Counted from the stretch's first letter, positions 1 to 36,006 are shown. The stretch: 36,006 bases of DNA from a virus (IMGVR_UViG_3300009528_000582:1-36006), one strand, 5' to 3'. The notes: a model not told the origin generated them from the sequence alone. Numbers and translations are program-made.

Positions 1-2000
1 GCCAGCTCGCCCTCAGCATCCTCGCGATACTGAACGCCCCAGCGCAGAGTAACGTCCTGCGAGGATCCCTTGATATTCTTGACCGTAATTACCATGCCTA
101 TGTCCGTGATGCGATAGTCGGAGATGGCCTTTTCTACGCGCGCCTTTGACCCGATTTCGGTTTCATCGCCGGTGGCTGAGATCTCGATCTTGCGGCCTGC
201 GGTGTAGGTTTGATTCGAGCCGTGCACGTAGACCTCGATGTCGGTGATGGCCGAGCCTGTAGGGTTGAACAGGGAGATCTTCTCAGGCCAGACGGGATTT
301 GCAAGCGGGACCTCGTCGGCTACTGCAGTCCCCTGCGAAGCGATGCCCGACTCCTGGATCAAGCCGGTGAAGGCCTTGCGGTTGCGGCGAATAGAGACCC
401 CGCCTGCGGTGATGTAGGCGTCTTCGGAGGCAAGGATCTTGTCCACGCCGGCGCAGCGCATCACCATGCGGCGGAAGATGGCGCGGCACTTGACCTTTAT
501 CTTCCGGCCCGGGGGCACGTCTATCTTGACCTTGCGTTCCTTGGTGCGGATTGTGGGATGCTCCGGGTTGTCAAAGTCAGGCGTAGGCGGATCCGGGTTT
601 GCCTCCGTGCCGTAGGTATAGCAGAGTTCGTATGCTTCCGGCTCTATCGTCCCGTCGGGCGGCGCGGGGATAGTGATCTCCACGCCGCCGTCTACCGGGA
701 TCACGTTGAGATAACCCGAAGAAGGCTGCCAGCAGGCCAGGCCGTCGGAGCCTACAATAAAATCGGCCTCAGCCCACTTGGTATAGTTATCGCCTGAGAC
801 CACCGACGCTATCTTGACCTTGTACTTACCGCCCAGGTTGAGATCCTTGATAAGCACTATCGGAGCCACAGGCGAGCCGATGCGGTTGTAAAATCGCATA
901 GTCTGCGGATTTACGACATCCACCTCGGCGTCAGTCTTGTACGGGATCACCTGGGACCGGTATATCTCCGCGTAGGGACAGATATAGTACTCACCGGACG
1001 CGGCGTCAGGCAGGTCGTCTTCGCAGATAACCCAGGTATCGCCTGAATCGGTGATCTTCGAGTGCCAGCTCTCGTCGGATTTCACCAGGTAGTAATAGCC
1101 AGGCGGGTCGGTGATCCACAGGTCGTCGTCCCAGGCGGTGACCCCGGATTTCGCAGGCATGGTGAAGTTGCACTTCTTGAGGTCCTCGGCGTCGCGCTGC
1201 CCGGTGCCCCAGTCACCTATCCAGATCTTGACGTCGGCCAGAGGGGTGCCGGACTTCAGGTTAACGCGTTCTAACGTAAGCGCATCAATAGCGGCCGTAG
1301 TGCGGCCCAGTTCCTCAGGCATGATGGTCTCAATCCCGCCCCATGCCTCCTCGTTGCGCGTGCCGGAAAGGAGGATAGGCATGGGCACATCCCGGCCTTT
1401 GGGGTAGTCCGGGAGTTCCGGTTTCGAACCCGGGGGCGGCGGCGGGCCTGCGGCCTCTTCGCCTTCAGGGATAACGCCCGGCACCTTGTCCTGAGAGACC
1501 AACTTGCATTCCCTGCTCAACCGTTCGGTAACGTCTATAGTGATAGGCCCGGTGCCGGTCTGCTTGCAGTTGGCGAGACAGATATCGTCCACGCCCGGGG
1601 CCATGTCCTGAACGGTGATTACAAACGAGTCGGCCTTGCGCGTGGGGTAGGAAACGCCGGTGCGGTGCGCGTTGCGGTTATCGGACGTGACGAACTGATG
1701 TGAGAGGATGATGTAGTTGTCGCCGCCTGCGGTATCGGTCAGCACCGCTTCCTGGGCCGAGGAAATGGTGATCCGGTGCCCATCCTTATCGTAGGCCCAG
1801 CCTGCCGCAATCTGCACTTTGTGATCAGGCTCGGAAAGGCTGGTAACGTCAAGGCCTGAGCCTATGCACGGCAGGCAGCCGAAGTCCTTGGCGGTCTGCA
1901 GCAGGTCTGCGTCCTGGCCGTTTTGGTCCACCTGGAAGTCGGTGCAGAACAGCCTGTCATCTTTGACATTCGCGTCGTTGCGGTTAAAGCGATTGCTCAT
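1..2000 (-). CDS. Tail fibre / baseplate-attached receptor-binding protein (partial, runs off left edge; >=666 aa)
   Basis: Absent from the ORF track. ATG at 2000 with GGAG upstream; the frame I translated by hand stays open to base 1 (MSNRFNRNDANVKDDRLFCTDFQ...KVQIAAGWAYDKDGHRI...GPPPPPGSKP...). It follows the baseplate wedge genes, and the 'V.I.AG.AYD..G.RI' N-terminus is typical of baseplate-anchored fibre proteins. Confidence 0.75.
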   Translation of the reverse strand, partial: MSNRFNRNDANVKDDRLFCTDFQVDQNGQDADLLQTAKDFGCLPCIGSGLDVTSLSEPDHKVQIAAGWAYDKDGHRITISSAQEAVLTDTAGGDNYIILSHQFVTSDNRNAHRTGVSYPTRKADSFVITVQDMAPGVDDICLANCKQTGTGPITIDVTERLSRECKLVSQDKVPGVIPEGEEAAGPPPPPGSKPELPDYPKGRDVPMPILLSGTRNEEAWGGIETIMPEELGRTTAAIDALTLERVNLKSGTPLADVKIWIGDWGTGQRDAEDLKKCNFTMPAKSGVTAWDDDLWITDPPGYYYLVKSDESWHSKITDSGDTWVICEDDLPDAASGEYYICPYAEIYRSQVIPYKTDAEVDVVNPQTMRFYNRIGSPVAPIVLIKDLNLGGKYKVKIASVVSGDNYTKWAEADFIVGSDGLACWQPSSGYLNVIPVDGGVEITIPAPPDGTIEPEAYELCYTYGTEANPDPPTPDFDNPEHPTIRTKERKVKIDVPPGRKIKVKCRAIFRRMVMRCAGVDKILASEDAYITAGGVSIRRNRKAFTGLIQESGIASQGTAVADEVPLANPVWPEKISLFNPTGSAITDIEVYVHGSNQTYTAGRKIEISATGDETEIGSKARVEKAISDYRITDIGMVITVKNIKGSSQDVTLRWGVQYREDAEGEL

Positions 2001-2010
2001 AACGAACTCC

Positions 2011-2637
2011 TTATTCAACCAACTTTTTAAGCACGTAATATCCGCTTCCGGAGACGGTGACCACAAGGCACCGCGCCGGAGCGAATTTGAGTTCTGTCAT
2101 CTTCTGCGCAATCTGGCTAAGTTCAGACGCCGAAGGCTCGGAATCCAACACCAGCAGGAAGTCAACCAGATGCGTCCAGTCACACCACGTAACGTGTTCC
2201 GAACCAATATTCTCCCACCACTCCAGGGGCCAATCCGGGGCAAGGCTCCAGATCTCCACGATTGCGGGGCGCTCGGATGTAATTGCCTCCACCGCATCCA
2301 TGAGCGCATCGGCGGTGAGACACGAGGTGAAGTCGCGCAGCTCGGTCAAAAGCCGGGTCCGGTAGGCCGCGTCGAGTTCCGAGGCGTTGCGGGGAAGATC
2401 GAGCGTCTCGCCCCATTTGTCAAGATCGTCGCCCGAGGCCAGGGTGATGAACCGCGCATCGTAGACCGGGTTCAGACCGTCGGCGACGAACTCATAGGTG
2501 TCCGGCTCTCCTGCAGGCCGCTCGGTCAACTCGCTGCGGATAGTCTCTAAGAGCTTGCGCAGCGGGCTATCTTCTTTGAGGTCCCGGAACGCCTTGCGAC
2601 CTGTGAGGATGTTGAAATTGAAGCGAAAGCGGCTCAC
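2011..2637 (-). CDS. Baseplate wedge protein (Mu gp48 / P2 gpI-like)
   Basis: Motif ASGDDLDKWGETLDLPR...DAAYRTRLL; position after the baseplate J-like gene. Confidence 0.65.
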   Translation of the reverse strand: MSRFRFNFNILTGRKAFRDLKEDSPLRKLLETIRSELTERPAGEPDTYEFVADGLNPVYDARFITLASGDDLDKWGETLDLPRNASELDAAYRTRLLTELRDFTSCLTADALMDAVEAITSERPAIVEIWSLAPDWPLEWWENIGSEHVTWCDWTHLVDFLLVLDSEPSASELSQIAQKMTELKFAPARCLVVTVSGSGYYVLKKLVE

Positions 2638-2640
2638 GGC

Positions 2641-3186
2641 TTATGCCTCCACGCTTGCTACCAGTACCTCCGCGCCGACGACGTTGTTCTCGTCGTCGTC
2701 GAAGAAATCCTGGATGTCCTGTATGCTGAACTCGTCGTCGGCAAGCACCGGGCCGCCGTTATAAGAGACCTCGATATCTATAGTATTCGGGCCGCGCGCC
2801 CGCACAGTGACGGTGGCATCGGTTACGTGTTCCTTGAATTCGCTAAGCACCACAGATCTATACCACGCTTTGGTGCCCTTGCCTTTTTGCCGATACATAC
2901 CGAGCACGGTTTCGCGCGCGGTCTCGGTAGCAAGGTTCTCCGACCAGGCCAGACCCCACAGTTCGTAGTAGCGGCGCAGGGTTAGCCTGTCCGCGTACTG
3001 CGCCCAGATGCCCAGATACATGAGCTTGAGCCTGTCCCAGAGCATGGACAGGGCCGCGGCGACCACGGCCAAAATCGAGCGCACCACGCCGCGCGTCCGC
3101 CAGTTGGTTACTTCCGGGGCCTCGGCTTGCATCTGGGTCTTCATGTCGGTAAAAACTTCGTTAGCTGTTTTAAAATGAAGACTCAT
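2641..3186 (-). CDS. Baseplate J-like wedge protein (Mu gp47-like), short form
   Basis: N-terminus FKT..EV..DM...TNW..GVVRSIL; GT...Y and RGPNTIDI motifs of baseplate J; only 181 aa. Confidence 0.75.
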   Translation of the reverse strand: MSLHFKTANEVFTDMKTQMQAEAPEVTNWRTRGVVRSILAVVAAALSMLWDRLKLMYLGIWAQYADRLTLRRYYELWGLAWSENLATETARETVLGMYRQKGKGTKAWYRSVVLSEFKEHVTDATVTVRARGPNTIDIEVSYNGGPVLADDEFSIQDIQDFFDDDENNVVGAEVLVASVEA

Positions 3187-3368
3187 TAAGTCCTCCTTCC
3201 TTTATTTCGATAACTCCCCCACAGCCTCAAGTAATACTTTCTCCTTTTACGTCTGATCCACTGCGGGTTAATGGCATTCCCCACACAGAATTGATATAGC
3301 TCATCATAGCTTTCGGAAACCCAATAACGGCAATTGTTCATCATAAGGCGACCTTCGGCAAGCATCAC
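3186..3368 (-). CDS. Small AT-rich protein, DUF4031-like
   Basis: 60 aa, overlaps both neighbours (translational coupling); YWVSESYDELYQFC...NPQWI resembles the DUF4031 pattern as I recall it (LV.D...ELH.FA...G....WF). Confidence 0.45.
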   Translation of the reverse strand: MMLAEGRLMMNNCRYWVSESYDELYQFCVGNAINPQWIRRKRRKYYLRLWGSYRNKGRRT

Positions 3369-3763
3369 TGCCCCTTGATCCGTTTTATCTCCAGCGCCAT
3401 CTTCTGCGGCTGGACCAGGGATACGGGGATCACCTCGCAGGAGAAGCCTGCATCCGTGAACTCAATTGTATAGCGTCCGCGCACGAGCCGATCCTCGCGT
3501 TCCAAAGGCTCACGGATAGCGTTCGTAAGATCGGCGAGCTCAAGCCCACTCTCAGGCATGTTCACGAACTCCGGCAGCCGGGTTCCTACCGTATAGGCCA
3601 ACGCCCAATCGTAGTACTGACACCACAGCTCGTTTAGAAGGTCCTGCTTCAGACACTCGCGGCCTTCCTGCAGCGCAAAATCCCCGTCTTCAATAACCAC
3701 GTCGAGGATCCTCCCGTCACTGGTATCTACTTCCAGCTTGATGTCACGGCCGAGGTCGATCAC
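3365..3763 (-). CDS. Baseplate wedge / sheath initiator (Mu gp46 / gp25-like)
   Basis: DLGRDI...GDFAL..G.ECL.QDL...GTRL...L.REDR pattern; GAGGA RBS; located between spike and J. Confidence 0.7.
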   Translation of the reverse strand: MIDLGRDIKLEVDTSDGRILDVVIEDGDFALQEGRECLKQDLLNELWCQYYDWALAYTVGTRLPEFVNMPESGLELADLTNAIREPLEREDRLVRGRYTIEFTDAGFSCEVIPVSLVQPQKMALEIKRIKGQ

Positions 3764-3771
3764 CTTTCCTC

Positions 3772-4434
3772 CTAATCCAGTTTGTTTATCAGCGACAAGA
3801 TGCCTGGGAGCGTGCTTGTCTGAAGCGGCGGGGTTGTGGGATCCCCTGGTTTAAGCGTGCCGTGCGTATGAGAAGAAAGCCAGAGCTGCAGCATGTTGCC
3901 CAGCACGGCCTGGTTACTTCCCGAAGGCCCAAGGACAATCTGCGGCGCTACGATCTGTTTCGAGATCCCGACCTCTTCCTTGGAAGTCTTGAGCACCTTG
4001 ACGCTCGCGGCGCCAGAGGTCTGCAGCTCAACATTATTCTGGTTATCTACGGTTAGATAGAAATCCTCACCCTTCTTAAGGATAAAATAGTCCCACTCCT
4101 GACACGCCTCTATAGTCGGTCTGCCGTCTACCTGGGAGACCAGCACCTCGGTGTCCATCTTCGGCACGAGGATAAAGCCCAGGTCGTCGGCAAGGTTCAT
4201 TACCCTGAAGCTCATCGGCACGTACTGGAGTAATTCTTCGCCTTCCTTCTCCGGCTGCACGTCGCACCAGAACCCGTAAGGCTCACGGTCAGGCAAAGCC
4301 CAACCCGCAGGAGTCAGGAACTGCCGCGCTGTAACCTTGCCTACAATAGCATCCTGATTAAGGTCAGAGCCCATCAGCTTCTGCAGTATTTCTTTTCCCG
4401 TTCCGGGCTGCGTTACAGATCTCGGACCACTCAT
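3772..4434 (-). CDS. Baseplate spike protein (Mu gp45 / P2 gpV-like)
   Basis: N-terminal OB-like region (CDVQP...P..DTEVLV) and C-terminal HTH (His-Thr-His) metal motif followed by TTPP; ATG at 4434 overlaps the upstream stop (ATGA). Confidence 0.8.
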   Translation of the reverse strand: MSGPRSVTQPGTGKEILQKLMGSDLNQDAIVGKVTARQFLTPAGWALPDREPYGFWCDVQPEKEGEELLQYVPMSFRVMNLADDLGFILVPKMDTEVLVSQVDGRPTIEACQEWDYFILKKGEDFYLTVDNQNNVELQTSGAASVKVLKTSKEEVGISKQIVAPQIVLGPSGSNQAVLGNMLQLWLSSHTHGTLKPGDPTTPPLQTSTLPGILSLINKLD

Positions 4435-5546
4435 CTTTTCTCCTGCTTCTGACAAAGGGTTAAACTAGTCTTGAAGCCTACAGAGGGGCCGAACTCGTGT
4501 ACCACTTCATCAATTACAAAAGATAAATCTTGCCCAGGGCCACAACGCTCAGGGTGATCGGGATCTCGCACCATTACTTGTTCTGAATGCTTGATAAACT
4601 GGTTGCCGAATATCTTGATCGCTCCTTCTATGGAGGGGGCATTGTATTTGTAGTATAGGTTCCGCGCCAGTGTAGCAGCCTTTTCCTCTCCATCCTCCTT
4701 CTTTTCGTAACTTCCTGTGATGCTAAATTCCTTAACTGGCTCTCCGCCTTCGCCTTTGGGGGGGTGCTCGCCATGGACTGCAGGCTTGGTAAATTCGGAA
4801 TTGACTAAATGGACAATCACCTTACCGATCTTATCCCCCGGTGTGAACTTAAACCCCTGCGGCGCGATGATCGGTGCGTACTCGATCTTTCCCAGCACGC
4901 GCAGGTCCTTAAATGAGAACTTGAAAGTTCTATCTTGCTTGAGAACCCCGTATGCCCAAGGGTGATCGGGGCCATAGTAAAACTCTTTCGTGCATGGGAT
5001 ACAGAAGGAATCCCAACCGTTCTCCCGCAGCTTCTCCATCACCTGCATACAGGTTTGATGATCTATGGTAACGCTCTTGTCAACAATGTCATCACTTGCC
5101 GTTCCAACATATAAATCCGAGATCTCGGGCGTAAGCCCGGCCTGGGCGATGGCGTAAGCGGCAATCTCCGAGTACCATGTCTCTGGTCCACCCAGGGGAC
5201 CGATGTTGGCCTTCTTAAACGTCTTCTGGAACCGGGTTGTTTTGAGCGCGTGCCCGTGATCTTCACACTTGATAACGAGCGGCTGGTTCGGCAATACCTC
5301 GGTGATAACGCCGGTGAACACCGGTTCCGGTTCCGCGCCTTCCCAGCCGAGCGAGATTTCAACCTCGCCGCCTGTGGCCGCGCCGCCTTCTTTCAGCTTG
5401 GAAAGATCGGTCTCGGCAAGCAGAGGCAGTTCGATCTCAGCCACGTCGCACAGTAATTTGCGCGAGAGCGTTACCCGGATGTTCGAGACCGCCTTGACTG
5501 TGCAGCGGCCCAGCTTCAGCTTGAACTCAGGCACCAGCACAGGCAT
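4431..5546 (-). CDS. Baseplate hub protein (Mu gp44 / late control D-like)
   Basis: SR..LCD.AEI.LP...VEISLGW...VFTG.I..V.P..PL.I.CED pattern; 371 aa; synteny. Confidence 0.8.
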   Translation of the reverse strand: MPVLVPEFKLKLGRCTVKAVSNIRVTLSRKLLCDVAEIELPLLAETDLSKLKEGGAATGGEVEISLGWEGAEPEPVFTGVITEVLPNQPLVIKCEDHGHALKTTRFQKTFKKANIGPLGGPETWYSEIAAYAIAQAGLTPEISDLYVGTASDDIVDKSVTIDHQTCMQVMEKLRENGWDSFCIPCTKEFYYGPDHPWAYGVLKQDRTFKFSFKDLRVLGKIEYAPIIAPQGFKFTPGDKIGKVIVHLVNSEFTKPAVHGEHPPKGEGGEPVKEFSITGSYEKKEDGEEKAATLARNLYYKYNAPSIEGAIKIFGNQFIKHSEQVMVRDPDHPERCGPGQDLSFVIDEVVHEFGPSVGFKTSLTLCQKQEKR

Positions 5547-5989
5547 CAGTAGCTGCTCCGCGCCGAGTAAAACTTCTCGCGATAGAACTCGGCTTTTTTT
5601 AGGTCGTATGGGTTCCCGTGCGGCGGAAGCGTGAGCCTGGTTCCGGGCACAAGCACCTCGTCGCCCTCAAGCTCCGAGGCCTCAAGTAAATCGAAGTAAA
5701 GCACCGCATCGCCGTAGCGATCTTCGCAGAGCTGGACAAGCGGGTCTTTCGACGCCTCGTAAGGGGTCGCCGGGATGTAGGTAGGCATGTCCATGCGCTG
5801 CCGCTTAACTGCAAGCAGAGGAACCCGTAACACCGTCCCGGGTTCAAGTCGTTCCGGGTCGTCCCCGATCTCCTCGATGTTCACGTGATAGATCACCCAC
5901 CACAGGCCGGCGTTGCCGTAGTAGAACTCGGCCAGGAAGAAGAGGTCCTGCTTCGCGCCCAGGGCGTGTTCAACAAACTGCTGTTCCAT
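5546..5989 (-). CDS. LysM-like tail/baseplate protein (two LysM-like repeats)
   Basis: LA..YYGNA.LWW.IY..N...DP..L.PG.VL.VP and a second copy (L....YGD..LY..L...L.PG..L.LP). Confidence 0.8.
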   Translation of the reverse strand: MEQQFVEHALGAKQDLFFLAEFYYGNAGLWWVIYHVNIEEIGDDPERLEPGTVLRVPLLAVKRQRMDMPTYIPATPYEASKDPLVQLCEDRYGDAVLYFDLLEASELEGDEVLVPGTRLTLPPHGNPYDLKKAEFYREKFYSARSSY

Positions 5990-6525
5990 CAGAACAGTCC
6001 TTCCTCGGGCATCAGGTCTACGATGCTTACGTCCGGGTTAAGCTCGGAATAACAGCCGAGCGAGATCGAGAAGGCATGCGGCTTCTCGCGGATAGGCTCT
6101 ATGGATATGTCGTGGATGACCAGGTTGCTAATCCCTGCCGCGGCCAGGATCCCTTCTTCATCGACTGCCTCCAGGGGTTTCTTTTTGTCGCGAAACATAG
6201 CAAGCAGATCCCGGATATCGTTTGTCCCTTTAATCGGCCCATGGAGTATCATAAAGATAGAACTGCGGAAAATCGTACGGACCTCCCAGTTGCCGATCTC
6301 CCCCTGGATGTCAACCTCATACCCTTGCAAATCCATGATTTCCTTGACCGTATCTTCGAGGCCTTGTACCTGGGTTACGACTATCTGCCTGCGAGGCCGC
6401 AGACTTATCCAGGCCGGCAGCACGAACACGAACCCGTCAAAGTACCAGTTCCCCAGCGACAGCATGGCCTTAGGCTTACGGTATAATCGTCCGGTAGATT
6501 CCTTGCCTGCAAACAGAATACCCAT
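5989..6525 (-). CDS. Tail tube initiator-like protein
   Basis: IV.T.VQG...TVKE......Y.V.I.G motif; located directly after the tape measure gene. Confidence 0.6.
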   Translation of the reverse strand: MGILFAGKESTGRLYRKPKAMLSLGNWYFDGFVFVLPAWISLRPRRQIVVTQVQGLEDTVKEIMDLQGYEVDIQGEIGNWEVRTIFRSSIFMILHGPIKGTNDIRDLLAMFRDKKKPLEAVDEEGILAAAGISNLVIHDISIEPIREKPHAFSISLGCYSELNPDVSIVDLMPEEGLF

Positions 6526-9092
6526 TACGTTTCTCCAATCTCCAGAATAAGTGATTTACCGAGTAACTGCAGGAACTCCTGCGGGGAGAGCTTTGCCGCG
6601 AGTATCTTTATCGCGTCATGGCCAATGTGGAAGTGGTAGTAGTTATTCTGAATCGTGGGGCCCCCACCGCCTGCTCCTCCGCCTCCTGCGCCGCCTGCAC
6701 CTGTACCTGCGCCAGACGGGATTGGTGCAAGCCGCGCAGCCTTGCGCTCCTCGCGTTTCTCTTTGCGCTCAGCGCGCTTTTCAGCAGCGGTAGCACCTGT
6801 GGCTTTACTCCACTCCTGTAGGTTTTTGATGTTCTCCTCAGATATACCGAACAATTTGCCTACCCATGCCACTGCCTTCTTTGAAAAGAGTTCGCCCAGC
6901 ATTCTCTTAATTCCATCTATTACTGACTGGAAGGCGTCGAGGAGAGGATCAAATATGCGGGCAAGGAAGTCGCAGAAAGGCTCGAACACCTTCTCCTTGA
7001 GCCAATTAAAGACCCTTACAAGCGGATCGATCAACTTTGATTTTATCCAGTTCCATGCCGCGGCAGCACCTTTCTTGATACCCTCCCACAGCTTCTGGAA
7101 TATCTCAATCGCTTTGCCGATTGTCTTTTCCACTACGAGCTTGATGAAGCCACATACGAACCGTACCGCATTGCCTATCTTCTGCCAGTTCGAGACCCCC
7201 TCGTCACCGGTCTTGCGAAACCAACCGATCACCGCCTTTACGACCGCGATGATGCCCTTGATCTGCAGGATGATTATGGTAAGCGGATAGAAGATCACGC
7301 GCAAAACCTTGCCTACGGTCGATGTGCCCGCTATCAGCTCCTTGATGCCTTTCACCATCAGGCCGATCGTCCACTCGTATCCTGTAGCAATCACGTCTAT
7401 GACCCAGCCGATCGCGTCCGCTATTTTCCCGATCACCGTAGCCAGGCCTTCGAACGCACCGCCTATCCCTTCAGCAGCACCTTCCCCGACAAGGCCAAGT
7501 GCTTGGAAGATCTTCTGAATCGCCTCGATGATGGGAGTAACGATAGCCTTGAGGATCCTGAGCTGCGCGCCGATTACCTTGACGATAAGCTTAAAGACCG
7601 GAGCCACGACCCTGGCAAGCCCGAGCCAGATCTCCTTGAGCAGTTTCCCGATAGCTTTGATAGGACTTATGCCTGCCTTCAAGCCTAACAGGCTGCGCGC
7701 TATGTCGGCAAGCGGCTCGAGTGCTTTTTTAGTGGCTTCCCGGATGCCGGCAAAATTCTTTTTCCATGCGGTTGCGAGCAAAGCCAATCCGGCAATAACT
7801 CCACCGATGATGGGGAGCGCGGTGGCCAGTGTGGCTGCGATTCCCCCTCCGGCTGCCGCACCGCCTCCGGCAAACAGGCCGCCGATCTTGCCCATGATCC
7901 CGCCCTTGGCAGCCAGGCCGCCCATGAGACTGCCGAGCCCTCCTGCGGCTTTGGTCTTCGTAAACAACGCCATCAACGTGCCCCCGAACTTCTTGAGCAT
8001 ACCGATCCCGCGCACGAGCCCTACGCCCAGCTGGCCGAGCTTGCCGACCACGAACATGATCCCGCCGCCGACCAGCAGCAAAGCGCCGCCTACCGCTACC
8101 GCGGCCACGGCCCACTTTAACATTTTAGGATGCTCGCGGAAGAATTCTACGAACGGCTTGATGAACTTCCAGATTATCGCGCCCGCCTTCTTTAACCCTT
8201 CGTAGATCATCTTGAACCCCTTAGCCACGCGCTCGGCCCACTCGGCAAGCTTGCCCGATTCGTACATCTTTACAAACCAGTCAACTATCTTCTTGAGATC
8301 CGCCTTCATCACCTTATTAACAGCCTCTCCCAGAAACATCATAAACGTTTGGATCCCGCCCTTGATAGACGAGAAGACGCCCTTGAACGTAGCTGCGTAA
8401 CGCATCATACCGCCCTTGAATTTGGGGTCAGTGATGAACTTGTACAAGGCATCGCGGTACTTTTCCATATCCGTGCGTAATTCTTTCTCCGTGTAGTTCG
8501 AGATCTTCACAAGATTAGTCATGGTCACACCATACGATTCGCGCAAAGCGTCCGCACCTGCCTGGCCTGCGGAGAACGCTTTTGCTACCCCTGTAGCCGC
8601 ATCAATAATATCCTTGCCCATCGTAGATGCCATATCGCCGATTGCAGGCAGCCACTTGCGGGCGTCCATCCCGAAAATCTTGAGAGGCTTGAGTGCACCC
8701 AGCAGTTCCTCCGGGGTATATGGAGTCTTGACCTGCATGCCCATAATCCACTCGAGCGCCTCGCCCGCCTTGGTGGCGTCCCCGTAGAGCTGTTGCAGGG
8801 TAACCCTGTATCCTTCAAGCATCGCCCCCTGCTTGGAGGCCATTGCAAAGAACCCGCCAAACGCGGCCAGGATAAGCCCGCCCGCGAGCATCGCTTTCTT
8901 TCCTATACGCGTCAGCCCGCCGCAGATGAGATTAAATTGAGTAAGCGCCTGCGCGCCGAGCAGCTTGATCTCGGCACGCAACGCCTTGACGTTTTTCTTC
9001 AGGGCGCGGGTTTGTGTAGAACCCGCTACGAGCGCGCGGTTGTCCGCAATCCACTTGAGGAGCATCTCTACGGTATACGCCTTCTCGGCCAT
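6525..9092 (-). CDS. Tape measure protein
   Basis: 855 aa, Ala/Gly/Ile/Lys-rich helical protein with KTPY..EEL and IGD.A motifs and Trp/Phe periodic repeats; follows the tail chaperone. Confidence 0.92.
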   Translation of the reverse strand: MAEKAYTVEMLLKWIADNRALVAGSTQTRALKKNVKALRAEIKLLGAQALTQFNLICGGLTRIGKKAMLAGGLILAAFGGFFAMASKQGAMLEGYRVTLQQLYGDATKAGEALEWIMGMQVKTPYTPEELLGALKPLKIFGMDARKWLPAIGDMASTMGKDIIDAATGVAKAFSAGQAGADALRESYGVTMTNLVKISNYTEKELRTDMEKYRDALYKFITDPKFKGGMMRYAATFKGVFSSIKGGIQTFMMFLGEAVNKVMKADLKKIVDWFVKMYESGKLAEWAERVAKGFKMIYEGLKKAGAIIWKFIKPFVEFFREHPKMLKWAVAAVAVGGALLLVGGGIMFVVGKLGQLGVGLVRGIGMLKKFGGTLMALFTKTKAAGGLGSLMGGLAAKGGIMGKIGGLFAGGGAAAGGGIAATLATALPIIGGVIAGLALLATAWKKNFAGIREATKKALEPLADIARSLLGLKAGISPIKAIGKLLKEIWLGLARVVAPVFKLIVKVIGAQLRILKAIVTPIIEAIQKIFQALGLVGEGAAEGIGGAFEGLATVIGKIADAIGWVIDVIATGYEWTIGLMVKGIKELIAGTSTVGKVLRVIFYPLTIIILQIKGIIAVVKAVIGWFRKTGDEGVSNWQKIGNAVRFVCGFIKLVVEKTIGKAIEIFQKLWEGIKKGAAAAWNWIKSKLIDPLVRVFNWLKEKVFEPFCDFLARIFDPLLDAFQSVIDGIKRMLGELFSKKAVAWVGKLFGISEENIKNLQEWSKATGATAAEKRAERKEKREERKAARLAPIPSGAGTGAGGAGGGGAGGGGPTIQNNYYHFHIGHDAIKILAAKLSPQEFLQLLGKSLILEIGET

Positions 9093-9289
9093 TATTCCTT
9101 CTTAAAAGCTGCGCTTATCCCGTAGGCGACGACGTGTTCTGCAATCCATTCCGCGAACCAGATGATTGTTGCGTAATCGTCTGCGACGGTGGAGGGATTG
9201 AACTTGCCGAAGAAAAGCTGCTGTAGTGTCCGTGCCTGGGCAATCCCATCGGCGCGAAGCCTTTCCAGCCGCCGCTCTACACGTTTTTT
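9092..9289 (-). CDS. Tail assembly chaperone, -1 frameshift extension (lambda gpGT-like)
   Basis: Slippery A AAA AAC at 9289-9283 just before the chaperone stop; the -1 frame is open for 63 codons (RVERRLERLRADG...SAAFKKE) to a TAA overlapping the tape measure ATG. Confidence 0.8.
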   Translation of the reverse strand, partial: KKRVERRLERLRADGIAQARTLQQLFFGKFNPSTVADDYATIIWFAEWIAEHVVAYGISAAFKKE

Positions 9290-9687
9290 ATTTCTTCAAC
9301 CAGCGCCGGTTGGGCCTTTGCCTGCAGCAGACCGGTAATCTGCGGGACCAGCCCGGGCATCAATGAGATCAGCTCATTGAACTTGTTCAATCCGGGATGC
9401 AGGAGTGTGTCGGCCAACAGGGTTTTACCTGTGCGATAGAATACGTCGCCTTCTGAATCCATGCTGATATCGCTCATGAAACGCTGGTACTGCGGCTCTG
9501 AGGGATAGGCGAACGCCAGGTGACAGGGGGTGTTATCCTGGTCGGTGATCTTGAGAATGAGCACACGCCCTTTGTGCTCGCGCTGAAGCTTCTCTATCTC
9601 CTGCTGCGAAAGCAGCAAGGAGTCTGGAGCAGGGGCCGCAGGTGATGGTTGTTTGCCAGGACTTGGCGGTGTCGATCCATTAGACAC
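9277..9687 (-). CDS. Tail assembly chaperone
   Basis: Located between tube and tape measure; AAGGAGG RBS before GTG; slippery heptamer at the 3' end. Confidence 0.8.
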   Translation of the reverse strand: MSNGSTPPSPGKQPSPAAPAPDSLLLSQQEIEKLQREHKGRVLILKITDQDNTPCHLAFAYPSEPQYQRFMSDISMDSEGDVFYRTGKTLLADTLLHPGLNKFNELISLMPGLVPQITGLLQAKAQPALVEEIKNV

Positions 9688-9759
9688 TATGTCCTCCTTG
9701 GTTGGGAAGCGTCTTCCACAAAGGAGGAAAAGGAGGACGCTCCCCGTCCTTTGAATTGT

Positions 9760-10221
9760 TTATATAGTCCCGATGATCTTGCCCACCAGGGCGGTATACT
9801 TGCGTTCGATCTTCTTCGTACCTTCATCCTGTGAAGTCTCCATATCGGTGATGTCTACGTCCGTGAGAGTTACGATCTTAGTGCCGTGCTTCTGCTCGAC
9901 GAAACTACCGGAGACCTGCTTGTCGGCGTAGCTGATTACGATCAGAAACGGTGCGTAGTCCAGAGGGTCTTTGCCTGCGAGGCGAGCTATAGACTCGAAT
10001 TGCTGTGCAGACTGCAAGGACATGCTGAAATCACACTTGGCGCTTCGATGCCCGTAGCCTACGCCTGAAGGGGTAGTCCCGCTTCCATATTGAAGTTCCT
10101 TCTCTTTTGTGCTCGAATAGTTGATGGACGAGAGGCCTCGGAACTCAACGCCGCCCATAAACTTGACTACGACATCGGTCCAGTCGTGGATCTCGCCGTT
10201 GATCAGGATACTATCTGCCAT
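9760..10221 (-). CDS. Tail tube protein
   Basis: ING..HDW.DV...I.Y....KE..YG.G..P.G.GYG pattern; 153 aa; follows the sheath. Confidence 0.88.
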   Translation of the reverse strand: MADSILINGEIHDWTDVVVKFMGGVEFRGLSSINYSSTKEKELQYGSGTTPSGVGYGHRSAKCDFSMSLQSAQQFESIARLAGKDPLDYAPFLIVISYADKQVSGSFVEQKHGTKIVTLTDVDITDMETSQDEGTKKIERKYTALVGKIIGTI

Positions 10222-10231
10222 TTTCGGCCTC

Positions 10232-12022
10232 CTATTCCTTAACGCCGGTTGTTAGCTGAAAGACAGCTACGAGTTTCTTTTTGGTCGGCGTAGGCACTAT
10301 CTCCACCTTGCAGTGCACGATTCCGTTCGACCAGATATTCGCGTCCGGGGTGAGCGTCATGACGTAGTTCATGATCGGCTTGTCCGTATCGTCTTCGGTT
10401 ACCTTCATGGCCTCGAGCGGACGGGAGAGGTCGGCCTTATAGGCTCCCAGGTCTTTCTCGGTGATGCCGGGCGAGTTGACGTAGGGCACGTTCGCTATGC
10501 CGACCTGCTTTACGGCCTCGTCTACAATCCTGCGGTTGCGGATGCAGAAGTAATCCGAGGTGGCGGAAGCCATCATCCAGTCGTCGGTAAACCGTATGCC
10601 GTAGCCGATGAAGTGCCGGAGCGATAGATAGCGCGCGTCGTTGAGCCGGGCGGTGTTCGAGGGACCCATCTCGGCGTTGGTGACGTATTCGTAATCTGCG
10701 GTCGCAGCAGTCGGAGCGGCCAGAAAGTGATAATGTCCGGTTGCGTATTCGATCGTCCCGGTCGCAGTACCGGTAGATTGGTCATAGAGTACACCGTCTC
10801 CGCCGTCTACGTGGATAGTTGCGCCATCGGTTATCGTCAAAGACCAGGGAACGACCGGGGACTTAGCAAGGAATCCATCCTGCGTAGTCCCGATACTCTC
10901 CTCGGTTATCTCAAAGATCGGCTTATAGGGATAGATCGCAACGGAGTTGGGGATCCCCATGTAGCGGACCCAGCCGATGGAGTGGTGCAAGTCAGCCTTG
11001 GCTACGAGCCCTGCCGAAGCGCCGCCGTCCGAGCGCACCTGCAGTTTGCCGCGCGCGTCGGTAAGCAAGGCCTGGCCTGCGTTTACGCAGAGCCGCCCGG
11101 AGCGCTTCGCGCCGGAACAGGTTACAAGCAGATCGATCCAGTCGTCTACCTCTTCGAGCGCATCGGCGTCCTTCAGGGGCAGCATGGGCGGGGCGTTGCA
11201 GATGAAGAAGATCGGTCGCTGCTCGCTGTTCCAGAGATCTTCGGCAAGGGTAATGAGCGCGGTCCAGAACGCGATGACGTTCGTTTGATCGCGGGTAGTC
11301 CAGATCGAGGTGGGCAGGTTTGAGATGTAGATATACTCGAAGCCCTGACCCGTGTTGGGGTCTTTCCAGGCGATAGCCTTTTCGCATGCGGCGATGATCT
11401 CATCAAGCGATGCGCGCGGCTCGTAGCACCACCAGCGGTACTCGTCACCGGCAACGAAGCTGTCGGCAGGGGTTCCGTCCTCGGTGAACTCTATGTACGT
11501 GCCGTTCTCCATCTCGAGCTTGGATTTGCGCGGAGGGCCTACGGTGGTGATGGGAAAGCTCGATTCCGGACCCCAGGCGATGCCGTTGTTGTACGAGACC
11601 TGATAGGTGGCGGTAGTGAACGAGCCGCCCTTGACGATGCGAATCCGATAGCGGCGGTTATAGCCGACCTGGGTGTGCGGCGAAACGTAGCCGGTAGCGA
11701 CTACGGCGGCGCCCCCGCCGGTCGGGTCGCCGTACTTCTTCTGCTCCGGTACGGTGATGTCGGTCGTGACCGGGCTGGCTGTCGCGCGCACAATGCCTAT
11801 CTGGCTCGCGCCCGAGCTGAACGCATCGTAGGCGTGCTCGGTCAATATGCCGTATCCATACTCGTCGAGAATGTCGCCGATATCACCCGCAAACTTTACG
11901 TCAGTAGTGCCTTGCTCAGACGCGCCTACGAGACAGAACAATCCGGCAAGCGAAGGCGGCAGAACGCCAAGCCCGCCGTCCTTAATTTCAGGATAGTAGC
12001 CGGGTAAGTCTTTTATAGGCAT
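10232..12022 (-). CDS. Contractile tail sheath protein (DUF2586-like) with two inserted beta domains
   Basis: LPG....I.DGGLG N-terminus; LNDARY...SDY..I.N.R.VD.A C-terminal sheath motifs. Confidence 0.9.
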   Translation of the reverse strand: MPIKDLPGYYPEIKDGGLGVLPPSLAGLFCLVGASEQGTTDVKFAGDIGDILDEYGYGILTEHAYDAFSSGASQIGIVRATASPVTTDITVPEQKKYGDPTGGGAAVVATGYVSPHTQVGYNRRYRIRIVKGGSFTTATYQVSYNNGIAWGPESSFPITTVGPPRKSKLEMENGTYIEFTEDGTPADSFVAGDEYRWWCYEPRASLDEIIAACEKAIAWKDPNTGQGFEYIYISNLPTSIWTTRDQTNVIAFWTALITLAEDLWNSEQRPIFFICNAPPMLPLKDADALEEVDDWIDLLVTCSGAKRSGRLCVNAGQALLTDARGKLQVRSDGGASAGLVAKADLHHSIGWVRYMGIPNSVAIYPYKPIFEITEESIGTTQDGFLAKSPVVPWSLTITDGATIHVDGGDGVLYDQSTGTATGTIEYATGHYHFLAAPTAATADYEYVTNAEMGPSNTARLNDARYLSLRHFIGYGIRFTDDWMMASATSDYFCIRNRRIVDEAVKQVGIANVPYVNSPGITEKDLGAYKADLSRPLEAMKVTEDDTDKPIMNYVMTLTPDANIWSNGIVHCKVEIVPTPTKKKLVAVFQLTTGVKE

Positions 12023-12025
12023 CTG

Positions 12026-12406
12026 TTACTCCTTATTGAGAAGGTGTTTGTTGATGGCGGCCTGAAGTTCAGTTTCAGTAATTTTGGTCTTATCCTCCCA
12101 GCCCGTGCAGACCTTGAGCACCGCGACGCGCGGATGCGTCAGCTTGCGCTCGGCAGCCAGGCGGGAGAAAGGTTTCTTCTTCTCTGCCACTTGGGCCTCC
12201 TTAGCCTCAGCTTGAGGCTCCTGGGGTTCCGGGGACTTTTCTGTCGAGGCTTCAAACCGATCAAGCATCTCCTTGAACTCCTCGCGGGCTACGACTTCAT
12301 CCGGCGAAACCCCGAACAATTCGCAAAACGCCGGAAGCTGATCCGGGGCAAGCTTGTAGCGCCTTGCGAACTCTTCTATTGAAAATCTATCGTCTGTGGA
12401 CATCAA
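12026..12406 (-). CDS. Small virion assembly protein (Mu gp38 position) with two helical repeats
   Basis: GGAGG RBS; C-terminal GW....ITE.E...AI..; internal repeat also present in 14306..14788. Confidence 0.55.
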   Translation of the reverse strand: MMSTDDRFSIEEFARRYKLAPDQLPAFCELFGVSPDEVVAREEFKEMLDRFEASTEKSPEPQEPQAEAKEAQVAEKKKPFSRLAAERKLTHPRVAVLKVCTGWEDKTKITETELQAAINKHLLNKE

Positions 12407-12411
12407 TCCTC

Positions 12412-13341
12412 CTAATCTGGGATTGTCGGCTCTTCTGCTTCAAGCTTGCGTATGAGCGGGCTAATCTCCGCCGTAAACGCCACCGGTTCGGACCCGTCGT
12501 TAGGCCCCCGGAACTCGAGCTCTAAAGTAATGAACATCTCGGTATTCGGTTCCTTTTTTTCTTCCTCGCCGGAGATGAACACCTGCGGCTGAAGCGCGCG
12601 CAGCTCCTGGTCTACGGCGAGGTAGTGGCCCGGGAAGGTCTCTATCGCAAGCTGGCGCTCGCGGAAGAAGCTAAAAAGCTGATCCAGATAGCCCTCGTCA
12701 ATCGAGGACTCGTCTGCGAACATAATCGAGATGTCAATCGTTACGCTCTGTCTGATGGTGCGGCCGTTGACGTTGGAGACGCGGTACGCCTCGGTCTCCC
12801 ATGAGTAGGTGTCGCCCTGGACAACTTCTTCTTCCTGTGTAAAGACAATCTTCAGTGTGCCGTCTCCTGTTTCAATCTCGCCGGACGCAGGGATAGCGCC
12901 GGAGGAGACGGTCTCTTCTTCCCCCCAGTCCGTACCGGTCCAGGGGGTCTTGCGCAGCTCGTAAGAGCCGTCGGTCCCTACCGTGCCCGATTCGGTAATC
13001 TCGCACACGTAGCGATTGTTCCCCTGGTGGTTGCCTTGCAGTTCAACCTCTTCCGTTCCGGTTCCCTCATGGACAATCTCGCCTTTCTCATAAATCACTT
13101 CAGGCACGCCCCTGATGGGCGAGTTCGTCATATCCGCGCGCCCGAAGGTAATCCGCGCGATCGGCTCGTTTAGTTGAGTGACGACCCGGGGATCCACGAC
13201 ATGCAGGCCCACCAGCCGGGGGTTGCCTTTGAAGGGATGCGCTCCTTTGACGTTGGCAAGCTTCGCCAGCTCGGTGCGGATGTGTCCCGCAATCCAGGAG
13301 ATCGTCAAGCCGCGCTTGATAGGGCCGTAAGGCAAGCTCAT
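12412..13341 (-). CDS. Tail terminator / neck protein (Mu gp37 position) with inserted beta domain
   Basis: Likely start is ATG 13341 (MSLPYG; ATGA overlap; GAGGGGG RBS), not the 13665 of the ORF track; located between gpG-like and sheath genes. Confidence 0.55.
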   Translation of the reverse strand: MSLPYGPIKRGLTISWIAGHIRTELAKLANVKGAHPFKGNPRLVGLHVVDPRVVTQLNEPIARITFGRADMTNSPIRGVPEVIYEKGEIVHEGTGTEEVELQGNHQGNNRYVCEITESGTVGTDGSYELRKTPWTGTDWGEEETVSSGAIPASGEIETGDGTLKIVFTQEEEVVQGDTYSWETEAYRVSNVNGRTIRQSVTIDISIMFADESSIDEGYLDQLFSFFRERQLAIETFPGHYLAVDQELRALQPQVFISGEEEKKEPNTEMFITLELEFRGPNDGSEPVAFTAEISPLIRKLEAEEPTIPD

Positions 13342-13829
13342 GGGAACGCCCCCTCGATAAAATCTTTGACTGCGGCCTTGATGATGCGCTCCTCGTCGGC
13401 AGGGAGTCCGGTGCCCTCGTCGGGTAGCCACTGCCTGCGGGGCATCTTGACTTTCTTTGCAAAGACCATCCGGCCGTCCGCACCCTTGAACACCAGGAAC
13501 CGCGCCCGGCGCGGCCTGATCGTGCCGCCCTTTTGATGGATGCGAGCGTACTTGATGGGTGAGCCGATGTGCAGCACATTGCCTGCGACCCGGAATCCGA
13601 TCGAGGATTTGAGCGTGCCTGATGCGCTGAGATACGAAGGAGTTCTGTCCCACTTTGCCGGCCACGGTCTACCGTCCGGGGCGACGCCCCGTTCAAAGCG
13701 GCGGGTCGTAGTGTAAACGAGCGAGGTGCCTACCGATTCCATCAAAGGCCGCAGGTTGCCGAACCGGTTAGCCGCACGGTCCATGATGCCGGGCAGCTGA
13801 TCGATCGTAATGCGTTTCCTTACGCTCAC
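13338..13829 (-). CDS. Phage virion morphogenesis / tail completion protein (Mu gpG-like)
   Basis: RF.....PDG.PW...L..SG.L..SI...GS...YA.IHQ.GG...MP.R..L, the family signature. Confidence 0.9.
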   Translation of the reverse strand: MSVRKRITIDQLPGIMDRAANRFGNLRPLMESVGTSLVYTTTRRFERGVAPDGRPWPAKWDRTPSYLSASGTLKSSIGFRVAGNVLHIGSPIKYARIHQKGGTIRPRRARFLVFKGADGRMVFAKKVKMPRRQWLPDEGTGLPADEERIIKAAVKDFIEGAFP

Positions 13830-14305
13830 GGGTTGCGCTCCTGGGGATGATCCGCATCGTCAACCGTGCTGAACTTGGCCTTGGGCGCCACGTATTTAAT
13901 CCGGGTACGGCTCAAGGTTTTCGCTCCTCCCAGCTCACGCTGACCCGAAGCTACCTCGGCGAGGAACGTGTCGGCCATCTTCTTCTTATCCGAATGCGCA
14001 TCAGGTTTGCCGACACGGGAGTAGAGCTTGTGGTAAACGAGGTTGACGGCGGCCTGGACGATTGCGTCTCGTGCCGCCGCCTCCTCTAACTCGGTAAGTT
14101 TTATCGGAACCTTGTAGCGCTTGGCAAGGGCGTTGTCTATGCGTGCTTCGGCATAGCGGATCGCCGTTGCGATCTTGGCCTCGTCAATGACTTTCTGGTC
14201 GGCGTCCTTGGACGCGTCATCATCGGTTAGTCGCGCGAGGATATCGGTCGGGATCTCCGCCTTGACGTCCGCGATAGTTATGTAGCGCCCGTCGCCAGTC
14301 GCCAT
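13826..14305 (-). CDS. Head-tail connector (Mu gp36 / DUF1320)
   Basis: Y.T..D......L..LTDD...AI..A...ID..L..RY.VP...Y.LY...L..VA.G...L signature. Confidence 0.9.
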   Translation of the reverse strand: MATGDGRYITIADVKAEIPTDILARLTDDDASKDADQKVIDEAKIATAIRYAEARIDNALAKRYKVPIKLTELEEAAARDAIVQAAVNLVYHKLYSRVGKPDAHSDKKKMADTFLAEVASGQRELGGAKTLSRTRIKYVAPKAKFSTVDDADHPQERNP

Positions 14306-14788
14306 TTACACCTCTTCTACTGCACCGAGTTTCAGCAGCCGATTGCGTTCGTTGTCCGGGAAGTCCACAGGAAGAAGCTTGCCGGACGGATACTGCTTGT
14401 GGTTATAGAGCACCGTGCAGCCGGTAACGCGCAGGCGCTTGGGTTTCACAGGTTTTGGTTTTGCAGAAGGTTCAGGCTTGGGTTTAGGCTTTGCCGATTC
14501 TTGCTCCCCTCTGTACTGCGCGAGCTTTTCGGCAAACTCCGCCTCCGTTATGGGATCGTTAAAGTCCAAGCCGAACTTTTCGCAGAAGGGGGCGCGTTCC
14601 TCCTTCTTGAGGCTAGACGCGTATTTGAGAAAGTCCTCTACGGTCTGAGGTGCGATCTGTCTGAACTGAACCTCGGTTAGCTCGTCAGTGAGCTCGACCG
14701 CGGCGCCCTCTGTAAGAGAAGCCGCCTCATTCGCGGTAAGCCCGAATTGAGCACACCATTCATCGAAGGTCTTTTTCGCTACTGCCAT
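14306..14788 (-). CDS. Head-associated protein (Mu gp35 position)
   Basis: Follows the capsid gene; C-terminal V.YN.K.Y..G.......RLLKLGAVE domain; N-terminal helical repeats; PK-rich linker. Confidence 0.6.
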   Translation of the reverse strand: MAVAKKTFDEWCAQFGLTANEAASLTEGAAVELTDELTEVQFRQIAPQTVEDFLKYASSLKKEERAPFCEKFGLDFNDPITEAEFAEKLAQYRGEQESAKPKPKPEPSAKPKPVKPKRLRVTGCTVLYNHKQYPSGKLLPVDFPDNERNRLLKLGAVEEV

Positions 14789-14796
14789 GATTCATC

Positions 14797-15822
14797 TCAC
14801 GCCAGCACGGTTGCGAAGACCATGCACTCGGGCCAGTGCGGGACAGGAAGCGGGCGGGACTCGGCAAGGATCCACATGACACTGGGATCCTTCTCTATCC
14901 AGGACTTGGAGAAGAACGGAGAGGCTACGGAAGCGCCGGTGTCGAGGTCCAAGATAAGGGCGTGATAGAGTCGGAACGGACCTGCAGAAGCGATGAGGAT
15001 GAAGGAGTTGTCCGGGATGAACTTCTGAGCAACGCCGGAGACATCGGTGTATTCCGCGCTGTACTCGAAGATGTCCACGCCTGCGAGCCTGCCGACGTAG
15101 TTACCTGCCTGCTCCAGGGAAAGCGCACCCGCAGCGATGCCGGAGGTGGTCTTAATCACGGCCTGGACCTTGGGGTGATCGATCAGAGCCTGAGCTACCG
15201 AGGAACCGCAGATAGCGATGTCGGCTGTGAAGCCGGTAGCGTTGGCGATCAGCGCCTTCCAGGTGCGGGTGTTTTTGATGGGGTTCGAGTTGGTGGTGTC
15301 GGACCAGAGGTCGGTCGAGGTAAGAACTACCTTATGGTCATCGGGGAGCAGGAAGTCTATCTCGAACGCGAGGTTTTCCTGCGCGACTGTGAGCTTGCCC
15401 TGAAGCGCCTGCGCGGCCATCCATTCTTTTGTGCGGGTGATCTGGGAGAGGAGATCCTGCAGCTCTACGCCGATCTTCTGCGCTTTGTACGCGTCGATGT
15501 TTCCGCCGCCTGGAACGTAAAGCTCAGCGCCCGGCGCGCGCACGGTCATCAGTTCCGGAGCGGAGAGTTCTTTCTTGAGCCTGATGCGCGGGGCCTTGAT
15601 AGACTGCATCTTGCGGCCCAACTTATCAACCACCACGCCTTCCTCGATGGGAGAGACGAACGGTGCCAGGTTCTTGCCGCCGATTACGATGTCGACGTCA
15701 ATGTCCTCGGCCAGAGCCTGTCGGCGCTGCGTGAACACCTTGTCGAGCAGGAACGAGGGCGGGGCCTGGATCTTATTGATGGCCTCGGTCATGGACCGCC
15801 AGTGGAAAAGATCAACTGCCAT
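14797..15822 (-). CDS. Major capsid protein (lambda gpE family)
   Basis: FL...F...LAPFVSP...EWMAAQAL.GK...W...DPS......SRPLPVP; 341 aa; GGAGG RBS. Confidence 0.93.
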   Translation of the reverse strand: MAVDLFHWRSMTEAINKIQAPPSFLLDKVFTQRRQALAEDIDVDIVIGGKNLAPFVSPIEEGVVVDKLGRKMQSIKAPRIRLKKELSAPELMTVRAPGAELYVPGGGNIDAYKAQKIGVELQDLLSQITRTKEWMAAQALQGKLTVAQENLAFEIDFLLPDDHKVVLTSTDLWSDTTNSNPIKNTRTWKALIANATGFTADIAICGSSVAQALIDHPKVQAVIKTTSGIAAGALSLEQAGNYVGRLAGVDIFEYSAEYTDVSGVAQKFIPDNSFILIASAGPFRLYHALILDLDTGASVASPFFSKSWIEKDPSVMWILAESRPLPVPHWPECMVFATVLA

Positions 15823-15831
15823 TTAATCCTC

Positions 15832-16767
15832 CTAAACGATGCGCTTTTTGATGAAGATGCCACGCTCCATGCAGGAGTGGACGATCTCCGTTTTCTGTGC
15901 CGTTGAAAGACCGGTCGGCCAGAGGTCGGCAAAGTCGTAGTTGAACTCGCCGTGGACGTAGGCAATGACCTTGGCGTCGGCTAAGGTAGCGTCTATAGCT
16001 TTACCCAGAATCGCGCGGGGAACGTCGACTCCATCAGTAGAGCAGTAATCGGCCTTGATGGTCTTGTCCTCCGCAGGCGCGGTGTCGAACACGATCTCAT
16101 ATTCACCGGTCTCGTAGTTGATGGTGCCATGCCCGTCGTCGCCTACCAGATTGCCGTTGCCGTCGTCGTGCAATTCCTTAGGCGAGGTGTCGTTCGTGTA
16201 GATGTAGAGCGAGCGCTCGATTACCTTGGTATGCGCAAGATAGCCTGCCCACTCTACCTGCCCGCCTGCAGTGCCGGTGCCGATAGCCTCGGCGGCATGC
16301 GCGGCCAGGTCGCCGATATAGGCAGCCAGGATGTCTTCGCCCGTGTCGGGCGCGACGAAGAAGGTAACGTCGTAAGCACCGGTTGCGTAAACGATCGTGC
16401 CGGTTCCCGGGGTTGCGCCGTCCGAGGTCAGGGTGCCGTCGCCGTTATCGGTGAACGTCTCGGTCGCCCCACCGACCACTACGGCCGCGATTACGAGCGA
16501 GCCGGGCTTGACTCCAGGCTTGGCCAGGGTGCCGGCAAAGTTCTTTTCAGAAGCATCGCCGTCCCCGAGATCCTCGTCCTCGTAGGTCACGCCAGGCGTT
16601 ATGGGCGCGTATTTGAGATCCGAAATCCTGCGGCCCAGAAGCGCGCCGCGCTTAAGCGAACCGGCGCCGGATATGATGGTAACCGGGATCTCTACGCGCG
16701 GATGAGTGCCTGCCAACAGATTATCTGCGGCAAGCGGGGTTTCAGTTACGCCGTAATCTTCTGCCAT
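15832..16767 (-). CDS. Head decoration protein (lambda gpD-like) with two inserted repeated domains
   Basis: gpD-like N-terminus (DNL.AG...TI.SG.G.L.RG.LLG) and C-terminus (P.AIL...DA..AD....AY.HGEFN...GIF) interrupted by two ~90-aa repeats. Confidence 0.8.
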   Translation of the reverse strand: MAEDYGVTETPLAADNLLAGTHPRVEIPVTIISGAGSLKRGALLGRRISDLKYAPITPGVTYEDEDLGDGDASEKNFAGTLAKPGVKPGSLVIAAVVVGGATETFTDNGDGTLTSDGATPGTGTIVYATGAYDVTFFVAPDTGEDILAAYIGDLAAHAAEAIGTGTAGGQVEWAGYLAHTKVIERSLYIYTNDTSPKELHDDGNGNLVGDDGHGTINYETGEYEIVFDTAPAEDKTIKADYCSTDGVDVPRAILGKAIDATLADAKVIAYVHGEFNYDFADLWPTGLSTAQKTEIVHSCMERGIFIKKRIV

Positions 16768-16778
16768 GTCTTACTCCT

Positions 16779-17357
16779 TTACCCTTGAGAGGGCACAGGC
16801 GGAGGGTTGACCGCCTCGGCGATCTTTTTGCCCGCTTCCACGTGCTCGGAGAACCGCGCGTGCTCTTTGTCGTCAGGCTTGACGATTTCTCCGTCGGGCA
16901 CGAACTTGGGCAGCGCCTCGAAGAGCGCAAGGATCTCATCGGCTGCGGGCCGGGTCTCGGTCTTGCCTGCCTCCGAGAACTGCACCGTGGGCGCGTTCTC
17001 GCCGGAGATAGCGGCCAATGCGTTTACCAGACGATCCTTGTTTGCAGGCAGGAACTTGCCGGCGCTGATGAGCTTGGCGACTCGTTCTGCGAACTGAGCC
17101 TTTTGCCGCTCGGCGAAGGAGGCCGCGAGCTTTGCCTTCGTCTCCCCGGCTTCCGCCTTCGCCTTGTAGGCCTCAAGCTTTGCTTCAAAAAGCTGCTCCG
17201 CAAAGGTCGTTGCGGTCGGCTCCTTGAACTTGGCAAAGTCCGGGTTGTCGGTAAAGATCAGGTCGGTGAGCTGCTCCGCGAACGAAGCGACTTCGGCCTC
17301 AGGAATCTTTCCCTTTGCCAGGTCTGCGAAGAACTTGAGCAGTTTCTCTTTGTTCAC
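16779..17357 (-). CDS. Internal in-frame scaffolding protein (Mu gpZ-like), 192 aa
   Basis: AGGAGG at 17367-17362 followed by an in-frame GTG at 17357, at the start of the helical FAE-rich region. Confidence 0.6.
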   Translation of the reverse strand: MNKEKLLKFFADLAKGKIPEAEVASFAEQLTDLIFTDNPDFAKFKEPTATTFAEQLFEAKLEAYKAKAEAGETKAKLAASFAERQKAQFAERVAKLISAGKFLPANKDRLVNALAAISGENAPTVQFSEAGKTETRPAADEILALFEALPKFVPDGEIVKPDDKEHARFSEHVEAGKKIAEAVNPPPVPSQG

Positions 17358-18191
17358 TTTGCCTCCTGGATTGTTGCGGGGGTCACAGAACCCCACGGTT
17401 GTTTGTTCTTTCTCGATTCGTTTCTTAATCTCCTTGGCACGCTCAAGCGCCGCGGCGCGATCTTGTTTTTCGTACTGGTCCACTGCAGGGAGCGTGGGGA
17501 TTGCCGCGATAGCCGCGTCTACCGCAGCCGGAACGATCTGGGGTTCATTGGCCACGACGTCGACGACCAGAGCGTAGTAAGAGTCAAGCGTTTCCCAGTG
17601 CTTTTTGAAATCACGATACAGGCTGTACCGTCCCAGCCCCCACCAGCCGAACCGATCCTTGACGCGCTGTTTGGCTACCGCCTCGTCCCATGGCGAGAGC
17701 GGCGCCGCGATCTTGAGCGTGTCTAAATCGGGCGGCTCCTCCTCGAAGATGATTATTCCGTCCAGGGTCCCTTCGTCTTTGATGGCCCGGAGTTCCGCTT
17801 CGGAAAAGCGCACAGGGTCTAGGCCCTTGATTTGCGGCGGCTTGGCCCCGAGCATGGTTACGGCTTTGATGTAGGGAGTGCCAGGGACAGGATTGGCGGG
17901 ATGGTCTTCGGGATAAAATTCAATAGAAGGCGGCCCCCACCTGCCGGACTGGATTTCGGCAAAGCCTTCCGGGGTGATGGTATCGGTATCCAGGTTCGTA
18001 AAGAGCCGATCCCCTTCGAGGAAGAACTCGTCGAACCAGCCAAAGGCCGGTCCTTGCTGCCGGTGATCGTCGGTAAGCGGGGCACGATGCAGCCCAGGAT
18101 CGTACGCGGCAACGGCCTTCGCCACTCGTTCGACAGGCCAGTCCCCCTGCGGATAGTTACCCGCACGGAACACTGCGAGTTTCTTTTTCAA
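16779..18191 (-). CDS. Prohead protease / scaffold (Mu gpI-like)
   Basis: VFRAG.Y...YDP..H.AP...H...PA.GW...SIE.Y...LGA.PP.IKGL....FSE; TTG start with GAGGA RBS; FAE-rich C-terminal scaffold region. Confidence 0.88.
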   Translation of the reverse strand: MKKKLAVFRAGNYPQGDWPVERVAKAVAAYDPGLHRAPLTDDHRQQGPAFGWFDEFFLEGDRLFTNLDTDTITPEGFAEIQSGRWGPPSIEFYPEDHPANPVPGTPYIKAVTMLGAKPPQIKGLDPVRFSEAELRAIKDEGTLDGIIIFEEEPPDLDTLKIAAPLSPWDEAVAKQRVKDRFGWWGLGRYSLYRDFKKHWETLDSYYALVVDVVANEPQIVPAAVDAAIAAIPTLPAVDQYEKQDRAAALERAKEIKKRIEKEQTTVGFCDPRNNPGGKVNKEKLLKFFADLAKGKIPEAEVASFAEQLTDLIFTDNPDFAKFKEPTATTFAEQLFEAKLEAYKAKAEAGETKAKLAASFAERQKAQFAERVAKLISAGKFLPANKDRLVNALAAISGENAPTVQFSEAGKTETRPAADEILALFEALPKFVPDGEIVKPDDKEHARFSEHVEAGKKIAEAVNPPPVPSQG

Positions 18192-18211
18192 ATAAATTCC
18201 TCACTCATTGG

Positions 18212-18272
18212 TAAAATTATGCGCCCCCGCGTGTCGCTGTCGAGACCGATATGACGCATCCGTGCAAATTGC
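18212..18272 (-). promoter_or_regulatory. Putative activator-dependent late promoter, copy 1 (head/tail operon)
   Basis: On the - strand: GCAATTTGCAC-N5-CGTCATATCGGTCTCGACAGCGACAC-GCGGGGGCG-CATAAT-TTTA; the 26-bp core is identical to 31835-31860; -10-like CATAAT with no canonical -35. Confidence 0.75.
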
Positions 18273-18396
18273 TTGAATGGAACCGCTGGGGCGGTTGAGG
18301 GTGTTAGGCCGTTGCTCGAATGTCCGCGCAGCGCAGCCCCGGTGCTGCGCACCGGAGCGATATTCCACTTCAGCGCTCTGCCTCAAATGGGGGGAT

Positions 18397-18422
18397 AAAA
18401 AAAGCCCCGCCGAAGCGGGGTT
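18397..18422 (-). terminator. Rho-independent terminator after the repressor gene
   Basis: - strand AACCCCGC-TTCG-GCGGGGCT followed by a T tract (7 T in total); C(UUCG)G tetraloop. Confidence 0.9.
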
Positions 18423-18439
18423 AGGGGGGGGGAAATAAG

Positions 18440-19423
18440 CTACAGCGCCTTGATCACGCTTACCGCTCTGGCAAGGATAAGATCGCCTTCGGCCAGGACG
18501 ATGGGCGGGATGGAGCTATCGGCAGAGATGAGCAGATGCTGATCGCCGCGCCGGACGTAGAACTTGAGCGCGGTCTCGCCTTGCACGAGCGCGACGACCA
18601 TGGCGCCGGGGGCAAGGTGCTCGCCCTCATACGGTTCGCACGCTACCTGATCGCCGTCCTGAACTGCCGGGGCCATGGAGTTGCCCCGGACCTGAAGCGC
18701 GAACGCACCGGGGTGGCGGATAGCGTCTGCGGCTACTGCGACGTTACCCAGGGGCACGACCTCGGGCGCGAACGGATTGCCGCCCGGCACTATGCCCAGG
18801 ATAGGGATCCAGCGGATTGGGGCAGGGGTAAGCTCCTTTGAGGGGATCTCGCCGTGCTTCAGTCGTTCGATGATCTGTTCGGTTTCGGAAAGCTTCATCT
18901 CGCCCTCTCCGGTGCAGAGCCAGCGCAGGCGCACGCCGAGCGCGGCGGCAAGCTTCTCAAACAGAGACTCATCCGGCGTGCGGGCGCCCGATTCCCAGCG
19001 CGAGACCAGGCTGGAGCCGACGCCAAGCTTACGGGCAAACGCGGCCTGAGATAGCTTGTGTGCTTTGCGAGCGTATTTAATGCGGCGAGAGAGATCACGC
19101 CAGTTGGGAGGAGTCAGTTTGTCCATATCGGCTCGGGTTCTCCGCATCAGGTCCAGCATTGGTTTTACCCCTGGGCTTTCCGTAATCGCTCTCACCGGAC
19201 TCCGCTCCATCATCCCCTCACCGGTAAGAAGCCAGTTGAGGTTGACTTCCAAAGCATCGGCTATGCGAACGAGCGTATCTCGCCGGGGATTTTTATACGT
19301 TCCCGTCTCCCAACGAGAAATTGCGGAATGCCGAACATCTAAAATACGTCCTAGAGCTTCCCCAGAAAGCCCTCGTTTTTTGCGAGCGTATCTAATTCGG
19401 GAACCTATAGTATCAACAGCCAT
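18440..19423 (-). CDS. Phage repressor: two tandem XRE HTH domains plus S24 (LexA/CI-type) peptidase
   Basis: Two copies of RI.YARK...LS......L.V....SRWE.G...L.V...WL.TGEG.M; then IPILG.VPGG, V.GNSM.P and ALK catalytic motifs. Start is ATG 19423 or TTG 19438. Confidence 0.92.
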   Translation of the reverse strand: MAVDTIGSRIRYARKKRGLSGEALGRILDVRHSAISRWETGTYKNPRRDTLVRIADALEVNLNWLLTGEGMMERSPVRAITESPGVKPMLDLMRRTRADMDKLTPPNWRDLSRRIKYARKAHKLSQAAFARKLGVGSSLVSRWESGARTPDESLFEKLAAALGVRLRWLCTGEGEMKLSETEQIIERLKHGEIPSKELTPAPIRWIPILGIVPGGNPFAPEVVPLGNVAVAADAIRHPGAFALQVRGNSMAPAVQDGDQVACEPYEGEHLAPGAMVVALVQGETALKFYVRRGDQHLLISADSSIPPIVLAEGDLILARAVSVIKAL

Positions 19424-19478
19424 ACTTAAAGTCCTCAATTAGGGACAAAAGACTTGACAAGCTTCCCGAATTGGTTAC
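19388..19478. promoter_or_regulatory. Three candidate repressor operators (16-bp imperfect palindrome centred on AATT)
   Basis: 19388-19403 (reverse complement TTCCCGAATTAGATAC), 19431-19446 GTCCTCAATTAGGGAC and 19463-19478 TTCCCGAATTGGTTAC; the last lies in the spacer and -10 of the early promoter. Confidence 0.6.
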
Positions 19479-19481
19479 AAT
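19454..19481 (+). promoter_or_regulatory. Sigma70-type early (lytic) promoter
   Basis: TTGACA (19454-59), 16-bp spacer, TACAAT (19476-81); divergent from the repressor. Confidence 0.8.
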
Positions 19482-19644
19482 AAGGCATGACTAAGACAAC
19501 CGCCCGCAACGCGACCCTTATCATGGGGAAACAAGACTCTCATCATACCGACTCCTCGGTTCGTTTGCGCTCCTCTCATACTTCCAAAGCTCAGGATGAT
19601 ACGCGTAAAGGTTTGGCTGTCAAGTTTACAAAAAAGGGGGAGGG

Positions 19645-19968
19645 GTGGCAACAATAATTCCAAAGTCAAAACGCGGGCCGGGCAAGCCGCCTGCAGGCAG
19701 GACGGCCAACCCTGACCTGATCTGGCAAAGGATGCGCGAGCGCGGAATCAGGACGATCCCCGAACTGGGCGACAGGATCGGGAAGCTCGTCGGAAGACCA
19801 ATCCACGACTGCGTGATATCCAGGCTCATCAACGGTAAGCGCCAGAGCATTGTCCTGCAGCGCGCCATCGCCCGTGTATTAGGTCTGGAACTTGACGCGG
19901 CGTTCCCGAAGGACAAACCACAGATTACACAGATTTCACAGAAGGACAAGGGAAGGACGAAGAAATGA
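19645..19968 (+). CDS. Ner/Cro-like HTH regulator
   Basis: M..RG..TI.EL...IG.......ISRLING.R....Q.AIA.VLG......F; first gene divergent from the repressor; GGAGG RBS. Confidence 0.8.
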   Translation: MATIIPKSKRGPGKPPAGRTANPDLIWQRMRERGIRTIPELGDRIGKLVGRPIHDCVISRLINGKRQSIVLQRAIARVLGLELDAAFPKDKPQITQISQKDKGRTKK

Positions 19969-20089
19969 AATCCGTAACCCCCTCTTTTAGTTTTGGGTCA
20001 GGCCGCCCCCGGTCCCCCTTGGCAGAATCACCCAGTTCAGTCATCGCCGGCCTGGGGCGGTCTGGATTTATTAAAGAAAGGAGTGAACA

Positions 20090-20551
20090 ATGGTAGAGAT
20101 TAAATCGTGGGAGGATGTTGACCGGGCGCTGGCCAAGATAGGGGCGCTGCAGCGCGGGATAGGCAAGGCCGCGGATGAGTGCAACGCCAAGACCGCAGAG
20201 CTTAGCAAGAAGTTTGCCGAAAAGACTCGATTCTCAAAAGAAGAACTGATCGACCTCGATAAGGCGATAAAGGCCTTTGCGCTCAGCCGGGAGAACGAGT
20301 TCAAGAAGAAGCGATCCAGAACGCTCAGCGCGGGAACTATCAAGCTGCGTTTCGTTACCCTGCTTCACATCCCGAACACTGCTCAGACTATCGAGGCGCT
20401 CAGGGCCGCAGGGAAGGTAGACGCAATCAAAGTCACGGAAGGCGTGCTCAAGTCGGCACTGGCAAACTTTACGGACGCAGAGCTTACAAGCTACGGCATG
20501 CAGCGCAAGACGCACACCGAGGTCATCGTCAAACCAAACCCGCTCCAATAG
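20090..20551 (+). CDS. gam: Mu Gam-like host-nuclease inhibitor (DNA end-binding, Ku-related)
   Basis: IKSWEDVD.AL..IG...K.FA...EF...RS..L..G.I..R...I...E...K..L signature; AAGGAG RBS. Confidence 0.85.
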   Translation: MVEIKSWEDVDRALAKIGALQRGIGKAADECNAKTAELSKKFAEKTRFSKEELIDLDKAIKAFALSRENEFKKKRSRTLSAGTIKLRFVTLLHIPNTAQTIEALRAAGKVDAIKVTEGVLKSALANFTDAELTSYGMQRKTHTEVIVKPNPLQ

Positions 20552-20553
20552 CC

Positions 20554-21147
20554 ATGCCGGAGATCCCCCTGCGGTTCGATACGCGCAAGGCCGCTGTGGC
20601 TAACGTCACGCGGGCGTTCTATTGTTCGCGGCGGTGCGCGGGGATCTCGCCTGGGGTCTGTCAGCGCTGCTGGGTCGCGGGGAAGGCGCCGGGATTCGTA
20701 CAAGCCCACGCAAGCTGTATCGCGATACATCGGGTGATAGCTATCCGACCGTTCAAACGCGGGACGCTCGATCCGACGGAGGAGGCGGTGTGGGAGCTGC
20801 TTTATACCGAGTTGAAGGCGCTCGGAGAAGACAAGGCTATCGTTGCCGACGAGATTATCCGCAAGCTTAAAGCCCCTGAGCGGGGCGCGTTTCCCCTCAC
20901 CGACCGGTCCCTGCGGGACAGCATTCTGCGAATGGCGGCAAAGGGACACCTCATCGTGAGCACCGTGCACAAGCCGTTCGGGTTCTTTATCCCGCAAGCC
21001 GAGGAGGAAGTGATCGCCTACATGGGCAACCTGAAGGCGCGGAAGGATGCGCTCGACGAGCGGCAAAAGGTGTGCATGAAGTTCATCCAGCCGCCAGGCA
21101 AACAACTTGAGCATTTAGGCATAGGAACAGAGAGGGCGTCGCAATGA
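20554..21147 (+). CDS. Cys-motif plus winged-helix DNA-binding protein
   Basis: N-terminal FYC-x11-C-x2-CW-x14-C; C-terminal TDRSLR..I......I.S.....GFFI....EE wHTH pattern. Confidence 0.55.
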   Translation: MPEIPLRFDTRKAAVANVTRAFYCSRRCAGISPGVCQRCWVAGKAPGFVQAHASCIAIHRVIAIRPFKRGTLDPTEEAVWELLYTELKALGEDKAIVADEIIRKLKAPERGAFPLTDRSLRDSILRMAAKGHLIVSTVHKPFGFFIPQAEEEVIAYMGNLKARKDALDERQKVCMKFIQPPGKQLEHLGIGTERASQ

Positions 21148-21258
21148 AAGTGCTTGGAGTAAGCCCTCCTCCCCTCGTCCCCGGCGCGGCAGTCATACCG
21201 ACACTCCGTGTCCGGGGGCGGGGATTTAATTACCACCCGAAGAAACCGGGAGAGTCGT

Positions 21259-22584
21259 ATGACTGCAATAACTACCCAAGCCTGCGAGGCGGCGATGAGT
21301 AAGGCCCGCACGCAGGACAAACCGAAAGAAGCCACGGCGATCAAGCGCCAGAGCTTCTTCTGCAAACGCCGGGGGCGCAAGGTCGCCCCGGCACAGTGCG
21401 CGGACTGTTGGGATGCAAAGCCCTATACCGAGAAGTTCAGCTATCACGAGAGCCGGCAGAACTGTATCAAAGAGAACAAGGAGAAACCGGTGACCCAAAA
21501 ACCTTCACTTTCATCTAATCTTCCCGAACCCCGCCAGCCCTTGCCCGTAGGGGCTGAGGTAGAGGTCAAAGAAAAAGGACAATACCCCGTCCATGTCCAG
21601 ATAACTAAAGAGATGGTCGAGGACCACGAGGCCGCGCTCACGTACGCGGCTCAGGCTGCCAAGGACAAGATGCGCGGCGAGATCCTGTTATGCGTGGCCG
21701 TCGCGCTCTATGCCGGAGATTCAGGGAAAACCACAGAGGAACAATTAGCGTCCTTAAAAAGCCCGCTCGCGCAAATACGTGACTTAAAAGCGAATCGGCA
21801 CCGCGGTGCCGGTCTTTCCAGTAAATTAGTAGGATATTGCCCCTGGGTGATAGATGGATACCCTTCTTTCCAGGAGGCGATTAAAGAGGTCTTTGGAATG
21901 GGGTATCGCTCCGCCAAGTATCGCCGGGCTATCGGCAAGGCACTCATTGCCCAGTTCGGCAAGGAGAACGTAATCGCAAAGGCCGAGGCGATGGGGATTG
22001 CTCGGATTCCACAGCGCAAGCTGCGCGAGCTTCTCAAGGCGCCGAAGTTCTTTGAGGACCTGTGCACGCGCGGCCGGGTTCGGTTGCCGGACGGCGAGGA
22101 GATAACGCTAGATAGGGTACTCGATACCGGAATAGACGAACTCCCGGCGCTGCTTGCTCAGTTTGCTGGAACGCCCCGGGCGCTACCCTCTACGGAGAAG
22201 AAAAAGAAAGACCCGTTCAAGGCGTGGAAAGAGGACGACCCGTTCAAGGATACGCCGCTGGCCGCAAAGGAAGCGAAGATCCTCAGCACCGTCGGGGCGT
22301 GGGTTATTGCTTTACGAGAAATCCGCGACGGAGTCGCTCAGGACGCTAAGCTCTGGCCTCAGGATGCGCCGGAGATCATGGGATCCTCGCCAGACATCCA
22401 GAAGGCATTCGAGGATTTCGACGGCATCCTGCTTGCCCTGCTACGCACCTCACTGGTAATCCGCCGTAATCCGGAACAAGCTGAAGAGGTTGCCAATTGC
22501 GAAGAAGGCAGCCTTGACGGGTTACGTACTATCGCACGCGACCTGCTTGACCTGGACGACGAGGAGAAGGCAAAGCGAGCATGA
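21259..22584 (+). CDS. Transposase-adjacent protein with Cys motif and DUF3102-like HTH
   Basis: Long ORF coupled to the transposase (ATGA); FFC-x11-C-x2-CW motif; GY.SF.E......FGM..RSA..R segment. Start uncertain (21208, 21259 or 21295). Confidence 0.6.
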   Translation: MTAITTQACEAAMSKARTQDKPKEATAIKRQSFFCKRRGRKVAPAQCADCWDAKPYTEKFSYHESRQNCIKENKEKPVTQKPSLSSNLPEPRQPLPVGAEVEVKEKGQYPVHVQITKEMVEDHEAALTYAAQAAKDKMRGEILLCVAVALYAGDSGKTTEEQLASLKSPLAQIRDLKANRHRGAGLSSKLVGYCPWVIDGYPSFQEAIKEVFGMGYRSAKYRRAIGKALIAQFGKENVIAKAEAMGIARIPQRKLRELLKAPKFFEDLCTRGRVRLPDGEEITLDRVLDTGIDELPALLAQFAGTPRALPSTEKKKKDPFKAWKEDDPFKDTPLAAKEAKILSTVGAWVIALREIRDGVAQDAKLWPQDAPEIMGSSPDIQKAFEDFDGILLALLRTSLVIRRNPEQAEEVANCEEGSLDGLRTIARDLLDLDDEEKAKRA

Positions 22585-24200
22585 GGCCGATCTCGCTTAG
22601 CCCGCAGGCGTTCGCCAAGGCGTGCGAAGAATACCGGTCCGCCGGACACGGACAGAAGCGGGGAGTGCTTGCGAAGTGGGCTGAGCGCGCAGGTTGTCAC
22701 CCCGGCTCTCTGCGTAACGCAATCCGGCGTGGATTCATTACGCAGCCGCGGAGCTATAACTTCACCCCGGAGAAGAAAGCGATACTCAACATCGCCGCCA
22801 CGTTTATGGAACGCAGGATCCTTTCTAATCAGAACAAGAGCATCCCTGTCTCTGTGGTTATCCGCTCCGCCGAGGAGCTGGGGGTCATTCCGCCGGGCGC
22901 TATCAAGCCGCGAGAGCTTTCCAGCTACATCCGCCGCCATCGGCTTGCCCCGCAACACCGGGTGACGGGCCGGTTCCGTCGCACGGAGCCGAACGCGCTG
23001 CACCAGATAGATTTCTCGGTCTCGCGCGTACTGGCCTATGCCGGTGAAGGCCGGGTCCAGATACGAAGCAATTTCAAGATCCCCTACGAGAATCGCCCGG
23101 ACGATGTGCGTAAGCGTGTGTGGCTGGGGTGCCTGGTTGACGACGCTTCGGGGGTAATGTTCGCTCAGTATTTCCTTTCACGAGGGGAGGACACCTCGCT
23201 TGCCATAGAGTTCATGCAAGAGGCCTGGCGCCGCAAGGAGGATTATCCGTTCTGGGGCGTGCCGCGAGCCACGTACGGCGACCAGGTAAGCTGGGGGAAA
23301 ACCGAAGAGATAAAGCATCTCCTTGAGAAGCTGGGTACCCGACAAATCCTTACCCCGCCGGGGCAGCCGTGGAAGAAAGGCAAAGTAGAGCGTTCGTTCC
23401 GGCCTGTCAAAGAGGAGTTTGAGGTCTTCAAGATAGGCTCCCTTGCACGCGGGACAATGCTTTCACTTATCCAGGTCAACGAGATGCTTGCGAAGTTCTG
23501 CATGAAGCTCAATCTGCGGCAGCATCCTTCGGGCAAGGAGACGCGGCTTGACTACTGGCTCAACCACGTGGGCGACCTGTGGTTCCCTGAGAACTTCCGC
23601 GAACTTGCCTACAAACACCTCAAGGCCACTGTCAGGCGCGGGTACATCCAGTACGATAAGAAGACCTATTGGGCACCGCCGGAGATCCCGGACGGCGAGC
23701 GCGTGGAGCTTATTGAGCTTGACGGCAAACTATACATCTATCGCCCCGGCACTAAATTCAGGCCTGCCCAGCGGCTGTTATTACAAGAGGCCGGGCTTAA
23801 CCTTGCCCCGCCGGTGGACGCGGAAAGCGTTGCTATACGTGAACAGATAGAACAGATACACATCCCGTCTGCGAGTGTAAGCGAGGTTGAGGGCGTGCTT
23901 GCGAGCTATATCCCTGATTCCGTGGATCTCACTCCCCCGCCGCCCACGAGGCACACGAAAGTCCAGGGGCCGGGGGTTGAGCTGCTGCATGAGGATGCAC
24001 AGCGAGCGCTTCTGGCGGATATCTTGAGCACACCGCTCGGCAACCTGCCCCAGGAATTGCGCGAGGAACTGATAGACCCGTTTGTAGCGAGCCCGCACTC
24101 GAGGCCCGAGGTCAAGCGCCAGGCCGAGCATATCCTGCAGGCGCTTGCCAGGCCCGCGCAGTCGAAGATCGAGGAGAAGCTGAGGAGCGGCCATGAGTAA
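22581..24200 (+). CDS. Mu-like DDE transposase (MuA equivalent)
   Basis: EPNALHQID, VDDASG, GVP...YGD, PG.P..KGKVER (DDE triad), N.R.H and C-terminal V.RG.I.Y....Y domain. Confidence 0.9.
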   Translation: MRPISLSPQAFAKACEEYRSAGHGQKRGVLAKWAERAGCHPGSLRNAIRRGFITQPRSYNFTPEKKAILNIAATFMERRILSNQNKSIPVSVVIRSAEELGVIPPGAIKPRELSSYIRRHRLAPQHRVTGRFRRTEPNALHQIDFSVSRVLAYAGEGRVQIRSNFKIPYENRPDDVRKRVWLGCLVDDASGVMFAQYFLSRGEDTSLAIEFMQEAWRRKEDYPFWGVPRATYGDQVSWGKTEEIKHLLEKLGTRQILTPPGQPWKKGKVERSFRPVKEEFEVFKIGSLARGTMLSLIQVNEMLAKFCMKLNLRQHPSGKETRLDYWLNHVGDLWFPENFRELAYKHLKATVRRGYIQYDKKTYWAPPEIPDGERVELIELDGKLYIYRPGTKFRPAQRLLLQEAGLNLAPPVDAESVAIREQIEQIHIPSASVSEVEGVLASYIPDSVDLTPPPPTRHTKVQGPGVELLHEDAQRALLADILSTPLGNLPQELREELIDPFVASPHSRPEVKRQAEHILQALARPAQSKIEEKLRSGHE

Positions 24201-24624
24201 AGAGAACCAGCCGGTTAGACGCTGCATAATCTGCGGGTGGCCTGAGACGCAGTTAAAAGCAAACTCTATTCCCTACACCGAAGTGGAAAGCGCCGGGTTT
24301 ATCAAGCAAACGATATCCATGATCCTTGAGGAGCACAAAGACGATTTACCCGCGGCTGTTAAGTATAAGCTGTCCCAGCTGAGGAAGCTGCATTATGATG
24401 CGTTACTCTGTACTATTTGCATTAAATACCTCTCCTCCCTCGTCCAGCGACCCGCCCCCCGGCAAAAGAAGTTCCGGCTTGACGTAAAAGATTCGGCGCC
24501 GCAGAGTCACCCCGACAGGCTCAGGGAAGGAGAACCAAAACCTACCGCAGCTGAAGCCAGAACCTTCCGCGATCTGATAAGGCAGCTTAAATCCGGCGAC
24601 GGGCCAGCGATGGACAAGGTGTAG
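24193..24624 (+). CDS. Hypothetical protein, CxxC...CxxC
   Basis: RCIICG...LCTIC; GAGGAG RBS; overlaps the transposase stop. Confidence 0.6.
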   Translation: MSKENQPVRRCIICGWPETQLKANSIPYTEVESAGFIKQTISMILEEHKDDLPAAVKYKLSQLRKLHYDALLCTICIKYLSSLVQRPAPRQKKFRLDVKDSAPQSHPDRLREGEPKPTAAEARTFRDLIRQLKSGDGPAMDKV

Positions 24625-24699
24625 GGATGAGTAGAGATCAATGCAAAAGGCAAATTGCAAACTTCAAATTGGTCTAACGACCAGAAAGGAGGACAACCT

Positions 24700-24990
24700 A
24701 TGTGGGGCGAAGAACTCACAATCAACCTGTTCGGCGTCACGCTTCTCGGAAGCGTAATAGTCGCCGCAATCGTCGCAAAGCTCAAGGTCTGGCTCGAGAC
24801 TCAAGGCTGGGTCAACACGGCCCTGGCCTTGCTGGTAGGCACGGCCTTGGGAGGCGCCCTCTTCGGGATACTGCTCGCCATGGGGACCGCCATATTCCCC
24901 TGGTGGGGGTATCTGCTCCAGGGTCTCTTCTCAGGCGGCATAGCAGCCGGGCTTTGGAAAGCCGCGCGAACACTCGGTCGAAAGAACTGA
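24700..24990 (+). CDS. Small 3-TM membrane protein, holin-like
   Basis: AAGGAGG RBS before ATG 24700; three hydrophobic segments; G..SG..A.GLW motif; basic C-terminus. Confidence 0.6.
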   Translation: MWGEELTINLFGVTLLGSVIVAAIVAKLKVWLETQGWVNTALALLVGTALGGALFGILLAMGTAIFPWWGYLLQGLFSGGIAAGLWKAARTLGRKN

Positions 24991-25097
24991 AAACAACCAT
25001 GCAACCCGCCTGCCGCCGTGGTGCTTCAAAAAGCCTCAACCAACGCCATTGGTGGTTTCCGCACCCGGCGGCACGGCGGACTGAAAGGAAAATTGTA

Positions 25098-25364
25098 ATG
25101 CTGATGGCAAGAATGGGCAACCGGCCAAGCTGGTTGGTCGGGATCCTCGATTTTGTGACGCGCATTCCTTTTATTCGGAGATTGTTCATACGGTGGCAGT
25201 GCCGGAAGCTGCGCAGAGCTCTTTCGAGATTAGGCCCCATACTCATAGAAGAATACACCCCCGCTCAAGCGGGGATGAGTAAAGCGATAAGCCTGTTCAA
25301 TAAAGCCTATGCCATGCGGCAGGGCGCGTCCTTAGGCGCCGCGGCGGGCCGAGAGGAGAGTTAG
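25098..25364 (+). CDS. Hypothetical protein (88 aa)
   Basis: AAGGA before ATG 25098; this is the 3' part of ORF-track 24702..25364; abuts the next gene. Confidence 0.5.
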   Translation: MLMARMGNRPSWLVGILDFVTRIPFIRRLFIRWQCRKLRRALSRLGPILIEEYTPAQAGMSKAISLFNKAYAMRQGASLGAAAGREES

Positions 25365-25365
25365 A

Positions 25366-25671
25366 ATGAGGCGAAAAATTACCTGGAACGATAGGCCGAT
25401 TCTCAGAGCCGTATTTAAGACTCTGGAGTGGAATACCCTCGGTGCAGGCAGAATCGAAGGCTATCGAATGGTGAGAAGGGTTCTTGATTCTGCAAGCACC
25501 TCATATACCTACGTAGGTGCAATTACGGAACTGGATCGTTTGATTGCGGCAAGCAAGAGATTGCAGAAGGCGGTTTTATTCAAAAGTAAAAAGAGGTTTA
25601 ACCGACAGATCCAGCTATCCCTAGAGATCGGCAAGAAAATCCTTGGAGAAGTACAAGGAGAGTCAAGATGA
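25366..25671 (+). CDS. Hypothetical basic protein
   Basis: GAGGAG RBS; ATGA coupling to the AAA gene. Confidence 0.6.
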   Translation: MRRKITWNDRPILRAVFKTLEWNTLGAGRIEGYRMVRRVLDSASTSYTYVGAITELDRLIAASKRLQKAVLFKSKKRFNRQIQLSLEIGKKILGEVQGESR

Positions 25672-26540
25672 AAGAGTTGAAAGCGTTTAGCCCGGTTGAA
25701 TCCATCGAGGACGGAAGCTTCTTTGTTTCGAAGGAGATCAAGTCCGTGATCGCCAGGGGCCTGCGCGCCGCGCGGCACCATCAGCTTCTGGTGCTTGACG
25801 CCGAGCACGGAGTAGGCGCGAGCGTGACGCTTGAAGTACTCAAACAATACGCACGCACCGATCCGAACGTCGTCCTTGCAGACATCTTTCCCTATGCGAG
25901 GATGTCCCAGACCATGCTCTGGCACGAAGTCTTGATGGAGCTGGGCGAACGGCCTGCCTGGCGCTGGTCGGACTGGAAAGATGCGAAAGGCAAAACCCAC
26001 CAGGGACGCAACAAGCAACTGCAATACAAGCTTGCGGAGCTGCGCGCTCAGGAGAAATCGGTGCTCATCTGCGTCGACAACGCGCTCTCTATCCCCCACA
26101 GCATCTGGGAGATGCTGCGCGTGATGGCTTCGGTGAGGGCCAATGGCCGTGCTTACGGTCCCGGCATAGTGCTGGTGGCGAACCTGAAAGACAAGACCGC
26201 GCGCTTCAAGCCGGACGACATCATCGCGGAGGGCAAAGAGAACCTGCCCAACATGGTGCGCCGGGTAAGCTTTAAGCTCGCCGGCCTTGATGCGGGCGAG
26301 GTCAACGACTACATCGCCTTCCAGGGCGCACGCGACGGACTCCAGTTCCATCCCGGTTTTCTTGCCCGGCTCATGCAGGAACTCCAGAACGCATACCTCA
26401 CTGCAAACGGCCTTTCCCGCTTCCCCGGCTTCATCAACGCTGTTGCGCTCGATCTCATGGAGGAGTTTCACCACCTCGGCAAACGTATCACTCAATCTGC
26501 CCCTACCCGCGCTAAATCGAAGGTCACTGCAGGGGTATGA
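25668..26540 (+). CDS. MuB/ExeA-like AAA protein with degenerate Walker motifs
   Basis: LLVLDAEHGVGAS (Walker A, K>A), LICVDNA (Walker B, E>N), GIVLVAN, RR, L.GL...EV.DYI and PG.IN motifs; AAGGAG RBS. Confidence 0.8.
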   Translation: MKELKAFSPVESIEDGSFFVSKEIKSVIARGLRAARHHQLLVLDAEHGVGASVTLEVLKQYARTDPNVVLADIFPYARMSQTMLWHEVLMELGERPAWRWSDWKDAKGKTHQGRNKQLQYKLAELRAQEKSVLICVDNALSIPHSIWEMLRVMASVRANGRAYGPGIVLVANLKDKTARFKPDDIIAEGKENLPNMVRRVSFKLAGLDAGEVNDYIAFQGARDGLQFHPGFLARLMQELQNAYLTANGLSRFPGFINAVALDLMEEFHHLGKRITQSAPTRAKSKVTAGV

Positions 26541-26752
26541 AGAAACGCTACCCCTTACGCACCAGGCTTCTGCGCTGGCTGCACTGGCAGCTAAAAGATC
26601 TCGGGATAGCCCGCGAGGAGTTCAAGGCGCGCACAGGAGTGATAAGCATGACCGAGTGGTCGGTTAGTAACTTAATCTCCAAAAACCTTTATCTGTTGTG
26701 GCTCCGGCACCAGCCCTGGCATATCCGCCATGAGCACGGAGCCGCGAGATAG
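26537..26752 (+). CDS. Short GemA/DUF1018-like protein
   Basis: L..LH...K.LGI..EE....TG..S......L resembles the N-terminal half of Mu gp16/GemA. Confidence 0.4.
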   Translation: MKKRYPLRTRLLRWLHWQLKDLGIAREEFKARTGVISMTEWSVSNLISKNLYLLWLRHQPWHIRHEHGAAR

Positions 26753-26760
26753 GAGGATTT

Positions 26761-27150
26761 ATGGCACGCAAAGGAAAGTCGCCAGGGACGTGTGAGTATC
26801 CCGACTGCGGGAAGCCTGCCGTCCACCCAAACTTTACGATCAAAACCCCCTTCTTTACGGCGCGAGTCCACATTATTCGTATGGGCCGGTACTTGTGCGA
26901 GGAACACCTGCTCCTGGCGATGCAGCAGAAGCGGCTGCCCGAACTGGGGCGTGCGCCCGGCGAGGGGATAGAGTTCTCGCGCAAAGCTTTCTGCGAGCAC
27001 CGCAAGGAATCGGTCAGCTTCGAGGAGTGCACTAAATGCTTTGAGGCAAAAGAACACGAGAAGGGATTCAACCATATCGGCTGCCAGGATGCGTTCCTAC
27101 AGCCCTCGCCCCTTGCCCCTTTGGATAAGGAATTCAAGGAGGCAGGATGA
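26761..27150 (+). CDS. Cys/His-rich putative zinc-binding protein
   Basis: CEYPDC...LCEEH plus FC-x11-C-x2-CF-x13-C; AGGAGG RBS. Confidence 0.65.
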   Translation: MARKGKSPGTCEYPDCGKPAVHPNFTIKTPFFTARVHIIRMGRYLCEEHLLLAMQQKRLPELGRAPGEGIEFSRKAFCEHRKESVSFEECTKCFEAKEHEKGFNHIGCQDAFLQPSPLAPLDKEFKEAG

Positions 27151-27734
27151 CAACGTCTACCAGGCAAAAAGAGTTCCAGCTCGGCGAGGCCCAGATAATT
27201 GCGGCGGAGATCCGGCAAGCTTTAGAGGTCGTCGCCGAGCGGATTGAGATAGTCGGATCTATTCGCCGCAGGCTGGGCTGGGTGCACGACATAGACCTGG
27301 TGCTGATCCCCCAGGGCGAATGGATACAGAAGGCAAAAGGTAACCTGCAGCCCATGCCCGGGCACAACCACTGGTTCGACATCCCGCGACTGATCAACGA
27401 TATGGCCGGGCGCGTTATCAGGAAAGGACCGGCGATAATCACGGCCGAGGTCCAAGGCATTCAGGTAGACGTCTACTGCGCTACCGAGGAACCCTGGGGA
27501 ATTCTGATGCTGATCAAGACCGGGCCTAAGGAGTTCAACGTCGAGCTGTGCAAACGCGCGCAGAGGCTGGGCATGCACCTGAACCCGCAGACCGGCATCT
27601 GGAAAGACGGCAAGTGCATCGCCTCCCGGACCGAAGAGGAGATCCTCAAAGCCCTGGGTCTGCCTTACATTAAGCCGGTTGACCGGGACAAAGCCACAGG
27701 CGCGCTTGCGAGAGGAGAGTTCTCGATATGGTAA
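27147..27734 (+). CDS. Minimal DNA polymerase X family nucleotidyltransferase (palm and thumb only)
   Basis: VGSIRR...DIDLV...QVDV (three Asp), TGPKEFN..L...A...G..LN..G and TEEEI...LGL.YI.P..R motifs; no lyase, HhH or PHP domains. Confidence 0.88.
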   Translation: MTTSTRQKEFQLGEAQIIAAEIRQALEVVAERIEIVGSIRRRLGWVHDIDLVLIPQGEWIQKAKGNLQPMPGHNHWFDIPRLINDMAGRVIRKGPAIITAEVQGIQVDVYCATEEPWGILMLIKTGPKEFNVELCKRAQRLGMHLNPQTGIWKDGKCIASRTEEEILKALGLPYIKPVDRDKATGALARGEFSIW

Positions 27735-27941
27735 AAACGATCGCGCGCGTCGTGAAAGATTTCCTAATCGGATTCATCGTCGGCTGTTTTGAGGGATGTT
27801 TCCCAAAAGACGGCAAGGGTATCGCGCCCCCGACCGAGGAAGAGATCCTCAATGCCCCGGGTCCTCCTTCAGCCCCGAGTCCTCGTTACTTTGAGCCGGT
27901 TGATCAGGCCGCAAGCGCATTGGCGAGAGGAAAGTTCTCGA
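27603..27941 (+). repeat. Diverged direct repeat, ~125-135 bp (27603-27726 and 27806-27941)
   Basis: AAAGACGGCAAG...GACCGA.GA.GAGATCCTCAA.GCCC.GGGTC...AGCCGGTTGA...GCGAGAGGA.AGTTCTCGA in both copies. Confidence 0.85.
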
Positions 27942-27973
27942 CGGCGACCATCAAAAAGGAGCTAAAGAAATGA
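27728..27973 (+). CDS. Hypothetical protein derived from a duplicated PolX C-terminus
   Basis: GAGGAG RBS; KDGKGIAPPTEEEILNAPG...PVD.A..ALARG.FS repeats the PolX tail. Confidence 0.5.
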   Translation: MVKTIARVVKDFLIGFIVGCFEGCFPKDGKGIAPPTEEEILNAPGPPSAPSPRYFEPVDQAASALARGKFSTATIKKELKK

Positions 27974-28338
27974 GCGCCCCTAAAGACAAACCGCCAATCC
28001 TTGTCAAACTCTCATGGATCGCGGCGGTGATTGTCCTGGTGCTGGCTATCGGGGCAGGCGCGTTCATCGCCGGATATGGCTTGGCCTTCTCCAAGGTCGT
28101 TGACGTCTACGCTGAGACGAGCGTATTAAAAGCCCAGGCAGCCGAGCTCGAGGCCGAGATCCTGCACCTCAAAAACTACGCCGTGCTGATCGACTTTATC
28201 GCCACAGGCGGCGTGGCAGCCGGGGAACTACACCGAACACCTCTCTTTGCGCCCGACACGGTGTACGACACCGTGCGGCTGGTAGAAGTCATAACTCAGA
28301 TCGATACCGTCGTGAAGGTGTTCCATGACTCGGATTAA
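27970..28338 (+). CDS. Membrane-anchored coiled-coil protein with DTV repeats
   Basis: AAGGAG RBS; N-terminal TM, short coiled coil, PDTVYDTV...IDTV. Confidence 0.65.
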   Translation: MSAPKDKPPILVKLSWIAAVIVLVLAIGAGAFIAGYGLAFSKVVDVYAETSVLKAQAAELEAEILHLKNYAVLIDFIATGGVAAGELHRTPLFAPDTVYDTVRLVEVITQIDTVVKVFHDSD

Positions 28339-29086
28339 ACTTTCCAGGGAGAACCTCAAGAGGATTCTTGCATTCTCCTACCCGTCAGGCGAACCGTTCC
28401 CTGACGAAGGTAAGCTGGCCCTGCTTGCGGTTTTTGCAAGGTGCGGTAAGCGGCAGGTGGAGAAGTTCGCATCGGTCGACGAGCTTACCCGGGGCGGCTG
28501 GATCGAAAAGACAAAGTCCGGCCACCTGCGGCTCTGCGAAAGCACTGTTAAACTGCTCGGGCTGGAGCGCGATACGCGCAAGGAGCCCGATCCTCGTGTG
28601 AAGAAGCTGATCGGGACTTACGGAGCGTTGATCAAAGAGCGCTTCCATAAGGATCCTGTCAGGCTCTGGAACCAGGCGGACTGGGGCCGTTACAGCCGCG
28701 CCGCTGCGGAGATGCTGAGGGTTGCGGCATTGGCCCCGCAGTGCGAGAAGAGATCGGCTGAAGAGATCCTTGAGTTCGCAAGACAAACCCTGCGCGCGAT
28801 GGTCTATACCGAAGACCCCGGCGACTTCGGCTACTTTAAGAGCCGCGCCTGGGATCTCTGGGTGCTCGTCAAGGCCTTCTCAGGCAAGTACGTATTCGAG
28901 ATGCTGAAGCTGCAGGCGAGGCGCGAAGTGCCCCCTAAAGGGTATGAGGAAGAATCAAAGCCGCTGCTCAAACGGGTCGCCACAGTGTTCCGGGAACCTC
29001 GCAGGTACGGCGTTCGTATAGGCAAGCATACAGGGTGCGAAGTGCCCCCTCAAGGGGACAAGGATCCGGCAGAGAAGAAATCATGA
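28325..29086 (+). CDS. Hypothetical protein (possible N-terminal winged helix)
   Basis: 253 aa in operon, coupled at both ends; VDEL...GWIEK..SG...L resembles a wHTH wing. Confidence 0.6.
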   Translation: MTRIKLSRENLKRILAFSYPSGEPFPDEGKLALLAVFARCGKRQVEKFASVDELTRGGWIEKTKSGHLRLCESTVKLLGLERDTRKEPDPRVKKLIGTYGALIKERFHKDPVRLWNQADWGRYSRAAAEMLRVAALAPQCEKRSAEEILEFARQTLRAMVYTEDPGDFGYFKSRAWDLWVLVKAFSGKYVFEMLKLQARREVPPKGYEEESKPLLKRVATVFREPRRYGVRIGKHTGCEVPPQGDKDPAEKKS

Positions 29087-29454
29087 TGCATCGCGTTGTC
29101 CCGCTTTTCGTTCCCCTCTGCTCCATCTCGCAAGCCGCCGTTATGCTTACCAAGGCCGGGTTCAAGACCGCGCCCAGCACTGTTCGCAAGTATATCCTCG
29201 AAGGGCGATTGCTCCACTCCAAGGCGGGCAAGCTGGTGCGCATCCGGCGTTCAGACGTAGCGGCTCTGATCGAAAAAAAGACAGCCGAGCAGCGATTTAT
29301 CCTTGAGACCCTCTCGGTAAAACAGATCGCCGAGAAGCTGCAAGTCTCTCCCAGGTGGGTTCAGCGCCGATGCAGGCCGCCCTATGCAAGGAAACTGCGC
29401 ACCGGCTGGCGGATTTACCCCTGGGCGGTCAAAGAATTTATCAAGGAGACATGA
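29083..29454 (+). CDS. Double HTH_17 (excisionase/MerR-like) DNA-binding protein; candidate late-gene activator
   Basis: SI.QAA.ML.....TVRKYI.EG.L...K.GK..RI.RSDV and LSVKQIAEKL.VS.R.V.R.....A.K...GWRI; ATG 29083 overlaps the upstream stop; sits at the Mu C/Mor position. Confidence 0.75.
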   Translation: MMHRVVPLFVPLCSISQAAVMLTKAGFKTAPSTVRKYILEGRLLHSKAGKLVRIRRSDVAALIEKKTAEQRFILETLSVKQIAEKLQVSPRWVQRRCRPPYARKLRTGWRIYPWAVKEFIKET

Positions 29455-30737
29455 TGTCTGAAGACAAAAAGGGCAAACCCACGCCGAAGACGGGCGAAAT
29501 CTCCGCACCGAAAAAGATGGAAGTCGCCAGGGGGTATCTGGGGTTCTTTAGCGCGACGCTGCAGAACATGCCGGTGGCAACCCCGGAGTTCTTCAAGCGG
29601 CACGCGGGCAAAAGCTTCTGGGATATAGCTGAAGAGATGATGCACGATGCGCATATCCAGAGCGTATTCCGCTCCCGGCGCGCGGGCGTCGCCGGACGGA
29701 ACTGGGAGATCGTGCCCGCTGACGACTCGGCAAAGGGCTCCGAGGTTGCGGCGCGTATTAAATCAATCCTGGCCCCGATTCCCAACTTCGAGCACGCGCT
29801 CGCCCATCTCCTCAAGGCTACTCCGTACGGACACAGCGTAATTGAAATTATGTGGCGCATCGATCCGGATAGGGTAAGTGTTGAGGCACTGCGAACCCGT
29901 CGAGCGGACAGATTCACGTTAGGGTCCCAGAACACGCTGCGGCTTTTAGACTCGGAGACCGGCCAGCCGCGCGACCTGCCCGACCGCAAGTTCATCTGCC
30001 ACCGCCACGACCCTCAGGACGACGCGCCCTTTGCAAGCCCGCTTCTTTTCTCGTGCTACTGGCCCTGGTACTTCAAGAAACACGCCCACGGCTTCTGGAT
30101 GATTGTTGCCGAGAAGTTCGGTGTGCCTTCGATAATCGGCAAGTACCCGTCGCACTTTACGGATGACGACGTCTCCTCCTTGATCAAGGCGCTCGTAAAC
30201 CTGCAGCAGGACTCGGTCGCCGCCGTGCCCGCGGACACCGTGATAGAGACCGCGCTGGCCAAGGTGAGTGTCGGGGAAAAGGGCAACTTCTTCCGCGAGC
30301 TTTTAGACTTCTGCAACGCGGAGATCTCCAAATGCGTGCTGGGCGGGACCCTTACCCAGGAGGTCGGCGAGAAAGGCTCCTATGCGGCGGCCAAAACCCA
30401 CCAGGAGGTCAGGCACGAGATCATCGCCGCCGATGCTCAGCTTCTGCAAACCACTATCAACTCCACCTTGATTCGCTGGCTTACCGACTTCAACTACGGC
30501 CCCGACGTCCCGGCACCCGTGTTCCAGATCGACTACAAGCAATCGCGCGGCACGCCTGAGTTTGCCACGACCTTGAAGACGTTAAGCGAGATAGGAATGC
30601 CGATCCCGCAACGATTTGTGCGTGAGACCTTTGGCATACCTGAAGCCGCAGAAGACGAGGAGGTTCTTGAACCCCGCACTCAGGGCATCCCTTTTAAGGA
30701 ACGCTCCCCTTTCGAGAAGCCCCCGGACGCATCGTAA
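29451..30737 (+). CDS. Portal protein (Mu gp29 / DUF935)
   Basis: D.HI.S....R...V....W.I.P; A.PYG.S..EI.W; W....EKFG.P...GKY; CN.EISK.VLG.TLT...GSYA...TH.EVR. Start is ATG 29451 or 29454 with AAGGAG. Confidence 0.95.
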   Translation: MMSEDKKGKPTPKTGEISAPKKMEVARGYLGFFSATLQNMPVATPEFFKRHAGKSFWDIAEEMMHDAHIQSVFRSRRAGVAGRNWEIVPADDSAKGSEVAARIKSILAPIPNFEHALAHLLKATPYGHSVIEIMWRIDPDRVSVEALRTRRADRFTLGSQNTLRLLDSETGQPRDLPDRKFICHRHDPQDDAPFASPLLFSCYWPWYFKKHAHGFWMIVAEKFGVPSIIGKYPSHFTDDDVSSLIKALVNLQQDSVAAVPADTVIETALAKVSVGEKGNFFRELLDFCNAEISKCVLGGTLTQEVGEKGSYAAAKTHQEVRHEIIAADAQLLQTTINSTLIRWLTDFNYGPDVPAPVFQIDYKQSRGTPEFATTLKTLSEIGMPIPQRFVRETFGIPEAAEDEEVLEPRTQGIPFKERSPFEKPPDAS

Positions 30738-30760
30738 AGAGCGGTAAGTCCTACCGCCTG

Positions 30761-31816
30761 GTGCGGACCGGGGAGCGCCGCGCAGTTTACTTCGCCGAGG
30801 ATCTGCTCGGCGAGGAACGCAAGGACACCCCTGATTTTCTTGACCGCGACCGCCTTGCCGAGGAGGAGACCTTTCAGCTTGAGCGCCTTGTAGGGCTTGC
30901 CGATCCTGCCAGGCCGCAAGGCGAGGCAAAAAGATTTTACACCTCATTCCGCAAACGTGTAGTCGAGCCGCTCGGCAACCGCATCCTCGATCTTGAATCC
31001 GAGCGCCAGCTCGCAGACCTTGACTGGCGTTTCTTCGGCGACGTCTGGGACGAGGTGGCACCGCATCTGGGGCGGGGCCAGTTCTTCGCCAACCTCATGG
31101 GCGTAGAACAAGCAGACAAACTACTGCACGAGCGGTTGGAGTTTGCAGAACTGACTCGCGGCTATATGGCACGGTTCGATGAGCCGCTCCTGAACGAGGA
31201 GGCGGTGCGCGCCTTACAGCGCAAGGTCCCGGTGACGGAAGCGGAGATAAAGGCACTGGAGGCGCGCTACCGCGCTCAGGCTTTCACGATTTCCAAAGTT
31301 ACTTCTGCGGATCTGATTGAATATATCAAGCAGGACCTCGCCGCCCATATAGCCAAAGGCGGCACCTTTACCGAGTGGCAGGCTAGCGTTAATAAGCTCC
31401 TTATCCGGCGCGGGGTCGGCGGGCTGGATCCTCGATATCTGAGAACCGTCTACCGAACGAACGTGGCCTCAGCATACAATCTCGGTCGCTGGGAGCAGAC
31501 GCAGCGCAACGCCCACCTGGTCGAGTTGCTTGAGTATCACGCGATCCTCGACGAGAAGACCAGAGACGACCACCGCGCCATGCACGGGGTCAAGGCCCCG
31601 ATAGACGCCCCGGTGTGGGGCGAGTGGTATCCGCCGAACGGGTATAACTGCAGATGCATCGTGCTCCCTATCACCCCTTACGTGGCGCGTGAATACGGGC
31701 TGGTCGCAAGCCCGGCCATGCCGGACAAGCATCCTGACAAAGGCTTTGCCCACCACCCGGCCCAGGGCCTGCCGCCGCAGTATCTGGAAAGGGCCGCGGC
31801 TTATGGGATTCAATAA
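30761..31816 (+). CDS. Minor head morphogenesis protein (Mu gp30 / MuF)
   Basis: AFTIS...L.TVYRTN..SAYN.GR...Y.AILD..TR..H...HG......W...YPPNGYNCRC.V...PDKGF..P. No RBS at GTG 30761; the frame is open from 30698. Confidence 0.92.
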   Translation: MRTGERRAVYFAEDLLGEERKDTPDFLDRDRLAEEETFQLERLVGLADPARPQGEAKRFYTSFRKRVVEPLGNRILDLESERQLADLDWRFFGDVWDEVAPHLGRGQFFANLMGVEQADKLLHERLEFAELTRGYMARFDEPLLNEEAVRALQRKVPVTEAEIKALEARYRAQAFTISKVTSADLIEYIKQDLAAHIAKGGTFTEWQASVNKLLIRRGVGGLDPRYLRTVYRTNVASAYNLGRWEQTQRNAHLVELLEYHAILDEKTRDDHRAMHGVKAPIDAPVWGEWYPPNGYNCRCIVLPITPYVAREYGLVASPAMPDKHPDKGFAHHPAQGLPPQYLERAAAYGIQ

Positions 31817-31818
31817 TC

Positions 31819-31879
31819 GCACTTCGCACCCCCTCGTCATATCGGTCTCGACAGCGACACCGGGGCGCGCATAATTTTA
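31819..31879 (+). promoter_or_regulatory. Putative activator-dependent late promoter, copy 2 (lysis/terminase operon)
   Basis: GCACTTCGCAC-N5-CGTCATATCGGTCTCGACAGCGACAC-CGGGGCGCG-CATAAT-TTTA; inverted copy of 18212-18272. Confidence 0.75.
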
Positions 31880-32509
31880 ATGATGAAGCGTAGAACTTTT
31901 CGTATTATCTTCTGGACGGCGCTCGTAACCGTTATCTTGACGCTACTCGCGGTATGGCTGTTCCAGGATGGTTGCGGGCGTAAAGAGAAAGAGAAGGAGA
32001 TCGTTTATATTGCTGACACCATCCGGATAGAAGAGCTTCTCCGCGACACGGTTATGTGCTGGCGCGATAAGATCGTCTGGAAGGAAGTCCCCCCTGAAAC
32101 GGTGCGGGTCTCTCCCGATACCGTAGACGTAGAGGCCATCTGGGGGCGCTGGCCGGAGGCCATTACCTTCTTGTTCAAGCGCGGGAACAGGCTGCGCTTC
32201 GTATCGCTTACTCCTGCCGATTCGGGAATGCAAAATGCGATTATCAAAGATTATATTTATACGGTCAGCAATGATTTCTCCATCCATGCCACCGGTGAAG
32301 GATTTTTCGTCAAGACCCGGCGCGGCTTCTGGACCAAGTTTCACGGGGGCCTCTCGGCCGGTGCGGGCTTTAAGGTCTGGGGAGATTCGACGATGCCGTT
32401 CCTCGATCCCTACGTGCGAGCTTGTATAGGCTGGGGTCCGGTTAGCGTCGGGCCCCGCATAACGCTTCACGGCATCGCTCTTGATGTCGAGGCGGTCTGG
32501 AGGTTCTGA
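31880..32509 (+). CDS. Putative unimolecular spanin-like envelope protein
   Basis: N-terminal basic plus TM segment, DT(I/V) repeats, C-terminal amphipathic beta strands ending ALDVEAVWRF; first gene of the lysis unit. Confidence 0.5.
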   Translation: MMKRRTFRIIFWTALVTVILTLLAVWLFQDGCGRKEKEKEIVYIADTIRIEELLRDTVMCWRDKIVWKEVPPETVRVSPDTVDVEAIWGRWPEAITFLFKRGNRLRFVSLTPADSGMQNAIIKDYIYTVSNDFSIHATGEGFFVKTRRGFWTKFHGGLSAGAGFKVWGDSTMPFLDPYVRACIGWGPVSVGPRITLHGIALDVEAVWRF

Positions 32510-33414
32510 TGCGCTCGGAGAATCTTGACTTTCATTACTTAAAGAACTTCATCAAATTAGCGTTATGCGGGCAATGGCTTGAGGGGTTTGGCTCTATCAA
32601 TATCGTATGCTTTCCCGCAAGCACGCTGGACAAGGAAGGCCCTGATGCCGGGCGCATCACCCAAAACCAGAACCGACTGGACGAGTATAACGATTCTATC
32701 GTTATCGCACGACGCAATCCCAAATCCTACAAAGGAGAAGTGTATGCCGCCCAGGGCACGGTTGAACCGGGCAAGTATTACGCCGTAGACCATCCGCATC
32801 CTAAAGGCGCGGCTTATCTGTGCTGGGGCCAGCACCGCATGGAGCCTTATCGTCGCAAGAAAGACAGCCGCCTTGTGCTGCGCGGGATTAACAACGTGAC
32901 TCGCTTCTGGCGGGATCCGGACAAGGATGCGCAACAGGATCTCGATGAACCGGTTTGGACCAAGGCTATCGGGCAGTGGTTCCACGCGATGGGCAAAGGT
33001 GAGAGCATCGGCAAATGGAGCGCCGGGTGCGTAGGGCCACGCGGCGGATACGACGGCCCCGCGTGGAAGAAGTTCCTGGAATGGCTTAAAGATCACCCTA
33101 AAGGCAAGCACGTGCCTCTCACTCTGTGGGGTATCAAGGATTATCTGCGCTATCACTCGCTGGGCATGGGACCTCACCAGTTCGATTGCGCTCTTCGCAT
33201 GGGGATCCGGGATCTCACCGATTACGGCCCGGTGCGCAGGCTGCAGAAACTCCTCGCCGGAGCGGGCTACAGTCCGGGAAAGATAGACGGAGATTGGATG
33301 CACGGGACGCAGCATGCGTTTACACAATTTCAAGCAGGTGAAGGGCTGAGGGTAGACGGGATCTGCGGCCCGAAGAGCTGGGCAAAACTTAAACTTCTCA
33401 ACTACGGAGGATAA
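32509..33414 (+). CDS. Endolysin: putative Cys-peptidase (L,D-transpeptidase-like) domain plus C-terminal PG_binding_1
   Basis: FH...IGKWSAGC motif; VRRLQ.LL...GY.PG.IDG.....T..A...FQ...GL.VDGICGP.SW..L. Confidence 0.85.
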   Translation: MRSENLDFHYLKNFIKLALCGQWLEGFGSINIVCFPASTLDKEGPDAGRITQNQNRLDEYNDSIVIARRNPKSYKGEVYAAQGTVEPGKYYAVDHPHPKGAAYLCWGQHRMEPYRRKKDSRLVLRGINNVTRFWRDPDKDAQQDLDEPVWTKAIGQWFHAMGKGESIGKWSAGCVGPRGGYDGPAWKKFLEWLKDHPKGKHVPLTLWGIKDYLRYHSLGMGPHQFDCALRMGIRDLTDYGPVRRLQKLLAGAGYSPGKIDGDWMHGTQHAFTQFQAGEGLRVDGICGPKSWAKLKLLNYGG

Positions 33415-33678
33415 ATGCCTTCTATAGAACAAATCTCCAGGGCGTTAGAGGCAATCGATCTGGCAAAGAAGCGCTGCGAACGCCAGGACATTAACGGCGA
33501 CGTCCGGGCGGCCCTTGATTCGGCAAAAGAGAATCTGAACAAAGTATTGACAGACCTTTCGTCTTCCCAGTCTGATGACCGCAAGTTCTATGACGCGATC
33601 TTGAAATATTCGCTCTCGAAGAAGGCTGAACTCGGAGACAACATCGCCGACATCCTCAAATTCTTCGGCCAAAAATAA
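33415..33678 (+). CDS. Hypothetical helical protein
   Basis: GGAGG RBS; 87 aa; in the lysis unit. Confidence 0.65.
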   Translation: MPSIEQISRALEAIDLAKKRCERQDINGDVRAALDSAKENLNKVLTDLSSSQSDDRKFYDAILKYSLSKKAELGDNIADILKFFGQK

Positions 33679-33682
33679 TGAG

Positions 33683-33943
33683 ATGGAATTCCTTGAGCTT
33701 GCGCGAAACTTCGGGCTGCCTCTTGCTTTGCTTATCTTCGCGGTTATCGTCCTGTGGCGCGCCTGGCGACTCGAACGGCAGCGGCGAGAAAGGGACTTAG
33801 AGGAGCGAGCTAAACGGCTCGCAGAAAGGGAAGAGGAGTTGTATTCCCTGTATCGAGAGCTTGCGTTGAAGGATCTGGATAAGCTGGTGCGCAAACGACT
33901 CAAGCGGAGGAAGCAAGATGGGCAGAACCGAGAAGTTTCCTGA
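33683..33943 (+). CDS. Single-TM coiled-coil protein (holin-like / Mu gp25 position)
   Basis: FGLP.ALLIFAVIVLW TM followed by a highly charged coiled coil; located before terS. Confidence 0.55.
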   Translation: MEFLELARNFGLPLALLIFAVIVLWRAWRLERQRRERDLEERAKRLAEREEELYSLYRELALKDLDKLVRKRLKRRKQDGQNREVS

Positions 33944-34481
33944 CGAGGTCCACGTTCTGGCCTACGAGTTACATGTTAAAAGACCTTCTTATGCAGATAT
34001 CGTTCCGGAATTGGATAAATATTGCCGCAAGCATCTAAAGCGTCCGGGGCCTTCTTTGCGCGCCCTGCACAAGTGGCGGGTGACCGACGACTGGGCCGCG
34101 CAGGACGAGCTTCTCAAAGCCCAGCTTGCCGAAAAGCGGCGCAGCGAACTTGTCACCGAAAAACAGGGAATCCTTGAGCGCCTGGGAACTCTGGCAGATA
34201 CTACTTTCCGGCAGTACATGGAGCAGGTAGATGAGGGCGTGCGAGTCCCGCCCAGCCAGGCCGTATACGCGCTGATCCAGCTGGAATCCTTGCGCCACAA
34301 GCTCCTTGCCGAAGGCGCCCGGGGGCCGGATATCGGCAAGATCCTGAAGGCCGCGCTGCAGCCGCTTATCAATATCTTCGAACAGGAAATCCTCAGACGC
34401 CCGCTAAACGATACTGAGATAGAAAAGCTCCTTGAACGCCTGCAGGAGGAGATACAGAAGCGTGGCCGAACAAAGTTCTAA
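33918..34481 (+). CDS. Terminase small subunit (Mu gp27 position)
   Basis: N-terminal HTH (A..L......Y..I...L...S...L.KW...DDW); directly upstream of terL; GGAGG RBS. Confidence 0.7.
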   Translation: MGRTEKFPDEVHVLAYELHVKRPSYADIVPELDKYCRKHLKRPGPSLRALHKWRVTDDWAAQDELLKAQLAEKRRSELVTEKQGILERLGTLADTTFRQYMEQVDEGVRVPPSQAVYALIQLESLRHKLLAEGARGPDIGKILKAALQPLINIFEQEILRRPLNDTEIEKLLERLQEEIQKRGRTKF

Positions 34482-36006
34482 AGAGCTCCCCACGCGCGAG
34501 CTTGAGAACGCTATCCTGATCGATGCGGAAAGGCTTCTCCAAAAACGCCACGCGCCGATTGCCGCCTACCGGGGGGATCCCAAGCGGTTTTTTACCGAAC
34601 GCGGCGCCGTCTTCTTCCCTGAGGCGGCGCGGCTTTTTGATGATTTGTATTCTATGCGGGTAAGCAAGGCCGTGGCCCTCGCGCCTCGAGGTGGAGGCAA
34701 GACGTTCGGGGCAGCCGTGCTGGGAACCGCGCTCTTCCTCTTTAAGGATTTCGACGTGGGGATCGTAGCCGGGTCCGAGACCCAGGCCTTGACCCTTTAT
34801 TCTTACATCACCGACTGGCTCGATCTGCCCGAGGCGGAGGAGTTCGTAACCATCGAGAAGCTTACCAGCACATATCTCGTAAGTGTGCGCGGCAACCGGA
34901 TCGTGGCACGGACGGCGTCCCCTAAGAGCATCCGGGGCCTGCACCTTGGCCGCAAGGTGCGCGGCGCCCTGCTTATTCTCGACGAGGAGGCGGAGGCCGA
35001 AGCGGACGTAGTCCGCGCTGCCCGTTTTATCATCCGCACCGCCGCTCCCCCGCTCATCCTGCGACAGTCTACCTATCACCGGCTCACCGGCACGTTCGCC
35101 GATCTCGTAGAAAACCACGAGGCCCAGGGCTATACCTCCTACAAGTGGGACAGCTTCGACATAGCCAAGCCCTGCCCTTACGAGTGCTCCAACTGTCCTG
35201 AGCCGGAGTTCCGGGATAAGTACTGCAAAGGCAAGGCCAAGCAATCGCAAGGCTGGATACCTATAGACGAGATTTTAACCGAGTGGCGGGACACGAACCG
35301 CGAGACCTTTGAGGTTGAGGTGATGGGCATGCGGCCTGCATCGGCGGGGCTCGTGATTCAGCCGGGTGATCTGGAGCGCGCCGTGGATCTCGGCGAGCGG
35401 GCCTTCCCCGAAGAGTTCGACTACTCCTGGTGCTGCATAGATTGGGGCTTTGCCGGGATGACCGCGGTGGTGATTCTGGGCATGGCCGGAGAGCGAGTTT
35501 TCGTGCGGCATACCGAGATGTTCACGAGGCACGGGATTGACGTGATTGTAGACACCCTCAAGCAGCTGCGCGATCAGCTGGGATTCCGCGAGGTGTATGC
35601 CGATGCGTCTCATCCGTTCGAGAACGACCGCCTGCGGGATGAGGGGTTCGCGGTATGGGGCGAACGGAAGAAGGAAGGCCCTCCCACCCTGGGAGTGCCG
35701 TTCGTGAAATTCAAAGAGGAGGGCGTGGCCATCCTCTCGTATCTGTTTGAGAAAGACCGAATCGGAATCAGGCCTTTGGAGTATGCGCTTCTGCGGCAGT
35801 TCCGCACCTGGCGCAGGGATCAGGCAGGCCATATCGTGAAGAAAGACGACCACTTCCCGGACGCGCTCATCGCCGGAGCACAGAAGCTCAAGCAGGTGGG
35901 GATCGGGACCGGCAGGCATGGCACAAGATACGTGCCTGGCAAGCGCCGGCTGTTCTCGACCGTCGCCCAGGTAGGGCGAAAGATCAGAGAGGCGTTCTTG
36001 AGGTAA
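34462..36006 (+). CDS. terL: Terminase large subunit
   Basis: Walker A APRGGGKT, Walker B LILDEE, IRG.H, nuclease IDWG...YAD...KDDH.PDAL; GTG 34462 with AGGAGG upstream. Confidence 0.92.
   Translation: MAEQSSKELPTRELENAILIDAERLLQKRHAPIAAYRGDPKRFFTERGAVFFPEAARLFDDLYSMRVSKAVALAPRGGGKTFGAAVLGTALFLFKDFDVGIVAGSETQALTLYSYITDWLDLPEAEEFVTIEKLTSTYLVSVRGNRIVARTASPKSIRGLHLGRKVRGALLILDEEAEAEADVVRAARFIIRTAAPPLILRQSTYHRLTGTFADLVENHEAQGYTSYKWDSFDIAKPCPYECSNCPEPEFRDKYCKGKAKQSQGWIPIDEILTEWRDTNRETFEVEVMGMRPASAGLVIQPGDLERAVDLGERAFPEEFDYSWCCIDWGFAGMTAVVILGMAGERVFVRHTEMFTRHGIDVIVDTLKQLRDQLGFREVYADASHPFENDRLRDEGFAVWGERKKEGPPTLGVPFVKFKEEGVAILSYLFEKDRIGIRPLEYALLRQFRTWRRDQAGHIVKKDDHFPDALIAGAQKLKQVGIGTGRHGTRYVPGKRRLFSTVAQVGRKIREAFLR

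What the first reader, a model, noticed from the sequence alone, without database searches (positions are those of the whole stretch)
30689..30773. Candidate programmed -1 frameshift fusing portal to MuF
Seen: in the portal frame, C CCT TTC (30707-30713) is an X XXY YYZ heptamer, and its -1 frame is the MuF frame, open from 30698 to 31816. Seven nt downstream a nested stem-loop begins (CCCCGG 30721-26 with CCGGGG 30768-73; CGCATC 30728-33 with GGTGCG 30760-65; GCGGTA 30741-46 with TACCGC 30752-57). The only nearby MuF start (GTG 30761) has no RBS and is buried in that stem. An SD-like AAGGA lies just upstream. A second heptamer, C CCT TTT (30689-95), would shift straight into TAA. Known: slippery heptamer plus 5-9 nt spacer plus stem is the standard -1 frameshift architecture, and phage cases are mostly tail chaperone, capsid and tube genes. 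Inference: MuF is made as a minority ~790-aa portal-MuF fusion built into the portal ring, which would set its low copy number.
Basis: partly seen in the sequence, partly recalled or inferred. Interest (0 to 1): 0.85.

Follow-up and report, generated by a model that had tools for sequence, protein, structure and literature searches.

The report
Frameshift joins phage portal to MuF
Near the end of this uncultured Mu-like phage's portal gene, a slippery seven-base site that relatives keep at the same spot likely makes some ribosomes slip back one base, so the next head protein (MuF) would be made as a tail on a minority of portal subunits.

Summary
Observation confirmed. The portal gene (29454-30737) carries C_CCU_UUC at 30707-13, followed by the most stable 60-nt fold of the portal-MuF region; the -1 frame runs to 31816 and encodes a portal-tail-like helical domain plus MuF. 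It is no assembly error: two other records and one run's contig match without indels, and three diverged relatives (portals 82, 62, 61% identical) keep the -1 overlap and an H_HHU_UUY heptamer a fixed distance before a conserved MuF-frame motif, one changing Pro to Phe yet staying slippery (U_UUU_UUC). One relative has no start codon before that motif. Against: the stem is significant only here and in the closest relative, the upstream AAGGA is probably too close to stimulate, a weak coupled start at GTG 30761 is not excluded, and no RNA or protein data exist. Best reading (0.8): programmed -1 frameshift giving a 427-aa portal and a minority 787-aa portal-MuF fusion. Distant Mu-like phages show A9-A10 runs at the same junction, and others are fused in frame. 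I found no paper describing it; this scan noted the same idea on six other genomes (AI notes, not independent support). New variant of a known kind; interest 0.66.

The parts
29454..30737 (+). Mu-type portal gene, 427 aa in frame 0; ends about 27 residues after the portal core, without the roughly 100-130-aa tail of most Mu-type portals
   Evidence: PF06074 Portal_Mu 5e-100; phrog_113; solved relatives 8rka (526 aa) and 9khx (512 aa) match only up to residues 411 and 405; tail lengths
30689..30695 (+). Second heptamer C CCT TTT; a -1 shift meets TAA at once; not conserved, probably incidental
   Evidence: L001 reads ATA CCG TTC here
30696..30700 (+). SD-like AAGGA, 6 nt before the heptamer; role not supported
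   Evidence: relatives have purine-rich GAGG/GGGAGG at varying distances
30707..30713 (+). Slippery heptamer C_CCU_UUC (Ser-Pro-Phe codons), predicted -1 shift site
   Evidence: kept as CCCTTTT (L001 4257), CCCTTTC (L014 1337), TTTTTTC (L088 4248); motif class efficient in E. coli (PMC4066793)
30719..30776 (+). Nested stem-loop (core 30721-30773), predicted 3' stimulator; contains the portal stop and GTG 30761
   Evidence: against L001 1 of 44 paired positions changes (A-U to G-U) versus 6 of 19 unpaired, Fisher p 0.002
30735..30737 (+). Portal stop codon TAA
30761..30763 (+). GTG, the only common start codon in the MuF frame before 31055; no good SD, paired in the stem; CTG in L014 and ATC in L088 at the same gapless position
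30707..31816 (+). -1 frame; adds 367 residues after Phe420 in the predicted 787-aa fusion
30833..31153 (+). Helical domain related to the C-terminal tail of ordinary Mu-type portals and to the linker of in-frame portal-MuF fusions
   Evidence: hhalign probability 65% (E 6e-5) to 88 portal tails and 90% (E 2e-6) to 18 fusion linkers; the window's own sequence alone gave no hit to the tail profile
31325..31663 (+). MuF domain
   Evidence: PF04233 8e-24; phrog_220 minor head protein and DNA pilot 3e-51

Best explanation
A likely programmed -1 ribosomal frameshift at C_CCU_UUC (30707-13) would make two products from one mRNA: the 427-aa portal and, less often, a predicted 787-aa protein in which portal residues 1-420 continue into a portal-tail-like helical domain and the MuF minor head protein. 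Shown: the site, the frames, the domains, the stability of the fold in silico, and the conservation. Inferred: ribosomes pause at the stem, tRNA-Pro (CCU to CCC) and tRNA-Phe (UUC to UUU) re-pair one base back, and the fusion co-assembles into the portal ring with its MuF end inside the head, so the shift rate would set the number of MuF copies per head (about 8-17% would give one or two per 12-mer, the number reported for SPP1 gp7).
For: (1) 4 of 4 distinct clade junctions with DNA (window, L001, L014, L088; portals 82, 62, 61% identical) have MuF in the -1 frame with an overlap and an in-frame H_HHU_UUY heptamer. (2) The distance from heptamer to the MuF-frame Y-x-x-E motif is the same without gaps in all four while the portal stop moves (-28 versus -31 nt). 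(3) L088 reads T TTT TTC: three bases changed and Pro became Phe, yet the site stays slippery; chance of the two distant loci both being slippery given their residues is about 0.003 from window codon use. (4) Background: 0 of 13 other x-Pro-Phe sites outside the portal end are slippery. (5) Six more clade portals known only as proteins end in or near x-P-F (P0003, P0006, P0022, P0025, P0028, P0030). (6) L014 has no ATG/GTG/TTG until 65 nt past the stop, after the conserved motif; called starts in homologues fall at four different places; G/D-K-x-Y/F is kept in the -1 frame upstream of the GTG. (7) Among unique overlapping portal-MuF junctions an in-frame XXXYYYN heptamer occurs in 14 of 29 in the -1 frame and 1 of 53 in the +1 frame (Fisher p 4e-7, but the loci are related and were fetched with queries from this clade; counted as only 4 events p is 0.05). 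(8) The fusion is a natural architecture: 21 of 215 loci and P0031, P0050 are single ORFs; also Microbacterium phages (PMC7302621 passages). (9) C_CC.U_UU.C gives high-level frameshifting and H_HH.U_UU.Y is among the best motifs in E. coli (PMC4066793 passages). (10) The same phage has a classic tail-chaperone A_AAA_AAC site.
Against: The stem is not significant in L014 (z -0.6 and -1.3) or L088 (z +0.8 and -0.5) and its register differs; no two-sided covariation was seen. Only four distinct junctions have DNA, two of them close. GTG 30761 is kept in L001, and P0074, P0076 and P0077 were called from the same aligned position. L088 has a TTG 20 nt past the stop with a marginal AGGA (-5.8 kcal/mol). 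In the P0006/P0078 pair (paired only by a shared contig length in their clusters) the called start would overlap the portal stop, the usual coupling pattern (my inference from the two protein sequences). F-x-E motifs recur in these linkers, so part of the P-F-E conservation may be protein-level. In L191, L194, L195 a linker+MuF protein has its own ATG and SD, so the tail-like domain does not by itself prove fusion. Synonymous suppression past the stop is not significant on its own. Nothing here measures translation.
Confidence: 0.8

Rival explanations
1. MuF is a separate, weakly made protein: ribosomes ending at the portal stop melt the stem and re-initiate at GTG 30761 (or an equivalent nearby start); the stem serves to repress independent initiation and the heptamer is incidental.
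For: GTG kept in L001; same aligned start called in P0074, P0076, P0077; the stem buries the GTG; L001 has TAAGGAG at the stop, which the inner hairpin could bring near the GTG; free linker+MuF ORFs exist in other lineages; most Mu-type junctions use an ATG at the portal stop.
Against: No common start codon before the conserved motif in L014; start position not conserved; does not explain the fixed -1 frame, the fixed heptamer position or the CCC to TTT change in L088.
Confidence: 0.13
2. An ancestral in-frame fusion was broken by a one-base change and MuF is a dead or dying frame.
For: In-frame fusions are common among relatives; a sister group of short portals has no MuF downstream.
Against: The MuF frame is intact in all four loci, with invariant residues across 43-87% identity and mostly silent change between window and L001 (88 synonymous among 293 unchanged residues of 346 codons).
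Confidence: 0.03
3. The frame change is made by RNA polymerase slippage and not by the ribosome.
For: Distant loci have A9-A10 runs at this junction, long enough for transcriptional slippage as I recall it.
Against: This clade has no run longer than T3-T6; it keeps the XXXYYYZ phasing that ribosomal slippage needs.
Confidence: 0.02
4. Assembly or sequencing indel.
For: Metagenome-derived record; no raw reads available (one search used contigs).
Against: Same junction in L002, L004 and X1; same frame relation in three diverged phages from other samples.
Confidence: 0.01

Closest known systems
Tail assembly chaperone -1 frameshift of long-tailed phages (lambda G/GT; SPP1 17.5/17.5* at UUUUUUC, PMC6316719)
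   Same: XXXYYYZ heptamer near the end of a structural gene; short and extended products in a set ratio; L088 uses the same U_UUU_UUC heptamer as SPP1 17.5
   Different: Here the gene is the portal and the extension is a whole downstream head protein with its own fold; a strong 3' stem is present in this phage
Capsid and tail-tube extension frameshifts (Lactobacillus phage A2 major head protein -1, seen only as a reference title; SPP1 gp17.1/17.1* +1, passage)
   Same: A minority of subunits of an oligomeric virion part carry a C-terminal extension
   Different: Portal ring of 12, extension would face the inside of the head, and it is a protein that most phages make separately
Single-ORF portal-MuF fusions (Microbacterium subclusters EA3, EA5, EA8 and cluster EB, PMC7302621; L043, L099, L105, L184-L186, P0031 here)
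   Same: Same domain order portal-linker-MuF
   Different: Encoded in one frame, so every subunit carries MuF unless cleaved; here it would be a minority
SPP1 gp6/gp7 and Mu gp29/gp30 (separate portal and MuF)
   Same: [quoted passage not shown]
   Different: Non-covalent targeting and an own start codon; SPP1 portal is of another family
IS3/IS911 orfA-orfB and E. coli dnaX -1 signals
   Same: Bacterial -1 signal with heptamer and stem 5-8 nt downstream (PMC4066793)
   Different: Pyrimidine heptamer instead of A_AAA_AAG; upstream SD stimulator not supported here

Membership tests
Programmed -1 ribosomal frameshift (bacterial type) | X_XXY_YYZ heptamer phased in the upstream frame | tested here: met
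   efficient motif class per PMC4066793
Programmed -1 ribosomal frameshift (bacterial type) | Downstream ORF in the -1 frame, open from the site and under selection | tested here: met
Programmed -1 ribosomal frameshift (bacterial type) | Site, direction and position conserved among homologues | tested here: met
   4 of 4 distinct junctions with DNA; six more only at protein level
Programmed -1 ribosomal frameshift (bacterial type) | 3' structure 5-9 nt downstream (optional in bacteria) | tested here: inconclusive
   Strong in window and L001 (z -4.7, -5.1), not significant in L014 and L088
Programmed -1 ribosomal frameshift (bacterial type) | Upstream SD-like stimulator at suitable spacing (optional) | tested here: inconclusive
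   AAGGA 6 nt before the heptamer; spacing varies in relatives; optimal spacing recalled, not from a call
Programmed -1 ribosomal frameshift (bacterial type) | Measured transframe product | not testable with these tools
   No RNA, ribosome-profiling or proteomic data at hand
Mu-type portal (PF06074, Mu gp29) | Portal_Mu domain above gathering score in a transposable-phage genome | tested here: met
   335 bits versus 23.9; transposase, Gam, Mu gp36, terminase in the window
MuF1 (PF04233) minor head protein | Phage_Mu_F domain directly downstream of a portal gene | tested here: met
   85 bits versus 29.6
MuF polymorphic toxins | C-terminal toxin domain and downstream immunity gene | tested here: not met
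   Only about 50 residues follow the MuF domain and Pfam finds no other domain
Single-ORF portal-MuF fusion | One continuous reading frame | tested here: not met
   Stop at 30735-37, MuF in the -1 frame

The most novel reading that the evidence does not exclude
Mu-type phages tune the portal:MuF ratio along a continuum of four gene arrangements (separate start, in-frame fusion, -1 recoding after the portal tail, -1 recoding before the tail), and recoding at this junction has arisen several times with different slippery sites (C_CCU_UUY here, A9-A10 runs in at least two other parts of the tree). The portal ring would then be a mixed 12-mer in which one or two subunits carry the DNA-pilot protein covalently, which makes the role and dose of MuF directly testable by tuning one site.
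Probability: 0.6. Interest if true: 0.78.

Novelty: new variant of a known kind. Interest (0 to 1): 0.66.

Why it matters
Known phage frameshifts are almost all in tail chaperone, capsid and tail-tube genes; I found none described for a portal. If real, it explains how a minor head protein can be both placed at the portal and limited to a few copies, a question left open for the MuF/gp7 family, which also carries toxins into hosts in other phages. It also means that gene callers mis-annotate these loci (truncated MuF with arbitrary starts), and that portal-MuF fusions are more common than single-ORF counts show.

Tried and rejected
Run search: no RNA holder listed; only contigs, no raw reads; X2 covers only parts of the portal and not the junction. 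More clade DNA: viral scans with the portal, MuF and both alignments added none beyond L001/L002; 272 genomes of L088's phylum gave only L088's own locus as a close match; GenBank phages gave only portals under 35% identity, not examined further. AlphaFold2 on the MuF frame with 9 sequences was low confidence (mean pLDDT 49.6); not used as evidence and no fold search run. The tree (96 of 145 portal cores, ordinary separate loci thinned by half, partial sequences included, FastTree, midpoint root) supports the clade (1.0 with its short-portal sister) but is too poorly resolved at depth to order events; L118 and L201 are labelled 'sep' there although they repeat the A-run junctions of L117 and L111. 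The repeat finder found no ungapped inverted repeat of 12 nt or more at the junction. No complex was predicted: it would not bear on the frameshift. Upstream heptamer 30689-95 rejected (not conserved, meets a stop). AAGGA as stimulator not accepted. Pseudoknots in L014/L088 were only looked for by eye, with nothing convincing. L195's G-run heptamer is probably chance (own start and SD). Literature searches found no portal frameshift; 'portal' does not occur in the held main text of PMC5009743 (first 300,000 of 449,034 characters), PMC3711429, PMC4066793 or PMC10885494. No supplements were read; those of PMC10885494 (MuF-like genes are named among its 'false positives') and PMC3711429 may bear on novelty, and most subscription papers are not in the library.

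Full report
Setting. The window is a 36,006-base virus record of a Mu-like transposable phage: repressor, Gam, transposase, AAA protein, portal, MuF, endolysin and terminase on the + strand; protease, decoration, capsid, Mu gp36, sheath-like, tail and tape-measure genes on the - strand. The closest relative with a named host lies in a 215-kb scaffold of a candidate division WOR-3 genome (L088), so WOR-3 is the likely host (inference).

Observation. All motifs are at the stated coordinates. The portal ORF is 29454-30737 (427 aa, PF06074). The MuF frame is -1 relative to it and open from 30698 to 31816 (PF04233 at residues 210-322). The stem-loop folds as described (-30.2 kcal/mol, z -4.7) and is the most stable of 2307 60-nt windows across both genes. 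GTG 30761 has a weak anti-SD pairing and is the most buried of 33 start positions scored; the next common start is 294 nt further on. The predicted fusion is 420 + 367 = 787 aa, 89 kDa.

Not an indel. L002 and L004 hold the 300 bases around the junction unchanged, and a contig of run X1 spans it without differences (possibly the source sample). More telling, three diverged phages keep the arrangement.

Conservation in the clade. Portal searches gave four distinct junctions with DNA: the window (with L002, L004), L001 (82% portal identity), L014 (62%) and L088 (61%). All four have MuF in the -1 frame, an overlap of at least 37 nt, and an in-frame heptamer: CCCTTTC, CCCTTTT, CCCTTTC, TTTTTTC. 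Read in the -1 frame from the heptamer, the four align without gaps to a Y-x-x-E motif 27 codons on, with G/D-K at codons 13-14 and Y/F at codon 16, while the portal stop sits at different places. L088 changed all three X bases together, turning Pro into Phe but keeping the slippery pattern. From window codon use the chance that L014 and L088 both read slippery given their residues is about 0.003, and 0 of 13 x-Pro-Phe sites outside the portal end do. The upstream I-P-F heptamer is lost in L001, a neat internal control. Among the 30 closest portal proteins, 10 have the longer tail and all 10 carry P-F (or F-F) near the end; four stop one codon later (P-F-E-stop). All three heptamers belong to H_HHU_UUY, named among the most efficient E. 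coli motifs, and C_CC.U_UU.C is said to give high-level frameshifting (PMC4066793, passages).

Starts. L014 has no ATG, GTG or TTG until 65 nt past the stop, which is after the conserved motif; L088 has a TTG at +20 with a marginal SD; the window and L001 have GTG at +26. At the GTG's gapless position L014 has CTG and L088 ATC. Database proteins were called from four different positions: three (P0074, P0076, P0077) at the GTG position, P0078 nine codons earlier, P0080 and P0079 far downstream.

The stem. Between window and L001, 1 of 44 paired positions changes (A-U to G-U) against 6 of 19 unpaired (p 0.002). In L014 and L088 folds exist but are no more stable than shuffles, and registers differ. 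The stimulator is therefore lineage-specific or not captured by simple folding; the heptamer is the conserved element. The AAGGA is 6 nt from the heptamer, shorter than the spacing I recall for -1 stimulators.

What the -1 frame adds. Most Mu-type portals have a 100-130-aa tail after the core, and MuF then starts at an ATG near the stop; the solved JBD30 and Mu-type portals are 526 and 512 aa with the core ending near 410. This portal lacks that tail in frame 0, and the first part of the -1 frame resembles it (hhalign 65% to tails, 90% to linkers of in-frame fusions; weak at single-sequence level). The shift would thus rebuild the architecture portal-linker-MuF seen as one ORF in 21 of 215 loci, in P0031 and P0050 and in Microbacterium phages (PMC7302621, passages). 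[quoted passage not shown] A sister group of short portals with no MuF downstream suggests that the tail-less form is a selected product, though its role there is unknown.

Wider survey. Of 215 loci (227 fetched plus the window, less 13 unoriented or duplicate ones), 141 had separate portal and MuF frames, 21 were fused, 32 gave no MuF hit, 15 ran off the contig and 6 gave no portal hit. Among 105 unique separate junctions, those with an overlap had an in-frame heptamer in 14 of 29 -1 cases and 1 of 53 +1 cases (not phylogenetically independent). Nine of the 14 are A9-A10 runs in distant phages: after a full tail (L018, L048, L117, L129) or before it (L111, L199, L200, L217, L219); L111, L129 and L200 have no common start near the junction, whereas L018 has an ATG with SD and L199 an ATG at the stop. 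These may be ribosomal or transcriptional slippage, and homopolymer errors cannot be excluded singly. L191, L194 and L195 show that linker+MuF can also be a free ORF.

What is known. Nine library searches and term look-ups in nine papers (passages only, no supplements) found in-frame fusions and tail-chaperone, tube and capsid frameshifts but no portal frameshift. The scan's own notes list the same idea on six other genomes, one with C_CCU_UUA/C sites; none matched this portal by sequence or place. They are unchecked AI notes, seen after I had formed my reading, and are not counted as support.

Verdict. A real, conserved recoding-type junction; programmed -1 frameshift 0.8, coupled separate start 0.13, other 0.07. 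New variant of a known mechanism in a gene pair for which I found no description; untested at the protein level. Interest 0.66.

Noticed in passing
window 9289-9283, - strand: A_AAA_AAC at the end of the 136-aa ORF 9687-9277, just before the tape measure gene; the -1 frame stays open for 65 codons to a TAA overlapping the tape-measure ATG: the classic tail assembly chaperone frameshift.
   Followed up: partly
L005-L013, L015, L084-L087, L089, L092, L093 (portal at about 3001-4150 in most): Sister group of 383-408-aa portals, many in WOR-3 genomes, with no MuF hit downstream. In the four read (L005, L086, L092, L093) the portal ends a compact cassette of repressor-like, Gam-like, about 195-aa, membrane, and HTH genes followed by unrelated genes: a conserved portal-only mini element, perhaps a satellite or domesticated remnant (gene labels by likeness to window genes, not scanned). 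L092 shares a genome with the full prophage L088; L093's genome gave no match to the MuF query.
   Followed up: partly
L018/L019, L048, L117/L118, L129: Full-tail portals ending G-K-K-K-A on an A9 run with MuF in the -1 frame; K-K-S..F-A-E is kept upstream of a Met that moves or is absent. A second candidate frameshift clade.
   Followed up: partly
L111/L201, L199, L200, L217, L219: A9-A10 runs placed before the tail-like domain, as in this window, in unrelated portals.
   Followed up: partly
L021/L095, L031: Portals extended in frame by about 300 residues ending in a P-P-Y-H-P-x-C-R motif: probably in-frame fusions to a diverged MuF that my profile missed, so the count of 21 is a lower bound.
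   Followed up: no
window 27147-27734 +: 195-aa protein with a DNA polymerase beta thumb domain (PF14791) among the early genes; also in L001 and L088.
   Followed up: no
window whole: Head module is split: portal, MuF and terminase on the + strand at the right end, protease, capsid and tail genes on the - strand at the left, diverging from the repressor; lysis genes lie between MuF and terminase. A split head module was noted as unusual for KS10 (PMC2628397).
   Followed up: no
window 18440-19438 -: Repressor with two HTH domains and an S24 peptidase domain.
   Followed up: no
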